From: Gemmatimonadales bacterium
GTDB lineage: Bacteria; Gemmatimonadota; Gemmatimonadetes; Gemmatimonadales; GWC2-71-9
Length of the DNA stretch: 64,000 nucleotides
Direction: 5' to 3'
NCBI GenBank assembly: GCA_041615815.1
Contig: JBFJCP010000002.1
Span: 173,025-237,024, forward strand
The position numbers and the translations under genes are program-made. How positions within the stretch are numbered: the first letter of the stretch is position 1; each line of letters starts with the position of its first letter. Under the pieces are notes generated by a model. The model worked only from the letters and a program-made list of their open reading frames with translations, did no database searches and had not been told where the DNA came from. Below, piece by piece: positions 1 through 64,000 of this stretch.

Positions 1-771
1 GGTGACCCGAGAGAACAGCACGAGCTCTTCGGAGGTTGAATTCGACGAGTACTCGACGTTGTACACGAACGTCGGGTCGACCACCGCCGATGCATGGGTG
101 ATGACGTCGCCGAAATTGCTCAGACTCAGATGAGCCCTGGCTAGCCCAACTCGCGCCAGGTTTTCGAGATCCGCGCGGCCAGCCGCGTTGGCGACGGTGA
201 GGGCGCGGCCGAGGTGTGTGGTCGCCTGTTGGAAGAGGTCATTGGGCGACAAGATGGTGGTGCCCAGATTGTCTGCCGTCCCGATCACGGCCTGACACAT
301 GGCCTCACCCATCATGATCAGGCTGTAGCCGGCATATGCCTCGGTCAGAGCGATGTCTTTATTCGACCCTGGGTTGGCCACGAGGCCGCCCTCGAGCCGA
401 TCCCTCACGTCAACGGCCTGACGGTACGCTCGACTGATATTGGAGAACATCAGATCCGCGTCCCCCTCATCGTATCGCACGAGGCGCTGGTTGAGGCGTG
501 CCGTGCCCTCCCAGTTGATACCGGTGACCTGTTCATCGGTGAGCATCGAGGCACGCCAGATGAACGGATCGTCGTACATCTCTCGGAAATCTCCGATCAC
601 GCCCGCGACCATGACGCTGACCAGCGTCGGGTCGTTGAGGGCGTCGATGGGAATCTCCTCCGGATTATCGACGCTCAACAGCTCGTCGGCGAAGCCGCAG
701 GCTCCCATCGGAAGGATCAACGCCAGCGCCAGTAGCGCGCTGGCCCACGTTGTGAATTTGCTCTTTTTCAT
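1..771 (-). CDS. RagB/SusD-family outer-membrane nutrient-binding lipoprotein (3' end runs off the window)
   Basis: ATG at 771 with a GGAGG-like RBS directly after the SusC stop. Translates MKKSKFTTWASALLALALILPMGAC-GFADELLSVDNP..., a lipobox Cys followed by the SusD-type 'L.V.NP'. Confidence 0.85.
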   Translation of the reverse strand, partial: MKKSKFTTWASALLALALILPMGACGFADELLSVDNPEEIPIDALNDPTLVSVMVAGVIGDFREMYDDPFIWRASMLTDEQVTGINWEGTARLNQRLVRYDEGDADLMFSNISRAYRQAVDVRDRLEGGLVANPGSNKDIALTEAYAGYSLIMMGEAMCQAVIGTADNLGTTILSPNDLFQQATTHLGRALTVANAAGRADLENLARVGLARAHLSLSNFGDVITHASAVVDPTFVYNVEYSSNSTSEELVLFSRVT

Positions 772-785
772 CACTCACCCCTCCC

Positions 786-3700
786 TTAGTAGGTAACCCG
801 GATGGACGCAGCGAGACGACGGGTCTGCGGCAACGACGCGTAATCCAACCGCGTGAAATCTGCCAGGCTCCAGAAGTTGACTTCTGGGTCCCCCGTGCCC
901 TCGTAGCGGGTCCACATCCAGAGGTTACGGCCGGAAAGGGTCACGCTCCACTTGGTCGCTCGGAAGAAGTTGCCGAACGACTCGGGAAGCGTGTAGGTCA
1001 CCGCGATTTCCCGCAGCTTCAAGAAGTCCGCCGGGAAGATATGGGTCAGCGTCTGGCGGCTCTTCCACAGTGCAACCTGCACCGGGTCTGCATCGGGATT
1101 GTTCACTTCCCACGTGTTCTGATCGATCCGGTTGCGGATGGAGCAGATGGCGCACCATTGGTAATGGCCGCCCTTGAAGTCGAAATGTGTGAACAGGCGG
1201 AGGTTTCCAAACAGAGTGAAGATGTTCGAGAAACCCATCTCGACCGTTGGAAGCGATGGCCCCATGTACTTCTCATGGCAGGTACCACCAAAGCCATTCG
1301 GGTCATCGGTGTCCGGCCACGAGCACTCGAAGTCGACGGTGACGTCGCCACCGGCGTCGAGGACGGGGTTCCCCGCAGCATCTCGCACCACGTCGACGGC
1401 CCAGAAACCACCGAGGGGGTAGCCTTCACGGTGCCGCTGCACGGAAGCAAACGACCCAAAGGTCACTTCCTCGAGCACCGGGGAACCGTCCGGCAGCGAT
1501 CCAAAGTCGACGAGCCGGTTCTTGTTGGTCGAGATCGAGAAGTTCACGTCCCACACGAAGTTTCGGCCCAGGATCGGATTTCCGGTCATGAGCGCCTCAA
1601 ACCCCGTGTTGGAGACCTCCCCAATGTTGATGAAATGTTGACCGCTGAACCCGCTGGAGGGCGGATCCGCAATCGCGATGAGCGCGTCTTTGGTGTTCTG
1701 GTTGTAGTAGGTCAACTCGATCCCGGCCCGCCCGTTCAACAACGCCGTGTCGAAGCCGAGCTCCCACTCGGATCCCGTCTCCGCCTTCAGATCCGGGTTG
1801 CCGAACTCGGACGGTGTCAGGGTGTTTACGCTGATATCAGCGATCGTCGTAACATCGGTCGTAAACGTTCGATCCGCCGTGAATGGTGCCGGGGCGTTCC
1901 CCGCCTGGCCCCACGCGAACCGGAGCTTGAGCTGGTCGATGACACCGACGTTGAAGAAATCCTCATCGGAGATGACGTACGACACCGACGCCTTGGGATA
2001 GACCACCAGCGAGAAGTCCGAACCGAAGGCCGAGTTGTCGTCGATGCGGACCGCGCCGGTCACGAACAGCCGGTCGCGCCAACCCACCTCTTCCTGGAGG
2101 TAGAATCCGAGCGACGTCTGCTCCACGAACGCTTCGTCCCCGAACGTCTGGGCGGCCGACCCAGTGAGGTTGAGCTGATTCGCTACCAGTCCCTGGCCGT
2201 CGGTGCTGAATCGCCGGCGCTGGCGGGCGTTCAACTGCATGCCCGCTGAGAAGTTGGAGCTCAACGTGGACGTGAGCGGGAATCGTGCCGATCCAGCGTA
2301 ATCCACGGTCCACGTATGAGTGACGGGGAGATCGTTCTGAATACGACCTGCAGCCGCCGTGGCCCCAAAGGGCTGCATGCCCGTCGTATCGATCCGGTCG
2401 AACTCGGTGTCGCGACGATCGTACTTGTCGAGCCCGAGAGTGAGCCGGTGGTTGAACCACGAGAACGGCTGCCACGTGGTGGTGAGTCCGATCGTGGTCC
2501 GCTCTTCACGGCTTTGGTTGTCGTAAAGGTTAGCCTGGTCCGGACCCAATCCACGGAATCCGGCCTCCCAGGGATCGTTCGACGCGCGTGCGCGACCACG
2601 GAACGAGTTCCGCAAGATTCCGTTCGACGCGTTGTTGTTGAGTGGTATCTGCGTGTGCGTGCGCCCGTAGCCGAAGTTCACGGAGAAGTTGAGTCTCTCG
2701 TTGGGCGTGAACTCGAAGTTCGCGCGGCCACCGGTGCGACGATGGAAGTTGTTCAAGAACACCCCGTCCTCGTCGTAGCGATTGAACGACAGGAAGTAGT
2801 TGAACAGCTGACCACCTCCGCGCGCGGAGAGCGCGAAGTCATAGACATCGCCACTCCGAAGCGCCGACGGGTGCCGCCGAAGCGGATCGTCGGTCAGCAG
2901 GATCCGGCCATCGGACAGCCGTGTGATGTCGCTCTCAGGAATCCCGGTGACCACACCGTTGGGCCCCGTCCAGACCACCGACGACGGATCGGCGCACCCT
3001 GGGAACCGGTTGGGATCTGCAATGTCATCCAGCTCACAGAGCCAGAAGTTCGAGGGGTTTCCGACATTGCCCTCGGTCCAGTCGGACTGGCCGTACTCGA
3101 AACTGGTGGTCCACTGCATCCGGTCGGTGCCGCGGGACCCTTTCTTGGTAAAGATCTGAATCACACCCGCGGCGGCATCGGCACCGTACAGGGTGGCGGC
3201 GGCCGGTCCCTTGATGACCTCGATGCTCTCGATGTCTTCGGGGTTGATGAAGTCGAGTGGGCTCGTACCCTGGGCGCCACCCCACTCGGAGTCGACCGTC
3301 TGCTGGGTGTTGCTCTCGAACCGGATCCCGTCGATGTAGTACACGGGATTGTATCCGGCCTCGAGCGACCCGGCGCCGCGGATCCGGACGTTGGAGCTGG
3401 ATCCGGCCGAGCCGGCGTTCTTGTAGAACGTGAGACCCGGTGAGCGGGCCTGCAGCAGCTCCTGCACGGTGGCCACCGGCGCTACTTCAGTGATCACGTC
3501 CGCCTTGATACTCGTGATCGCGTTCCCCAGGGCCCTCTTCTCGGTGCCGCCGGGCGTCCCCGTGACCACGATCTCCTGCAACTGGATCGGGGCCCGGTTC
3601 ATGGCAAAATCCGCCGTGGCCGTCTGCCCGACGCTTACCGTGACCTGCATCTCCATCCGGGCGAATCCCACGTAGAGCGCGCGCACCATATAGGTGCCGG

Positions 3701-3929
3701 GAGTGATCCCCCCCATCTCGTAGACACCCTGGTCGTTGGTCCGGGTCTCCCGGTTCTGTCCAACGAGCACGATGCGGGTGCCCCCAAGTGGTCGCGCCGT
3801 CGCCCGGTCGGTGACGGTGCCCCGGACGGTGCCGCCGACCTGCGCCAGCAATGGCCCGGCGGTGCCGAGCCAGATAGCGAGCACCGACGCGGCACCCAAT
3901 ATCCGGAATAGACGAATCTTTGGACGCAT
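786..3929 (-). CDS. SusC/RagA-family TonB-dependent outer-membrane receptor
   Basis: Signal peptide, N-terminal carboxypeptidase-regulatory-like domain, plug motif 'INPEDIESIEVIKGPAAATLYGADAAAGVIQIFTKKG', 'GNPDLKAE' and C-terminal aromatic residue. Start moved to ATG 3929 (AGGAGG at 3935-3940). Confidence 0.95.
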   Translation of the reverse strand: MRPKIRLFRILGAASVLAIWLGTAGPLLAQVGGTVRGTVTDRATARPLGGTRIVLVGQNRETRTNDQGVYEMGGITPGTYMVRALYVGFARMEMQVTVSVGQTATADFAMNRAPIQLQEIVVTGTPGGTEKRALGNAITSIKADVITEVAPVATVQELLQARSPGLTFYKNAGSAGSSSNVRIRGAGSLEAGYNPVYYIDGIRFESNTQQTVDSEWGGAQGTSPLDFINPEDIESIEVIKGPAAATLYGADAAAGVIQIFTKKGSRGTDRMQWTTSFEYGQSDWTEGNVGNPSNFWLCELDDIADPNRFPGCADPSSVVWTGPNGVVTGIPESDITRLSDGRILLTDDPLRRHPSALRSGDVYDFALSARGGGQLFNYFLSFNRYDEDGVFLNNFHRRTGGRANFEFTPNERLNFSVNFGYGRTHTQIPLNNNASNGILRNSFRGRARASNDPWEAGFRGLGPDQANLYDNQSREERTTIGLTTTWQPFSWFNHRLTLGLDKYDRRDTEFDRIDTTGMQPFGATAAAGRIQNDLPVTHTWTVDYAGSARFPLTSTLSSNFSAGMQLNARQRRRFSTDGQGLVANQLNLTGSAAQTFGDEAFVEQTSLGFYLQEEVGWRDRLFVTGAVRIDDNSAFGSDFSLVVYPKASVSYVISDEDFFNVGVIDQLKLRFAWGQAGNAPAPFTADRTFTTDVTTIADISVNTLTPSEFGNPDLKAETGSEWELGFDTALLNGRAGIELTYYNQNTKDALIAIADPPSSGFSGQHFINIGEVSNTGFEALMTGNPILGRNFVWDVNFSISTNKNRLVDFGSLPDGSPVLEEVTFGSFASVQRHREGYPLGGFWAVDVVRDAAGNPVLDAGGDVTVDFECSWPDTDDPNGFGGTCHEKYMGPSLPTVEMGFSNIFTLFGNLRLFTHFDFKGGHYQWCAICSIRNRIDQNTWEVNNPDADPVQVALWKSRQTLTHIFPADFLKLREIAVTYTLPESFGNFFRATKWSVTLSGRNLWMWTRYEGTGDPEVNFWSLADFTRLDYASLPQTRRLAASIRVTY

Positions 3930-4509
3930 ACACACCTCCTTGTGAGTGCGAACCGTCGACCGTGCCGTTCGACGGCCCAACAACGCGGACGACAGACGAT
4001 CATGCCGTCTGCCTACCGCTGACGACGTTAGCTGCGTCTAGCGCCGGCACGCACCGGCACTCCCGACACAATGACTACCCAGAGTTTTCAGGGAAGCGCT
4101 CGACGTCCCAGCCCTGGAGTGATCTCTATCGGCGGAGAAACCTGCACAGCCCGACTTCATGGAGGGCCGAAGCCGGAAGGGCAGCCAGGCGACTGCTGCC
4201 TGGTCTTCGCGCGACCAGGGAAAACTCCTGTCGCTGCGACGCTCCAAAAGAGCTAACAAACAACGGTCGGGCGTCACCCCCTTTGGATGGAGCCGGTGGA
4301 TGAGCGGCGATTGTCGCGCGCTCCAATCCAAAACCACATTCCGAAAAGGGCCTCAGTAGTGACAAACGCGAGGCACCCTTCCAGCTCGATCGCGCCCGAA
4401 TGGGAAGTGTTTTTCTCATATAACACCGGCGCCCGGAGCCCGCAAGATCGGAGGAGGCTGTGGCCTCAGCCAGGGCGGTTTGCCAGAGACGCACACCATC
4501 TTCATCCTT

Positions 4510-4547
4510 TTCCGGAGCCATCTTCGCGTTCCGGAGCCATCTTCGCG
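4510..4547 (+). repeat. Perfect 19-bp tandem direct repeat (TTCCGGAGCCATCTTCGCG x2)
   Basis: Copies at 4510-4528 and 4529-4547, directly before the RBS of the amidohydrolase gene. Confidence 0.9.
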
Positions 4548-4559
4548 GGAGTTGCCACG

Positions 4560-7500
4560 ATGTCGCGTTTCCTCGTTACTCTCTGGTCCCCCTGCCGTCG
4601 TGCATTGGCGCTGCTCGTATCCGTTCTGTTGACCTCGACCTCAGGAACCGCCCAGGAGCCGGACAGCGCTGGTGTCCGAGACGAGGACTGGGACGTCACA
4701 CTCGCGCGTGGTGCAACCCGAAACATCGACTTCACCACAAGCGAGGGCACTTGGATGTCCGTTGACATCTCGCGGGACGGCCAGTGGATCGTCTTCGATC
4801 TCTTGGGACACATCTATCGAGTGCCCGCGGCCGGCGGCGAAGCCCAGGTGCTCACGCAGGAAAGCGGCGTGGCGGTCAACTACCACCCGCGCTACTCGCC
4901 GGACGGAGCCCACATTGCGTTCATCTCGGACCGCAACGGCCAGACGAATCTCTGGATTATGAACGCCGATGGCTCGGAGCCCCGAGCCGTGTTCAGGGAT
5001 GGCAACGTGCGGGCAGCGCTGCCGGCCTGGACACCGGACGGCCAATACCTCCTCGTGCGACGGGATTATGTGGGCTCTTCGGACGAGGACGCTGCACCTC
5101 CGGGCTCACGGGTTGAGCAGGGGCCCCAGGGCCGCGAGGGGATTTGGATGTACCATCGGGACGGCGGCCAGGGTGTCGCCCTCATCGGGACCGAAGTGTC
5201 CGCCGCCACGTGGCCGTCGGTCTCACCGGACGGGCGGCACGTCTACGTTCAGCGCCGCTCCGGCGGCCGCGACGCCCTCAGGGGGCATTACCAGATTCAG
5301 CGCTTCGATCTCCAGACCGGCGAGCGGATGGACGTGACTGCGGGTGACGCCGAAGGGCCGGCGGCCGGACGCGTCACGAGTGGGGGTGGTTTCGCCCCGG
5401 AGGTCTCGCCGGACGGGCGGTGGCTCGCCTACGCCCGTCAGATTCCGGACGGGACGGTCTCGTTCAAAGGGCATCGGTTCGGTCCGCGCACCGCGCTCTG
5501 GCTCAGAAACCTCGAGACCGGCGCCGAGCGCCTGTTGATGGATCCGATTTCGCTGGCGATCGAGAGCGGATCCAAGAGCCTGCGCATTCTTCCTGGCTAC
5601 GCATGGGCCAAGGACGGTCGATCTCTGGTGCTCTCCCAGGGAGGGAAGATCCGACGAGTGCACGTGGCGACGGGTCAGGTCACCACCATCCCCTTCACCG
5701 CTCGGGTGCAGCGAACGGCTTCGGAGATGGCCTACCAACCGTTTCGGATCACCGACGAGCCGTTCGACGCAACGTTCCTGCGGTGGCACACGGCGTCGCC
5801 CGATGGGTCGAGGCTCGCTTTCCAGGCGGTAGGACGCGTGTGGATCATGGACATCCCCGACGGATCACCCCGTCGGCTCACGGCCGACGATTCGGCGATT
5901 CAGGAGTTCGCACCGGCCTGGTCTCCGGACGGCCAATGGATCGCGTACACGACGTGGGACGATACGCTGGGCGGGCATTTGTGGAAGATTCGGGCACGCG
6001 GCGGCACGCCGCAGCGCCTCACGCCCGAGCCTGGTGAGTTTCTGCATCCTGCCTGGAACGCAAACGCGAGCGAGATCGTGATGGTGCGGGGCTCCGGTGC
6101 CACCGCACGCAAGCGCACGGTCACGCACAATCCCTGGTGGGATGTCGTGCGCGTACCTGCGGCCGGCGGGGCTCCCACGGTCGTGACTCGAGTGGCGATC
6201 CCCGCGGGCATGGGCCCCAACTCCGTTGCGCGACGGGCGATCTTTCGCCCCTCATTCGGTCCGCAGGGACGCATCTTCTTCCCGGAGTTTCGTCGCGACG
6301 GTGGGCTCCAAACCGTGCTCGTCTCGGTGAGACCCGACGGCAGCGACCGGCGAGACCACCTGGAACTCCCCGCCACTGACGACGCCGTGCCCTCACCGGA
6401 CGGCCGTTGGGTCGCGTTTCAGGAAGGCGATAACGTCTTTCTGACACCATTGCCGTTCGCGGGGACGGGCTCCGAGCCCGTGAGCCTCGACAAGCGGCGT
6501 GGCAAGCTCCCGGTGACCCAAGTGAGTCGCGCCGGTGGACTCTTCCCCACCTGGCGCGATTCGAACACGATCGAGTTCGGGAGCGGCAACCAGCATCTCA
6601 CGTATCGCCTGAGGGACAAGTCGGCGGATACGGTAACCGTTCGCCTGAGCGTGCCTCGACGGGTACCCCAAGGTCGGATCGCATTCACCGGCGCGCGGAT
6701 CGTCACCCTCCAAGGCGACCAGGTGATCGAGTCGGGGACCGTGGTGGTCGAGGGCAGCCGGATTGCGTGCGTCGGCACCTGCGAGGCGGCAGGTGCGGCG
6801 CGAACGATCGACGCCAGCGGTAAGACGATCATCCCGGGCTTCGTTGACATGCACTCGCATCATTTTCGCGAGCACCGCGGGTACCGTCCGCTTCGCGATT
6901 ACGAGGTGGCCATGTATCTCGCCTACGGCGTCACCACCAACCTCGACAATTCCATGTGGGCCCAGAACGTCTTCCCCTCGGCCGAGCTGATCGAGGCCGG
7001 ACGGATGATCGGACCACGTACGTTCAGCACGGGCGATCCACTCTACGGATTCGGTGACGGTGCACGGCAGAACGTGCTACGCGACTACGAAACCACCGAG
7101 CACGAGATCGATCGCCTCGCCAAATGGGGCGCGGTCTCGCTCAAGCAATACATGCAGCCGCGCCGCGATCAGCGACAGTGGGTGTCCGATGTGGCGCGCA
7201 AGAGAGGTCTGATGGTGACGGCGGAGGGGGGCGATCTGTTTTACAACATCGGCATGGTGCTGGATGGGCAGACCGGGTGGGAGCATCCAATGAGCTACAT
7301 CCCGCTGTATGGTGACGCGGCGACGTTTTTTGGTCGCGCGGGTATCGTCTACTCCCCGACGTTCGTGGTGGCCGGTCCCGGTCCCTACAACATCGAGCAT
7401 TTCTTTGCGGAATCCGATGTGTGGAGAGATCCCAAGCACCGGCGCTGGATGCCGTGGCGCCAGATGACGGGGCACCTGCGCCGGCGCATGCTGCGGCCGG

Positions 7501-7949
7501 AAACGGATTACAGCTATCCGCTGATTGCGCAGGGGCTCGCCGACATCATCGCCGAAGGCGGCTACGGCGCCATCGGGTCACATGGCGAGCACCACGGACC
7601 GGCTCCGCACTGGGAGATCTGGATGGCGGCGTCCGCCATGGGTCCACTCGAGGCGTTGCGCGTTGCGAGCGCGCACGGCGCGCATTTCCTCGGCGCAGCC
7701 CAGGATCTGGGAACGCTCGAGAATGGGAAGCTCGCCGATCTCTTGGTTCTCAACGCGAATCCATTGGAGGATATCCGGAATACGATGGACATCCAGTATG
7801 TGATGAAGGGTGGGATCCTATATGAGGCAGACACCCTGGACGAGATCTGGCCCACCAATACGCCGTTCGGACCCTATTACTGGGTGGACGACGATGCGCT
7901 GCGGGACGACGACCGGCCCGTGAACGTGTGGGATCCAGAGCGTGAGTAG
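4560..7949 (+). CDS. Secreted amidohydrolase with N-terminal TolB-like (PD40) beta-propeller repeats
   Basis: Repeated 'P.(W/Y)SPDG..IA(F/Y)' motifs, amidohydrolase motifs 'IIPGFVDMHSH' and 'GTLENGKLADLLVLNANPL'. Start set at ATG 4560 (signal peptide). Confidence 0.9.
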   Translation: MSRFLVTLWSPCRRALALLVSVLLTSTSGTAQEPDSAGVRDEDWDVTLARGATRNIDFTTSEGTWMSVDISRDGQWIVFDLLGHIYRVPAAGGEAQVLTQESGVAVNYHPRYSPDGAHIAFISDRNGQTNLWIMNADGSEPRAVFRDGNVRAALPAWTPDGQYLLVRRDYVGSSDEDAAPPGSRVEQGPQGREGIWMYHRDGGQGVALIGTEVSAATWPSVSPDGRHVYVQRRSGGRDALRGHYQIQRFDLQTGERMDVTAGDAEGPAAGRVTSGGGFAPEVSPDGRWLAYARQIPDGTVSFKGHRFGPRTALWLRNLETGAERLLMDPISLAIESGSKSLRILPGYAWAKDGRSLVLSQGGKIRRVHVATGQVTTIPFTARVQRTASEMAYQPFRITDEPFDATFLRWHTASPDGSRLAFQAVGRVWIMDIPDGSPRRLTADDSAIQEFAPAWSPDGQWIAYTTWDDTLGGHLWKIRARGGTPQRLTPEPGEFLHPAWNANASEIVMVRGSGATARKRTVTHNPWWDVVRVPAAGGAPTVVTRVAIPAGMGPNSVARRAIFRPSFGPQGRIFFPEFRRDGGLQTVLVSVRPDGSDRRDHLELPATDDAVPSPDGRWVAFQEGDNVFLTPLPFAGTGSEPVSLDKRRGKLPVTQVSRAGGLFPTWRDSNTIEFGSGNQHLTYRLRDKSADTVTVRLSVPRRVPQGRIAFTGARIVTLQGDQVIESGTVVVEGSRIACVGTCEAAGAARTIDASGKTIIPGFVDMHSHHFREHRGYRPLRDYEVAMYLAYGVTTNLDNSMWAQNVFPSAELIEAGRMIGPRTFSTGDPLYGFGDGARQNVLRDYETTEHEIDRLAKWGAVSLKQYMQPRRDQRQWVSDVARKRGLMVTAEGGDLFYNIGMVLDGQTGWEHPMSYIPLYGDAATFFGRAGIVYSPTFVVAGPGPYNIEHFFAESDVWRDPKHRRWMPWRQMTGHLRRRMLRPETDYSYPLIAQGLADIIAEGGYGAIGSHGEHHGPAPHWEIWMAASAMGPLEALRVASAHGAHFLGAAQDLGTLENGKLADLLVLNANPLEDIRNTMDIQYVMKGGILYEADTLDEIWPTNTPFGPYYWVDDDALRDDDRPVNVWDPERE

Positions 7950-8004
7950 CGATCCGTCGGATCCGCAAGTAGGATTTGGCTTCGCCCCGACCCTCAACGA
8001 CAGG

Positions 8005-10059
8005 ATGTTTTCGATGTCGTCGACGTTCCCCCAGTCGCTCGCCGCCGTGGTACTTGTTTTCGTGACACTTGCACCGTTATCGGCGCAACAAACCACTGCC
8101 ATCCGTCTCGAGTCCAGCCCCAGCACGCTCTCGGCCACGGCAGGAGACTCCGTCCGCTTGCGGATCGTGGCCGTCGATGCGCAAGGGAACCACGTCGATG
8201 CACCGGTGCGGCTCGCCGCTCCGCGGAGTTCGGTCAACGTCGTACCGTGGTACCGTAGCGGCTTCGTCCACGCCATAGCAGCCGGCCAACACGAGATCGT
8301 TGCCTCGATCGTCAATCGTGACCCTCAGGCCACACCGGTGATGATCACGATACCCATCACGGTGCGGTGGCCACCGGTCACGCAGATCGTGATTCACCAC
8401 GACGATGCCCGGCTCTATCAAGGGACGACGCTGCGTCATTGGGCCGAGGCGCTGCACGCCGACGGGTCGCGCCGTCCGGATGCCGCCATCGTCTGGCAGA
8501 CTGGGACGCCGGGTATCGTGACCGTCGACCGGTTCGGATACGTCTCGGCAACGGGGACGGGCGCAGCGAGGATCGAAGCGAGCTTCAGCGGCATTCGTGG
8601 AACCATCCGGCACGACGTACGCCCGTTCCCCGCTGCAGCGCTGACGATCGACGGAGGCGTCGATGAAGTCCGGACCGGCGACGTGCAGCACTTCACGGCG
8701 GATGCGCGGGACGGTCGCGGACGCGCGGTCAGGGATCTTCCCATCACCTGGAGCTTTGATTTCACCCCAGCGGATGGCATCAAAGCACCGGCTGCGCCTG
8801 GACAGGTCAGGGCCGGCAAGTTCGTGGCGGACGTGCCCGGCCTCTATACGGTGCTGGCGTCCGCCGGGCCACTGAGCGCTCGGCAGTCGTTTCGTGTGTC
8901 ACCGCGCGACGTGATTCGGCGCGTTCAGGTGCTCGGACAAGGGCGAATCCAAGACCATTACACGAGCGATTTCTGGGTCTTCGAGGGCTTGAACGGCCGG
9001 GATTACGCGCTCACCGGCTCACGTCAGGCGCAGAGTCACGCCTTCGTGTGGGATGTCACGGATCCCACGAACATCTTCAAGACCGATTCCATTCAAGTGG
9101 ACGCCCGATCGGTGAATGACGTCAAAGTCTCGCCGAACGGCCGCTACGGTGTGATTAGCCGCGAGGGCGCATCGACTCGTCGCAACGGCGTCGTGATCCT
9201 GGACCTCGCCGATCCGGCCCATCCCCGGATCGCCAGCACGTTCGACCAAGGACTGACCGGCGGCGTGCACAATGTGTTCGCCACCAACGACTATCTTTTC
9301 GCGCTCTCCGGAGGTGACAAGTACCTCATCTTGGATGTTCGCGACCTGGACAACCCCACGTACGTGAGCGAATACGATCATCCCAACAGCCGAATCCACG
9401 ACGTCTGGGTACATGATGGAATTGCGTACTCGGCTGAGTGGCAAACGGGCGTCGTGGTCGTGGACGTGGGAAATGGGCGCTGGGGCGGCTCCATCGAGAA
9501 TCCCAAACTCGTGACCACCATCCCCATCCCCACGGGGCGGACGCATGCCGTCTTTCCTTATCATCAGGAATCCACCGGCAAGTTCTATCTCTTCGTGGGC
9601 GACGAGATCATCGGTCGGCGCGGCCTGGCGTGGGAAGGAACCGGCCCCGACGTTCGGATGCCGTACGATCCCAAAACAGGCCGCGGCGGGTATCCCCGCG
9701 CCACTGCGGGCTACATCCAGATCGTCGACTTCACCGACCCCGAGCAACCCGAAATGGTGGCTCGTTACGAGGTGAGCGAGTACGGTACCCACAACATGTG
9801 GATCGAGAACGATATCCTCTACCAGGCCTACTACGAGGGCGGGGTCCGAATGGTGGACGTGTCCGGAGACCTCATGGGCAACCTGTATACCCAGGGCCGC
9901 GAGATCGCCGTGTTCAAGGCGCACGATCCCATTGGCTGGATCCCCAACGCGCCGGCCGCCTGGTCCGTCATCCCTTATAAGGGGAACATCTTCTTCTCGG
10001 ACAACACCAGCGGGTTGTGGTCGATCAAACTGCAGCCCAAAGAAGACCTGATGCCATGA
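8005..10059 (+). CDS. Secreted Ig-like plus LVIVD-repeat beta-propeller protein
   Basis: Signal peptide, Ig-like segments, repeats such as 'GVVILDLADPAHP', 'GVVVVDVGNG' and 'GGVRMVDVSG', with His-containing turns. Start could be 8005 or 8014. Confidence 0.75.
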   Translation: MFSMSSTFPQSLAAVVLVFVTLAPLSAQQTTAIRLESSPSTLSATAGDSVRLRIVAVDAQGNHVDAPVRLAAPRSSVNVVPWYRSGFVHAIAAGQHEIVASIVNRDPQATPVMITIPITVRWPPVTQIVIHHDDARLYQGTTLRHWAEALHADGSRRPDAAIVWQTGTPGIVTVDRFGYVSATGTGAARIEASFSGIRGTIRHDVRPFPAAALTIDGGVDEVRTGDVQHFTADARDGRGRAVRDLPITWSFDFTPADGIKAPAAPGQVRAGKFVADVPGLYTVLASAGPLSARQSFRVSPRDVIRRVQVLGQGRIQDHYTSDFWVFEGLNGRDYALTGSRQAQSHAFVWDVTDPTNIFKTDSIQVDARSVNDVKVSPNGRYGVISREGASTRRNGVVILDLADPAHPRIASTFDQGLTGGVHNVFATNDYLFALSGGDKYLILDVRDLDNPTYVSEYDHPNSRIHDVWVHDGIAYSAEWQTGVVVVDVGNGRWGGSIENPKLVTTIPIPTGRTHAVFPYHQESTGKFYLFVGDEIIGRRGLAWEGTGPDVRMPYDPKTGRGGYPRATAGYIQIVDFTDPEQPEMVARYEVSEYGTHNMWIENDILYQAYYEGGVRMVDVSGDLMGNLYTQGREIAVFKAHDPIGWIPNAPAAWSVIPYKGNIFFSDNTSGLWSIKLQPKEDLMP

Positions 10060-10150
10060 TGCTTGGGAGGCTGGAAGATCGGACGCACTGGAAAGCTAGA
10101 AGGCGCCAGACGCTCCCAACGTGTGGTAGACGTTCCAGCGTTCTCGCCTC

Positions 10151-11260
10151 CTAGCGTTCTTCCGTCTTCCAGAACGCGATCCCCCCCGCCTGCTGTCCCA
10201 CCTCGACCGATGCTACGAGCGTCAACGTGCCCACGTCGACGACGTCGACCTTCCCGGGTTGGGCCCCCACGTTCTCCACAGTGACAAAAGCGTAGCGGCC
10301 GTCCGGTGACACGACGACGCCGTGCGTCACCGTGCCGGTGGACGGCACAACGGCGCGACTCCGGCCGGATGCGAGATCGAAGAACTGTACCGCCCCACCC
10401 TGCTTGAGGGTGACGATGAGCGTGTTCCCATCTGGCGTTACCGCCAGGTTGTAGGGGCCGCGGCCGGTGGGGAACCGCCGGAGGAGCGTCCAGCGATCGA
10501 CGGCGACTTCGAGGATCTCGTCGCTCTTGTTGCACGCCACGTAGATGCGGTCACCGGATGGGAGCGGTGCGGCCCATGTGGGGCCGCAGGCAGCTGCGGC
10601 GCCCCGGCGACTCGACCCGTGCGTCGCCGCGGCAACACCGCGCTCTTGCCCAGGTACGACCGTGAAGCGGCGAGACACTTGAAACGTGCGGGTGTCGAGC
10701 TCCACCACCTCGTCGTCTCTGACACAAGCGGAATACGCGACGAGACCGTTCGGGTGGATACGCATACCATGCGGCTGGGTGCACGTCGTCGTCTGCGCGA
10801 CCTCCACCATCTCCGGTGTGAACACCACCGAAATGGTGGATGGCTCGGGAGCGCCGTGGAGATTGAAGTTGGCCACGAATGCGTAGAGGCCATCGGGTGT
10901 CAGGTCCAGCGTGGCGGGAAAGCGACCGAGGAAGGTGGAGGTTCCCACGGCGGTGTCGGGACCGGTAGCGATTTTCCAAAACTTGCCGTCCGGAATCCCG
11001 TGACCGGTCGTCATGTAAAGGAAACGCCCATCGGGCGAGGTCCGGAGTCCGTGGGGTCCTTCGGTTTCTGAAAAGAACTCGCCAACCTCGGTAGTGCGCT
11101 CCACAGTGGCATCCCCCGACCCAAACCGGACACGGTGTAAGAGATCGGCGGATTCGGCAGCCACATAGACCCAGTAGGACCGAGACGTCCGCTGGGCTGG
11201 TACGTCCGCGGCTGTCGAGCAGATCAACAATCCCAGCAGAAGACCGTTGCGGAGCCACAC
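10151..11260 (-). CDS. YncE/YVTN-type beta-propeller secreted protein
   Basis: Repeats 'GPHGLRTSPDGRFLY', 'GPYNLAVTPDG' and 'THGVVVSPDGRYAFV'; signal peptide. Confidence 0.85.
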   Translation of the reverse strand: MWLRNGLLLGLLICSTAADVPAQRTSRSYWVYVAAESADLLHRVRFGSGDATVERTTEVGEFFSETEGPHGLRTSPDGRFLYMTTGHGIPDGKFWKIATGPDTAVGTSTFLGRFPATLDLTPDGLYAFVANFNLHGAPEPSTISVVFTPEMVEVAQTTTCTQPHGMRIHPNGLVAYSACVRDDEVVELDTRTFQVSRRFTVVPGQERGVAAATHGSSRRGAAAACGPTWAAPLPSGDRIYVACNKSDEILEVAVDRWTLLRRFPTGRGPYNLAVTPDGNTLIVTLKQGGAVQFFDLASGRSRAVVPSTGTVTHGVVVSPDGRYAFVTVENVGAQPGKVDVVDVGTLTLVASVEVGQQAGGIAFWKTEER

Positions 11261-11266
11261 GGCGCG

Positions 11267-11797
11267 CTAATCCTCCTCGTCCAATTCGTCGGGCGCCGCC
11301 CGCAAGTACACGATGTAGTCCAACCCCGGCGGTTCCAGATCGATGCCCCGCAGCGTCGCGAGAATCTGGGCTCGGTGATGGGTGGAGTGGTTGAGCACGT
11401 GGGCCACGATCTGGATGAGTGTGTGTTGGTACCGCTCGCCCCGGGTATTCTGGTAGGATACGATCCGCGCGAAATCCATCGGGGTGAGAGACTCGAGGTA
11501 TGTCTCCCAGCTCCCGCGAGCACGGTCGAGTAACGGCGGCAACTCAGACAGCGAGCGGGTGCCCCAGACCGGCTGCATCTTCTCCCCGGAATCGCGGATG
11601 CGTCCCAACCAGAGCAGCTCACTCGCCAAGAGATGGCCAAACAAGCGGTGGGCGCGGTCGAGCCCAGCCTGCACTGACAAACTGCGCCCCCCCGCTTGCC
11701 CTTTGAGAAAGCTCAGCAACATGCGATTGGCCCACCAGTCATGGCGGAAACGTTCCAGGAAATGGTTGCGAAACAGACCGAGGTCCTGTTCGCTCAT
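11267..11797 (-). CDS. DinB/YfiT-family protein
   Basis: 'HDWWANRMLL', 'HLLASELLW' and 'HVLNHSTHHRAQI' DinB motifs. True start is likely ATG 11797; the longer ORF extension overlaps the structured RNA. Confidence 0.88.
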   Translation of the reverse strand: MSEQDLGLFRNHFLERFRHDWWANRMLLSFLKGQAGGRSLSVQAGLDRAHRLFGHLLASELLWLGRIRDSGEKMQPVWGTRSLSELPPLLDRARGSWETYLESLTPMDFARIVSYQNTRGERYQHTLIQIVAHVLNHSTHHRAQILATLRGIDLEPPGLDYIVYLRAAPDELDEED

Positions 11798-11835
11798 CGG
11801 CGTAACCCCCAGGCGAACGTCGCCACAGAAGACTA

Positions 11836-12528
11836 GGGGAACACGGGACCGTTGGCCAGCGTCCCTCGCTCCTTCCGGGCACTCCAAGTTGACCCGTACT
11901 TGACCGGGCCTCACTACTCATTCTCGAGAGAACCTCCCCCACCCCGGGAACGCAAACGACGAGGTGATCACTGCCCGAGCCCTCCGTTTGTGCTCAGGCG
12001 TTGGATCGGTCGCGCCGGTCGCCGACCGGTGCTCGAGACGTCGAGCTCGTGGCGGTTGCCACGCGGCGTCGCGGCGTCGTCTTTGCTCCGCGCGGTTGTG
12101 GCCAGGGAACGGACGCGAAGGTGGCGGACGGCCACTTGGCCCGCGACGCGCATTCCGATTGCCGACGTGGTTAAGTCCCAAGCCGTGCAGATCCGTGCGT
12201 TCGTGACCGTCGTCATCGCCGGAGGACTGCTCGCTCCGCTACCGGATCCGGCTCCGGATTACCTCTCCGGTGTCGAGAAACCGACGTTACACCGAAGGCC
12301 AGCCGAAGCAACCGACGAACGTGCGCGTCCGAGTCGCCTACGGGTGCCAAGCGCCGTGCAGCTCGACTCGTTGCCGCTCGCGGAGCTTCACCGTTTCGGG
12401 ATCGTGATGCGACCGGAAACATGCCAGCGACGCGGGGCGGCGCCACACGTTTATTGCTAACGCTTCCTCGGCCCCAAGGCAGGTCCTGACGGCCACTTAC
12501 CCGATCCCTGCCGTGTTGCGGGTCCCCC
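11836..12528 (-). ncRNA. Candidate large (~690 nt) highly structured non-coding RNA, class not recognised
   Basis: No credible CDS. 5' end GGGG..AACAC..GGGAUCG..UGGCCG pairs with 3' end UGGCCA.CGGUCCC-GUGUU-CCCC. Many internal stems, GCAA/UUCG loops, two apparent pseudoknots, and a TACACT -10 box just upstream (12532-12537). Confidence 0.6.
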
Positions 12529-12667
12529 ACGAGTGTAGTAACCGAAGTGAGGACCGCCGGAGACGTGGAACCGCCGCGACATCGCAAACCGCCTATTTCT
12601 CTCGCAGAATCCCGTCAAATCAGGGTCGAATCACGGCACAAGGGTTGCACCAGCAATCCACAGCGTC

Positions 12668-12755
12668 CCGCTCGGACGCTCGCCGAAGCGAGCCCTCGGT
12701 CGTGTAGGCGTGCGGCGGGTACGCCCAGTCCCGCGCGTCGTGCGCGCCCGAGCGG
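12668..12755 (+). promoter_or_regulatory. Four-way-junction RNA structure in the leader of the coiled-coil/HhH gene
   Basis: Closing stem CCGCUCGG/CCGAGCGG encloses three hairpins (12678-12693, 12707-12725, 12732-12746). G-U pairs favour the + strand. Confidence 0.4.
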
Positions 12756-12836
12756 TGAACAGTCGGTTCCGTCCGAGCACCGAACGTCTGGTGTCGCCGG
12801 AAGCCCCCGGAAGCAAGCGGGGGCGGGAGTCGTATC

Positions 12837-13751
12837 ATGTGGTATCTCATCGGAGAAATCCTCGCCGCGCTCGTCTTCGGGCTCCTGATTGGGGCAGCCA
12901 TTGGCTGGGTATTCCGCGATCAGCGGGCCAAGAAGGATCTGAACGAGCTCAACACGTACTGGCTCACGACCAAACGGCGGTTGGAATCCCGCCTCACGGA
13001 GTTTCGTGAGCACCTGCAGCAGGCCGATCAGCGGCACTCACACTTGGAGCGCACGCTGGACGAGAAGCTGTCGGCCCTCAAGCGGGTCGCCGGCGACCTT
13101 GGCACCGCGGAAAGGCAGGTGACCGACCTCGAGTCACAGGTCGTGGTGCTGCAGTTGGAGCATCGTGCCTTGGCCAGGCATCTCGAAGCGACGGGTGGCC
13201 GCGGCCGCGAGTTGGAGGAGGCGCTCCAGATGGCCCAACAACGCGTGGCGGAGTACGAGCCCCTGGTGGCCGAGTGCACCGAGCGCGAGGCCAGGATCGA
13301 GGAGCTCTCATCGTTGGTCGCATCCGCCGATACCCGCATTGCTCAGATCGAGACTGAGTATCAGTCCGAGATGGAGCAAGTCGAAGCGACGCATCGGCGA
13401 GAACTCGAGGCCAAAGACAAGCGCATCGAGCGGTTGCAGGCCGAGCTGCAGCAGATCAAAGAGGCCGTGGGCGCCGGTACCAGCGGCGGCAATGGCCGAA
13501 ACGGCAGGAACGGCAGACGGAGCGGCAATCGTATCGCCGCGTCTCCGGACAACCTGCAGCAGATCCGTGGCATCGGCCAGGGCATCGAGAAGGTGCTCAA
13601 CCGGATGGGTATCCACACCTTCGAGCAGATCGCCGACTGGAGCCCCGAAGAGATGGAACGGGTCTCCGAAGAGTTGGGGCCGCTCCAGAACCGCATCAAC
13701 CGCGACCGCTGGGTGGCGCAGGCTCGGAAACTGGCCAAGACGAAGGCGTAG
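12837..13751 (+). CDS. Membrane-anchored coiled-coil protein with C-terminal helix-hairpin-helix domain (COG3743-like)
   Basis: N-terminal TM helix, long heptad-rich region, C-terminal 'DNLQQIRGIGQGIEKVLNRMGIHTFEQIADW...RINRDRWVAQA'. Confidence 0.85.
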   Translation: MWYLIGEILAALVFGLLIGAAIGWVFRDQRAKKDLNELNTYWLTTKRRLESRLTEFREHLQQADQRHSHLERTLDEKLSALKRVAGDLGTAERQVTDLESQVVVLQLEHRALARHLEATGGRGRELEEALQMAQQRVAEYEPLVAECTEREARIEELSSLVASADTRIAQIETEYQSEMEQVEATHRRELEAKDKRIERLQAELQQIKEAVGAGTSGGNGRNGRNGRRSGNRIAASPDNLQQIRGIGQGIEKVLNRMGIHTFEQIADWSPEEMERVSEELGPLQNRINRDRWVAQARKLAKTKA

Positions 13752-13775
13752 TCAGTCCAGCGATACCAGACACAG

Positions 13776-13806
13776 AAAGCCCGCTCCAACACGGAGCGGG
13801 CTTTTT
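13776..13806. terminator. Intrinsic terminator, probably bidirectional
   Basis: AAAGCCCGCTCC-aacac-GGAGCGGGCTTT followed by further T residues, between convergent genes. Confidence 0.85.
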
Positions 13807-13818
13807 GCGTCGCATGGC

Positions 13819-14988
13819 TCATCCCACGAACTCTCGGAGAACCGTGAGCAACCGCTCGGCATCGGATTGCTCGTTGTAGACGTGTGGCGAAACGCGGATG
13901 GCGTCGCCACGGACGCTCACGAACACCTGCTTCTCCATGAGGCGTTGCGGTAGCGCTCCGGGAATTCCGTGCGGAAGCCGCACACCGAGCATGTGGCCAA
14001 CGCGATGACTCGACGGAAGTACCGCACATCCCACTGCTTCGGCCTCCGCTGCCACAAAATCTGTGAATCGGCGCAGCGTTGCGGCAACCCGCTCGACCCC
14101 CCATTCCAGAAGCTGCAAAAGGGCTGTGCAAGCCATGGGCGCGAGAACAAACTGTGGGTATTCGCCCATATCGAAGCGCCGCGCACCCGGCCGGTAGGTG
14201 TCCACGTAATCCACGAGGCCGGCGAAATCCTCGGCACCGGCCCGCGTCAACCACGACGCCTCCAAGGGTTGTCCCACCTCGCGCCATTTGGGGCTGGCGT
14301 AGAGGTAACCGAGACCGTACGGACCGAGCTGCCACTTGTATCCCACGGACACCAAGAAGTCCGGCTGCACGGCGGCGACATCGAGGGGATAGGCACCCAG
14401 CGATTGGCTCGCGTCCACGACCAGGGCCGCCCCCACGGCACGGGCGTGCGCTCCGACCTTCACGAGATCGACGAGCGCGCCGTCCGTCCAATGGCAATTC
14501 GGGACCGCAACGACCGCGGTCTCCTCATCGATGGCGTCGAGAACGGCGTGCGTCCATGCATCGGATGGTGTCTTTCGCACGGTACGCACGGTAGCGCCGC
14601 ATGCATGGGCTCGCTCACGCCAGGCGTAGACGTTGGACGGGAATTGTTCGCTCAGCATCACCACGTTTTGCCCCCGATAGAGCGGGACGTTCGCCGCGGC
14701 GACGGCGACGCCGTAACTCACCGCGGGGACGAGGGCAATGCCGTCGGTATCAGCGCCCATGAGCCGCGCCGCCGCGGCTCTCAGCGCTTCGGCCTCCGTG
14801 AACCAATCCGGCGCTCGCGTCTTCCACGGGGCCTTCTTCCGCGTGACGGCGGCGAGGCCGGCGACCGTCACGGCGCGAAGCTGGGGTGACATGTTGGCGC
14901 AGTTAAGGAATGCCACGCCCCGCGGAAGATCGAAGAGGGCGCGTTGTGGAGGGAGGGAGTCTGGCACTTTACTGGCTATATCACTCAT
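13819..14988 (-). CDS. PLP-dependent aminotransferase class V (cysteine desulfurase/lyase-like superfamily)
   Basis: 'FLNCANMSP', 'LVVDASQSLG', 'GYKWQLGPYGLG' (PLP Lys) and 'IRVSPHVYN'. Confidence 0.9.
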   Translation of the reverse strand: MSDIASKVPDSLPPQRALFDLPRGVAFLNCANMSPQLRAVTVAGLAAVTRKKAPWKTRAPDWFTEAEALRAAAARLMGADTDGIALVPAVSYGVAVAAANVPLYRGQNVVMLSEQFPSNVYAWRERAHACGATVRTVRKTPSDAWTHAVLDAIDEETAVVAVPNCHWTDGALVDLVKVGAHARAVGAALVVDASQSLGAYPLDVAAVQPDFLVSVGYKWQLGPYGLGYLYASPKWREVGQPLEASWLTRAGAEDFAGLVDYVDTYRPGARRFDMGEYPQFVLAPMACTALLQLLEWGVERVAATLRRFTDFVAAEAEAVGCAVLPSSHRVGHMLGVRLPHGIPGALPQRLMEKQVFVSVRGDAIRVSPHVYNEQSDAERLLTVLREFVG

Positions 14989-15035
14989 GCCAGTTTATGA
15001 TACACGAGCCTACTTTACTAGTCAAGAGATAAAAG

Positions 15036-15689
15036 ATGGTAAAGCCAAATGGCGTTCCGGCCCTTTCCCTCGACCCCGGCGACTACGGTGGCACGTACAA
15101 GCTCATCGGTGGCCGCGTAAGCTTGGACTTCGTCAACACGGTGAGCTATCCCGGCACCGACCACCCACACGATTGGCTCGATCGGCCGGCCAACGTGCTG
15201 GCCTGGGCTCTCGCCGTCGATCTCATCGATCAGACTACCGCGCGGTCGTTGGCCCGTCGGACGGCAGCCCATCCGCGAAGCACAGCTCATGCGCTCGAAC
15301 GGATTCGCCAACGGCGCGCGACGATCACTGCGGCCTTGTCACCACTCGCGCGCGGTAAACTCCCGGCTCGGGACGACGTGGATGCGCTCAACCAGCTCCT
15401 GATCGCCGCGCGCGGACAACACGTCATCGATCCCGCCACACTCGAGTGGTGCTGGGAGCCGCCTCAGCGGCTCGATGACATCGTTCGACCCGTGATCCTC
15501 GACACCGCAGACGTTTTGACTTCCGGCGACCACTCCCGTATCCATCACTGCCCCGCGTGTCAGTGGCTGTTTTATGACGGTACCCGCAACCGCAGTCGCC
15601 GCTGGTGCGCGATGGCCGACTGCGGTAGCCGCGACAAGGCACTCCGTTATTATCACCGCCACCGGCGGCAACGCCACGCGGGCGAATGA
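15036..15689 (+). CDS. ABATE domain / CGNR zinc-finger protein
   Basis: 'SLDFVNT' and 'CPACQWLFYDGTRNRSRRWCAMADCGSRDK'. Confidence 0.92.
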   Translation: MVKPNGVPALSLDPGDYGGTYKLIGGRVSLDFVNTVSYPGTDHPHDWLDRPANVLAWALAVDLIDQTTARSLARRTAAHPRSTAHALERIRQRRATITAALSPLARGKLPARDDVDALNQLLIAARGQHVIDPATLEWCWEPPQRLDDIVRPVILDTADVLTSGDHSRIHHCPACQWLFYDGTRNRSRRWCAMADCGSRDKALRYYHRHRRQRHAGE

Positions 15690-15768
15690 GCCTCGCTCGC
15701 CAGCGGTCGGAGTCGGACGCGAGCGGAGAACGCGTTGAAACCACCATTACTGTCGAGGTCAGCAACGT

Positions 15769-16170
15769 ATGCAAGTGGTCGGCATTGTGACGCTCGTCGT
15801 CCGCGACTACGATGAAGCAATCCAGTATTTCACGCAGAAGCTCGGATTTGCCCTGCTGGAGGACACGCCACGCGAAGGAGACAAGCGGTGGGTTGTGGTG
15901 GCGCCGCCGACCTCGCAAGGGGCTGGCCTCCTGTTGGCGCGGGCGGCCACGCCCGAACAGGAAGCCTGCGTCGGCCGTCAGACCGGCGGACGTGTCTTTC
16001 TGTTTCTCCACACGGACGACTTCGCCGCGGACTATCAGGCGATGCAGGCGAGGGGCGTGCGGTTCGTGGAGGCACCCCGCAACGAGGCGTATGGTACGGT
16101 TGTCGTTTTCGAGGACCTGTACGGCAATCGGTGGGACCTGCTGCAGCCGCTGGTGGACCCCGTGCGCTGA
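15769..16170 (+). CDS. VOC/glyoxalase-family protein
   Basis: 'VRDYDEAIQYFTQKLGF...YGTVVVFEDLYGNRWDL'. Confidence 0.92.
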   Translation: MQVVGIVTLVVRDYDEAIQYFTQKLGFALLEDTPREGDKRWVVVAPPTSQGAGLLLARAATPEQEACVGRQTGGRVFLFLHTDDFAADYQAMQARGVRFVEAPRNEAYGTVVVFEDLYGNRWDLLQPLVDPVR

Positions 16171-16337
16171 CTGGCAATCGCCCCCTCCTCAAGCACGGCT
16201 CGGCTATTCAGCGCCTTCGCCCGACGTGCCCCAGGCCACCACGACAATGCATGCCCCGCTCAGGGGCAGCAAAGTGCGCGCCCCAGGCGGAGCGGGCGTC
16301 ATCGTGGCCTCATACCCTCAAACCTACCACCCGCCTC

Positions 16338-17396
16338 CTAGCTCTGCCTGCACCAATTCCCAAGCTCTCGCTTCACCCTTCGCTCATCATTGATGATCTC
16401 ATAAAACTCGTCGTAGTACGCCAGCGACCGCTCGAGCACCGCCGGTTCGAGCTCTTTCTGCTGTCGGTACAGATCGTAGATTGCCTCACGAAGTTCGTTG
16501 AAGACCTTAAACGCTCCCGGAAGAAACTCCTCGAAGACGCAGAGCCCACGATACCGACGGTCGCGTACCGTCCAGATCCCCAGTTGCTTCCGCCGGTGCG
16601 GCTGATAGACGCTGTTGGCGTAGCGGGTTTCGATGACGCCTGCGAGATCGAAATCGTACGGCACCGCGTAGACGGGCCCGTCCATCGTGCCAAGGGGCTT
16701 CGTGTTGTGACAACACGTTCGTCGGTCTTCTTCCCGGACGAATGCGGACCAGTCGGTGTTGCCAATCATGAACTGGAAAACGCTGAGGAGGGCGATCTGC
16801 TCCGGATCGGCAAACTCGGGGGGCAGGGACGGAATCGCCAAGGATTCGAGCCCGTGTCTCGTAGCCAACATATCGTCGTCCTCAATCACAAACGCAAAGC
16901 GCGTAATCGGATCTCGGTCGCTCTCGGTATTTACATATGTGACGTGGAGGAGACGAACGCGGAAACTCACGTCATGCAGGAGATTGTAGGCCCGATAGAG
17001 CAAATACTCTTGCAGCACATACTGCTCGTACTCACGCCGTCCATCCCGGCAGTGTGTGACCAGCTTGAGCTTGTCCTGTCCGGCGAAGATCGTCCCCTCC
17101 ACCTGACCCTTTCTCAGGTTCAGCCTGATCGGGGGGAACCCGCAGACGTTGCGCTGAAGTCGGGTGGTACCCCTCGTGCGGACTTTGACGTCAAACGTGT
17201 CTGGATTATCGCCGAGGGTGAGGATCACTCGCGCCGGATGCTCCGAACTCTCCTGGCTTCGATCGCGGAAGATGGTCTTGAGCGGTGCCTCGAGGACGAG
17301 CTGGATGGGGCGGGTGGCAGCAAACAGCGGTGACGGCGGGTCCTCTGGCGGAGCGGACCACAGGAAAACTGCTGCGAGCGGGAAGGCAAGTTGCAT
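16338..17396 (-). CDS. Secreted hypothetical protein with CotH/atypical-kinase-like motifs
   Basis: Signal peptide; 'KLKLVTHC', 'EYLLYRAYN', 'FQFMIGNTDWS', 'HNTK' and 'VPYDFDLAG'. Confidence 0.7.
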   Translation of the reverse strand: MQLAFPLAAVFLWSAPPEDPPSPLFAATRPIQLVLEAPLKTIFRDRSQESSEHPARVILTLGDNPDTFDVKVRTRGTTRLQRNVCGFPPIRLNLRKGQVEGTIFAGQDKLKLVTHCRDGRREYEQYVLQEYLLYRAYNLLHDVSFRVRLLHVTYVNTESDRDPITRFAFVIEDDDMLATRHGLESLAIPSLPPEFADPEQIALLSVFQFMIGNTDWSAFVREEDRRTCCHNTKPLGTMDGPVYAVPYDFDLAGVIETRYANSVYQPHRRKQLGIWTVRDRRYRGLCVFEEFLPGAFKVFNELREAIYDLYRQQKELEPAVLERSLAYYDEFYEIINDERRVKRELGNWCRQS

Positions 17397-17693
17397 ACTC
17401 CCCCCCGGCGCTGAACAAGCCACCCACTTCCTGCTGCTGCAATCTATCTCACCGGCGACCTGGGAGCCAGATCGACCAGTGGATCGTCGTGCGCGCGTCG
17501 CCCCTTGCTCAATCCGCCACCGGGGCCTGCGCCGTATCTGGAGTTGGGGCGGTGCCGTTAGGATGCCGTAAGGCTAATAGATAGTGGAGGTTAAGAGCTA
17601 GAGGCAGGAGGTGGGTGTCGCTGCGTGCTTGCAGCTGCGGCGACCCGCCGGGTCGCGCCGCCGATGTCCACCCCTCTCGTGCCCTCAAACCTG

Positions 17694-20408
17694 CTAGCCC
17701 CGCTCTGCGGTCTCCGTCTTCTCCCGATCCCGCTTCTTCCGCAACACCTCGGTCCATACGGTTCGATCCAGCGTGGATGCGTGGAGTGGGTTGAACAGTA
17801 GCTTGAACGTGTTATGCGATTGGGCCCGGAAATGGGGCTCGAACGCCAACAGCACCACCTGCCCGGCACCCACCGGCACGCGGAGCGCCGCCGATTGGCC
17901 CGCCAAGTAGCGCTCGCCCCCCAACACCCAGCCGCTCGCCAAGAAATCGTCCTCGGCAAACGTGCCGTAGGAGACGATCTCGCGTTCGATTTTCTGTTCA
18001 CCCTCTTCAGCCCCGGGGATGATCTCGAGCACCTGGCTGTGTACGAAGAATGCGATCGCCTGGGCGGCCAAGCCAAATGCCAGAGGATCGGTGGGGTCGG
18101 TCTCGAGTCGAATGAGCGATCCTGGAACGAAAAACTCGTCGGATCGCAGGTCGCGCACTCGGTTCCGGACCGGTAGTCCGAACTGGTCGATCGCAAAGTC
18201 CACCGCGTGATCGACGGCTAGCAGCCAGCCCCCCCCTTCCACGAAGCGTTTGAGGGCCAGCGAGCCCTCGAGACCAAGGCCGCCCGTATACTCCTCTGGC
18301 ATCGTGCCTGCGAGATGTCCGTGTAGGATGTGCTGGGCATCTTGGTCCGGTAGGATGATGACGTCGAACCTACTCAAGTCCGCCGTGCGAATATCCAAGT
18401 CCCGCAAGTTCTCGAATTCGAAGTCGTATTGTTCGAGGAGCCAACGCGTCCATCCTTCCGGCATGTTGGCGCGCCAACTCCGATACAGTCCTATCGTGGG
18501 CGCGCGTACTCGAGCGAGTGCGACATCGGGCATCGCATTGAGCGCCCGAACCTCGAGACCATGCTCCTCCGCGATGGCCCGCACCAGCTCGGTATCCACG
18601 TCGCTGACAACAATGGTGCCCGCCGGCCACGTCACATTTCCGATCTCGAACGTGTCCAACGTCCACGCCACGACGGCCCCCTGGCCCAGCAGCCGATTGG
18701 TAGCGCGAGCACTCGCATTCGGTTCGTGGGAAATCAGGAAAGCCGTGGAGCCTCTTCCGCGAATGTTTCCACTCGGGACGCTGATCGCTTCTGGCGCACC
18801 CACCGGTTCGCCTGACCACTCGAACGGCTCGGTGATTCGATCCACCTGCACGCCCATCACGAGGGGAAGCTCGTATCCCGTCATGTCGTAGGGTGGATCG
18901 GGAGGCCCACCGGGATATTGCAGAATCTCCGGGTAGTCCTTCGTGTCCATGAGATCCACGAGGAACGGTCGGAAGGCCTGGGGAGGCATGAGGTACGTGC
19001 CGGCAGGATACGAATGCTCTCCGGCACGCACGTCGCGGGTGGCTCGGTGGATCTCGATCCCACCATGCCGTAACGCCCGAAGCATTTCCACAGCGCGGCC
19101 CGGATCTCGTTGCGCGCCCAGATCCACGACGTACGCGTAAGGGCCTCCTTCCGCCTTCCGCATCTTCTCGATCTGGCGGGATCCCATGCGGAAGATGTTG
19201 AACAACCATTCGTCCCGATATCGCGCCGCTGCATCGAGCACCGCTTTATCTGCAGTGAGCATGTAATCCATGGCGTTTGCGATGTGCCAGCAGCCCCCCA
19301 GCCACGGATCGGGATACATGGCCGAGGGCCGCTTGGCCGGGAGGTTGTCCGCACGGGCGCCAAACGTCTCGGGAATGTCATCCGGCTCGTAACAGTGTGG
19401 TGTGGCATACCGGTACAAAGCGGTCTCCGTGATGAATCCAACCATGTTGTGAAAGGCGGGTGATTCGGACATGTAGCCGGGCCACCATCCGTCGTAGACG
19501 ATGCCGCTCGAGGCACCTGGTTTCCCTTCCCTGCTAAAACGTCGCTTCATGACGTCCCCGATCAGGTTGAGACTCGACACGACCAAGGGATCCATGTTGG
19601 GATTGATGGGATCTTCCACTGGCGGCATCCAGATACGCCCAGGAAAGGGACCGCTCTGGTGGTGATTGTAAACGAGTTGGGGGAACCATTCATGGTAGAG
19701 CTGGCGTGCCACCGCTTGATGCTCCACCTGCGTAAACATGTACCAGTCGCGGTTGTTGTCGTGGCCGACATAATGATGGTAGAGCTCCGGAACCGGCTGC
19801 GTCTCGAAGGGTGTGCCGACGACCCGACGGTACCAATCCACCACGATGTCCAAGCCGTCGGGATTCATGTTCACCATGAGCAGGAGAATTACGTTGTCCC
19901 GAATCCGCTGTGCTTCGACGTCCTCCGAGGAAACCAGCCAGTGGGCAAGCCCGGGTGCGTGCTGACCGTGCGCTACTTCGGTGCTGTGGAGTCCAACATC
20001 AATCCACACCACGACCTTCCCTTCCTCGGCCAGGGCGCGGGCTTCCTCATCGGTGAGATCGCGCGCCAGCGCCAGACGGCGGCTGATGGACTTATAGCGC
20101 GTCCGGTTGGCAAGGTTCTCCGGACTCGAGATCAACGCCATGTACAACGGCTTGCCCCGAGAGCTCCGTCCAATCTCCTCGAGCGTGATCCGGTCCGAGG
20201 CGTGGGAGAGAGCCAGAAAGTACGTGGTGATCTGCTCGTAGTCGGCGAGCTTGAGATCGGTCCCCGGAACGAATCCGATGACCTGTTCGGGCGTTGGGAG
20301 CGGACTCGTTTCGGCCGTCTGGGCAACCGCCGGGGGCACCGTAATAAGGAAAGCAAGCGCCGCGAGGACGCCCCGAGTGGCTGCTCCAGGCTCGGACAAC
20401 CGTGTCAT
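17694..20408 (-). CDS. Secreted M14-family zinc carboxypeptidase with C-terminal class I glutamine amidotransferase-like domain
   Basis: 'GLHSTE' (HxxE), 'NPDG', 'HDNNRD' and 'YNHHQ'. Confidence 0.9.
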   Translation of the reverse strand: MTRLSEPGAATRGVLAALAFLITVPPAVAQTAETSPLPTPEQVIGFVPGTDLKLADYEQITTYFLALSHASDRITLEEIGRSSRGKPLYMALISSPENLANRTRYKSISRRLALARDLTDEEARALAEEGKVVVWIDVGLHSTEVAHGQHAPGLAHWLVSSEDVEAQRIRDNVILLLMVNMNPDGLDIVVDWYRRVVGTPFETQPVPELYHHYVGHDNNRDWYMFTQVEHQAVARQLYHEWFPQLVYNHHQSGPFPGRIWMPPVEDPINPNMDPLVVSSLNLIGDVMKRRFSREGKPGASSGIVYDGWWPGYMSESPAFHNMVGFITETALYRYATPHCYEPDDIPETFGARADNLPAKRPSAMYPDPWLGGCWHIANAMDYMLTADKAVLDAAARYRDEWLFNIFRMGSRQIEKMRKAEGGPYAYVVDLGAQRDPGRAVEMLRALRHGGIEIHRATRDVRAGEHSYPAGTYLMPPQAFRPFLVDLMDTKDYPEILQYPGGPPDPPYDMTGYELPLVMGVQVDRITEPFEWSGEPVGAPEAISVPSGNIRGRGSTAFLISHEPNASARATNRLLGQGAVVAWTLDTFEIGNVTWPAGTIVVSDVDTELVRAIAEEHGLEVRALNAMPDVALARVRAPTIGLYRSWRANMPEGWTRWLLEQYDFEFENLRDLDIRTADLSRFDVIILPDQDAQHILHGHLAGTMPEEYTGGLGLEGSLALKRFVEGGGWLLAVDHAVDFAIDQFGLPVRNRVRDLRSDEFFVPGSLIRLETDPTDPLAFGLAAQAIAFFVHSQVLEIIPGAEEGEQKIEREIVSYGTFAEDDFLASGWVLGGERYLAGQSAALRVPVGAGQVVLLAFEPHFRAQSHNTFKLLFNPLHASTLDRTVWTEVLRKKRDREKTETAERG

Positions 20409-20625
20409 GACATGCTCCGGAGGGGGGTTACGCCAAGGTTGGGCACCGGAGCCTCCGGGGGCAAGAGCGCCGAAACCAGGGGCCAGTTCCCTCGGATGCT
20501 CCCATCCTACCCACGTGCCCTCTTCCCCATATCTGGCCCAGCCCTTGCACTACTGAGGCACCACACGAGCAGGTGCCAACAACCAGGCCGCGTCTCTGCG
20601 CGCCCTCAGAGTACGGAGCCAGTTT

Positions 20626-20901
20626 ATGAGCGTCCTACGGGGAGCTTGGGAGCGGTGGTGTGCCCGTGACCGGGGACTTCATCGCACCTTCAAGAAAGAA
20701 ATCCGCCAAGCCCCGGTCACCACGACCATCGAACTCACCCTCTGGCCAGCCCTCATGGGCCTGCTCGCCTTGGCCTTCCAGAGCTGGGTGCTCTTCCTGT
20801 TGGGAATGAGCATCATTCTGGCGGGTCTGACTGTGGTTCCGTTCCTGCAGGATATCCGAACCGAGATGGTGGTTCGGAATGGGAGCAATCGAGCCGCGTA
20901 A
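20626..20901 (+). CDS. Small hypothetical membrane protein
   Basis: 91-aa ORF with two hydrophobic segments and a GGAG RBS. Confidence 0.55.
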   Translation: MSVLRGAWERWCARDRGLHRTFKKEIRQAPVTTTIELTLWPALMGLLALAFQSWVLFLLGMSIILAGLTVVPFLQDIRTEMVVRNGSNRAA

Positions 20902-20972
20902 ACGGCGTCCAGTTGGAAGCACGGACACGCCCGCACGAGCCCTCGGCGGACGGGCGTGCCTGCCATTGCACC

Positions 20973-22292
20973 TCAGGACGTGGCGTGCCTCCGCATATAG
21001 TCCAGCGTCATGTTGGTCAGCGCACGCACCCCGAGCTTGAGTCCCGATTCGTCGATGAAGAAGTCTGGGGTATGGTGCGGTGCGGCTTCGTCTGCCGTTT
21101 TGTCGAGCGGTTTTCCCCCTAGAAAGAAGAAGAACCCCGGTACCTGCTCCGCGAAGAAGGAGAAGTCCTCCGCACCGGTGATGGCGTTCATGAGCTGCAC
21201 GTTGTCGCTGCCGGCAACCTCATACAGTGCCGGCAACATCTCTTCCACCAGCGCCGGGTCATTGTAGGTCACAGGATAGGAAGTGGTCAGCGGAATTTGC
21301 ACTTCGGCGGTGGCGCCCATGCTCTGGGCGATATGCGTGGCCGTTCGGCGAATGCGCTCGTGGATCTGGTCGCGCATCTCGCGGTCGAGTGTCCGAATCG
21401 TACCCACCATCTCGACCTGTTCGGGGATGATGTTCGAGCGGACGCCACCGTGGATGCTGCCAATGGAAACGACGGCGGCGTTCTTGGTGAGCTCGACCTG
21501 CCGACTCACGATGGTCTGCAGACCATTGATGATTTGCGCCGACACGACGATCGGATCAACACCGGCCCACGGCTGGGAGCCGTGTGTTTGCACCCCTTTG
21601 ACGGTGATGCCGAAATCGTCCACGGCGGCGAGGAGACCGGCCGGGCGGTAGCCGATGATTCCTACGTCCTGTTTGGCCCAAATATGTAGGCCGAAAATGA
21701 CGTCCACGTCCGGGTTCTCGAGAACTCCTTCCCGGACCATCAGCTCCGCGCCCCCCTCTTCTCCCGCCGGTGCACCTTCCTCGGCCGGCTGAAAGATGAA
21801 CTTCACGGTGCCCGGCAGGTCATCCTTCATCGACGCCAGAATTTCGGCCACACCCATCAGGATCGCGACATGGGTGTCGTGCCCGCACGCGTGCATCACA
21901 CCCACGTTTTGGCCGTTGAAGACGGACGTCACTTTGGAAGCGAACGGCAACGCAACCCGTTCCGTCACGGGAAGCCCATCCATGTCCGCACGGAGCGCGA
22001 CGACGGGACCGGACCGCCCGCCCCTGAGCACTCCGACCACACCGGTATGGGCCACCTTCTGCGTCACTTCGATACCGAGGGATTCGAGATGGGCAGCCAC
22101 TCGCTGCGCGGTGCGAAACTCTCTGTTGGAGAGTTCGGGGTGCTCGTGAAAGTCCCTTCGCCACTCAATGACCTTGGATTCAATGGCGTCAGCCATGCCA
22201 TCCACTTGGGATGACGGTGCCTGCGCTCGAATTGGTAAAGACCACACCATCGGGACGAGAAGGAACGAGAGTATCGGGATACGTGTCAGCAT
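20973..22292 (-). CDS. M20D-family amidohydrolase (N-acyl-amino-acid hydrolase)
   Basis: 'HEHPELS', 'LRADMDGLP', 'MHACGHDTH', 'FQPAEEG', 'AEDFS' and 'HHTPDF'. Confidence 0.95.
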   Translation of the reverse strand: MLTRIPILSFLLVPMVWSLPIRAQAPSSQVDGMADAIESKVIEWRRDFHEHPELSNREFRTAQRVAAHLESLGIEVTQKVAHTGVVGVLRGGRSGPVVALRADMDGLPVTERVALPFASKVTSVFNGQNVGVMHACGHDTHVAILMGVAEILASMKDDLPGTVKFIFQPAEEGAPAGEEGGAELMVREGVLENPDVDVIFGLHIWAKQDVGIIGYRPAGLLAAVDDFGITVKGVQTHGSQPWAGVDPIVVSAQIINGLQTIVSRQVELTKNAAVVSIGSIHGGVRSNIIPEQVEMVGTIRTLDREMRDQIHERIRRTATHIAQSMGATAEVQIPLTTSYPVTYNDPALVEEMLPALYEVAGSDNVQLMNAITGAEDFSFFAEQVPGFFFFLGGKPLDKTADEAAPHHTPDFFIDESGLKLGVRALTNMTLDYMRRHATS

Positions 22293-22415
22293 GAGTGTGG
22301 GTCAGCTCCGGTCGAGAGTTCGATTGATCAAGGCCGCACGCGGCTGATTATCGACGAGGCCGCAGTGCGGTCACGCACTCGGGAACAATGTCAACACCGC
22401 GTACAACGACTTCGC

Positions 22416-23723
22416 TCATAACACACCAGCCGCCAGGGTTGCCAAACCGAGAAAGCTCAGAAACCCCACGACATCCGTGACCGTCGTCAGAACGATCGAT
22501 GACGCCGCAGCAGGATCCTGACCCAGGACACTCAAGATCATCGGAATCGACGCGCCCGCCAACCCCGCAATGACCATCGAGGAAACCATCGCCGTCATGA
22601 TGACACCCGCGAGCCCAGGTGAGCGACTCCATACGTAGACGGCGAGTCCGGTGACCAGCGCAACCGCTACGCCGTTCACAGCTCCAACCATGAGCTCTTT
22701 CCCGGAAATCCGGAACCAATGGCGTACGCGGATCTCGCGAAGCGCGAGCCCGCGCATCGTGACAGCAAGCGCTTGCGCACCGGTGTTGCCCGATTGACCG
22801 GCCACGACCGGCAGCAATACCGCCAGAGCGGTGAATTGCGCGATGGTGCTCTCGAACAGTCCCACGACGAACGCCGCCAAGAACGCCGTAAGTAGATTGA
22901 TCTGGAGCCACGGCAAGCGCTTCCGAACCGCGAACCACGCCGGGGAAAGCGCCCGTTCGTCTTTACTGGCTCCCACCATCGTCTGCACGTCTGCGGATGC
23001 TTCTGCCTCGGTCGCGGCGAGGAGCCCCTGTTGCCGGATGATACCCACGACTCGGCCGTGAAAATCCACCACTGGCACGCTCGGAAGCTGGTGCTGGGTG
23101 AGAACCTCCACCACCTCTGTTTGCGAGGCCGTGGCCTGAACCGCGGGCGGGTGCTTGCGCATGAGACTCTCGAGCGGCGCCCGGGTCTCGGCAATGGCCA
23201 GCTCCTGAAGCGGCACGGCGCCAATGAGCACACCGTCGTCGTCGACCACGACAAGTTGCGGAATTTGTTTATGACGGAGCCTTCGTAGCCTCGCCAGCGC
23301 ATCGAGCACCAGCGCATTGGCTCGGAAGGTCGAGACCCGCGGATCCATCAACCCACCAGCTGAATCGGATGGATACGTCATGAGCGCGCGAAGCTCGGCT
23401 GCCAGTTCATCCGTCAAGAGCCGCAATCGCGCGTCGCGCAGGTCGTCGTCCATGCGCGCGAGGACGGCCGCGACCCAACCGGGATCCACGGCCGGAACGA
23501 TCTGTCGGAACAGGACCTCCGGCAGTCGCTCGAGCACCTCGACGGCCACGTCCGGGCGGAGTCGCTCGGTGAGCGCGATGGCCTGCGTGACCGGTTGGCT
23601 CTCCAACAGTTCCACGATTTCGGCCGGTGGAGCGGACTCAAGCTGGCGGGCAGCTTCTGCCGGATACAACAAGGCAAACCGGTTGGCCAACGCCTGGGCT
23701 GTTCGTTCGTGTTCACTGGCCAT
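22416..23723 (-). CDS. mgtE: Magnesium transporter MgtE
   Basis: MgtE N domain, CBS pair, TM domain 'RKRLPWL', 'GQSGNTGAQ' and 'DPAAASSIVLTTVTDVVG' (pore Asp kept). Confidence 0.93.
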   Translation of the reverse strand: MASEHERTAQALANRFALLYPAEAARQLESAPPAEIVELLESQPVTQAIALTERLRPDVAVEVLERLPEVLFRQIVPAVDPGWVAAVLARMDDDLRDARLRLLTDELAAELRALMTYPSDSAGGLMDPRVSTFRANALVLDALARLRRLRHKQIPQLVVVDDDGVLIGAVPLQELAIAETRAPLESLMRKHPPAVQATASQTEVVEVLTQHQLPSVPVVDFHGRVVGIIRQQGLLAATEAEASADVQTMVGASKDERALSPAWFAVRKRLPWLQINLLTAFLAAFVVGLFESTIAQFTALAVLLPVVAGQSGNTGAQALAVTMRGLALREIRVRHWFRISGKELMVGAVNGVAVALVTGLAVYVWSRSPGLAGVIMTAMVSSMVIAGLAGASIPMILSVLGQDPAAASSIVLTTVTDVVGFLSFLGLATLAAGVL

Positions 23724-24540
23724 CGGTGGCCTCCCGATGTCCTATCGTGCCCTCGAACCCGAACAACACTTTGGAAAAGCCGTTCCAGTAGAGCTCTGCT
23801 AGGTTGATCAGAGGACTGAACCCACTGACGCCGGTCCGTACCTGTTCCATGAGGCGGCGCAGTGCCCGGTGACGGATCACGCCGAGGAAACTTCCCGATC
23901 CGTCTACCACTGGGAGGGCGTCGAATTCCAACCAGGCCGGGTCAGCGGCGACCGTGTGCAGATCGGTGTGCCCGCGCACAGCTACGGGTCCACGACGCAT
24001 GATCGCGTTGAGCGTCGCCGGGCCCGATGAGGACATCAGCTCGCCTAGATCCAGTACACCCACCAATCGATCACCGCGGTCCAGAACGTACAGGTAGGAA
24101 AACACCCGCTCAGGGGCTTGCCGCAGGAGCTTCAGCGCGTCCGCCACCGAGAGGTCTTCGGGCAGCGTGAGCACCGACGGATCGGCCAGGGCACCGGCCG
24201 TGCCCTCGGGGAATCGCAGCAGTCGGGTGACGGCATCCGCCAGATCTCTTGGCAACGTCGAGAGCAACGGCTGCGGATCCTTCATCTGGCGGAGCACCCG
24301 CGCGGCGACCGTGGCAGGGAGCGCGGACACGATGCGAGCGGCCTGTGCCTGATCCATCGCTGCCAGACAGCCACCGGCTCGCGTCGAGCTCATTTGCGAC
24401 AAGACACCCGTGACGTCCGCTGGAGCCAGGATCGCGAGAAACGAAGCGGTATCCGTTGGGGGGAGCCGCTCCATCAGACGCGCCGCATCATCGGGGTGCT
24501 GCGTCGTGAAGGCAACGCCCATTCTCTGTGCGAGTTCCAC
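23713..24540 (-). CDS. MgtE-like cytoplasmic-only protein (N domain + CBS pair, no TM domain)
   Basis: 'FPEGTAGALADP', 'YLYVLD..DRLVGVL' and 'LPVVD...FLGVI'; ends without the membrane domain. GTG start at 24540 with GGAGG. Confidence 0.8.
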   Translation of the reverse strand: MELAQRMGVAFTTQHPDDAARLMERLPPTDTASFLAILAPADVTGVLSQMSSTRAGGCLAAMDQAQAARIVSALPATVAARVLRQMKDPQPLLSTLPRDLADAVTRLLRFPEGTAGALADPSVLTLPEDLSVADALKLLRQAPERVFSYLYVLDRGDRLVGVLDLGELMSSSGPATLNAIMRRGPVAVRGHTDLHTVAADPAWLEFDALPVVDGSGSFLGVIRHRALRRLMEQVRTGVSGFSPLINLAELYWNGFSKVLFGFEGTIGHREATDGQ

Positions 24541-24541
24541 G

Positions 24542-25357
24542 TTAGCTCGCCTCCGTGAGAAGGATGGACGTTTCTTCGCTGAACCGCATTGCGGGAATGT
24601 GGACGCGACCTTCATCGGTATGTACGACAACTGCGGTTGGCGTCGTCTCCACCACCCGCCCCTGTATGGCTCCGATCCGGACCATCTGTCCGGGCCGGTA
24701 GGCTTGGGATGCGTAGTGGGACGCGATGATATTGCTTACCGCGGTGCGTGCCCCCAGACCAAAAGCAATACCCGCACCGCCCAAGAACGTGGCAAAGATC
24801 ACGGCCACGATCACGACGAACAGTTGGCCGCGAATGCCGATCTGCTCCAACCCCACCACGATGGCCACCAGGAGAATCGTAGTCTGGACCGCACGGCCAA
24901 GCGTGGCCGCGCGGGCAATACCGGCGGTGCTCGCGGCGGTGATCACGCCACCACCTGCCAGTTTCCCCACCACGAGACCGCCGACCACGATGAGCACACC
25001 CGCCAGGACATTCGGGAGATAGTGCGTGACTTGTCGCAGCGAGCTGCTGAGCACCGGGAGCCCAAGCGTTTCGATGGCGGCCGCCAGGAAGAGCAAAAGG
25101 ACCAACCAGAAAACGAAACCGCCCACCAAGCGAGCAATCGTGGGCCGGACACCGCTGGTCTCGAGCGCTCTCTCCACCGCGGTGTCCCTCCCGACCCGCC
25201 GTAAGACCCGCTCGGTACCACGGCGACTTGCGACGCGCAGGAGGAGCGCCACGAGCCACCCCAGGAGTAGGAGCCCAGCCGCACTGGCCAGCGTAGGGAG
25301 AAACTGCCCGAGTTCCGACGCAAACGTGCGGAACTGGGCGAGGAACAGTGGTAGCAT
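24542..25357 (-). CDS. Small-conductance mechanosensitive channel-like protein (TM_helix repeats + MscS beta domain)
   Basis: 'YLPNVLAGVLI', 'IAFGLGARTAVSNIIA' and 'G.MVRIG...GRV....T......EG.VHIP'. Start at ATG 25357 with GGAGG. Confidence 0.85.
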   Translation of the reverse strand: MLPLFLAQFRTFASELGQFLPTLASAAGLLLLGWLVALLLRVASRRGTERVLRRVGRDTAVERALETSGVRPTIARLVGGFVFWLVLLLFLAAAIETLGLPVLSSSLRQVTHYLPNVLAGVLIVVGGLVVGKLAGGGVITAASTAGIARAATLGRAVQTTILLVAIVVGLEQIGIRGQLFVVIVAVIFATFLGGAGIAFGLGARTAVSNIIASHYASQAYRPGQMVRIGAIQGRVVETTPTAVVVHTDEGRVHIPAMRFSEETSILLTEAS

Positions 25358-25640
25358 TGGAACCTCCATAAGCGTATCCCGCAAAGCGGATGGCGGCGTT
25401 ATGGGCCACGGACCACGAGGGCACTGCCGCCAGCGTCACCGACCGAACCGCTCGGCATTCAGATGGAAAGTACGGCTCCCCCAGGGTTTCCGGGATTATC
25501 CACCGCTCGGGCCGATGCGCCAGCGAGCACGCCGCTGGCGGATTCGGGCCTGCGGCACATAGTTTGATGATGTGCTCCTGGAAGCCCTCCCCCAAGCGCC
25601 CAGCGCAGCTTCCACGAGAGCAACGGCTTCCATAAACGCA

Positions 25641-27053
25641 ATGTCCCGCCCCGAGCGAGGCCCCGTGACCGACCTCGATCGCCGAGATTTTCTGAAGCAA
25701 TCCGCCGACATGGCGGGCCGCGCCGTCGGGGGCCTCGTCGCTCTTGGCGTCTTCGCCGCCAACCCGCGTCTGGGACCGATGACCCGGCGACCCACCGCCC
25801 CGAAAGGCGATGGTGGCTATGGCAAGTTGGTGCGGGCGGGGCCCGAGCTCGAACTACCCGAAGGGTTCACTTACCGCGTGCTGGGTGCCGAGGGAAGCAC
25901 GATGTCGGACGGCCACGTCACGCCAGGCCGGCACGACGGCATGGGCGCCTTCCCGCTCCCCAACGGGAACATCCGTCTGATCCGCAATCACGAAGTGGAC
26001 AACGTGCCCGCGCGCGATGCCGCCATGGGAAGCCCGGACACGGCCTACGATTTCGCTGCCGGAGGTGGTACGACCTCGTTGGAGGTAGATCCTACCACTC
26101 GCGAACTGGTGCGAGACTTCATCAGCATGAACGGCACATGGCGGAACTGTGCCGGCGGGCCCACGCCGTGGGGGTCCTGGCTTTCGTGTGAAGAAGCGTT
26201 TTTTGGCCCGGAGTCGGGATTCCTCGAATTCCACGGGTACGTGTTCGAGGTCCCTGTCACACGCGAGGAGTGTCAGTACACCGAACCGCTCACCGCCATG
26301 GGTCGGTTCGTCCACGAGGCCGTGGCCGTCGATCCCGCCACGGGCATCGTGTACGAAACGGAGGACCACTATCGCGCCGGGTTTTATCGCTTCCTGCCGG
26401 TGGAGCCCGGGAGAGACGGGAAGCCGGGGAATCTCCGTGCCGGCGGGCGACTGCAGATGTTGGCGGTCCGCAATCGGCCCAAATACGACACTACCAAGGG
26501 GCGGCGCGTGGGAGAGACGCACCCCGTCACCTGGGTCGACATTCAGGAACCGGATCCCAAAGGGGGACCCCGGGCATTCGGGGCCGTGTTCGAACAGGGG
26601 TTTGCCGCCGGTGGAGCGAGATTCAGCCGGCTCGAGGGGTGCTTCTGTGCCAATGGCAACACGTATTTCGTCGCCACGGACGGCGGGAACAAGCAGCTGG
26701 GTCAGGTGTGGCAGTACCGGCCACACGGACCAGACCACGGCGGTCTGACGCTCGTGTTCGAGTCCCCCCACAAGAACATCCTCAAGCGACCAGACAACAT
26801 CTGCGTGAGTCCACGAGGGGCGATCATCATCTGTGAAGATGCGAACGAGCGACGCCAGTACGTGCGTGGGCTCACGAAAGACGGCAAGGTGTTCGATATC
26901 GCTGCCAACATGGCCAATGACACCGAGGTCTCCGGGCCCACGTTCAGCCCCGACGGCAAGACACTCTTCTTCAACTCGTACGGCAATGAAAAACGACGTC
27001 ACGCCGGCATGACGTTCGCCGTGTGGGGCCCGTGGGAGCGGGGCGCCGTTTGA
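25641..27053 (+). CDS. phoX: Tat-secreted PhoX-family (DUF839) alkaline phosphatase
   Basis: 'RRDFLK' Tat motif, 'HDGMGAF', 'RNHE', 'NCAGGPTPWGSWLSCEE', 'MGRFVHEA', 'RLEG' and 'PDNI'. Start 25641 or 25665. Confidence 0.9.
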   Translation: MSRPERGPVTDLDRRDFLKQSADMAGRAVGGLVALGVFAANPRLGPMTRRPTAPKGDGGYGKLVRAGPELELPEGFTYRVLGAEGSTMSDGHVTPGRHDGMGAFPLPNGNIRLIRNHEVDNVPARDAAMGSPDTAYDFAAGGGTTSLEVDPTTRELVRDFISMNGTWRNCAGGPTPWGSWLSCEEAFFGPESGFLEFHGYVFEVPVTREECQYTEPLTAMGRFVHEAVAVDPATGIVYETEDHYRAGFYRFLPVEPGRDGKPGNLRAGGRLQMLAVRNRPKYDTTKGRRVGETHPVTWVDIQEPDPKGGPRAFGAVFEQGFAAGGARFSRLEGCFCANGNTYFVATDGGNKQLGQVWQYRPHGPDHGGLTLVFESPHKNILKRPDNICVSPRGAIIICEDANERRQYVRGLTKDGKVFDIAANMANDTEVSGPTFSPDGKTLFFNSYGNEKRRHAGMTFAVWGPWERGAV

Positions 27054-27131
27054 GCATTCGCCCCTAGCGCGCCGTTCCGGGCATCTGCTGCCCGCGCGGT
27101 GCGTTGGCCCTGTATGGGGGCAGCCGCGGGC

Positions 27132-27884
27132 CTAGAAGCCCCAGGCCACCAGATTGTCGATGAAAGGCTGCGGGACGAGCTCCACCCCGTTGGCATCGGT
27201 CAAGAAGAATATCTTGGCGGGCCGCAAACGCACGATCCCCATCACCGGGATCGTATCATCCATCCATCCCAGGATCTCGACGTGTTCCGGGTCGAACGCC
27301 GTCACGGCAGCCCCGACCACGAAGGGAAGCTCGCCCACCCCGTCCGTGAGCTCGTGATCCGCAAGACGTGTGAGCCTACCGTCCACCACACCCTCTAGCC
27401 CGATACCCAACATCTCGGCCAACTCGTCGGTGGGATCCGTTCCGCGATGATCGCTGAGCAGCACGAGCGTGGTGTGCCGTTCCACGAACCGCGTGTAGGC
27501 CTCGAGCTCTCCGGCCCGGTGGGTCCCCCATTCCCCTGCTCGGATGACGTGCGTGTAGGCGTTCAAGAGGTCGGTCGTCACGACCGCGCCACGTGGGAGC
27601 TCCTCTACCTCGTAACCCCGATCTCTGAGGTGGTCTGCGAGCGCTTGTCCCTGGTGGAACTCGTCTGGGGAAAAGGAGCTGTCCTGGGGGAACCACCACA
27701 CGCCGCCGTCGTGCGAGGCATCGATGAGAATACGCCCATTGGTCGCCGTGGCAGGAGGATCCGGATCTTGCTGCTCCTGCGATCGGTCAGGATCGCCGGT
27801 TTGCGTGAGGGAATCGGTGATCTGACCGCCGCAGGCGGCCATAGCCAACAAGGCGACGAGCGGAACATGCCAGCCACGGTTCAT
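27132..27884 (-). CDS. Hypothetical lipoprotein (GATase-like/DUF4350-like fold)
   Basis: Lipobox 'LLAMAAC'; 'RILIDASHDGG' and 'LVLLSDH'. Start set at ATG 27884. Confidence 0.65.
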   Translation of the reverse strand: MNRGWHVPLVALLAMAACGGQITDSLTQTGDPDRSQEQQDPDPPATATNGRILIDASHDGGVWWFPQDSSFSPDEFHQGQALADHLRDRGYEVEELPRGAVVTTDLLNAYTHVIRAGEWGTHRAGELEAYTRFVERHTTLVLLSDHRGTDPTDELAEMLGIGLEGVVDGRLTRLADHELTDGVGELPFVVGAAVTAFDPEHVEILGWMDDTIPVMGIVRLRPAKIFFLTDANGVELVPQPFIDNLVAWGF

Positions 27885-28052
27885 CTTGCCACCACCTATC
27901 CCGCGGGTTCCGTGGAGCATACCCGGATGGCGCCCCTCCCGTTCCCATCGGATGGCCGCTCCCCAACCGTCACGAGTAGTTAAGGCTCCTTTCACGGTCA
28001 CGCGACCAGAGTGTAAAGAGTGGTGATCCGATCTCCATTCTCGTGAGGTAGT

Positions 28053-28775
28053 ATGACGGGGCTCTTTCAGGTCCGTCTCGCATGGGCGGCGCTGCGCCGG
28101 CCGGTGATTCCCCATCACTGGGATAGACTCCTGTGGAGTACGGGTGCGATCGCGATCGCCGCCGGTGTGATTGTCGTTGCCGTTCCGGGGAAGGTGGCCG
28201 ATTGGGTTGCGTTCTTTGCGGTGGTGGCGATCGCGTGCGGACCCACGACGGTGATCATTCCCTTTGCATCCGAGCCATTCATCATGGCTTTCGGGCGTCT
28301 GCACGAGCCTCTTGTCGTGGCGCTCGTTGGGACCGGGGCAATGTTCGCGATCGAATTCGTGAACTACCAACTGTATGCAGACGTTTTGCACACACGCGCG
28401 CTACGGCGGTTTCGCAATTCCGAGCTGACGCGACGCGTAGTCCAGGGTTTTCGACACCAACCGTTTCTGATCGTGTTCATCGTGGCTTTTGGGCCCATTC
28501 CGTTTGACATGGTTCGAGCCATCTCAGCCATCTCAGCGTATTCGTTTCCCCGATTCCTCACGGCCATGGTCGCCGGCCGATTCCCTCGCCTGTGGTTGAT
28601 TGCGCTGACAGGGAGCGTGCTTCCATTCACCCCAGCCCAGATCCTGGTGTTCGGTCTCGCCATCGCCGTCCTCGTCACCCTATTCGCCGTCCGACGCCAG
28701 GTCCGACGCGGGAGACACGGAATCGACATGCCGCGCGAGCTGTGGGTCACTGAATCCCCAGAGCCGGGGTCGTGA
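28053..28775 (+). CDS. DedA/VTT (SNARE-associated) family membrane protein
   Basis: 'IPFASEPF' and 'GPIPFDMV..ISAI..YSFPRFL.AMVAGRFPR'. Confidence 0.75.
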   Translation: MTGLFQVRLAWAALRRPVIPHHWDRLLWSTGAIAIAAGVIVVAVPGKVADWVAFFAVVAIACGPTTVIIPFASEPFIMAFGRLHEPLVVALVGTGAMFAIEFVNYQLYADVLHTRALRRFRNSELTRRVVQGFRHQPFLIVFIVAFGPIPFDMVRAISAISAYSFPRFLTAMVAGRFPRLWLIALTGSVLPFTPAQILVFGLAIAVLVTLFAVRRQVRRGRHGIDMPRELWVTESPEPGS

Positions 28776-28875
28776 TTCGCACGCAGCTGGAAACGGCGGC
28801 GGGATCGTCACATCCCGCGCCCGCGACATTACCGAAAACCTCACACAGGCTTCACGCTTCGAGGGGCATATTGAT

Positions 28876-29211
28876 GGTCCGCCGGGCGAGAATTGCGGGA
28901 AGGGACCGCGCCGAGTGTAGCGGCTCCCCGTGGATCCGCGTGATCACCTCGACTCGGCATCATGGTGAGGCGAGAAGTCGCGCCCCCTCACCCACGCCGG
29001 TCTGGCGTCCCGGTGTGCCGTACAAGAGGACGGGAAGTCATCTGTCCTGACTTGTAGCGCCCGCGCTGGTGAATCCAACAGGAGGACTGGGTCCACTGTT
29101 GGAGGATGGAAACCGGAGCTCGGAAGGCCCTACCGCCGAAGGCGACTGCGGTGGCCAACCGGAGAAGAACAGGGACCGTGCAAACACTCCCTGACCCCGG
29201 TAACCAGCGCG
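28876..29211 (+). ncRNA. Candidate structured small RNA (~340 nt; core multi-stem domain 29062-29211)
   Basis: Series of stems filling a non-coding gap between convergent genes, ending just before a strong terminator. The 5' boundary is uncertain. Confidence 0.5.
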
Positions 29212-29214
29212 CAG

Positions 29215-29258
29215 GGGCGGCCCCCTCTCGATCTCGAGAGGGGGCTGCCCTTCTTTTT
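29215..29258 (+). terminator. Intrinsic terminator
   Basis: 16-bp stem GGGCGGCCCCCTCTCG/CGAGAGGGGGCTGCCC with ATCT loop, followed by TTCTTTTT. Confidence 0.88.
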
Positions 29259-29291
29259 AGGGGAGACTGACGACGAGCCTGGAGGCTGGTC

Positions 29292-30347
29292 TCACGGCGA
29301 ACGCCTGAGCGGCACGCCACGGGCCAGCAGCAACTCGGCATTGAGTAGGGCCGCCCCCGCCGCCCCGCGAATCGTGTTGTGACTCAGCGTGAGAAATCGA
29401 AATGCCCCGGTGGCGTCCCGTTTGAGCCGTCCCACAGACACCGCCATCCCCCCACCCGCATCCCGGTCGAGCCGCGGCTGCGGCCGGTCCCGCTCAGATC
29501 GCAGCACGATGGGATGGGGTGGGGCCGAGTGGAGCTTCATCTCCTGCGGTGGCCCCGTAAACGTGCGAAATGCCTCGGCCACGTCGTTCACGTCTACCTG
29601 ATTGCGTAACCGGACCCAGACGGCGGCCACATGGCCGTCCTGAACGGCCACTCGATGGCACTGGGCGCTCACGGAGAACGCCGCTTGAGCAGTGATCTGC
29701 CCGCCGTCAGCTGTACCGAAGAGCTTACCGAGCTCCTGCTCCACCTTCTCTTCTTCGTGGGCAATGTACGGCAGGACATTGTCCGTGATGTCGAGGGCGG
29801 AGACGCCGGGGTATCCCGCACCGGAGAGCGCTTGCATGGTGGCCAGCGTGACCGCCTCCACGCCGAACATGCGGTGCAACGGCGCCAGGGCGAGCGCCAC
29901 CATGATCGCGGTGCAATTCGGATTGGTGACGATGAACCCCGGCCCCGAGCGTTGCTCCAGCAGGCACAGGTGGTCCGGGTTTACTTCGGGAATGACGAGT
30001 GGGACCCGCTCGTCCATGCGGTGGGACGACGAGTTGCTGATGACCGGATATCCCTGGTCCGCGAGCGTGGCTTCTACCGGTTCGGCCACGTCACCGGGAA
30101 GACTCGAAAACACCACATCACAGTCCAGGGGTCCCGAGGGCGCGCCAACCACGATGGACCGCGCCCACTGGGGCATCGCACCCGGGAGTCGCCACGTGCA
30201 GGCGTCACCGAACGGTGTGCCTTGCGAGCGATCCGAGGCCGCCAGAGCCGTGACGACGAACTGGGGATGCCCATCGAGCAACTGAATGAAGCGCTGGCCC
30301 ACCATCCCCGTCGCACCCAGGATCCCCACCCGTGTCCGTTGGGTCAT
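29292..30347 (-). CDS. asd: Aspartate-semialdehyde dehydrogenase (archaeal/eukaryotic-like subtype)
   Basis: 'VGILGATGMVGQRFIQLL..HP', 'VTNPNCT', 'QALSGAG' and 'SHNTIRGAAG'. ATGA overlap with the dapD stop. Confidence 0.95.
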   Translation of the reverse strand: MTQRTRVGILGATGMVGQRFIQLLDGHPQFVVTALAASDRSQGTPFGDACTWRLPGAMPQWARSIVVGAPSGPLDCDVVFSSLPGDVAEPVEATLADQGYPVISNSSSHRMDERVPLVIPEVNPDHLCLLEQRSGPGFIVTNPNCTAIMVALALAPLHRMFGVEAVTLATMQALSGAGYPGVSALDITDNVLPYIAHEEEKVEQELGKLFGTADGGQITAQAAFSVSAQCHRVAVQDGHVAAVWVRLRNQVDVNDVAEAFRTFTGPPQEMKLHSAPPHPIVLRSERDRPQPRLDRDAGGGMAVSVGRLKRDATGAFRFLTLSHNTIRGAAGAALLNAELLLARGVPLRRSP

Positions 30348-31177
30348 CGCAGCGCTTCCTCGAGCAGCGTCGACGCATCCGTCTTCGCGTCTCGGTACTT
30401 CACGATCACGGGCGCATAGGCGCTCAATTCCCAGCGCTTCGCATGTTCGCTGCCGAGTGGCCGCGCACCAGGCACCACCACGGCCCGCCGCGGGACCTCG
30501 AGGACACCCCCAGGCGGGCGTCGATATACTTCGCCGCGCACCGCGTCGTACAGCGGCGTCGACCCCGTGAGGATGGTTCCCGCGGCCAAGACCGCGGCCT
30601 CCCCGACCCGCGTCCCTTCGTAGATGCCACACCCCCCGCCCACCAGGACGTCGTCCTCGATGATCACCGGCATGGCCCCAACCGGCTCGAGCACACCGCC
30701 AATCTGCGCCGCTGCTGAGAGATGCACCCGCCTCCCGATCTGGGCACACGAACCGACGAGGGCATGACTGTCGAGCATCGTGCCCTCCGCCACATACGCG
30801 CCCACATTCACATAGGTGGGCGGCATACAGACGACGCCCGGCGCCACGTAGGATCCGCTGCGAATGCTGGTACCGCCGGGAACCACACGCACGCCGTCAG
30901 CGAGGGTCAGCGGGCGCGTGGGATAGGTGTCCTTGTCGAAGAATCGCAGCGTGCCATCGACGGACATGTCCGCGAGGCTGCCCATCCGAAAGCCGATCAG
31001 AATGCCGCGCTTCACCCAGGCGTTGACCCGCCATGTCCCGTCGGGCCCCTGCTCGGCGGCGCGGATCTCCCCACGGTTCAACCCACGGAGAAACTCGTCG
31101 AACGCCGCCCGGTCCGCCGGCGTGTACTGGCCGCTCGGGCGCTCGGCGAGCGCCTCGATGCGGTCACGAAGAGGCAT
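30344..31177 (-). CDS. dapD: Tetrahydrodipicolinate N-succinyltransferase
   Basis: 'W.VNAWVKRGILIGFR', 'YVNVGAYV', 'VGSCAQIG' and 'GGVLEP'. Confidence 0.95.
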   Translation of the reverse strand: MPLRDRIEALAERPSGQYTPADRAAFDEFLRGLNRGEIRAAEQGPDGTWRVNAWVKRGILIGFRMGSLADMSVDGTLRFFDKDTYPTRPLTLADGVRVVPGGTSIRSGSYVAPGVVCMPPTYVNVGAYVAEGTMLDSHALVGSCAQIGRRVHLSAAAQIGGVLEPVGAMPVIIEDDVLVGGGCGIYEGTRVGEAAVLAAGTILTGSTPLYDAVRGEVYRRPPGGVLEVPRRAVVVPGARPLGSEHAKRWELSAYAPVIVKYRDAKTDASTLLEEALR

Positions 31178-32087
31178 GCACCGCCGATGCGAGTAGGTCC
31201 AACTCCTGCAGGAGCGCTGACAGCTTCTGCTTGGTCCGATCTTCCACAGGCACGAGCGGGAGGCGGAAGTGCTCCTCGAGGAGTCCCATGAGCGCGAGGG
31301 CGGCTTTCACCGGTCCCGGATTGGTCTCCAAGAAGTTGGCCTCCATCAATGGGAGAAGTCGATTGTGGAGCCCGCGCGCCGCCTCGAAGTCTCCGCTCAG
31401 CGCCAACACTGTGAGTCGCGCCATCATCTCCGGCGCCTCGTTCCCGACTACCGAGATGACACCATCGGCCCCCAGGGCGATCAGCGGCAGCGTGACCGCG
31501 TCGTCACCAGATAGCACGCGGAAGCCCGCGGGCCGGTCGCGTAGGATCGCCATGATCTGCGAGAGGTTCCCCGACGCTTCTTTGACCGCCACCACGTTGT
31601 CGACCTCGCGGGCCAGTTTGAGCGTTGTCTCTGCCGAAATGTTGCATGCCGTACGCCCGGGGACGTTGTACAACACCACCGGCGTTCCAGGCACCGCCTC
31701 CGCAACCACCCGGAAATGGGCGAAGAGGCCGGCCTGCGTGGGCTTGTTGTAGTATGGAGCCACCACCAACAACGCATCCGCTCCCACGTCGACGGCCGCG
31801 CGCGCGCGTTCCACGACGGCGGCAGTTGCGTTGGTCCCGACCCCTGCGATCACGCGGGCACGGCCGCGGGTGCTCTCGACGGTCAGGGCGATGACCTGTC
31901 GCTGTTCTTCGGCCGTCATGGTGGCGCCTTCGCCGGTGGTGCCGCATGGAACGAGCAAACGCACGCCGCCCTCGATTTGCCGCTCGAGGAGATGCCGCAT
32001 CCGAGGCTCGTCCAGGGCGCCCGTGCGGGTAAATGGGGTCACCAGCGCGGTGGCGCATCCTTTTAACCATTCCACTGTCTGGGTCAT
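31164..32087 (-). CDS. dapA: 4-hydroxy-tetrahydrodipicolinate synthase
   Basis: 'ALVTPF', 'GTTGE', 'PYYNKP', 'YNVPGRT' and 'KEASG'. Confidence 0.97.
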   Translation of the reverse strand: MTQTVEWLKGCATALVTPFTRTGALDEPRMRHLLERQIEGGVRLLVPCGTTGEGATMTAEEQRQVIALTVESTRGRARVIAGVGTNATAAVVERARAAVDVGADALLVVAPYYNKPTQAGLFAHFRVVAEAVPGTPVVLYNVPGRTACNISAETTLKLAREVDNVVAVKEASGNLSQIMAILRDRPAGFRVLSGDDAVTLPLIALGADGVISVVGNEAPEMMARLTVLALSGDFEAARGLHNRLLPLMEANFLETNPGPVKAALALMGLLEEHFRLPLVPVEDRTKQKLSALLQELDLLASAVHASS

Positions 32088-32794
32088 CGTGCGGTCCTCT
32101 CTTCAAGCATGGCGTTGAGGACATCGGCAAAGGTGTACACGCCTGTCTTCCCGCGGAGCCACCGGGCGGCGAGGAGTGCACCGCTGACGAACCCCATTCT
32201 GGTTCGCGCGGTGTGGGTCAACAAAATCTGATCGGCTTCGCTGTCGAAGCCCACCCGATGGGTCCCGGGAATGTGTCCCGCTCTCGTACTTGCGACAGGT
32301 ACCTCAGGGAGATGCCGGGTCTCGAGCACTTCCCGGAGTCGCAGCGCCGTGCCAGATGGCGCATCCCGCTTCCCGGCGTGGTGCGCCTCCTCGATGAACG
32401 CGTCGTACAGGTCGATAGCGGCAAACAGCTCCGCCGCACGACTGACGAGACGATAAAAGAGATTGGCGCCCACCGAGAAGTTCTCGCCGATCACCATCGC
32501 CCCGCCCGCTCGCTCCACCACCGCCCGGACGTCCTGCTCGTGCTCGCCCCAGCCGGTCGTACCTTCCACGATGGGGACGCCCGCGGCGGCGCAGGCCGCC
32601 ACGTTCCGCGGTACGGCGGATCCGACGGAGAAGTCGATGGCGGCGTCGTGGCCCTCGAGACGTTCGGCAAGCTTCTGAGACGCGCGATCGGCATCATCGG
32701 ACGTGAACACCTCGCCGATGGACATCCCCTCGTCGAGCAGCCGCGCTTCGACGAGGCGACCCATCCGACCACGGCCGAACAAGGCGATTCTCAC
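32084..32794 (-). CDS. dapB: 4-hydroxy-tetrahydrodipicolinate reductase
   Basis: 'GRGRMG', 'IDFS', 'GTTG', 'NFSVG' and 'EAHHAGKRDAPSGTA'. Confidence 0.95.
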   Translation of the reverse strand: MRIALFGRGRMGRLVEARLLDEGMSIGEVFTSDDADRASQKLAERLEGHDAAIDFSVGSAVPRNVAACAAAGVPIVEGTTGWGEHEQDVRAVVERAGGAMVIGENFSVGANLFYRLVSRAAELFAAIDLYDAFIEEAHHAGKRDAPSGTALRLREVLETRHLPEVPVASTRAGHIPGTHRVGFDSEADQILLTHTARTRMGFVSGALLAARWLRGKTGVYTFADVLNAMLEERTAR

Positions 32795-35247
32795 GTCCGC
32801 TCCGCTGTGGCCGCGGAGGACGGGGTCACGGGGTCGGACTCGAGTAACGTCTCTGCCAGTTGGACGTAGAGGTCCACACCCCGTCGCAACTCGGTCTTCG
32901 CGATCCGTTCGCCCGCGCTGTGCGCGTAGCGAATCGATCCCGGCCCCAGCAAGAATCCCGTACCCCAGTTCGAGAGGTGTGGGACGTCGGTTGTGAATCC
33001 CACGACGCAGGTTTCGAAACCCGACACCGCCGGAAGCCGCATGGGCTGTGTGATCGAGCCGTACGCGATGTGTGCACGATCGCCGACCGCTCTTTCGATC
33101 ATCGCTTTGATGGGCTCCGCTGACGTCACGAGCCGGATTTGCAGTTCCGCCTGAGCGTCGGTGGCCAACACATTAGGTGCGGTCCCACCTCGGATGGTTC
33201 CGATGTGCAGGGTCGTGGCGCCGAAGTAGGGGTCGGTGGGCCAGTCTGACCGTCGGAGATCGTCCAGGGCGTCCAGCAGGCGATGAACGGCGGAGCTCGC
33301 CGCGTCACCGAATCCTGCGTGGCCACCGGGACCCGTGGCCGAGAGCCGAAATTGGAGTGATCCACGGGATCCGACCGCCAGGCGGTTGTCCGTAGGCTCA
33401 CCGACGACGACGTAGCGGCATTCGCGCGCACGGGGATGCGCATTGGCAGACCGGGCGCCGAGACTGGCAAGCTCCTCGTCCGCCACGAAGAGCAGACCCA
33501 CCTCCTTCACCCCGCCTGCCCGAAGTCGCTCGGCGGCGAGGATCTGCGCGGCGGCGATCCCCTTGGCGTCACACGCTCCACGCCCCAGCACCGACTCGCC
33601 GTCTTCGTGTGATGGAAGATGGGGTGGCACGGTATCGAGGTGCGTGCAGAACACGAGGCGCGGATGCTCGCCGTTATACGCGAGCAGATTGGGGCGTCCG
33701 GGGGCGGCATCGAATTGGTCGACGCGATACCCAAACCCCTCGAGCAGGGTGGCAACGAACGCGGTGACCTCCGCCTCGTCACCCGAGACGGACGGGATGT
33801 CGATGAGATCCCGGGCCAGACTCACGACATCGAGCTGTCGGTCGGTTCGGCGATTCGCGGTGCGGACAGGCGGCGCCGAGCTGGTAGGCTCCTCGAGGAG
33901 TGATCGATGCAGACGCTGCACAGCGTCACCCACCTGCCGTTCGTCGATCACGAACGTCATGTTGAGGCGCGACGCACCTTGCGAGATGAGCGATACGTTC
34001 ACATCTGGGATCGTCCGAAAGATCCGCGCGGCAATTCCTGGTGTGGTGCGGAGACCCTCCCCCACCACGCAGATTACCGCCCGCCCGCTCTCAGTCGAAA
34101 CCTCACCGAGCGCGCGAAGCTCTTCGACGATCTTGGGTAGTGAGGTCGTGTCGTCCACGGTAAGGGACACGCTCACCTCTGACGTCGACACCACGTCGAC
34201 AGCCGTTCGGTGGCGATCGAACACCTCGAACAACACGTGCAGAAAACCGGCCGCACCCAACATCCGGCCCGACGTCACCTGCACAACCGTGATGCCGCTG
34301 CGGTGCGCGATAGACTTCACGGTGCCTGGCCAGATGTGCGCTTCGTCGGTGATGAGCGTGCCGGGTACATCCGGGGCCAGGGTGCTGAGCGTCCGAATGG
34401 GAATGCGGTGGTCACGAGCAGGTGCCAGGGTCTTGGGATGCAGCACCTTGGCGCCGAAGAACGCCAGCTCCGCGGCTTCGGCGTAGGAGAGTACGGGGAT
34501 CGCCCTCGCCTCCGCCACGAGACGGGGATCTGCGGTGAGGACGCCGGGCACGTCGGTCCAGACCTGAATCTCCGCCGCGCGCAGTGCGGCACCCAATAGC
34601 GCCGCCGTGTAATCCGATCCACCTCGTCCCAGCGTGGTGGTCGCGCCCGCTTCGGTCGCCCCGATGAACCCTCCAACCACCGGGATCCGTCCGCCCGCGA
34701 GGTGTGGCTCGAGGGATTCGCAGGTCCGTCGATAGGTTGCCTCCCGGATCGGGATCGCCCGGCCGTGCTTGCTGTCGGTGACAATGCAGGATCGCGGGTC
34801 GATGCATACGGCCGGGAGGTCATGGGCCGTCAGGACCGCCGCAAGCAAGGAGCTCGCGAGCCGCTCGCCGTAGGCCGCGATCTCGTCGATCAGAGCCGCT
34901 CGCTGAGCCGGCTCCGTCGCGCATCGCTCGAGGAGCTGAGCGATCGCTCGACTGGCGTTTGCGAGCTCGACGCGGACGTCGTGCGACGAACCGCCCGGTA
35001 CCAGCGCCTCGATGATCTCCTCATGGCGGGAGAACTGCGGGGACAACGCCGCAAACGCGTGGCCGGCCCCGGCGGCGGCCGCCTGGGTCGTGGCGCCGAG
35101 GAGCGCGTCCGTCATCCCGCCAAGCGCCGAGACCACCACCACGCGAGGCCCACGGCATTCGCGGACGATGGTCGCGACGCGCTCGAAAGCAGCGGCATCC
35201 GCCACCGACGTTCCACCGAATTTGAGAACGATCGGGCCGTCATGCAT
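32791..35247 (-). CDS. lysC: Aspartokinase (LysC type, two ACT domains) fused to an M20A ArgE/DapE-type deacylase
   Basis: 'VLKFGGTSV', 'TTLGRGGSDYTA' and 'GAKVLHP', then 'HLDTV', 'GRGACDAKG', 'DEE', 'GEPT' and 'AHS' in one continuous frame. Start 35247, or GTG 35292. Confidence 0.9.
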   Translation of the reverse strand: MHDGPIVLKFGGTSVADAAAFERVATIVRECRGPRVVVVSALGGMTDALLGATTQAAAAGAGHAFAALSPQFSRHEEIIEALVPGGSSHDVRVELANASRAIAQLLERCATEPAQRAALIDEIAAYGERLASSLLAAVLTAHDLPAVCIDPRSCIVTDSKHGRAIPIREATYRRTCESLEPHLAGGRIPVVGGFIGATEAGATTTLGRGGSDYTAALLGAALRAAEIQVWTDVPGVLTADPRLVAEARAIPVLSYAEAAELAFFGAKVLHPKTLAPARDHRIPIRTLSTLAPDVPGTLITDEAHIWPGTVKSIAHRSGITVVQVTSGRMLGAAGFLHVLFEVFDRHRTAVDVVSTSEVSVSLTVDDTTSLPKIVEELRALGEVSTESGRAVICVVGEGLRTTPGIAARIFRTIPDVNVSLISQGASRLNMTFVIDERQVGDAVQRLHRSLLEEPTSSAPPVRTANRRTDRQLDVVSLARDLIDIPSVSGDEAEVTAFVATLLEGFGYRVDQFDAAPGRPNLLAYNGEHPRLVFCTHLDTVPPHLPSHEDGESVLGRGACDAKGIAAAQILAAERLRAGGVKEVGLLFVADEELASLGARSANAHPRARECRYVVVGEPTDNRLAVGSRGSLQFRLSATGPGGHAGFGDAASSAVHRLLDALDDLRRSDWPTDPYFGATTLHIGTIRGGTAPNVLATDAQAELQIRLVTSAEPIKAMIERAVGDRAHIAYGSITQPMRLPAVSGFETCVVGFTTDVPHLSNWGTGFLLGPGSIRYAHSAGERIAKTELRRGVDLYVQLAETLLESDPVTPSSAATAERT

Positions 35248-35348
35248 GGGCGTAGTTCCGACGAGGGTGGTAGGCCTCCGTAAACTGACCACCCTCGACT
35301 GGTTCCACCAGTGTCCCCCAGTATAGCTTTGACAGCCGAGCCGACCCG

Positions 35349-36308
35349 ATGGACGCCCGCATGATCACTCCTTGCCGAGAACTCGGGACACTCCTGTCGT
35401 TCGTGGCCGTCATGGTCGTACTCTTTGGCGGCTGTCGGCGACAGCCGGAGACGCCTCCCGTGCAGGAGGGGCTACGGCCCATCAACGGAACGGCGCTTTA
35501 CGTGAAGCGAATGGGCGCCGGCGAGCCGATCGTCATCGTCCACGGCGGGCCCGTGCTCGAGCACGGCTACTTGCTCCCACATCTGGCACCGCTCGCCGAC
35601 TCGCACGAGCTCATTTTCTACGATCAGCGCTTGAGCGGCCGATCGGCTCCGAGCGTGGATAGCAGCAGCGTTCGACTCGCGACGTACGTCGACGACATCG
35701 ACGCGTTGCGGCAGACCCTTGGACTCGACCGGATGCACCTCCTGGGCCACTCGTGGGGTGGATTGCTTGCGATGCACTACGCGCTCCGCTACCAGCCGAA
35801 TCTCGAGTCGCTGATGCTGGTAAGCTCCATGCCGGCAAGCGTGGACCGTTGGCAGGAAGAAGAGCGTCAGATCGCCGGTCAGTTGACGCGGAGGGACAGT
35901 CTCGAGCGCGACTCGATCATGGCCACCGAACAATTCATCGAGCGGGCGCCGGCGGCGATCCGGGAGCTCTTGTTGTTCTCCTTCAAGCAGCAGTTTCATG
36001 ACCGATCCAAGATTCGCGAACTCGAGCTCTACGTTCCCCCGGACTACACGGATCGCGCGCGGCAGTTCGGATATCTGAGAGAGGACCTTTCGAGTTTCGA
36101 TCTATATGACGAGCTGGCCAGTATTTCCGTTCCGACGCTCGTTTTGTATGGAGCCGCTGAAGCAGCGGTCGCGAGCGGCATCATGGACCTTGCGGAGCGG
36201 ATTCCGAACTCGAAGCTCGTGATCGTCGGGGACGCCGGTCACTTCCCCTTCGTCGAGCAGCCAGAACGGTTTCTCCGCGCCGTACGCGACTTCCTCCGAG
36301 GCTCCTGA
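35349..36308 (+). CDS. Alpha/beta hydrolase (proline iminopeptidase-like), probable lipoprotein
   Basis: 'HGGP', 'YDQR..GRS', 'GHSWGG' and 'GHFPFVE'. Exact start uncertain. Confidence 0.88.
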   Translation: MDARMITPCRELGTLLSFVAVMVVLFGGCRRQPETPPVQEGLRPINGTALYVKRMGAGEPIVIVHGGPVLEHGYLLPHLAPLADSHELIFYDQRLSGRSAPSVDSSSVRLATYVDDIDALRQTLGLDRMHLLGHSWGGLLAMHYALRYQPNLESLMLVSSMPASVDRWQEEERQIAGQLTRRDSLERDSIMATEQFIERAPAAIRELLLFSFKQQFHDRSKIRELELYVPPDYTDRARQFGYLREDLSSFDLYDELASISVPTLVLYGAAEAAVASGIMDLAERIPNSKLVIVGDAGHFPFVEQPERFLRAVRDFLRGS

Positions 36309-36360
36309 CGGCGGCACCATGCGGTGACGGAACGGGCCCGAGCCCGGAATAGACACGCCG

Positions 36361-36867
36361 CTACTGAAGGACCGCGTAGAGGCCCATCAGCCCGATCACG
36401 AAGCCGAACCCCATCTTCAGCCCGGCAGCCGCGGCGCGGCCCAGGACGGCACCCCACCCTGCCCCCATCGCCGTCCCGGTCCCCCGGCTATAGGTATACT
36501 CGAACAGCGCTGCCCCGATGAACGAGCCCACGAACGCACCGAGGACGCTTCCGAGGAGGGGAACTGGAAGTCCCAGGACGGCGCCCACGATACCACCGGC
36601 CAGCGCGCCCCAGCCGGCCCGCTTGGAGCCGCCGTATCGGCGGGTCATGCGGTAGCCGATCCACGCCTCGAGGATCTCGCCCACGAAGGCGAGGCCGAGC
36701 GCCACCAGGATCATCGTGGTGCTCACGGACGCAAAGTCGGTCAGCCAACCATAACCCAGCAGGCCCACAAGGATGACCCAGAGGCCCGGCAAGCCGAGCG
36801 GAATCAAGACCACGCCCGCCACGAAACAGACAACGAGGATGAGTATCGCGATCGCGTCGACGATCAT
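36361..36867 (-). CDS. DUF456 (YqgC-like) membrane protein
   Basis: 'LPG' and 'RYGGSKRAGWGALAGGIVG...PVPLLGSVLGAFVG.FIGA'. Confidence 0.85.
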   Translation of the reverse strand: MIVDAIAILILVVCFVAGVVLIPLGLPGLWVILVGLLGYGWLTDFASVSTTMILVALGLAFVGEILEAWIGYRMTRRYGGSKRAGWGALAGGIVGAVLGLPVPLLGSVLGAFVGSFIGAALFEYTYSRGTGTAMGAGWGAVLGRAAAAGLKMGFGFVIGLMGLYAVLQ

Positions 36868-36959
36868 GGTAGTGCGGTCGAAGATGGATCAGTGAGGCGG
36901 CACCCGCTAGCGGGGTGCCGCTGTGAAACTCTCAGGGCCACGTGACGCAGGGAGATGCT

Positions 36960-37616
36960 ATGCGATTCGACGAGTTGCAGAGCCGGTTACGCCGGCTGGA
37001 CCCGGCCTGTATTTGCGACGCCGATAAGACGCTTCGCGTCCTGGATCCAGGGATTCGGCCCATCCGGCAGGATCTGACGCTGATCGGCCGGGCCCGCACC
37101 GTGGTGTGCCACGACGACTTCCTCACGGTGCTCGCAGCCTTGGCGGATGCGACACCCGATGACGTGCTGGTGATCGATGGCCGCGGTGGTCGCCGTGCGC
37201 TCGCCGGTGAGCTTTTCGCATCGGAGTGCGTGCGGCGGGGAATGGCCGGACTCGTTGTCGACGGCGCCGTCCGCGATACCACCGCCCTTCGCCACCTCGC
37301 GCTTCCCGTCTACAGTCGACACACCAACCCGATGGCAGGCACGGCCCACCAGTTGTTCGAAACACAAATCGAGATCAGGTGCGGCGGTGTGTCCGTGCGT
37401 CCAGGCGACATTCTGTTTGGCGACGGGGACGGCGTGGTCGTTCTATCGGCAGACGAGTTGACTCACGTGATCGAACACGCGGAGACCATCCAGGAGACAG
37501 AGCGACGTGCGTTGGAACGGCTCGCGGCGGGTACGAGCCTCACCGGCCTACTGAATCTGAGGGAGCATCTGGCAGCCGTGCGAGCCGGCCGTGAGAGCCA
37601 GCTCCGGCTCGGGTGA
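36960..37616 (+). CDS. RraA/HMG-aldolase family protein
   Basis: 'GRARTV', 'DVLVID', 'ALAGELFA', '[10 protein letters not shown]' and '[14 protein letters not shown]'. Confidence 0.9.
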
Positions 37617-37744
37617 GACCACGGTGCAACGTCCTCGCACGATCACCGCCTATCCGCGACTCGCGCGCGCATCCGCCTTCGGATGTCGCGTTCGCCCCTC
37701 GAAGGCCGTATTCTAGTGCCAGTTGGACTCCAGGGACACTCGGC

Positions 37745-40291
37745 TTGCTCAATCTCCTCGACGGCCTCAAGGTCGCGCTCGCCGGCCGCTATGCCATAGA
37801 TCGGGAAATTGGGCGTGGTGGGATGGCAACGGTTTACCTCGCCCAGGATCTGAAGCACCGGCGTCAAGTCGCCGTGAAGGCCCTCCGACCCGAGCTCGCT
37901 GCAACGATCACCACGGAGCGATTCCTCCGCGAAATCGAGATTGCAGCCGGACTCACCCATTCGCACATCCTCCCCGTCCACGATTCCGGCGAGGCCGGCG
38001 GCTTTCTGTACTTCGTCATGCCGTACATCGAGGGAGAAAACCTGCGCCGCCGCCTGGCTCGTGAGCAGTGGCTCCCCTTGAGCTTCGCCCTCCAAATCAC
38101 CCGCGAGGTCGCGGAAGCGCTGGACTACGCTCATCGCCGTCACTTGGTGCATCGCGACATCAAGCCAGAGAACATTCTTCTGTCCGAGGGCCACGCGTTG
38201 GTGGCCGATTTCGGGATCGCGCTGGCCATTAGCGCGGCTGGGGAGGAAACGCTGACCAGGGCCGGCATCGCGATGGGGACCCCACGGTACATGAGCCCCG
38301 AGCAAGCCATGGGCGAGCGGGAGCTCGACGGCCGCTCCGACATCTTCAGTCTCGGCTGCGTCCTCTACGAGATGTTGGTGGGCTCCACGCCGGGCATCTG
38401 GTTCGACGGGCAGGGCGCCGCGGTAGGACGGTTTCGCGACACGCCCCACGAGCATCGCAACCGGCTCGACAGTCTCCCCCCGGCGGTGCAGCAGGCGTTG
38501 GTCACGGCGTTGGCCAAGTTGCCGGATGATCGCTTTCCCACCGCGGAGCTGTTCGCCAAGGCGCTCACCCCACCGCCCCGCTACAGCGTGATGCAATGGG
38601 GATTCCTGCCGAACGCAGACGAGGCGGCCGAGACGGTGCCGATGGCCACGGAGCGCCCGGTCCGACACCGGCGGCGTCACCTTGGCCGCATCGCCGTCGC
38701 CTCTGCCACGGTCGCGCTCGCGGTCCTGCTGGTGATGACGTTCGTGATGCCGTCAATGCCGCCCTGGACGTTCGTCGTGGTCGCGGCCGTCGCACTTCTC
38801 GGCTTCGTCGCCTCCGCCATCCAGCCGCGGACCCTCAAGCTGCTCCGCACAGGTATGCCTCGCGGCCTAGGACCACCTGCGCCTCAGCCGCAGCGTGCGA
38901 CGTCGGCGTCCGGGGATGCACCGGTGGGATCGATCGCCGTACTGCCGTTCGCCGATTTGAGTCCCGCAAGGGACCAGGAGTACTTCAGCGATGGCATAGC
39001 CGAAGAGCTTCTGAACAAGCTCGCAAAGGTCGACGGGCTTCGCGTTGCGGCGCGTACCTCGTCCTTCCACTTCAAGGGAAAGCACGAGGATGTCCGGCGC
39101 ATCGGAGAACAATTGGGTGTCGAAACGGTCCTGGAAGGGAGTGTGAGGAAGAGCGAGAACCGGCTACGCATCACGGCTCAGCTCGTCAGCGCGACGGACG
39201 GGTTCCATCTTTGGTCGGAGACCTACGACCGCCAGCTTGCCGACATCTTCACGATACAAGAGGAGATCGCCGAGGCGATCGTGGATGCGCTCCGGATCCG
39301 GCTGCCGGGTGGGAAGGCGGTATCCCTGGCCACGGCGCGAACGCCGAATCTCGAAGCGCACAACCTCTACCTGCAAGGTCGCTACCTCTGGAACAAACGG
39401 ACCAAAGCGGGACTGGAGGAAGCGGTTGAGCGCTACCGAGAGGCGATCGAGCGAGATCCCCACTACGCCCTCGCGTACGCCGGCCTGGCGGACGCCTACC
39501 TCCTGCTCGGGACATACCGCCATATGGGGCGGGCGGAGGCGCTACGCCGTGCCAAGCAGGCTGCAGAGCAGGCGCTCGACTTGGACGAGACACTGGCAGA
39601 AGCTCATACCTCACGCGGACAGGTTCTGCGATCGGAGCGAAACTGGGATGCCGAGGAGCGGGAATATCAACGTGCGATCGCACTCAACCCCAGCTACGCA
39701 ACGGCCCATCATTGGTATGCCACGCTGCTGAGCTCGTTGGGGCGCTCCGACGAGGCTCTCCGTGAGATCCGGCGGGCGGAGGAGCTCGACCCGCTGTCGC
39801 ACGCCATCAGCGTCACGGTGGCCGTGGTGTTGTTCCTTGCCGGTGAGTATGACCGTGCCATCGAACAACTGCGGAACGCGCTCAAACTGGAGCCGAACTT
39901 CTTCTCTGCCTATCGGGTCCTCGGCACCACATACGCGCAGCTTGGACGCTACGACGAAGCGATCCGAGCGACACAGCGCGCGATGGAGTTGAGTCCCGTA
40001 AACCCTGATATCCCCGTGGCGCTGGGATACATCTATGCTCGTACCGGGCGGTCAGCGGAAGCACGACGGATCATCGAGCGAGCGAGAGCCGGGGAGGCGG
40101 ATCCGGGCTACGTAGCGCTCGTGTACGCGGCGCTCGGTGAGCCGGATCGTGCGTTCGAGTGCCTGGAGGAAGCATTTGCGAAGGAGTCGTGGGCGTTCTT
40201 ATTCATGATCAAGGTGGGCCCCTGGTTCGATCCTCTGCGCCCTGACCCACGGTTCAACGACTTGGTGCGCCGCATGAAGTTGCCCGAGTGA
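37745..40291 (+). CDS. Hanks-type Ser/Thr protein kinase with TM segments, TolB-N-like domain and TPRs
   Basis: 'IGRGGMATVY', 'VAVK', 'HRDIKPEN', 'DFG' and 'GTPRYMSPEQ'; then 'SIAVLPF.DLS...DQEYFSDGIAEEL' and a TPR array. TTG start at 37745 is inferred. Confidence 0.92.
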   Translation: MLNLLDGLKVALAGRYAIDREIGRGGMATVYLAQDLKHRRQVAVKALRPELAATITTERFLREIEIAAGLTHSHILPVHDSGEAGGFLYFVMPYIEGENLRRRLAREQWLPLSFALQITREVAEALDYAHRRHLVHRDIKPENILLSEGHALVADFGIALAISAAGEETLTRAGIAMGTPRYMSPEQAMGERELDGRSDIFSLGCVLYEMLVGSTPGIWFDGQGAAVGRFRDTPHEHRNRLDSLPPAVQQALVTALAKLPDDRFPTAELFAKALTPPPRYSVMQWGFLPNADEAAETVPMATERPVRHRRRHLGRIAVASATVALAVLLVMTFVMPSMPPWTFVVVAAVALLGFVASAIQPRTLKLLRTGMPRGLGPPAPQPQRATSASGDAPVGSIAVLPFADLSPARDQEYFSDGIAEELLNKLAKVDGLRVAARTSSFHFKGKHEDVRRIGEQLGVETVLEGSVRKSENRLRITAQLVSATDGFHLWSETYDRQLADIFTIQEEIAEAIVDALRIRLPGGKAVSLATARTPNLEAHNLYLQGRYLWNKRTKAGLEEAVERYREAIERDPHYALAYAGLADAYLLLGTYRHMGRAEALRRAKQAAEQALDLDETLAEAHTSRGQVLRSERNWDAEEREYQRAIALNPSYATAHHWYATLLSSLGRSDEALREIRRAEELDPLSHAISVTVAVVLFLAGEYDRAIEQLRNALKLEPNFFSAYRVLGTTYAQLGRYDEAIRATQRAMELSPVNPDIPVALGYIYARTGRSAEARRIIERARAGEADPGYVALVYAALGEPDRAFECLEEAFAKESWAFLFMIKVGPWFDPLRPDPRFNDLVRRMKLPE

Positions 40292-40414
40292 GGGCTATCC
40301 CGGTCGTCCGAGCCCGCCCCTCCCGCCATTCCGCCGTCTTGGGACCTGATCCCCCGAGAATGAGGCCTACCGCACAGTTGCCGCCACCCAACGCCGCTAC
40401 TGTCATCCGTGACC

Positions 40415-41206
40415 ATGTGGAAGCCCCTCGTCTCCTCGGCCGCGCTCCTACTTGTTTCCGGAACGGGAGCGCAACTCCCCGCCCAGGAGTGCCGGGGCTT
40501 TCGCCAGTGCTACAATCTCGCGGCTGACGCCAGGACCGCTGGCGACACGGGCCTGGCCATTCACGCCTACAGCGACGCTTGTGCCCTTCCGGTAGAACGA
40601 GTCTACGGAGCCCTTCAGATCGCCGCCTGCGAATACGTCATCAGCCTGAGCGGCGCTACCGATGGACATGCGAGCAGCGACGCGTACTTCCGCGGGCGCT
40701 GTGAAGCCGGGTCGGATCAGGCGTGCTTCTTCCTGGGCAAGATGGAAGCAGCGCGAGATAGCCTCGAAGCCGCGCTCGCGCTCCTCCGCCCACTCTGCGA
40801 CGCGCGCTTCGAGCTTCCCGCCGTACACGGGTATACCGCGTGCACGCAGCTCCGACGCATCGCACAGGTCGTTGAGGCACGCGAGCCGGAGATGTTGCGC
40901 ACCGGGCCGCTCCAGCTCGGGGCCTTCCTGGGCGTCCTGTTCCTCACGCTCGTATCGGCGGCGGCGTGTGTCCGCGCGCTCGTAACCAAGTCGCCCACAC
41001 TCGCTACGTGGTGCCTCGCGAGTTCCGGACTCGCCTTGCTCGTCTACGGATACTACGAGAGCGGCATCCCGTCGCACTATGCCATCCGTATCGATCTCCT
41101 CCTCATCCTACCGGCGCTGATAGCCAATCTCGTCTTGATCGTCATCGCTTCGATCTGGCTGGCACGGCGGAGAGGCCGCATCGACGTCCCCAACTCCACG
41201 ACTTGA
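40415..41206 (+). CDS. Hypothetical protein with Cys-rich Sel1/TPR-like exported domain and three C-terminal TM helices
   Basis: Signal peptide, paired Cys ('DAC..', 'CEAGSDQAC', 'LCD..TAC') and hydrophobic C-terminus. Confidence 0.6.
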   Translation: MWKPLVSSAALLLVSGTGAQLPAQECRGFRQCYNLAADARTAGDTGLAIHAYSDACALPVERVYGALQIAACEYVISLSGATDGHASSDAYFRGRCEAGSDQACFFLGKMEAARDSLEAALALLRPLCDARFELPAVHGYTACTQLRRIAQVVEAREPEMLRTGPLQLGAFLGVLFLTLVSAAACVRALVTKSPTLATWCLASSGLALLVYGYYESGIPSHYAIRIDLLLILPALIANLVLIVIASIWLARRRGRIDVPNSTT

Positions 41207-41245
41207 TCCTCGCCCCGCCGACCGTTCGAGCCGTCGCGTCAGAAG

Positions 41246-41274
41246 TTGCTATTTTGTAGCATTTGCTCCAATAT
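41246..41274 (+). promoter_or_regulatory. Putative sigma70 promoter with TetR operator palindrome between -35 and -10
   Basis: TTGCTA (41246-51), 17 bp, CAATAT (41269-74); imperfect palindrome TTGTAGCATTTGCTCCAA at 41254-41271. Confidence 0.55.
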
Positions 41275-41304
41275 TGGCGTTGTCCACTCCTCACGACGCA
41301 ACCG

Positions 41305-41955
41305 ATGAAGCCAACCGCGGGAACGACATCCATTACAACACCGGCCGGCCCTCGCGGCGCGGGACGACCGCGCTCGTTCGATCACGACGCGGTCTTGGAC
41401 GCGGCGGTGGAAGTCTTCTGGGGAAACGGATTTCGCGGCACGACCACTCGGGATCTGGAAGCGGCGCTTGGGCTCGCGCCTTCCTCAATCTATAACGCGT
41501 TCGGGTCGAAACGTGATCTGTTGACCGCGGCGCTCGACCGCTACGAGCGGCAGATCACCGATTCGCTGTTAGGTCCGCTCGAGACCTCAAACGAGGGCCT
41601 CGCAGCCCTCGACGCATTCTTTTGCTCCGTTGGGACATGGATTGCCGCGCACCGCCGCCAGGGTTGCTTGCTGATCAACACCATGGCCGAGGATGGCGGA
41701 ACGACGGATCGCATCACCCGGCGCGCCAGCCAGTACCGGCTTCGGCTGCGCCGCGCCTTCCATGGAGCACTCATTCGATCCGCCGCAGCCGGTGAGACGA
41801 ACGACGATCACCTCGAGGCACGTGCCGATCTGCTGTTGAGCGCTCTGCTGGGTCTCAACATCGCGGCGCGCGGCGGGGCCACGCCCGCCGAGCTCGGCCG
41901 TCTCACCACAGGAGTGCGTACACAAGTCGAAGGTTGGCGCGTCACCGAGACATGA
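41305..41955 (+). CDS. TetR/AcrR-family regulator (NemR/ComR-like)
   Basis: 'GRPRSFD...LDAAVEVFW..GF.GTT..DL...LGL..SSIYNAFGSKRDL' and 'GCLLINT'. Confidence 0.92.
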   Translation: MKPTAGTTSITTPAGPRGAGRPRSFDHDAVLDAAVEVFWGNGFRGTTTRDLEAALGLAPSSIYNAFGSKRDLLTAALDRYERQITDSLLGPLETSNEGLAALDAFFCSVGTWIAAHRRQGCLLINTMAEDGGTTDRITRRASQYRLRLRRAFHGALIRSAAAGETNDDHLEARADLLLSALLGLNIAARGGATPAELGRLTTGVRTQVEGWRVTET

Positions 41956-41989
41956 GCTGGACACCCATCACTCTTCTCCGAGGGAATCC

Positions 41990-42571
41990 ATGACCACCCG
42001 AATCAAGCCGCTCAAACCGGGCGAGAGCCCCGATACTGCCGTGAACGAGTTGCTCGAACAGGGTCGCGATGGCTGGTGGAGCGACTCGGCGATGTTCGGC
42101 GTCATCGGGCGCTGTCCCGAATTGCTCAAGACCATCGTTCCCGTGTTCGGCGCGTTCTTCGGCGCCGGAAAGGTGGAACCCCACATTCACGAACTGATGC
42201 GTATCAAGACGGGGACCATCAACGACTGCGCGTACTGAATGACGGTCCGAACCGCCGCCGTGCGCGGCGATGTGGCCCCCAAAGAAGCCGAGTGTCAGAA
42301 ACACCAGCCCAAGGCCGGTGCGGTGCTCAACCAGCGCGAGGCATTGGCCGTTTCGTTGGCCGAGCGGATCGCCCTCGATCCGCATACCGTGACGGATGAC
42401 TTCTTCGCGGACTTGAAGCGCGTGTTCACCGAAGAGGAGATCGTCGAGATGGTCTTCGCCTGCGGCATCTTCAATTGGGGAAACAAATTCAATATCACGA
42501 TGCACATGGATTCCGACGACACGAGCGAGTACGAGCGAGACATGCCGTACCGCCAGGAGCAACTGGTGTGA
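41990..42571 (+). CDS. AhpD/carboxymuconolactone-decarboxylase-like protein, probable selenoprotein (TGA 42236-42238 = Sec, CAYU motif)
   Basis: ORFs 41990-42238 and 42239-42571 are in the same frame, separated only by TGA. Readthrough gives 'ELMRIKTGTINDCAYU' in place of the AhpD CxxC and a complete 193-aa domain. Confidence 0.85.
42253..42269 (+). promoter_or_regulatory. Putative bacterial SECIS hairpin
   Basis: CGCCGC-cgtgc-GCGGCG; the apical loop begins 21 nt after the TGA and has G at its second position. Confidence 0.55.
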
Positions 42572-42906
42572 GCCTGATCGACGAGCTGGATGGGGTCGCG
42601 CTGGGAAGGGTGCTGCATGACGAAGGACGGGGTGTCGTGGTCGACTTCTGGTCTCCTTGGTGCGCGCCTTGCCGCGCCTTGCGCCCCCACCTGCACAAGA
42701 TGGCGGAGGACCGCGCTGACGTGTGGCGTTTCGTGGCGGTGAACACCGAAGCACATCCAACAGTGGCCGAGGACTACGACGTGCGCTCGCTGCCCACGCT
42801 GGTGCTGTTTCGCGACGGGGAAGAGATCTCCCGTCTCGCAGGAGGCATCACGCTGTCGGCGGTTGCGGCCACCCTGGACGATCTGGACTTGCCACGCGGC
42901 GCGTAG
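42568..42906 (+). CDS. Thioredoxin
   Basis: 'VVVDFWSPWCAPCR' and 'VRSLPTLVLFRDG'; GTGA overlap with the upstream stop. Confidence 0.92.
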   Translation: MSLIDELDGVALGRVLHDEGRGVVVDFWSPWCAPCRALRPHLHKMAEDRADVWRFVAVNTEAHPTVAEDYDVRSLPTLVLFRDGEEISRLAGGITLSAVAATLDDLDLPRGA

Positions 42907-42949
42907 CGTGGAGCGGGCAGGACGTAGTGATCTCTGCGAATGCCATGTT

Positions 42950-43621
42950 CTACGGCTTCCTGTTCCTCCGCTCGAACAGGGTCTCCCACCCCCGCTGGAT
43001 CGCCCGGGCGGATCCCAGCCCCACGGCCACGGCGAACGCTACGCCAATGGCACCAAACCCAATCAGGAACGCGGATAGGACGATCTCACGCGCGAAGTTG
43101 AGCTGCCACAGCGCCAGCGCTCCGACGACCGCGAGCAACGCGGCCTTGAGGAGCTTGCCGGCGAGTCTGGCATATGGCGCCTCCTCCTCTTCGAGCGCAT
43201 CCTCCACGCGTCTGGCGGTCGTATTGGCGAGAAACAGCCCGATGCCCACGATGAAGGCGGCGAGTGCGAGGTTGGGCAGGTAGGTGATCCCCGTCTCCAG
43301 CATGCGCGAGAGCACCGTCAGGCCCCAGATCTGCAGTGCGTTGTCCAGAAACACGACGATGACGACGACCATGGCGATCGTGCCAAGCAGATTGTAGAGC
43401 GCGGCGCGAACGTCACCCTTGCCGAACGCCGCGCGCCACGCGACCCGCCCGCCCAGTCGGTCCAGGCGAAGAAGAATCAGGATGCGAATCACCACCCGCT
43501 TGGCCACCCATCCCACTGCCACGCCCAGTGCCAGCACCACGACACCGGCGGCCAACGTGGGTGCATAGTCCGTGAAGCGCTGACTGAACTCCGCCAGCGG
43601 GCCAGCGGATTGCGTTTGCAT
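42950..43621 (-). CDS. TM_helix-repeat (CmpX / mechanosensitive-channel-like) membrane protein
   Basis: 'YAPTLAAG', 'YLPNLALAAFI' and 'AFAVAVGLGS'; resembles the N-terminal part of 24542-25357. Confidence 0.75.
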   Translation of the reverse strand: MQTQSAGPLAEFSQRFTDYAPTLAAGVVVLALGVAVGWVAKRVVIRILILLRLDRLGGRVAWRAAFGKGDVRAALYNLLGTIAMVVVIVVFLDNALQIWGLTVLSRMLETGITYLPNLALAAFIVGIGLFLANTTARRVEDALEEEEAPYARLAGKLLKAALLAVVGALALWQLNFAREIVLSAFLIGFGAIGVAFAVAVGLGSARAIQRGWETLFERRNRKP

Positions 43622-43626
43622 GTCGC

Positions 43627-45867
43627 TCAGCTCCTCGTGAAGAAGACCCGCTCGAACCGGCGGGCGCGCTCCTCGGGCACGTCCCGCACCACGACCACCG
43701 GGTTTCTCCCACGTTTCGCAATCAACGCGGGAATCGTCTCTCCCACGATGGGCACCACCGGCCCGGTGGTGGGGGCACCGATGAGCACCAATTCGCCCCG
43801 GCCGATGGCTCGCGTGAGTCCATGACCGATGTCCCGCCGCCTGAGGACGTCGAGCTTACCGTCATAGGAAGCCGATGCCAGGGTGGCTCGCGCTTCGCTT
43901 GCCAGGTTTTCCGCGACGTCCGGTGTGATATCGCGCTCGATGACGGTGAGTGCACGAATCGGGGCATCGTACCATTCGGCGAATGCCGGTCCGAGTTCGG
44001 CCGCGAGCTGTGAGTTCTCGCCTTTGGTCACCGGAACAACGATTCGTCCCACCGTACCGTGATCGACTCCACCATAGACGACACCGACCTGACACGGCGC
44101 ATCCTGCAGCACCCGCTCCACGATGGACGAGACGATACGCTCGAAGACGGACTGCGGGTACGGTTGGCCCATGATGAGGAAGTTGCAGCCTTCTTCCCGC
44201 GCGGCTTGGGCAAGCGAGTGACTGATGCGTCGTCCGATCTTCACAACCGGTCGGGCAACGACTCCCCGCTCTCGGGCGTAGCGCACCGCGTCATCGAGGA
44301 CCGGCTCGAGCTCGCGGAGCTGTCGCCGGCCGGCGAGGAGCGTTTCGCCCTCCGGCACTTCGGCCACCGTCACCGCCACCACCTCTCCATTGTGTTTTTT
44401 GGCGATGGCCAATGCCACGTCCATGAGCGAAGCGACCGTACGAGGAGCGGAGATCGCGACGAGCACCCGATATTCCTTCCGCTCGATGCGCTCCATCCAT
44501 GCTTCCCGCTCCCCGAACGCCGTCTCACGTTTCTTGCTGTACACGTAGTAGAACACCGAGCCCAGCACGATCCACCCACCGGCCGCCAGCCACGCGAGCG
44601 GGTAGTCGATGAACATGAACACGGCGAGGAACAACATGGTCGCGATCGCGAGCAGGGGGGTGAAGGGTACGAACGGCACCCGAAAACCGCGGTCCAGCTC
44701 GGGGTGAGACTTCCGCAGGCGGATCAACGCCACGTTGACGCCGCCGAACAACAAGAGAAACATCACGCTGGCCGCCGCCGCCACCTGCTCGATGGGGAGT
44801 GCCACGGCCATCCCGACGATGATGAGCGTGGAGAACAGAACCGCGTAGTGGGGCGTTGCATGTTTCTTGTGGACTTGCGCCACAAACCGTGGAAGACTCG
44901 CATCCCGTGCCATCGCGAACGCAACCCGAGAAGACGAGTAGATAGTCGCATTCAACGCCGAGAGGGTCGACAAGAGACCCCCAACGAGGATCACCAGGGC
45001 GCCACCCACGAAGAATTGATCCGCCGCCGATACCAGGGCGATCTCTTTCTCGGCCCCGAGATATTCCCACACGGCCATCCCGGCTGGCGGTGAGACGGCC
45101 CCGATCGCCACCAGCGCGATCAACACATAGATCGGGATGACGATGACCAGCGAAAGAAACACGGCGCGCGGTACGTTGCGTTTGGGATCCTCGACCTCCT
45201 CGCTGGTCTGCGCGATGATCTCGTACCCTTCGAAGGCGATATACGTGAGTCCCATCGCAGCGAAAACGCCGGCCCACCCACGGGTCATGAACGGAGTGAA
45301 CGCACCGTCCCACCCCGGGCGGTTGATCATCACCCAGAGACCGACGGCAATGAAGACACCCAGGACGAGGAGTTTCCCCAAGGTGACCACATTGCCAGCC
45401 TTGCCGGCCTCGGAGGCACCCCGGTAGTTGATGTAGGAAAAGAGCGCGCAGGCCCCAACGGCCAACCAGATCTGGAAGCTCGCCAACGGCAGCTGGGGAT
45501 CCGCGATCCCGGAAACCGCCAGGACTTCGCGGAAGTACGCGCCAAACCCCAACGCATACAGCGAGCAGGCCACGGCATGGGCAAACCAATCCATCCAGCC
45601 CGCGAGGAACCCACTGGGGTCGGGGAGGGATCGTTTGATCCAGAGATAGCCACCGCCGGCTCCGTGAATGGCGCTGCCGAGTTCGGCATAGGCCATGGCC
45701 GTCAGTAATGCGACCGCACCATTCAACAGGAAGACGATGAGAAGTGCCGGCCCGGCAACCCCCGCAGCGATCCCCGTCAGCACGAAGATGCCGGCTCCGA
45801 TCATGGCACCGACACCGATCATCGTGACATCGATCAACCGCATTTCGCGGCTCAGACGGACTTCCAT
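43627..45867 (-). CDS. APC-family amino-acid permease fused to universal-stress-protein domains
   Basis: 'GVGAMIGAGIF', 'YAELGS', 'FEGYE...SEEVEDPKRNVPRA' and C-terminal USP folds. Start set at ATG 45867. Confidence 0.9.
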   Translation of the reverse strand: MEVRLSREMRLIDVTMIGVGAMIGAGIFVLTGIAAGVAGPALLIVFLLNGAVALLTAMAYAELGSAIHGAGGGYLWIKRSLPDPSGFLAGWMDWFAHAVACSLYALGFGAYFREVLAVSGIADPQLPLASFQIWLAVGACALFSYINYRGASEAGKAGNVVTLGKLLVLGVFIAVGLWVMINRPGWDGAFTPFMTRGWAGVFAAMGLTYIAFEGYEIIAQTSEEVEDPKRNVPRAVFLSLVIVIPIYVLIALVAIGAVSPPAGMAVWEYLGAEKEIALVSAADQFFVGGALVILVGGLLSTLSALNATIYSSSRVAFAMARDASLPRFVAQVHKKHATPHYAVLFSTLIIVGMAVALPIEQVAAAASVMFLLLFGGVNVALIRLRKSHPELDRGFRVPFVPFTPLLAIATMLFLAVFMFIDYPLAWLAAGGWIVLGSVFYYVYSKKRETAFGEREAWMERIERKEYRVLVAISAPRTVASLMDVALAIAKKHNGEVVAVTVAEVPEGETLLAGRRQLRELEPVLDDAVRYARERGVVARPVVKIGRRISHSLAQAAREEGCNFLIMGQPYPQSVFERIVSSIVERVLQDAPCQVGVVYGGVDHGTVGRIVVPVTKGENSQLAAELGPAFAEWYDAPIRALTVIERDITPDVAENLASEARATLASASYDGKLDVLRRRDIGHGLTRAIGRGELVLIGAPTTGPVVPIVGETIPALIAKRGRNPVVVVRDVPEERARRFERVFFTRS

Positions 45868-46147
45868 GGCCACGGCCGGCTCCCTACGGAGAGCGGTGTG
45901 AGAGAGTGCGCATCGCCGGAGCGGTCCGCAAGGGTTGGCCACGAGCTGTCTTGACCGTCCGGCTTCGGACAGCGCGTCCCACCTTCGAGCACGCACCCCC
46001 GGACGCGGCGAGGCTCCAACAAGCCCTAACCCTCAGGGCGCAGCGAGATTACCCTCCCGACAACCTGGGGCACGGGGGTTGCCCTCTTCGCGGTGGTCGG
46101 ACTCGATCGACCCTCAACCCGGCAGTGCTGGAATCACGAGGATCCCC

Positions 46148-48565
46148 ATGTCCACGTTCGCACAAGACATTCGCTACGCACTTCGCTCTCTGAAGAAGAA
46201 CCCGGGCTTTACGACCGTGGCGCTTCTTACGGTGGCACTCGGTATCGGCGTCAACACGGCCATCTTCAGTGTGGTGCACGGCGTCCTGCTCCGGGAACTG
46301 CCGTACCCAGGGGCGGCCCGCCTGGTGACGGTGTGGGAAGACCTGGAGCGACGCGGGGGTCCGAACACCGAATGGACCGGGCGATCCACGTTCGTCGATT
46401 GGAGGGAACTGAATCGCACGTTTAGCGCCATGAGCGCGGTCACCGACTGGGCACCCAACCTCACCGGAATCGACCGGCCGGACGTGTTGAACGGCGCGCT
46501 GGTGGGCGTGGATCATTTCCGCGTGCTCGGGGTGGCGCCGGCTCTCGGTCGGAGTTTCTCTCGCGACGAGGAGACCCCCGGCAACGACAACGTCGTCGTG
46601 GTGAGCCACGAGCTCTGGCAGCAGCGGTTTGGGGGTGGCGATCTCCTGGGCGCAACGCTCACGTTGGATTCTCGGCCACACACGGTTATCGGCATCATGC
46701 CGCCCCGCTTCGTCGCGCCGATCGTGGCCAACGCCCAGCTCTGGTCACCGCTGCCCATCGATCGGAACCGGGACGACCGCGGCAACTACTTCCTGCGCGT
46801 CATAGGACGGATGTCGCCTGGTGTCAGCCGGGAGACGGCGTTGGCCGACATGAACCGCGTGGCCGCCGCCATCGCGCTCGAGCACCCTGTGGACTATCGG
46901 GATGTCGGGGTCACGCTGGTTCCCTTGCGGGATACCGTGGTTGGCCCCGCGAGGACGCCACTACTGGTGTTGCTCGGCTCCGTGACGCTCATCTTGCTCA
47001 TTGCCTGCGCCAACGTAGCGAACCTCCTACTCGCACGCGCAACGATCCGGGAACGCGAGCTGGCCGTTCGCGTCGCACTCGGCGCAGGCCGGTCCCGCAT
47101 CATTCGACAACTGCTCACGGAGAGTGTGGTGCTTGCGTTGGCCGGCGGCATCCTCGGACTCGGACTCGGGATGTGGGGAACCGAAGTCTTGGTTCGAGCG
47201 GCTCCGGATGGACTGCCGAGGGCAACGGAGATCGGGCTTCACCCAACGGTGTTCGCGTTCGCGATCGCCGCCTCAGTGCTCACGGGACTCCTGTTTGGAT
47301 TGGCACCCGCTCTGGGGCTCTCGAGCGGGACGGCGACCCCGGCGTTGCGGGACCGAACGGGCGGTGCGGCCACGGAGGCGGGAGGACGCGTGCGCGGCGG
47401 GTTGGTGGTGGTGGAACTCGCGCTAGGCATGGCCGTGCTCGTGGGAGCGGGTCTCCTGCTTCGGAGCTTTGCTGAGCTGAAGAGGGTCGATCCGGGATTC
47501 CGAATCGAGAATACGCTGAGCGCGCGGGTCATCCTCCCGCCGGCGCGCTACGCGGGTCGGGCGGAGATCGTGACGTTCGTGCAGCAACTCGAAGAACGAC
47601 TTCGGAGCACGCCGGGCGTCCGGGATGTCGGTGCCGTCACGGTTCTCCCCCTGAATGGCGTCGTGAACGACATCAGCTTCGTCATCGAAGGTCGGATCCC
47701 CCCACCGGGAGAAGAGCCGGCCGCCGACTCCCGGCGGGCCACTCCAGGTTTCTTTACGACCCTGAGCGTCCCGCTCCTCCGCGGCCGACTGTTCGACGAG
47801 ACGGACCGGGATGGGACCGTACCCGTGGCGATCATCAGTGAGCAACTGGCGCGACAACAGTTCGCCGGCGAAGAGCCCGTCGGGAAACGCATCAAGGTGG
47901 GTGGCGTGCGGGACCCAGAGGCACCATGGTGGACGATCGTCGGTGTGGTTGGGAGCGTGCGATCGCGCGCGCTCGATCGCGTTCCGGAGCCGGAGATCTA
48001 TGTCCCGGCGGCGCAACGCCCTTCCCGCGGGTGGAGCATCGTGCTCGCCACGGACGGAGACCCGGCGGCGTTGGCTCCCGCACTGCGAGAAACCGTGTGG
48101 TCGTTGGATCCGGACATGGCGGTCGCCCAGCTCGCCACACTCGAGAGCGTATTCTCGGCAAGCATCGCCGCGCAGCGCTTCTTGAGTTGGCTGCTCGGCG
48201 CGTTCGCCGCCCTCGCCGTGATACTGGGAGCGGTGGGGATCTACGGCGTGATGGCGTTCACGGTAAGCCGTCGCACCCGCGAGATTGGGATCCGCATGGC
48301 CCTCGGCGCCCGCCCGGCGGATGTGCTGCGGAGCGTGATGCAGCGGGGGCTGTGGCTGATCCTGGCAGGACTGGCCTTGGGGTTCGCCGGCGCGGTGGCT
48401 GCGAGTCGCGCGCTCACCAGCCTGCTCTACGGGGTGAGTCCCACCGACCCACTCACCCTCGTGGGGGTGGCGATCCTCCTGGCCGCAACCGCCCTCTTCG
48501 CATGTTATTGGCCGGCGCGTCGGGCGACGCGGGTTGATCCCATCGTCACGCTGCGGAGCGAGTAG
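46148..48565 (+). CDS. ABC transporter permease, duplicated MacB/FtsX type (ADOP family)
   Basis: 'QDIRYALRSL.KNPGFT', 'LLIACANVANLLLAR', 'RRTREIGIRMALGA' and 'PARRATRVDP'. Confidence 0.93.
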   Translation: MSTFAQDIRYALRSLKKNPGFTTVALLTVALGIGVNTAIFSVVHGVLLRELPYPGAARLVTVWEDLERRGGPNTEWTGRSTFVDWRELNRTFSAMSAVTDWAPNLTGIDRPDVLNGALVGVDHFRVLGVAPALGRSFSRDEETPGNDNVVVVSHELWQQRFGGGDLLGATLTLDSRPHTVIGIMPPRFVAPIVANAQLWSPLPIDRNRDDRGNYFLRVIGRMSPGVSRETALADMNRVAAAIALEHPVDYRDVGVTLVPLRDTVVGPARTPLLVLLGSVTLILLIACANVANLLLARATIRERELAVRVALGAGRSRIIRQLLTESVVLALAGGILGLGLGMWGTEVLVRAAPDGLPRATEIGLHPTVFAFAIAASVLTGLLFGLAPALGLSSGTATPALRDRTGGAATEAGGRVRGGLVVVELALGMAVLVGAGLLLRSFAELKRVDPGFRIENTLSARVILPPARYAGRAEIVTFVQQLEERLRSTPGVRDVGAVTVLPLNGVVNDISFVIEGRIPPPGEEPAADSRRATPGFFTTLSVPLLRGRLFDETDRDGTVPVAIISEQLARQQFAGEEPVGKRIKVGGVRDPEAPWWTIVGVVGSVRSRALDRVPEPEIYVPAAQRPSRGWSIVLATDGDPAALAPALRETVWSLDPDMAVAQLATLESVFSASIAAQRFLSWLLGAFAALAVILGAVGIYGVMAFTVSRRTREIGIRMALGARPADVLRSVMQRGLWLILAGLALGFAGAVAASRALTSLLYGVSPTDPLTLVGVAILLAATALFACYWPARRATRVDPIVTLRSE

Positions 48566-48700
48566 GGGTTAAAACGGGCCTCGGTACCTGGTAAGACGGT
48601 GGGAGGCCGTCCGCCGCGTCACGCGATATTCAGGGCCTCTTCACGGGGAAACCGGTATGGATGGTTACTTTACAGGAACCGTCTCCCCTCGAGGTCGCCG

Positions 48701-49669
48701 ATGTTCCGCACTGCGCTGGTCCCGCTCGATGGCTCGCTCCTCGCCGAGGGGGCGTTGCCGCACGCCGAAGTGCTGGCCACGCAGCTCCGAACCAAGCTCA
48801 AGTTGTTACGCGTCGTCCCGACCCGGCGCCGGGGCGGTGCCGCCCCCATGGATATCGTCGATCGACCACTCTGCTATGCCGAAGCCATGGCGTACCTCGA
48901 CGCGGTGGCCGCCGACCTGGCAACCCGGGAGGTCGAGGCCGAGGTCGAAGTCAGCGTGGGGCAGCCTGCGGAACGGATCCTCGACGCCGTCCGGGCCACC
49001 GCACCCGACCTCGTCATCCTCACGAGCCACGGTAGTGGGGGTCCGTCGCCGTTCGCGATGGGCAGCGTCGCCCAAAAGGTGCTCTCGCGGGCCGGCACGT
49101 CGGTTCTGATCGTTCCCAACGGCCTGACCCCACCCGGCGGTTCCGAGGGGTACCGGCGTGTCCTGGTCGGTCTCGACTGCACGGCGCACGGCGGCTGGGC
49201 ACTCAACACCGGCGTCGCGTTGGCCCGCGCCACCGGTGCGGAGCTCGTGCTGACGCACATCGTCGCGGTGCCGCGGGCGGCGGGTCCCCGACCGGTCCCA
49301 GCCGAGCTGGCCCAAGCGGTGGATAGGGTCGTGAGCCTCAACCGGGCCGCCGCCGAGGCGTTCCTCGCGGACACCGTCGCGAGCATCGCCGGCAGGGACC
49401 TCAACGTGCGCGTGCGCATCGACGTCGCACCGTCGGTGCCCGACGCCCTCGCTGACGTGGCGGAGCATGAGCATGCCGATCTCGTCGTGCTGGCGGCGCA
49501 CGGCGCGTCCCTCGACGTTCGGGAGCAGTATGGGAGCGTCGCCGCTCAGGTCCTGCCCGGGATACGCTGGCCGCTCCTGGTCGCGCAGGACACCCCGCGC
49601 CCGTCGGCGCCGCTCCAAGAAGCGGCCCCCGCGCGCCTCCGGAGGGAACCCCCGCTCCGCAACCAGTGA
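48701..49669 (+). CDS. Universal stress protein (two USP domains)
   Basis: 'LVPLDGS', 'DLVILTSHGSGG...MGSVAQKVL', and a second domain 'DLVVLAAHG...YGSVA'. Confidence 0.9.
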   Translation: MFRTALVPLDGSLLAEGALPHAEVLATQLRTKLKLLRVVPTRRRGGAAPMDIVDRPLCYAEAMAYLDAVAADLATREVEAEVEVSVGQPAERILDAVRATAPDLVILTSHGSGGPSPFAMGSVAQKVLSRAGTSVLIVPNGLTPPGGSEGYRRVLVGLDCTAHGGWALNTGVALARATGAELVLTHIVAVPRAAGPRPVPAELAQAVDRVVSLNRAAAEAFLADTVASIAGRDLNVRVRIDVAPSVPDALADVAEHEHADLVVLAAHGASLDVREQYGSVAAQVLPGIRWPLLVAQDTPRPSAPLQEAAPARLRREPPLRNQ

Positions 49670-52600
49670 CGGAGCCCGAAACCGGATCTCCGACACCCAC
49701 CGCCGCGCTCGCGACGGCTGACGCCGCATGCCGTCCGACGGGCCCCGACGGGTTGGGCCCTCGACTCGAGCGGTTGGACCGAGCCCTGACGCACGTCGAC
49801 CGCTGGCTCGCGAGGCCGGCAGGGATGCCTGCCACCGGGGCCGCCGAGTGGCTCCTCGACAACTGGTACATCATTACTGACGCCCGCCGCGAGGTGTTGC
49901 GCGGGTTGCCTGCTCCGTACCGGCGCGAGCTGCCGCGCTGCACAAACGGCGCCCATGCCGGCCTCCCACGTGCCTATCGGCTAGCCTGCTTCCTGGTCGA
50001 AGAGTCCCGCGATCTCCTGGACGGCGAACTCGTTGCCCGACACGTCGAGGAGTATCAGCGCGTCGCCGTGCTCACGCTCGGGGAGCTGTGGGCGCTGCCG
50101 AATCTGCTACGCCTCGCGGTGCTCGAGGACCTGGCTGCCGGCGCTGGGTCGCTCGCAGGACTACCCGACGAAGCGCTTCCGGACAGCTCGCCCACCACCG
50201 CCAATCTCCCGCTCGAGTCGCGGATCGGCTCGTGCGTGACGAGTCTCAGGCGGATCGCGGCGCAGGACTGGACCGAGTTCGTCGAGTCGGTGAGCGTGGT
50301 CGAGCGCACATTGCGCGACGATCCGGCGGCGGTGTACCCGGCAATGGACCTCGCGACGCGCGACGGCTACCGCAAGGCGGTGGAGGAGCTGGCCCGCTGG
50401 TCCACGCGCGACGAGGCCGAGGTTGCGCATCGCGCGGTGGCTCATGCCAACGCCGCACCGACAGGGGATCGGCAACGGCACGTCGGCTTCCACTTGGTGG
50501 ACCGCGGCCGCGCCGCGCTCGAGCGATCGCTCGACTGCCGGGTTCCGCTCCGCGAGCGGCGGCGGCGGTGGGTGTTCGCGCACGCCGCGCCACTCTACCT
50601 GGGCGGAATAGGCGCGGTGACCGGCGTGTTCCTCGCACTGGCAGCGCGTTACTTGTTCGCCGTGGGCGGCACGATCACTGAGCTGGCGGTCCTCGTCCTC
50701 GTTGCCAGCGTTCCCGCATCGTGCATTGCCGTCGCCGTCGTGAATTGGATCGTCACCCACGTCATCCCACCGCGCCATCTCCCGCGGCTCGACTTCAGCG
50801 ACGGCATCACCCCGAGCGCCCGGACGGTCGTCGCCATCCCGACCCTTCTCTCGAGCCGCGGGGACGTTGAGGCGATCCTGCGGCAACTAGAGATCAACTA
50901 TCAGGGCAACGACGATCCGGAGACGCGGTTTGCGCTCTTGACCGACGCGCCGGATGCCGCCGAGCCACACCTACCACGAGATGACCAGGTTCTGGCCGCC
51001 GCCGTTAGCGGCATCGAGGTGCTCAACGCCCGCTACGGCGCCGCTGGCCCTGGCCCGTTCCTGCTCCTCTATCGGAAGCGACGATGGAACCCAGCCGAGG
51101 GGCGCTGGATGGGCTGGGAGCGCAAGCGCGGGAAGCTGGCCGAGTTCAACCGCCTCCTGCTCGGGGACGGCGAAACCGATCTCGAGGTGCGAGCGGGGGA
51201 CCGGGCGGTGCTCTCCGGCGTCCGCTACGTGATCACGCTGGACGCGGACACCGTGTTGCCAAGAGAGAGCGCCGCGCGGCTGGTCGGGACCCTCGCGCAT
51301 CCCCTGAACAAGGCTGAGTTCGACGCGCGCGGGCGCGTCGTGGCGGGCTACACCGTGCTTCAGCCTCGACTCGAAGTCGACGCACCGAGTGCCGGCATCA
51401 CGCCATTCGCCCGCCTGTTCGAGGGCGAGACGGGACTCGACCTCTACACGCACGCGGTCTCCGACGCCTACCACGACCTGTTCGGCGAAGGCGTATACGC
51501 GGGCAAGGGGGTGTATGAGGTGGCGGCCTTCGAGCGGTCGCTCGCGGGGCGGGTGCCCGAGAATGCCCTCCTGAGCCACGATCTCTTCGAGGGCATCCAC
51601 GGCCGGGTCGGGTTTCTCTCCGACGTGCAGCTGTTCGAAGACTATCCGTCCCGCTTCGTGGGATACGCACGACGCCTGCACCGCTGGGTGCGTGGCGACT
51701 GGCAGCTCCTCCCATGGCTCGGCCTTCGGGTCCCGACGGCGGACGGTCGACGCGCCCCGTCACGGTTGTCGGCGATCGACCGCTGGAAGATCGCGGACAA
51801 CCTGCGTCGGAGCCTCACGGCTCCCAGCCTGTTGCTCTTCCTGTTTACCGGCTGGATCCGGTTCCCGGGCTCGGCGTGGTTCTGGACAGTGATCGCGGCG
51901 GCCACACTTGCCGTGCCGGTGCTGCTCAGCGCGGCAACCACCACGAACCGACTCATCGCGGGTGCCGCTTGGCGGCCGACCATGAGTCGGCTGGTTCGGG
52001 CCACCGGCACGGACCTCCTACGCTGGTTGCTCGGCCTCCTGTTCCTCGCGTTCGAGGCAGCCATCGTCCTCGATGCGATTGTCAGGACCCTCGCCCGGGT
52101 GTTCGTCACGAGGCGGCACCTCCTCGAATGGCAATCTGCAGCGCACACCGAGCGTATCGTCGCCCACCGACAGAGCTCGCGGTTCACGTGGCGGCAGATG
52201 GCGGCCTCGCCCGCGTTCGCGGTGGGCGGCGGAGTCTTGATCGTGCTCGCCGATGCGCCGCTCGCCCCCGCTCTACCTTTTCTATTGAGTTGGCTCCTGG
52301 CACCGCAGGTGGCTCACCGGCTGAGCCGGCCCGTTATCCGCGCCGTGCCCTTCCTGCGTCCCAACGAGCGCGTGCAGCTCCGCCGGGTCGCGCGGCGCAC
52401 GTGGCACTACTTCGAGCATGTGCTCAGCCCCGAAGACGAGTGGCTCGCACCGGACAACATTCAGGAGGCCCCCAGTCCGATACACGCCCGACGCACGTCG
52501 CCCACCAACGTCGGCATGGCGCTGCTTGCGACCCTCGGCGCGTGCGATCTCGGCTATCTCGGTGTCCGCTCAACCGCGGCGACCGTCCGCCAGATGCTGC

Positions 52601-55600
52601 TTGGGCTGAGCCGGCTGGAGCGGTTCCGAGGCCATTTCCTGAACTGGTATGACACGCGCACGCTCGGAACTCTGGCTCCGCGCTACGTCTCCGCGGTCGA
52701 CAGCGGCAACCTCGCCGCCGCGCTGATCACCCTGGAGCAGGGCTGCCACGAGCTTCAGTCCGCGCCGGCGGTCCGCACCGCGCTCTGGCACGGGCTTGGC
52801 GATACCGTGGGCGTATTCCGGGAGCAGGTGACCGATGCGGATCCCGAGCGGGTCGGGATCTCGGAGTCGTGCGACCTCGCCATTGCCAAGTTCGAAGTCG
52901 CCGTCTCGGACCCGCCACGCGGGCTCATCGCGGAGCGCGCGCGCCTCGAGTCGGTTCGCCGGGAACTGATCCCGCACATCGAGTCGGCGTTGGTCGAGCT
53001 CGTGCAGGGCGCCGAGGGACGGATCGCGGGGCAGCGGCTGCGGGACCTCAGGAGCTGGTTCGAGCGACTGCGCAGTCAAACCGCGCGGGTGGCACTCGAG
53101 TTCGATGCGCTGGTGCCGTGGGCACCCGTGCTCGCCGACGCGCCGGCCGCCGTCGCCGACGAGGCAGCCCCAGCGCCGGTTCGCGAGGCATACCAACGGC
53201 TCGCGGCGACGCTCGACGACCCGCCACCCTTGGCGGAGATCGACGGCATGAGCGCTCGGGTGGCACCACTTCGCGACGCCCTCCACGGCGCGATCGCGGC
53301 GGACGATGCTTCCCGGCGCGCCGGGCTCGCGCCGTGGCTCGCGCGCCTCGATACAGCCCTCGAGGAGGCTGCGCGTGGCGCCAAACAAGTGGTTGCCGAA
53401 CTGCGCGAGACCGCCGAGCTGGCGGCGGCGCTGGTGCGCGAAATGGACTTTGCCTTCCTCTACGACAAACGGCGGCGCCTCTTTCACATCGGCTACGACG
53501 TGGACGCGGCAAGCCTCGACCCGAGCTACTACGATCTGCTGGCGTCGGAGGCGCGGCTCGCGAGCCTCGTTGCCATCGCCAAACACGATGTGGCCGAACG
53601 GCATTGGCTCCACCTGGGACGGCCGTTTGGGCGCGTGCGCCGGGACCGGGTGCTGCTCTCATGGGGCGGCACGATGTTCGAGTACCTGATGCCTGCATTG
53701 CTCACGGCCCTCCCCGAACAGACGCTCATCACCGAGAGCTGTCGCGCCGCCGTGCGCCAACAGATGATGTTCGGGCAGCGGCACGACACTCCTTGGGGCA
53801 TCTCCGAGTCTGGGTTCTATCTACTCAACCAATCGGGCCACTATCAGTACCGTGCATTCGGAGTCCCGGGTCTCGGACTGAAGCGGGAGCTGGGAGATCG
53901 CCTGGTCGTCGCGCCGTACGCGAGTCTACTCGCCCTTCCGTTCCTTCCGCGTGAGGTGGCGGCGAACGTGGCCCGGCTCCGGGGCCTCGGCGCGCTCGGC
54001 TCGTTCGGGTTGTACGAGGCGGTCGACTTTGGGCCCCCCGAGCCAGCCGAAACACGGCCGCCGGCGATCGTACAGAGCTACATGAGCCACCACCAGGGGA
54101 TGATCCTGGTGGCGCTCGCCAACCATCTCGCGGGCAACGGCATGGTTCGCCGGTTTCACGCGGACGCACGGGTGGCCAGTGTCGAGTACCTCCTGTACGA
54201 GCGGGTGCCGCGGCACGTGCCCGTGCAGCGGCGGGTCGAGCGGACCATGCCTGCGACACGTCCACCCCCCACACGCTACGAAGGTTGGTCCGTCACACCC
54301 TTGGCGGCGGCGCCCCAGGCACACCTCATCTCGAATGGCCGCTACAGCGTGCTGGTGACTGCCGCCGGAGGAGGCGGCAGCCGGCGTCGTGGCCGCGCAC
54401 TCACGCGATGGCGCGCGGAGGCAGGCATCGATCAGTGGGGCCACTGGCTCTACATCGAGGACGAAGCGAGCGGCGACCTCTGGTCCGTCGGTCGGCAGCC
54501 CGTGTGGGATGCCCCCGTCGAGACCACGGTCCGCTTTGCACCGGACGCCGCGGAATTCCGCGCCCGGGCGCACGGCATCGCCGCGCGAGCAGTGGTGCGT
54601 GTGCCGCCGGGTGACGATCTCGAGATCCGGGACGTCATTCTGACCAACGAGAGCGACCGCCGACGCCGTGTGGCGCTCACCAGTTTCTTCGAGGTGGCGC
54701 TCGCCCCGGCGTCCGATGACCTGCGCCATCAGGCGTTCGCCAAACTCTTCGTCGAGAGCGAGATCCTGGAGTCGTCGCGTACGCTCATCTTTCGGCGTCG
54801 GCCCGGCGGACCCGACCCCGAGCCGCTGTTGCTGGGGCACACGGCGGTAGTGCGCGAGGCAACGGCCGTGCGCGTATCCTTCGACACGAATCGGGCGGCG
54901 TTCTTCGGCCCGGGTGGCCGTGCCCACCGACCGGGGGCGCTCGGGCCGGACGGTACGGGACTCACCGGCACGGCCGGCGCGACCCTGGACCCCGCGGCTG
55001 CGATCCGACTGGCCATCGAGCTCGAGCCGGGCGAGACCTTCCAGGTCGCTTTCGTGACCTCCGCGGCCACTACCCGCGAGGAGCTCATCGCGCGGCTCGA
55101 TGCTCATCGATCGTGGGGCCAGCTCGACCGCGCTGCAGAGGAAGCGACGGGGCACGCGGAGGCGGAGCTCAACGCGCTTGGCGTGGCGACCGTGGAGGCA
55201 CGGATCATCCAACGGCTCTTCTCGGCCACACTCGCGCCCGATCCGCGGGTTCGCCCGCCCATCGACCGCCTCACTGCCCCTCGGTCGCCCCAGCCGGAGC
55301 TGTGGCGTTTCGGCATCTCCGGTGTGCGACCCATCCTGCTCCTCCGCGCCGCATCGGAGGGCCCGCACAAGCTCGCCGTCGTTCGCACCTTGTTGCGCGT
55401 GCACGCCTACCTCAGGCGCCAGGGGTGCGAGATGGACCTCGTCATCCTCGATCCGGTCTCGACGGGCTATCAACAACCCTTGTACGAACAACTCGGGAGT
55501 CTCATCGCTGATGGAGGGGCCGGTCCGTGGCGCGACAAGCCGGGCGGCGTATTCCTGATCCGCGCCGTGGGCTTATCGGACGCGGATGTCCTGCTGCTCG

Positions 55601-58152
55601 AGACGGCGGCCCGCGTGGCACTCGATGCCGCGAAGGGATCGCTCGAATACCAACTCGCGAAGCTGGAGGAGCCACCCGCCCGGCTGCCCGCGTTCATGCC
55701 GACGGTCCACGCACGCGATGCCGCCCCGGCGCTCGCGGCAACGGAAGACCCGCTCACCTTCGCCAACGGGGTCGGTGGCTTCGCGCCCGACGGGGCTTAC
55801 GTGCTGCAGGTGGATGGCGCGCGCCGGCCGCCGCGCGCGTGGACGCATGTGCTGGCCAACCCCTCATTCGGATGCGTCGTGTCCGCCACGGGAGGCGGGT
55901 TCACTTGGTCCGTGAACAGCGCCGAGCGGCGGCTCACGCCATGGCGCAACGACCCCGTAGCCGACTGGCCCGGAGAGGTGCTGTACCTGCGGGACGAAGA
56001 GACCGGCGCGGTGTGGTCGGCGACACCGGCCCCTGCGGGAGAGGGGATCCACGAGGTGCACTTCGCCCCAGGTGTGGCCGAGTTCCGCGGCGCCGCGTAC
56101 GGACTGCGGTATACCGTGCGGCACTCGGTCGCTCCCGAGGATCCGGTCAAACTGATCGAAGTCACGCTCGCCAACACCACGGATCGGGCACGCCGACTCA
56201 CCGCCACGTTCTATGCAGAGTGGGTCCTCGGCACGTCGCGGCATCGAAGCCTGCCGCACCTCGTACCCGAATACGAGGGCAACACCGGTGCTCTCCTCGT
56301 CCGTAACCCGTTCGATCCCGCGTTCGCCGATCGGGTGGCCTTTCTTGCCGTGAGCGCGCCCGCCCATGGCCTGACGACGGACCGGATCGAATTCGTCGGC
56401 GAAGCGGGCGACCTTGCGCGCCCGGCAGCCCTCGACCGCGTTGGGCCAGCCGGGTCCGTGGCCCCGGGCGGCGACATCTGCGGAGCGCTCCAGGTCTACG
56501 TGGGCCTGGAGCCAGGGGAACAACGCACGGTCCATTTTGTGCTTGGCGACGGCGAGAACCGCTCCCAGGCGCTCGAGTTGGTGCGGCGGTATGTCTCGCC
56601 GGAGACGGGCGCGGCAGCGGCGCAGGACTCCGTCGGGCAGTGGAGCGAGTTGCTGGGCAGTATTCGGGTCCAAACACCCGATCGGGCCTGTGATCTCCTC
56701 TTGAATGGATGGCTGCTCTATCAGACTACTGCATGCCGGCTCTGGGCGCGGAGCGCGCTCAGCCAATCGGGCGGTGCGTTCGGCTTCCGGGACCAGCTGC
56801 AGGACGTACTGGCGCTCGCCCACGTGCGGCCGGATCTGACGCGGATGCAGATTCTCGAGGCAGCACGTCATCAGTTCGAAGAGGGGGACGTACTGCACTG
56901 GTGGCATCCCGGTCGCGATCAGGGGGTTCGCACCCGTTGCTCGGATGATCTCGTCTGGCTGCCATACACCGTGGCGCACTACGTGCGAGTGACCGGCGAC
57001 GCCGCCGTGCTCGACGAGCGGGTTCCGTTCCTCAGCGCCCCGCCGCTGCGAGCCGACGAAGGTGACCGGTTCGACCGATTCGACCCGGCGCCCGAAGCCC
57101 ACTCGTTGTACGTGCACTGCCTCCGCGCACTCGACCGAGCGCACGCCCTCGGCGTGCACGGACTACCGCTCTTCGGCTCGGGCGACTGGAACGACGGCAT
57201 GAACCGGGTCGGAAAGAAGGGAGCGGGCGAGAGCGTGTGGCTCGCGTGGTTCCTCGTTGACACCCTCCGGGCGTTCGCGCCGCTCGCCGAGCGACGAGGT
57301 GACGCCGAATGTGCCGCCTCTCTGCGGACCCGAGCGGAGAACCTGTCTGAAGCCGTGGAGCGGACGTCGTGGGACGGTGCTTGGTATCGGCGCGGCTATT
57401 ACGACGACGGGACACCGCTCGGCTCCGCATCGAGCGACGCATGCCGGATCGACTCGCTCGCGCAGTCGTGGGCCGTCGTCAGTGGTGGCGCGGACCCCAC
57501 GCGGGCCCAGACGGCGCTCGCATCAGCACTCGAGATGCTGCTCGACGAGGAACTCCAAGTCATCCGACTCTTCGATCCCCCGTTCGACGACGGTGCGCGG
57601 GACCCCGGTTACATCCGGGCCTATCCCCCCGGCATCCGCGAGAACGGTGGCCAGTACACGCACGCCGCCATCTGGCTCGCCTGGGCCGTTGGCCTCCGGG
57701 GGGACGGCGACCTCCTGGGCAAGCTGTTCACGTGGCTCAACCCGGTGCACCGTACCGCGACTCCCGACAGCGTTGCGCGTTATCAGGGTGAGCCGTATGC
57801 CGTCGCCGCCGACATCTCCACCACACCGCTCCACCGCGGTGCCGCCGGCTGGACCTGGTACACTGGCTCGGCGGCCTGGCTCTACCGGCTGGGTCTGGAG
57901 ATTGTGCTCGGCGTACGCCGCGAAGCCGACCGCCTCGTGCTCGACCCATGCATCCCGCGCAACTGGGAGGGGTTCACGGTCACCTGGCGGTTGGGACGCG
58001 CCTGCTATCGCATCAGCGTCACCAACCCCGTTGGGATCTGTCGCGGCGTCGTGCGCGTCTCATTGGACGGCAAGCCGGTGGACGGAAATACGATTCCATT
58101 CGTGGACGATGGGCGGGAGCACGTGGTCGAGGTCGTATTGGGGAAGGTCTGA
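49666..58152 (+). CDS. ndvB: Cyclic beta-1,2-glucan synthase (Cgs/NdvB/ChvB; GT84 + GH94 phosphorylase)
   Basis: 2828 aa; 'MGWERKRGKL', 'TLDADT', 'SHDLFEG', 'RLHRWVRGDWQ', 'SWGGTMFEYLMP', 'GDWNDGMNRVG' and 'RENGGQYTH'. Confidence 0.93.
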   Translation: MTEPETGSPTPTAALATADAACRPTGPDGLGPRLERLDRALTHVDRWLARPAGMPATGAAEWLLDNWYIITDARREVLRGLPAPYRRELPRCTNGAHAGLPRAYRLACFLVEESRDLLDGELVARHVEEYQRVAVLTLGELWALPNLLRLAVLEDLAAGAGSLAGLPDEALPDSSPTTANLPLESRIGSCVTSLRRIAAQDWTEFVESVSVVERTLRDDPAAVYPAMDLATRDGYRKAVEELARWSTRDEAEVAHRAVAHANAAPTGDRQRHVGFHLVDRGRAALERSLDCRVPLRERRRRWVFAHAAPLYLGGIGAVTGVFLALAARYLFAVGGTITELAVLVLVASVPASCIAVAVVNWIVTHVIPPRHLPRLDFSDGITPSARTVVAIPTLLSSRGDVEAILRQLEINYQGNDDPETRFALLTDAPDAAEPHLPRDDQVLAAAVSGIEVLNARYGAAGPGPFLLLYRKRRWNPAEGRWMGWERKRGKLAEFNRLLLGDGETDLEVRAGDRAVLSGVRYVITLDADTVLPRESAARLVGTLAHPLNKAEFDARGRVVAGYTVLQPRLEVDAPSAGITPFARLFEGETGLDLYTHAVSDAYHDLFGEGVYAGKGVYEVAAFERSLAGRVPENALLSHDLFEGIHGRVGFLSDVQLFEDYPSRFVGYARRLHRWVRGDWQLLPWLGLRVPTADGRRAPSRLSAIDRWKIADNLRRSLTAPSLLLFLFTGWIRFPGSAWFWTVIAAATLAVPVLLSAATTTNRLIAGAAWRPTMSRLVRATGTDLLRWLLGLLFLAFEAAIVLDAIVRTLARVFVTRRHLLEWQSAAHTERIVAHRQSSRFTWRQMAASPAFAVGGGVLIVLADAPLAPALPFLLSWLLAPQVAHRLSRPVIRAVPFLRPNERVQLRRVARRTWHYFEHVLSPEDEWLAPDNIQEAPSPIHARRTSPTNVGMALLATLGACDLGYLGVRSTAATVRQMLLGLSRLERFRGHFLNWYDTRTLGTLAPRYVSAVDSGNLAAALITLEQGCHELQSAPAVRTALWHGLGDTVGVFREQVTDADPERVGISESCDLAIAKFEVAVSDPPRGLIAERARLESVRRELIPHIESALVELVQGAEGRIAGQRLRDLRSWFERLRSQTARVALEFDALVPWAPVLADAPAAVADEAAPAPVREAYQRLAATLDDPPPLAEIDGMSARVAPLRDALHGAIAADDASRRAGLAPWLARLDTALEEAARGAKQVVAELRETAELAAALVREMDFAFLYDKRRRLFHIGYDVDAASLDPSYYDLLASEARLASLVAIAKHDVAERHWLHLGRPFGRVRRDRVLLSWGGTMFEYLMPALLTALPEQTLITESCRAAVRQQMMFGQRHDTPWGISESGFYLLNQSGHYQYRAFGVPGLGLKRELGDRLVVAPYASLLALPFLPREVAANVARLRGLGALGSFGLYEAVDFGPPEPAETRPPAIVQSYMSHHQGMILVALANHLAGNGMVRRFHADARVASVEYLLYERVPRHVPVQRRVERTMPATRPPPTRYEGWSVTPLAAAPQAHLISNGRYSVLVTAAGGGGSRRRGRALTRWRAEAGIDQWGHWLYIEDEASGDLWSVGRQPVWDAPVETTVRFAPDAAEFRARAHGIAARAVVRVPPGDDLEIRDVILTNESDRRRRVALTSFFEVALAPASDDLRHQAFAKLFVESEILESSRTLIFRRRPGGPDPEPLLLGHTAVVREATAVRVSFDTNRAAFFGPGGRAHRPGALGPDGTGLTGTAGATLDPAAAIRLAIELEPGETFQVAFVTSAATTREELIARLDAHRSWGQLDRAAEEATGHAEAELNALGVATVEARIIQRLFSATLAPDPRVRPPIDRLTAPRSPQPELWRFGISGVRPILLLRAASEGPHKLAVVRTLLRVHAYLRRQGCEMDLVILDPVSTGYQQPLYEQLGSLIADGGAGPWRDKPGGVFLIRAVGLSDADVLLLETAARVALDAAKGSLEYQLAKLEEPPARLPAFMPTVHARDAAPALAATEDPLTFANGVGGFAPDGAYVLQVDGARRPPRAWTHVLANPSFGCVVSATGGGFTWSVNSAERRLTPWRNDPVADWPGEVLYLRDEETGAVWSATPAPAGEGIHEVHFAPGVAEFRGAAYGLRYTVRHSVAPEDPVKLIEVTLANTTDRARRLTATFYAEWVLGTSRHRSLPHLVPEYEGNTGALLVRNPFDPAFADRVAFLAVSAPAHGLTTDRIEFVGEAGDLARPAALDRVGPAGSVAPGGDICGALQVYVGLEPGEQRTVHFVLGDGENRSQALELVRRYVSPETGAAAAQDSVGQWSELLGSIRVQTPDRACDLLLNGWLLYQTTACRLWARSALSQSGGAFGFRDQLQDVLALAHVRPDLTRMQILEAARHQFEEGDVLHWWHPGRDQGVRTRCSDDLVWLPYTVAHYVRVTGDAAVLDERVPFLSAPPLRADEGDRFDRFDPAPEAHSLYVHCLRALDRAHALGVHGLPLFGSGDWNDGMNRVGKKGAGESVWLAWFLVDTLRAFAPLAERRGDAECAASLRTRAENLSEAVERTSWDGAWYRRGYYDDGTPLGSASSDACRIDSLAQSWAVVSGGADPTRAQTALASALEMLLDEELQVIRLFDPPFDDGARDPGYIRAYPPGIRENGGQYTHAAIWLAWAVGLRGDGDLLGKLFTWLNPVHRTATPDSVARYQGEPYAVAADISTTPLHRGAAGWTWYTGSAAWLYRLGLEIVLGVRREADRLVLDPCIPRNWEGFTVTWRLGRACYRISVTNPVGICRGVVRVSLDGKPVDGNTIPFVDDGREHVVEVVLGKV

Positions 58153-58256
58153 AGGCGACGCTTGGCGGTCTCAGCATGCTCCGCGGTGGGACAGTCTTAC
58201 CGGAGCGGTGATTCAATCTCCTGCGGTCCGCCAGATCCGGCCGAGTGGGATGCTCC

Positions 58257-59252
58257 TCAGCCCCGATCGTTCTGACACGGGCTCGACCCGGCGTCCCACA
58301 CCGAACCGTCCGAAACGATGAATTCCCACTCGTATCGACCGGGATGAAGCGTCAGCTTCAGGACACCGTAGTCGTGGGCGGTGAACGTTCGGAGCGCCCC
58401 CGCCGTCTGACCTTGCTGGTCGCGGAGCTCACCGCCCCCCGTTCCAACGACGAAACTGCGGATCCCGGCGGAATCGGGTTGACCCCTGGGCGCCTGTGGA
58501 TGGTAGCTCTGGTAGTTGTGCTCGTGGGCGGCCAAGACGATATCCACGCCGTGTTCTGACAACAGCTCCCACGCGTCGAGCCACTGCTCATTGTCGCCGT
58601 GTTTTCCGACACCGAACCTGGGGTAGTGACTGTAGGCGACGATGCACTGTGCCGCGTCCGGCCTCGTCAGTTCGGCCTCGAGCCAATTCCAGAGCGGGCT
58701 GTTGCGCTCGATATGACGCTTCTTGCGAGTCTCGAGTACGTACACGTCCCACGCCCCGTGCCGATAGCGGTACCACCCCTTCTCGGGGTCACCCACCTGA
58801 CCGGGGAACGAAGAGAAGTACGTGAAGTATGGATCGGCGTTCCCGAAGATTGGCACGAATCCGAGTAGTTGGTTGTTCTTCCACTCGTGATTGCCGGACA
58901 CCGGCCGGGTGATCTCGCGAAACTGTCCCCAAGTGGGATCGTAGCACTCTCGGAAATCTCGATCCGTTCCCCGTGGATACGCCAAATCGCCAAGTGCGAA
59001 CACCCATATCGGCGCCGTCGTGGCCTTCAGCACACTGTCGATGATCGCGGCAGTGAGGGCCGCGCCCGGATGATCGCACTCACCGATGTCGCCGGCACCG
59101 ATCAGGACGGCAAAACTGTCGGGGGACTGGGCGTGGAGCGGCAGTCCCTCTTCCAGAACCTGAATCGGCTGGATGGCGGCGCGCCCACCCCCACAGGCCC
59201 CGAGCAGCAGACCCACCATCGCCATCACGCCGATATTGGTATGGGAAGCCAT
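58257..59252 (-). CDS. Calcineurin-like metallophosphoesterase lipoprotein
   Basis: Lipobox 'LLGAC'; 'GAGDIG', 'LGDLAY', 'GNHE' and 'AHEHNY'. Confidence 0.88.
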   Translation of the reverse strand: MASHTNIGVMAMVGLLLGACGGGRAAIQPIQVLEEGLPLHAQSPDSFAVLIGAGDIGECDHPGAALTAAIIDSVLKATTAPIWVFALGDLAYPRGTDRDFRECYDPTWGQFREITRPVSGNHEWKNNQLLGFVPIFGNADPYFTYFSSFPGQVGDPEKGWYRYRHGAWDVYVLETRKKRHIERNSPLWNWLEAELTRPDAAQCIVAYSHYPRFGVGKHGDNEQWLDAWELLSEHGVDIVLAAHEHNYQSYHPQAPRGQPDSAGIRSFVVGTGGGELRDQQGQTAGALRTFTAHDYGVLKLTLHPGRYEWEFIVSDGSVWDAGSSPCQNDRG

Positions 59253-59440
59253 CGTCTCCCTGAGATCGTACGGTGAAAAGCCCTAGTGCACGTACGGCAG
59301 TCCGCAGGTTACTCAGGAGTGCGGATTTTTCACAGGGTGACCAGGCGATCCCCGATACGCCTGCTGTAATCCCAGTGTCAGGGGCCATGCGTTATGGTCG
59401 ACAATCCCTTGACATCAGGATCAGCCCACCAAGGTCACCG

Positions 59441-59860
59441 ATGCCATCTTGGACCACCGTCCTCACCTTCTCAGGGATCCTGGCGACGGCTCCGACCGTG
59501 GGGTCGGCCCAGGCCCTGCACGAGCCCGATGCCCGGCCCAACCCGTACCGTCCCACACTCGGAGCGTTTCCTCGAACCATTGCTGCCAACGGCGCCCGAC
59601 TCTTCGCGCGCGGCAATCTCATCCCACTCCTCGTGGGATCGAGCCTCACGCTCGCAGCACGAGCGGCGGACCAAGACGTGAGGCGGGCGTTGGGGGACAA
59701 CGTATCGGGCATCGGTGACGTAGTCGATGCAATGGGAAACGGTCTCCTGTTGGTCGGCGGGATATCGGCTCTGTTCGCGGCAGGGCAGATCGCGGGCCCG
59801 GGCAAAGGCCTTGTCGTCTTCCACGAGGAGTGCGTGCATCGGCTCCTGACTCGCGACTAG
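59441..59860 (+). pseudogene. Probably truncated membrane protein resembling the N-terminal half of a PAP2-family phosphatase
   Basis: Signal-like N-terminus and 'ADQDVRR...GDV....GNG' followed by a TM helix, but it stops before any PAP2 catalytic motif. Confidence 0.35.
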
Positions 59861-60142
59861 TGTCGCCGAGCAACGGCTGAGCGCCCCTCACGAACGAAGG
59901 GGTACGACACTCACGAGCGTATGGATCACCAACAGCCGTGGCAAGCACCCCAGCAGAGGAATCGGCGAAACCCATAGCTGCCTGGGCTGCAAGGGTAGGC
60001 TCCGGAGATGACACGGAGATGACAGTAAGCGCACGACGGCTTGGGAGGACGGCGATCGCCGCCTGCCCAGACCTGGCGGTGGTCGGGGGGACCGAGCAAC
60101 GGAGGTCGCGACCTCCGATGACCGCCGTCCCTCAGCGCTCGA

Positions 60143-60859
60143 TTAATTGGTGGTTTCCGCTAGCTCGCGCTCTCCCTTTGCCTTCGCTCCCTGCTCAGCC
60201 CGCTGCTTGATCGTGAGCATCATCTTGCGCTCCATGATGAAATCTACCCACTCCCAGAACAGCCGCTGAACGAGCTTGGTGCGGATCGATGGGTGTCCGC
60301 CGCTGCGCGTGCGCATGACCAGCCGACAAGACTTCTCATCCACGGGCTCGAGCTCGAAGGCCCAGAAGCCGTGTTCGGCCTCTTCACCTCGGGCCACACG
60401 CTCAGCGTCCTCCGGCTGCACGAGCACCATCGCCCGTTCTTCTTCCAGCTTGGCCACGATCAAGCGCGCCTTGCCATCGGATTTGCCTGGAGGCGCCAAC
60501 CACACCGCATCACCCACCTTCCGCTCTTGAAACTCGGGAATGACGCGGTCTGCATTGTGCATTTCCAGACCGAACAGGCTCTCCAGCCAGTCGTAACTGT
60601 AGAAACCGGCGCGATCCTGGCCGATCTGCACGATCCAACGCCACACCTCAGCCGCCGGCGCGTGAATGGTCACCGCCCGCGTCGCTTCCGTATTGGGCTT
60701 GGGCGAATAGGCATCCCCGGGCCAATCGCGCTCCAGCTCGCGCGCGGTGGCGCCCCACCGCATCATCTTTGGTCGCACGCGAAGTGCGTATGCTGCGGCG
60801 GCGGCACCGGCCAAGAGACCGGCCAGACCGTACCGCATGCCGTTCTGTTTGGGCTTCAT
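60143..60859 (-). CDS. SRPBCC-like hypothetical protein
   Basis: 'WGAT..E....PGD', 'TRAVTIHAPAAEVWRWIVQIGQDRAGFYSYDWLE' and 'FIMERKMML.IK.RAE'; GAGGAGG RBS. Confidence 0.85.
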   Translation of the reverse strand: MKPKQNGMRYGLAGLLAGAAAAAYALRVRPKMMRWGATARELERDWPGDAYSPKPNTEATRAVTIHAPAAEVWRWIVQIGQDRAGFYSYDWLESLFGLEMHNADRVIPEFQERKVGDAVWLAPPGKSDGKARLIVAKLEEERAMVLVQPEDAERVARGEEAEHGFWAFELEPVDEKSCRLVMRTRSGGHPSIRTKLVQRLFWEWVDFIMERKMMLTIKQRAEQGAKAKGERELAETTN

Positions 60860-61030
60860 ATGTCCTCCTCGGGTTGGACTCACCGGCGGGTTCTCTCATC
60901 TCATATGGGGGGTGAGAGCATGAAGCCATTCTGAGCTGAGGGTGAGAGTCCTCGCCTTATTGCAGCCACCGAGCCCGAGATTCATAATTGAGCGAGCCAG
61001 CCCACGAGGGATCATTTTCGGAGGTGCGCG

Positions 61031-62194
61031 ATGAACACGCGAGACATGACCCGGAGAGATGTCATTCGCGAAAGCGGTCTCGGGGTGGCCGGCCTGGCCC
61101 TCCTCTCCCCCCGCTGGCTCGGCGCCATGTTTCCAAACTCGCCGGACGAAGAGGTCATTCCCTGGCTCGACCAGCCACCGGAGAATCCCATTCCCGACGT
61201 CGTTGCGAACATGCTCAAGTGGGAAGAGGCGGATTCCTGGATCACTCCCAACGACAAGTTCTTCTCGGTGGCGCACTACAACAGACCGGTTATTGATGAA
61301 CAGGATTGGAGACTGGAAATCACCGGACGGGTGCGGCGACCGTTGACCCTGTCGCTGTCTCAGCTCAGGGCTCGTTCGCGGCAGGAAGCCACGTTTACGC
61401 TGGAGTGCGCCGGCAACCACGGGTTTCCCTGGTTTCTCGGGGGCATCGGCAACGGACGGTGGGCGGGTACGCCGCTCGCACCGCTACTCCGGGAAGCGGG
61501 GGTGCTCGACGACGGCATCGAGGTGGTGTTCTTCGGCGCCGATGCCGGCCAGGAAGAGGTGCGTGGCATTGCGATGAAACAGAACTTCGCTCGTAGCATG
61601 TCGCTCGAAGACGCCATGAGCCCTCTGAATCTGCTGGCATACGAGATGAACGGTGTGCCGCTGCCGCGCCCCAACGGTTTCCCGCTCCGGCTCATCGCGC
61701 CGGGATGGTACGGAGTGGCCAACGTCAAATGGCTCGAACGCATCGAGGTGAGATCTACCCGATTCATGGGCCGCTTCATGGCTCGCGACTACGTGACGAT
61801 CCGCGAGGAGCAGCGAGACGGCGAGACCGTGTGGGCGGAGACGTCCGTTGGCCGGTCGCTGCTCAAGTCAGTCCCCGGCCGCGTCACCCGCGACGGGCGC
61901 ATCTATCGGATACGGGGAGCCGCCTGGGGCGCTCCCATTCAGCGGGTCGAGGTCCGCATCGACAACGGACCGTGGACACCCGCCGAGATCGACGAGAATA
62001 CGGGAAGCGAGTTCACCTGGAAGTTCTGGTCGCTGACCTGGGATCGGCCTTCAAGGGGCGAACACACCATCACGTCGCGAGCTATCGATACACGAGGAAA
62101 CATCCAGCCGGCCATGGAGGATCCCCGCATTGCGGGAAAACACACGTACTGGGAAAGCAACGGACAGGTGACGCGGCGGGTTCGAATCTCCTAG
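61031..62194 (+). CDS. Tat-exported sulfite-oxidase-family molybdoenzyme (SoxC/SorA-like)
   Basis: 'TRRDVI' Tat motif, 'LECAGN' Mo-ligand Cys, 'LAYEMNG.PLP..NGFPLRL..PGWYG..NVKWL' and dimerisation domain. Confidence 0.92.
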   Translation: MNTRDMTRRDVIRESGLGVAGLALLSPRWLGAMFPNSPDEEVIPWLDQPPENPIPDVVANMLKWEEADSWITPNDKFFSVAHYNRPVIDEQDWRLEITGRVRRPLTLSLSQLRARSRQEATFTLECAGNHGFPWFLGGIGNGRWAGTPLAPLLREAGVLDDGIEVVFFGADAGQEEVRGIAMKQNFARSMSLEDAMSPLNLLAYEMNGVPLPRPNGFPLRLIAPGWYGVANVKWLERIEVRSTRFMGRFMARDYVTIREEQRDGETVWAETSVGRSLLKSVPGRVTRDGRIYRIRGAAWGAPIQRVEVRIDNGPWTPAEIDENTGSEFTWKFWSLTWDRPSRGEHTITSRAIDTRGNIQPAMEDPRIAGKHTYWESNGQVTRRVRIS

Positions 62195-63516
62195 TGCTCG
62201 CCCGGAGGTCTGATCGGCGTTGCGCCGACCACACGCGGAATCCTCAGAGCGCTGAAGAACACGAGCGCCGTGATCACCGCGGCGATGACGAACACCTTGG
62301 AACCGAGCACACCATACAGAATGCCCCCAATGAGGAGCCCGGCAATGCTTGCGACGGCCGAAGCACTGCTCGAGAATCCCTGGACGGCACCTTGGTTCCG
62401 ACGGTCCGTGGACTTGGACAACACGGCCAATAGCGACGGCCACATCAAGCCGTTCCCGACCGCGAGGAGGGCGGTACCGGCGTAGATGACTGCGGTCGCT
62501 TCCGACGTGAACAACGGGAAGCTGGCCGCCAGGATGGCACTTCCCCCAAGCACGAGGAAGCGGTCGGACCAGATTTTGGATGCCTGCTTCAACAGTGGGC
62601 CCTGGACCATGACCAGCATGAAACCCATCACTGAAAAGAAGACCCCCGTTTCGGTGAGGGACCATCCGATGCCCGTGGCCGCGTAGATGGGGAACGCAAT
62701 GTAGAACAGGTTGAAGGCCAGGAAGACCAAGAACTGTAGGAGCAGCAGCAATTTCACCGAGGGGAGTCTCAGAATCGCCGCCACGGAGAGCTTGGGCACG
62801 CCCTTCAGCTCAAAGCACTCCTTCTGCTCTTGCCCCATGACGCGTCGAACGTTGGTCTGTTCCGGGTCGGCAGCCAGCACGCACATCTGGGTTTCCTGCA
62901 ATCGGAACGCGATGATGAGACTCGCCGCCACCGAGATGAAGAAGGCGGCGAGCACAGGAAGAGTTTCTCCTAGAGCGGTGGCGCCGAGGACGCCGGCGAG
63001 GGCCGGGCCAAAGATGAACCCCAGGTTGGAAGACACCGCCATCTTGCCGAAATTGGCGCTCCGGTCTGCGTCCTCGGTGATGTCCGCGAGATAGGCATTG
63101 GCCACCGAAACGTTCCCGCCGGTAATTCCATCGAGTGCCCGGGCCAGGAACAGCACCGCAAGGGGGATCGTGATGGTGAACGTACCGAGCCACTGCGAAT
63201 CGACGTCCACCATGGATCGGACCGGGAGCGCGAGCGCCACGAGGAAGATGCCCCAGGAACTGAGGGTTCCGAGCTGGCTCAGGAGGAGGATTCGTTTCCG
63301 GCCGTAGCGATCGGACCATCGCCCGAGGATCGGGGCGCCAATGAGCTGAAAGAACGAATAGGTGGCGCCCATGATCCCGTAGACCAGGGCGTTGCCACCG
63401 AGCCTCGTGACGAGAAACACGAGAAACGGCAGGACGATGCTGAAGCCCAGGGTGCCGACGAAGTTGACCGTCAGGATCGGATAGATCGACACACGGTTGG
63501 GTGGACTGGCGGTCAT
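62191..63516 (-). CDS. MFS transporter (TetA/DHA1-like)
   Basis: 'LGRWSDRYGRKRILL', 'ARALDGITGGNVSVANAYLADIT' and 'GFIFGPALAG'. Confidence 0.92.
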   Translation of the reverse strand: MTASPPNRVSIYPILTVNFVGTLGFSIVLPFLVFLVTRLGGNALVYGIMGATYSFFQLIGAPILGRWSDRYGRKRILLLSQLGTLSSWGIFLVALALPVRSMVDVDSQWLGTFTITIPLAVLFLARALDGITGGNVSVANAYLADITEDADRSANFGKMAVSSNLGFIFGPALAGVLGATALGETLPVLAAFFISVAASLIIAFRLQETQMCVLAADPEQTNVRRVMGQEQKECFELKGVPKLSVAAILRLPSVKLLLLLQFLVFLAFNLFYIAFPIYAATGIGWSLTETGVFFSVMGFMLVMVQGPLLKQASKIWSDRFLVLGGSAILAASFPLFTSEATAVIYAGTALLAVGNGLMWPSLLAVLSKSTDRRNQGAVQGFSSSASAVASIAGLLIGGILYGVLGSKVFVIAAVITALVFFSALRIPRVVGATPIRPPGEH

Positions 63517-63714
63517 CGGTATCGGCTCCCGTGTCCCCGGGAATCACTTGGACAGGCGGACGGGCGGACAGGCAGACGCCTCCTAGAGCGTATCGGCGCC
63601 GCTTCGCGGTGCAAGACCATAGGTCCGGATCCCGCCGGGTGCTACCATGTGGCCCATTGTCTGTCCCGCCGCTGGACGCCACGCCGCAACACCTTCCTCT
63701 GGAGTGGTCCGTCG

Positions 63715-63837
63715 TCAACCGTCCTCCTTGACCGGCCGCGCCAATGCGGTCCGCGCCTCATCGAGGAGCCGCTGGGAATACTCATCGGCATCCGACCACA
63801 GGAATACGAAATGCTCGTAGTGTCGTCGTGCATCCAT
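63715..63837 (-). pseudogene. Remnant resembling the C-terminus of a TPR-containing protein
   Basis: 'ARRHYEHFVFLWSDAD......LDEARTALAR' resembles the terminal helices of kinase-TPR proteins; the upstream in-frame sequence does not look coding. Confidence 0.35.
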
Positions 63838-64000
63838 CGCGCGAGTGTGCGTGTGCCAAGGCGTCGGCCACTGGGAAGGCCGGCTGAAAGACGAGACCGC
63901 GGGGCGGCGTGCCGCCCCTCTGCGCTGGGAATTATCGGATTGCCTGCCGCTCAGCGATACTGCCGGCGACACAGGAGGGGCGGGCGCCATGGCGCCCGCC

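Follow-up and report, generated by a model that had tools for sequence, protein, structure and literature searches.

A gap of 1,039 nt in a Gemmatimonadota genome is, by a slight preference, a species-specific non-coding spacer with little selection acting on most of its length. Together with the case in which it serves as a long dinB leader, this reading stands modestly above an even chance. The helices which can be drawn in the gap are mainly what a sequence of 66% GC yields by chance. The first-pass annotation had placed here a large non-coding RNA, possibly of a new class. Its view that the element is neither tmRNA nor RNase P RNA was borne out, and no Rfam family matches the element, but no homologue was found and the element folds like shuffled sequence. 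The balance lies against the large-RNA reading. On present evidence, the candidate is above all an example of how easily a persuasive fold can be drawn by hand in DNA of 66% GC. If the RNA reading were true, the candidate would be one of very few bacterial non-coding RNAs longer than 600 nt, and structural studies could turn to such a new class directly. Members of this small group have been found to form RNA-only dimers and nanocages (PMC12286853).

Gene context and signals for transcription

The window (the whole stretch of 64,000 nt that was analysed) is part of contig C2 of a 4.19-Mb assembly which is 96% complete, and matching DNA was seen in marine and soil metagenomes. The candidate sits in the gap between the start of a DinB-family gene (11797, minus strand) and the start of a coiled-coil protein gene (12837, plus strand). 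Its GC content is 66.5% against 64.8% for the remaining window. That this 1-kb gap holds no credible protein was confirmed, the hexamer score being non-coding and none of the 18 stop-to-stop frames reaching the Pfam cut-off or matching PHROGs. The YncE-like gene and dinB probably form one operon. Both same-genus genomes carry dinB orthologues of 61-62% identity with different upstream neighbours, the same-genus orthologue of the coiled-coil gene is preceded by another gene than here, and the neighbours of the flanking genes differ on both sides in the relatives examined. The spacer would thus lie between divergently transcribed gene blocks brought together in this lineage, and its working parts would probably be the promoters of both blocks. 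It may have originated from decayed or acquired DNA. Remains of a decayed gene were looked for and not found, which leaves the origin unexplained and was counted against the spacer. An msrA remnant was unsupported (best 8 of 12 residues, E 0.055), and decay of another gene found no support from 12,535 open frames of the genome and the fetched loci or from the upstream genes of relatives.

Features of the gap and its flanks (positions in the window)
Feature	Position	Strand	Remark
Candidate element	11836..12528	-	non-coding, single-copy, as bounded by the first-pass annotation
-10-like hexamer TACACT	12532..12537	-	no -35 box found 16-18 nt upstream
Terminal stem, 5' strand	12490..12528	-	proposed; four blocks, bulges of 4-6 nt
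Terminal stem, 3' strand	11836..11858	-	proposed; last C run alternatively pairs with the G run upstream of dinB
Local 4-bp hairpin	12204..12215	-	pair probability 0.99; rival of the long-range helix
9-bp helix of the first-pass annotation	12066..12149	-	common polymorphism at 12147 breaks inside; soil strain breaks its end (12074)
Three tandem perfect 6-bp hairpins, single-A spacers	12015..12063	-	soil-strain changes at 12021-22 in the third loop
8-bp hairpin	11973..11999	-	pair probability 0.99
Possible H-type pseudoknot (6+6 bp)	11884..11910	-	first stem well predicted
Shine-Dalgarno-like G run	11806..11810	-	8 nt before the dinB start
DinB-family gene	11267..11797	-	directly downstream of the candidate
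YncE-like beta-propeller gene	10151..11260	-	6 nt after dinB
Coiled-coil protein gene	12837..13751	+	divergent from the candidate
202-codon open frame	11852..12460	+	predicted by gene finders in Logan contigs; an orphan and likely spurious

The start of dinB at 11797 is favoured by orthologues over one at 11914. The latter, which gives a protein of 215 aa (11267-11914) and an overlap with the candidate, comes from the NCBI/Logan annotation of the long contig. No tRNA gene was found in the 64-kb window, in which ARAGORN reported no tmRNA either, and a Pfam scan of 43 flanking proteins revealed no phage or integrase family. The gap shows no convincing terminal repeats and the candidate is single-copy, so no signal of a mobile element or repeat was obtained. 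An exact 11-nt direct repeat is present inside the candidate (12127-12137 and 12488-12498, 361 nt apart), either copy of which has a possible pairing partner. Upstream of the proposed start, a second hairpin cluster at 12668-12756 of the minus strand has a closing stem of 8 bp and a hairpin of 6 bp whose loop is UUCG. The folding z of 12660-12765 is -0.9 for the minus and -1.7 for the plus strand, and no homologue of the cluster was found in 150 relatives. In the same 150 relatives, the upstream part of the gap (12540-12836) gave no homologue beyond a single 38-nt match.

A TACACT -10 box ahead of the initial G run had been reported and is indeed there, at 12537-12532 of the minus strand and 3 nt ahead of the run. 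The spacing rule for -10 boxes is 6 nt to the start, and TACACT may start a minus-strand transcript near 12526. Over its 1,039 nt, the gap has three TANNNT hexamers, TACACT included, on the minus strand and none on the plus strand. The tRNA, tmRNA and RNase P genes of this genome are likewise preceded by TANNNT boxes, which frequently come with a TTG-type -35. No intrinsic terminator was found between the candidate and dinB, and a transcript begun at the box would therefore form a long leader that extends into dinB and the YncE-like gene. Two of the 11 runs listed were RNA runs (one study, a share of 0.05 each), and both gave contigs that map to 12767-13008, where the plus-strand neighbour begins, outside the candidate. 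The hole which they leave over the candidate carries no weight because the data are assembled contigs only. A 762-nt 'skip' in run X6 was dismissed, since the side that supports it is 20 nt long and 80% alike.

Folding of the candidate against chance expectation

The foremost rival of the spacer, a large structured RNA which would be an orphan and belong to a class so far undescribed, is unlikely. Such an RNA would be transcribed from the TACACT promoter and closed by a bulged 23-pair terminal stem. It would be cut from a dinB-containing precursor and, by analogy with ROOL, GOLLD and OLE, might act as a folded scaffold. It would have come by horizontal transfer and be too rare or too diverged for the searches. 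In a more general form, likewise unlikely, the gap would contain the first known member of a rare class of end-paired, pseudoknotted RNAs of about 690 nt in one marine and soil Gemmatimonadota species, missing from both Rfam 15 and the relatives searched, with its own promoter and with processing from a dinB-containing transcript. It would possibly be a large cousin of the rnhA-linked RNA described below.

The strands of all helices named in the first-pass annotation were found in place and all are able to pair. Its 11 nested helices are mutually compatible, with an energy of -307.6 kcal/mol when enforced together against -316.3 kcal/mol without constraint, and this compatible fold less than 9 kcal/mol above the minimum counts for an orphan RNA. 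The ensemble supports the individual helices less well. The four colinear terminal helices, the 9-bp helix (12141-12149 with 12066-12074) and the long-range helix (12203-12217 with 11955-11971) are all present and can pair, but pair probability is 0.04 or less for three of the four terminal helices and for the other two, and the long-range helix competes with a local hairpin. The pairing of 12196-12202 with 11948-11954, proposed to cross this helix, is possible over 7 bp but leaves zero-nucleotide linkers to the long helix on both strands. The two together would be sterically strained, and the local hairpin would fit better. The H-type pseudoknot proposed at 11884-11909 can form, but 11 of 60 shuffles contain one of equal quality. 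The annotation had also preferred the minus strand for its GCAA and UUCG loops. GNRA or UUCG words closed by at least two pairs do number seven on the minus strand against three on the plus strand, which favours an orphan RNA, but the constrained folds contain no GCAA or UUCG loop.

When the candidate was compared with shuffled sequences, its folding was mostly no more than chance. For the minimum free energy, z was 0.06 (minus strand) and 0.35 (plus strand), no better than shuffles, and none of the 120-nt windows inside the candidate had z beyond -2. Watson-Crick helices of at least 6 bp numbered 67 against 83.7±8.8 in 200 shuffles. The best 50-nt local z was -4.0, which was equalled in 13 of 40 shuffles and, each on its better strand, in 23 of the 37 other gaps of at least 600 nt in the genome; the list of these gaps omits that of the candidate, which is partly masked by a weak frame. 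Some of the other gaps (C8:53619, C6:10490, C13:104525, C38:26658) contain much stronger hairpins with 50-nt z of -7 to -10, which may be terminators or repeats. As controls from the same genome, the RNase P RNA gave z of -5.0 and the tmRNA -1.0. The flat z of the candidate lowers the case for an RNA and does not remove it, because the real tmRNA of this genome is also unremarkable.

Few measures stand out from chance. The chain of three hairpins at 12063-12015 occurred in none of 1000 shuffles and is the sole such chain in 4.19 Mb under strict settings, while five relaxed settings gave 2 to 97 loci in the genome. The best colinear partner of the 5' 40-mer, with 23 pairs, is exactly 11858-11835 at the edge of the gap. 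By pair count this fit was reached in none of 40 shuffles (best shuffle 22), whereas 36 of 100 shuffles equal it when judged by energy. Hairpins with short loops show a modest excess (58 against 43.5±6.5, p 0.02). The hairpin chain, the hairpin excess and the coincidence of the -10 box, the G run and the best end-to-end fit support an orphan RNA. The metrics for the chain, the end-to-end fit and the -10 position are post hoc, set after the sequence had been seen, and this counts against the same reading. For the spacer, the placement of TACACT, the 23-pair fit, the three-hairpin chain, the sparing of helix interiors by strain changes and the tmRNA z near -1 were counted as adverse.

Strain variation, relatives and known RNA classes

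Variation within the species hints at little overall constraint. Soil run X7 provided one contig of 1,032 nt over 11438-12470 at a depth of 5.9, with 20 substitutions (18 listed) and three gaps. Within the candidate 15 listed substitutions fall on 630 nt (2.4%), and the neighbouring genes of the same strain have 6 synonymous changes at 285 sites (2.1%) and 2 non-synonymous changes at 895. The candidate therefore does not differ from the synonymous rate (Fisher p 1.0) and diverges at about ten times the non-synonymous rate, on small counts from one strain and a single low-depth contig set. The Logan variants of the plus-strand frame added two variable sites, 12453 (from variant P0010, taken as the same contig as X7) and 12147. 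The change at 12147, present in 5 of the 12 Logan variants (P0001-P0012) as judged from a Thr-to-Met replacement, breaks an inner pair of the 9-bp helix, the partner codon being unchanged. The loop of the 8-bp hairpin carries one substitution and one insertion in the soil strain. None of the 17 known changes is compensatory. Divergence at the synonymous rate and the lack of compensation argue against an orphan RNA.

The sparing of stems is a weak hint in its favour. Three of the 17 changes fall in the helices of the first-pass annotation and break them, one of these internally, against 4.3 expected (p 0.34). Helix interiors, in helices chosen blind to the variation, took none of the 15 soil-strain changes against 2.7 expected (p 0.051), and one of 17 when the two further sites were included (p 0.16). 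Ensemble-based tests were not significant on the minus strand (p 0.09-0.47), which weighs against the RNA; on the plus strand p was 0.014 and 0.017 only at the 150-nt span, one of four settings.

The check on homologues in relatives came back negative, and this is a main point against an orphan RNA. DNA searches over overlapping sets of 60 relatives and 400 phylum, 400 family and 300 order genomes found none; together the sets amount to several hundred genomes from the phylum and include the two other members of the genus. The same-genus genomes are 91% and 94% complete and show no trace of the candidate or of a similar dinB leader. One unpublished genome (G016) is counted in these negative tallies and supports no positive claim. 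The matches covered only 27-51 nt. Those in the first three sets did not extend under nhmmer, and the one in the order set gave no nhmmer match at E≤1. Phage and plasmid DNA gave matches of at most 61 nt with E of at least 0.02. Neither seven motif scans of viral contigs (0, 115, 64, 40, 12, 37 and 30 stretches) nor one of GTDB contigs (47 stretches) revealed similarity in the flanks, exact-motif scans being of a kind that overlooks relatives which differ within the motifs. Scans with the 202-codon frame (22, at least 599 and at least 599 stretches) and with DinB (551 stretches) confirmed nothing and are weak negatives. Taken together, the motif and frame scans covered viral, metagenome and GTDB contigs. 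Three models (R1-R3), each built from a single sequence and so prone, like single-sequence searches, to overlook distant relatives, were run on 140, 5, 5, 150 and 150 genomes. R1 gave 18 matches of at most 24.5 bits in 17 of 140 genomes, attributed to chance, and the best of them lay inside msrA (five were examined in detail). R2 and R3 gave at most 26.7 bits, and all 10 matches checked lay under long open frames, most with codon-like GC.

Comparison with known classes gave no assignment. Rfam 15, with 4227 models, had no match at gathering level in the window, and at E≤10 over 11500-12900 it gave a single chance match to a lncRNA (E 8.1, 12 bits against 75). As claimed earlier, hallmarks of tmRNA, of RNase P RNA and of group II introns are lacking. 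No model of these matches the candidate, and the genome carries one ordinary tmRNA on contig C1 (ARAGORN) and one ordinary RNase P RNA on contig C8 (286 bits). The tmRNA resembles the candidate in its paired ends and in a G run at the start after a -10-like box. For group I and II introns there was no Rfam match at this intergenic site and no frame for a reverse transcriptase or endonuclease. A targeted search for GOLLD (RF02032) left none of four candidates at E≤1, with a weak positive control (1 of 14 genomes). ROOL (RF03087) and OLE (RF01071) had no Rfam match, and their targeted searches were also blank with silent positive controls.

The size of the candidate is, as the first-pass annotation stated, comparable to that of ROOL, GOLLD and OLE. 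MISL, also named there, is not mentioned in PMC5737381. ROOL has an average of 581 nt, with one member of 659 nt, and many GOLLD RNAs have more than 800 nt (PMC5737381, PMC12286853). Size class and a proposed multi-junction, pseudoknotted fold are shared with the candidate. ROOL and GOLLD usually lie near tRNA genes or in prophages (PMC12286853), and the candidate differs from them in lacking a model match and a tRNA, phage or integrase context, which counts against an orphan RNA. These classes also rest on covariation across many homologues, while the candidate has none found. The description of ROOL names only 10 highly conserved nucleotides (PMC5737381), and therefore sequence searches could miss such a family; a similarly low conservation could hide an orphan RNA. 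OLE has a similar length, and the candidate is like it in lying directly before a downstream gene with no terminator. The ole gene adjoins oapA with no terminator between them, whereas the downstream gene here is of the DinB family. OLE is described from extremophilic anaerobes (PMC3413148). No description of such an RNA in Gemmatimonadota was found in the open-access literature covered, and the candidate can be called undescribed within that scope only, as supplements may hold motifs absent from Rfam.

Remaining alternatives and other features of the window

A cis-regulatory leader of dinB is improbable. It would act as a switch with two alternative partners for the terminal C run. Pairing to the 5' G run would leave the ribosome-binding site free, pairing to the Shine-Dalgarno-like G run would block translation, and the body of the RNA would sense a signal. 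The lack of a terminator ahead of dinB agrees with it, as does the pairing of the C run with 11806-11810 at a summed probability of about 0.5-0.6 in a 3'-only fragment. Against this, neither pairing dominates in the full-length fold, the dinB orthologues of both same-genus genomes have no similar leader, and chance pairings between G and C homopolymers are probably common.

An orphan protein on the plus strand, with the drawn helices being incidental, is very improbable. It would have 202 codons or, in a form which starts at 12146 in some strains, 104 codons. Of 14 substitutions in the strain, eight are synonymous when read in this frame (3.7 under the null, p 0.014, or about 0.09 when six frames are allowed for), the 3' half is low in second-position GC (0.50), the two indels of the strain offset each other so that the frame stays open, and gene finders call it. 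Nevertheless, 1.84 billion representatives and two word-based searches yielded no relative, and there was no Atlas match. Its GC3 of 0.66-0.69 equals the background, hexamer scores are mostly negative and there is no codon bias, and the strain form carries radical changes with a frameshifted segment of 14 residues.

An uncatalogued RNA found downstream of rnhA in Gemmatimonadota was used as a control and weighed as a possible relative. It is about 300-345 nt long and was rebuilt from 15 of the 32 loci fetched (L467, L474, L476, L478, L480, L482-L487, L490, L492-L494; the locus of the unpublished genome was left out). Its members share a conserved -35/-10 promoter as well as a terminator, several pair types occur in the stems, and identity between genera is 70-83%. 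That the candidate is an expanded distant relative, in which 12254-12180 would correspond to the 5' three-way junction of the family with a downstream-pairing linker, is again very improbable. The most conserved hairpin of the family does resemble 12218-12203 in a similar junction, and its linkers can pair downstream as 12202-12196 can with 11954-11948. Judged from sequence profiles alone, the membership is contradicted, since the candidate scores below zero bits with the 15-sequence profile and is missing from the results of five sub-profiles. Its hairpin motif ranks only 364th in the genome, 8 of 377 genomic matches to the motif satisfy the same structural criteria, and the hairpin has 4 pairs against 6 in all 15 members. 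No member of the family was found in the genome of the candidate by the 15-sequence profile. The two are alike in phylum, one short hairpin motif and a junction, and unlike in that the rnhA-linked RNA is half the size, with homologues easily found and promoter and terminator conserved. It illustrates how a real RNA of this phylum looks in such an analysis. Its -35 element and terminator, both absent at the candidate, were counted for the spacer.

Other features were observed in the window beyond the gap. A class-V aminotransferase gene (13819-14988, minus) is split into parts of 125 and 256 aa in many Logan contigs of the same species (18 and 16 contigs) and is whole in others. A 361-aa gene (16338-17423, minus) has normal codon bias and belongs to no Pfam family. 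Two tandem MgtE/CBS genes, one of them without a membrane domain, are present at 22416-24615 of the minus strand and adjoin a mechanosensitive-channel-helix gene.

Follow-up and report, generated by a model that had tools for sequence, protein, structure and literature searches.

A structured non-coding RNA gene of a Gemmatimonadales bacterium belongs to a conserved double-pseudoknot RNA family with a candidate protein partner

Introduction

What lies between a dedA-like gene and the lysine operon of a Gemmatimonadales bacterium? In the 64,000-nucleotide stretch of contig JBFJCP010000002.1 (assembly GCA_041615815.1, positions 173,025 to 237,024) analysed here and called the window, the segment 28876..29258 is rich in potential stems, and an earlier note made from the sequence alone had proposed an orphan structured RNA with its own terminator, either an independent non-coding RNA or a highly structured 3' untranslated region of the dedA-like gene. 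Large, well-folded bacterial RNAs are rare, and those with known functions run basic processes. 6S and Ms1 are abundant free RNAs tied to growth phase.

Two such RNAs provide the closest points of comparison. OLE RNA, found in Bacillota and membrane-bound, is described in the cited passages as a large, ornate, stand-alone bacterial RNA of ~600 nt (PMC12054373), the biochemical function of which is unknown, with protein partners that stand out by phylogenetic profiling and with shortened variants (PMC11332333). The raiA RNA (ModT) is presented as an abundant trans-acting RNA encoded at one locus per genome and linked to stationary-phase entry and differentiation; it has a compact core with two pseudoknots, one of them a 6-bp helix formed from a hairpin loop, a conserved P1 joining the 5' and 3' ends, optional stems, and minimal variants (PMC12968392, PMC10861870).

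Results

A separately transcribed RNA gene

The region 28876..29258 is a separately transcribed, non-protein-coding structured RNA gene of ~380 nt on the + strand (~28879-29258; Table 1). We regard it as a standalone gene, the first of the two options of the earlier note, because it belongs to a conserved family with compensatory changes, possesses its own promoter and terminator, and is matched by RNA-library contigs confined to the element. The 411-nt region folds at -204.7 kcal/mol (z = -4.57), which none of 100 shuffled sequences equalled. A terminator scan located the proposed terminator as a hairpin at 29213-29252, in which we counted 18 pairs with G-U allowed, followed by a U-tract, and a terminator-like hairpin, variable in sequence, also follows the RNA in the homologues inspected. 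In the interval from the terminator to the end of asd (29292), no ORF of at least 60 aa begins on the same strand, so that no same-strand gene follows, as had been noticed. The convergence with the lysine operon is incidental, since downstream neighbours differ across the RNA family.

Table 1. Features of the RNA gene and its neighbours (window coordinates)
Feature	Position	Strand	Details
DedA/VTT-domain gene	28053..28775	+	PF09335, E 1.9e-11; homologues occur without the RNA; neighbour only, outside the system
Direct repeat, YTTCAY-N5-YTTCAY type	28839..28855	+	11-bp spacing, over the -35 region; class III promoter element
-10-like hexamer	28867..28872	+	11 nt past the repeat, as in other class III copies
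5' accessory domain	28879..28962	+	Closing helix 28881-90/28948-58, inner helix 28902-09/28920-28; missing from minimal members
Family core, ~95 nt	28963..29062	+	Hairpins 28964-70/28986-92, 28993-29000/29010-17 and 29021-34/29041-56 (the last with an internal loop)
3' multibranch domain	29062..29211	+	Conserved purine-rich junctions 29104-12 and 29163-69; central helix 29113-18/29195-200; GCAA-capped arm; helices 7-14 of the 14-helix family structure
Intrinsic terminator hairpin and U-tract	29213..29258	+	Terminator scan
asd-type semialdehyde dehydrogenase, last lysine-operon gene	29292..30329	-	PF02774 and PF01118, ORF list; convergent, neighbour only

RNA-library (Logan) contigs from four metatranscriptome runs of one study match the element at 99% identity or more and cover 28887-29219, with starts at 28887-28901; the runs were located with this RNA sequence itself, and the contigs, which may include DNA, carry neither strand, ends nor level. 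Apart from short foreign matches, no gene within 26500-31500 is covered by contigs of these runs. In each of the four runs the cover breaks off at the predicted ends of the RNA, as would suit a discrete, stable molecule. One more contig (depth 185) is similar to the window RNA in two short segments only and probably derives from the RNA of a relative.

These data bear directly on a cis-acting element, whether a dedA 3' UTR, a riboswitch, or a small ORF. The RNA does lie on the same strand ~100 nt past the dedA-like stop, and it overlaps a 92-aa (+) and a 117-aa (-) ORF; however, none of nine loci of dedA homologues in relatives carries the RNA, the contigs stop short of dedA, the terminator comes right after the fold with no same-strand gene beyond, and the spacing between two anchors in the family is spread over all three frames (139, 47, and 46 of 232). 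We therefore consider a cis-acting element very improbable. A riboswitch or leader was rejected on the additional grounds that the next gene is convergent and the downstream genes vary in the family.

Other features of the window were recorded as well. At 22416-27053, 2-6 kb upstream of the RNA, lie a MgtE-like CBS magnesium transporter gene, a second CBS-like ORF, a mechanosensitive-channel-like gene, and an ORF that we take by eye to be PhoX-like. A 249-nt intergenic stretch at 4017-4265 (- strand) with nested hairpins (-109 kcal/mol) is possibly the first orphan RNA of the earlier note; it had no gathering-level Rfam match and no BLAST homologue among 40 relatives. Two further intergenic gaps of ~300 nt are located at 12461-12761 and 59861-60142.

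A conserved RNA family with a doubly knotted core

The description of the RNA as an orphan did not survive a profile search, which found three copies in the same genome (C8:53739-54062, C46:9333-9656, and the window copy, the lowest-scoring and most divergent of the three). BLAST returned matches in 12 of 61 genomes, the genome of origin included, and eight loci in relatives are real homologues; the weak matches L004, L006, L007, and L016-L019 were discarded as coding or chance. An exact-pattern scan, the one search on which the distribution outside the phylum rests, yielded at least 120 loci, and among the matches listed 79 of 80 titles name Gemmatimonadota and one an uncultured bacterium. 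The core is present in 73 of 151 genomes of the phylum. By taxonomic family, the core model detected it in 70/71 genomes of f1, 2/2 of f3, and 0/77 others, and in an order-level sample it occurs in 13/13, 12/13, and 0/15 genomes, respectively; remote forms may be missed because only 20-103 candidates per genome were scored. The model of the 3' domain found 55 of the 71 f1 genomes, the domain being reduced or lost in some lineages. Family RNAs are 120-430 nt long and occur in 1-3 copies per genome. As to a mobile origin, two exact patterns found no match in viral contigs and blastn none in phage or plasmid records, and this possibility was dismissed.

The homologue search and covariation analysis that had been proposed as a check strongly support the RNA. 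Of the 83 pairs, 66 show two-sided change across the 45 diverse members compared, among them pairs in both pseudoknots, and one helix is uninformative in this respect because it is nearly invariant. The hand-built structure (83 pairs in 14 helices) is paired in 94.7% of 3706 cells across the 45 members, a level that none of 500 shuffles reached, compared with 38-42% in slid controls, over which the structure has some advantage as it was drawn on one member of the alignment.

Two pseudoknots lock the core. In pseudoknot 1 the loops of core hairpins 1 and 3 kiss over 6 bp; pseudoknot 2 (5 bp) joins the middle loop to the core tail. Both were rewritten with compensation in one member (L383), and pseudoknot 1 likewise in two others (L013 and L177). 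L218 and L225 consist of little beyond a promoter, the 95-nt core, and a terminator, and the minimal forms L218, L187, and L310 are without the 5' accessory domain. Because some members keep little beyond promoter, core, and terminator, we see the functional unit in the core and treat the flanking 5' and 3' domains as accessory; the irreducible part of the RNA is the 95-nt three-hairpin core locked by two pseudoknots, to which the two domains are added as optional modules.

Separately, we observed at L186 (G167:C9:42890-43060) that a 3' fragment has been duplicated from a class III RNA (classes are defined below by promoter type); it lacks the core and lies 6.5 kb from the full copy.

Fold of the window copy

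All stems listed in the earlier note are present in the sequence: 28876-80/28903-07, 28910-16/28952-58, 28964-70/28986-92, and 29062-70/29203-11 are exact complements as placed, and the inner helices 29074-81/29096-103 and 29170-75/29188-93 and the GCAA tip at 29180-83 were confirmed as well. The first two are probably not native and belong to an alternative fold, as judged from alignment, because homologues support instead the closing and inner helices of the 5' accessory domain (Table 1); the family pseudoknots and the promoter had been overlooked. In 25 founder copies, the 5'-domain helices covary with two-sided change in 31 of 38 predicted pairs, and the domain is also supported by a class III alignment and constrained folding. 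Folding energy alone does not decide the matter: in the isolated 5' domain the nested family-type fold is the minimum-energy structure (-36.4 vs -34.3 with the alternative stems forced), whereas whole-length folding of the window copy as a single sequence yields those stems.

The window copy is recognised by the core model R2, from the training of which it was excluded, with 68.9 bits (E 2.4e-10), and by the 3'-domain model R1, among the training rows of which it stands, with 94.4 bits (E 2.6e-20). Its pseudoknot 2 (29004-08 with 29057-61) is intact; its kissing-loop pseudoknot 1 is lost. The longest loop-loop complement in the window core is 2 bp, compared with at least 4 in 134 of the 135 other cores scored and at least 6 in 126. 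Pairing of 28975-80 with 29049-54, considered as a substitute for the kissing loop, competes with a conserved helix and is unsupported, and the palindromic tetraloops of the 5' domain, considered as dimer sites, are too variable among homologues.

Such a loss may mean that the family is functional and the window copy a decaying, still transcribed paralogue. In this direction point the absence of a recognisable pseudoknot 1 partner loop, for which the window copy is alone among 136 scored cores, its lowest scores among the three genomic copies, and one A-C mismatch in the central 3' helix, which is nearly invariant in the family. Furthermore, the two same-genus genomes carry two and three copies, one of them a minimal class III form with an intact kiss, and in neither did we find an equivalent full-length class III copy. 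Against decay, other helices have been kept through heavy sequence change, as in the arm 29074-103, which is rewritten with its helix preserved; the promoter, terminator, and pseudoknot 2 are intact and RNA contigs exist; and the central-helix variant recurs in L186. On balance we judge decay unlikely as an account of the locus; the window copy itself is compatible with both a specialised variant and early decay.

Comparison with known RNAs

In the proposed cmscan check against the 4227 families of Rfam, no gathering-level match was found in the window, and the three copies gave only chance hairpin matches; ARAGORN found nothing in the window. Identity with tmRNA, RNase P RNA, or SRP RNA was rejected, the genome having its own genes for these (C1:50779-51133, C8:105464-105828, and C3:132708-132805). 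Our search of the main texts of open-access papers on gemmatimonad non-coding RNAs revealed no description of this RNA, and PMC11109978 does not mention the phylum.

The pseudoknot-1 loop sequence may resemble that of raiA. Like that RNA, the family has optional peripheral stems and minimal variants, is apparently abundant, and would act in trans; its two covarying pseudoknots (6 and 5 bp) may be counterparts of those in the raiA core, but their strand order differs from the one described in PMC12968392. The raiA model RF03072 found nothing in the genome at E up to 10, nor on the three single copies. The family has no helix closing the ends: its 5' helices pair locally, its 3' domain closes on itself, and minimal members are without both ends. 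Pseudoknot 2 is formed here by a hairpin loop and the 3' tail of the core, and there are 1-3 copies with different promoters. The likeness to OLE RNA consists in a stand-alone ornate RNA, a candidate partner that stands out by tracking it across genomes (see below), and shortened variants, whereas the present family is shorter, has a soluble-looking alpha/beta candidate partner, and has no Rfam match.

An RNA-polymerase-binding RNA replacing 6S or Ms1 in the lineage deserves consideration. The 6S model RF00013 found nothing in the genome or on the three copies, and none of 40 Gemmatimonadales genomes has a 6S above the Rfam cut-off (one weak match, E 0.026), which leaves the order's 6S either divergent or absent; moreover, the RNA is apparently abundant and has a growth-state-type promoter. 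However, 6S is a rod with a central bubble, whereas the present fold is multibranched and knotted, and there is no complementary pattern of presence, because the family f2 has neither a detectable 6S nor the window RNA. A 6S stand-in thus seems to us improbable.

We rate no higher the proposal that the double-pseudoknot core serves as the active site of a ribozyme or of a ligand-binding RNA, with the protein as a helper. Compact cores that are knotted twice and contain invariant unpaired bases are a typical trait of small ribozymes, and in some lineages (L218, L225) the core with a promoter and a terminator suffices. On the other hand, no Rfam model of a self-cleaving ribozyme (HDV-like, twister, glmS, and others) matches the three copies, no link to mobile DNA was found, and, as a weak argument, RNA contigs pass unbroken through the core.

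A 206-aa protein as candidate partner

The commonest neighbour of the RNA (61 of 91 loci) is a gene for a 206-aa protein, which in the genome of origin lies beside one copy, called the founder (G000:C8:54303-54914). The protein is single-copy in 93/95 genomes of f1 and 3/3 of f3 and is found in 0/102 others. The same 73 genomes carry the RNA core and the protein, with the gene within 1 kb of an RNA copy in 72, and in the single exception the RNA lies near a contig start; G024 and G058 are without both, which a shared assembly gap may explain. In 120 founder-type loci with enough flank, the gene is upstream on the same strand in 104 and downstream and convergent in 12, a total adjacency (116/120) slightly too low because one class III locus (L010) was counted as class I, and also inflated because part of the loci were fetched through the protein, so that the genome-level 72/73 is the cleaner figure. 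None of 24 class II or III loci adjoins the gene. As the gene is upstream on the same strand in f1 and downstream and convergent in f3 and still remains beside the RNA, the adjacency has survived rearrangement; the counts for RNA and protein are weakened by kinship because the co-occurrence lies within one clade. The 3' domain is unnecessary for the link, since lineages missing the whole domain keep the protein.

Searches with the protein found no Pfam or NCBIfam family, no Atlas match, no solved relative (best E 0.06), and no Foldseek match at E 0.001 in the PDB or viral libraries; the 132 clusters from a profile search are for the most part fragments of the family itself. The predicted structure (pLDDT 85) is soluble-looking and comprises two similar alpha/beta halves, an internal repeat. 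No RNA-binding fold can be recognised in the protein (best Z 3.8), which is also not particularly basic; a PCNA/clamp fold, the top match of a wide structural search, was rejected, its Z of 3.8 (rmsd 4.5, 111 aligned) being tied with unrelated folds. Blank structural searches do not prove a new fold.

Neighbouring genes of RNA metabolism were also recorded. An Archease gene and a gene that we take by eye to encode an RtcB-like RNA ligase are convergent with the founder RNA (L142:2699-4619, G000:C8), and RtcB-like genes flank L011, L014, and L186; this is not general in the family.

The 206-aa protein is probably the partner of the RNA core, an assignment drawn from genome comparison in the same way that the partners of OLE RNA are described, in the passage cited, as having been singled out by phylogenetic profiling (PMC11332333). 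By analogy with OLE and the Oap proteins, it is likely that the family acts as a ribonucleoprotein in which the core binds the protein encoded beside the founder copy.

Promoter classes and neighbourhoods

Three classes of copies differ in their promoters. Class I, the founder beside the protein gene, has a sigma-70-like promoter with a conserved upstream element, and DnaA-box-like sites (general consensus, two mismatches allowed) occur upstream of 103 founder promoters at 3.9 per 200 nt vs 0.19 in the background. Of 11 genomes checked, seven have the founder 41-135 kb from dnaA and two have it 316-377 kb away, and in the other two it is on a different contig. Class II copies are shorter and have box-like sites too. 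Class III copies, to which the window copy belongs, have no DnaA-box-like cluster and carry instead an 11-bp direct repeat over the -35 region, the strict pattern of which is present in 0/103 founder promoters; the 11-bp spacing recurs upstream of most medium-length paralogues. In the window copy, the transcription start is inferred to lie near 28879; its -10 hexamer was not called by a generic sigma-70 scan, and its repeat takes rank 19 among the 85 sites that a matrix, trained with the window site left out, retrieved from the genome.

The box clusters preceding class I and II copies, together with a founder usually near dnaA, could mean that the conserved unit is mainly DNA, a cluster of boxes near the origin titrating DnaA, with the RNA and the protein gene as passengers or local modulators. 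We give this little credence: the 66 pairs with compensatory changes indicate that the RNA itself is under selection, the protein gene in f3 lies on the 3' side of the RNA, away from the boxes, and class III copies, the window copy included, lack the cluster.

Further box-like sites were observed elsewhere in the genome. A second cluster at G000:C16:46070-46400 (L143, L414), where the upstream element and -35 resemble those of the founder RNA promoter, precedes a small ORF without a Pfam family and may share the founder regulon. The dnaA-dnaN spacer (G000:C8:102160-102390), with several box-like sites and an AT-rich tract, is likely the replication origin; its distance to the founder RNA is ~47 kb and that to the RNase P RNA gene 3 kb.

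The direct repeat, of OmpR/PhoB-type pattern, is probably a response-regulator site, a prediction from promoter sequence. Control of the window copy by PhoB was rejected: the pstS promoter has a different repeat and is absent from the 85 sites, and because of this different repeat the window repeat is probably no Pho box. That other 11-bp repeat (C10, L258) is itself a Pho-box candidate. An apparent direct-repeat regulon comprises the 85 genome sites with a -10 at fixed distance (for example, C13:46360, C24:67706, C13:69565, C29:32638, and C3:61390); at the 16 sites looked up, the repeat precedes genes for Hsp20, PGA_cap, cytochrome c, an outer-membrane barrel, and an amino-acid dehydrogenase.

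USP, CBS, Hsp20, erythromycin-esterase, and baeRF proteins are members of DosR-type dormancy regulons. Within ~1 kb of 15 of 24 class III loci lies a USP, CBS, phosphoribosyltransferase, HPF/S30AE, BON, erythromycin-esterase, or baeRF gene, as judged from 87 of the 110 candidate ORFs (the others were excluded as likely shadow frames). Such neighbours occur at 0/23 founder loci, for which only the downstream side was counted. No gene of the USP/CBS type immediately adjoins the window copy itself. Descriptions of the mycobacterial DosR regulon list an HPF-like ribosome factor, phosphoribosyltransferases, RtcB, and a PGA_cap protein (PMC5309233), and genes of these kinds neighbour class III copies and the repeat motif. 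The class III site, however, is an 11-bp direct repeat and not the DosR palindrome.

Discussion

We tentatively favour, at slightly less than even confidence, a reading in which the window RNA is a secondary copy of a lineage-specific trans-acting RNA that forms an OLE/raiA-like RNA-protein particle tied to growth state. In this mechanism, the RNA would act in trans, scaffolding a particle that also contains the 206-aa protein. The founder copy would be driven by a DnaA-box-like promoter near the origin, and its supply would track the replication state because of the position and the sites of that promoter. Class III copies, placed under a direct-repeat promoter of putative two-component type shared with dormancy- or hypoxia-type genes, may supply variant RNA at growth arrest, the window copy among them. 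With pseudoknot 2 and all helices kept and the kissing loop opened, the window copy could be a looser form of the RNA, which would compete for the same protein or retune it. It is an extra, probably stress-induced copy.

Whether the particle helps to switch cells between growth and non-growth seems to us an evenly balanced matter; such a role is suggested by the promoter types and by analogy with raiA as presented in PMC10861870 and PMC12968392. The paralogues under different promoters (DnaA-box-like and dormancy-like) differ from the one locus per genome described there for raiA and hint at when the RNA acts.

Neither the RNA nor its candidate partner could be placed in a known family, and the doubly knotted RNA is undescribed in the literature searched. 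In two families of bacteria abundant in soil and sediment, almost all genomes sampled carry this RNA (70/71 and 12/13). Natural deletions narrow it down to a 95-nt core, and a single-copy protein encoded next to it offers an obvious candidate partner, so that binding, structure, and activity are testable in vitro without culturing. A bolder and rather doubtful extension is that the family constitutes a ribonucleoprotein machine, a core with swappable domains and a protein of unrecognised fold, in which the window copy would be a purpose-built stress isoform. If this were true, the machine would link the state of chromosome replication to dormancy in these bacteria, through the founder and the two-component-driven paralogues.
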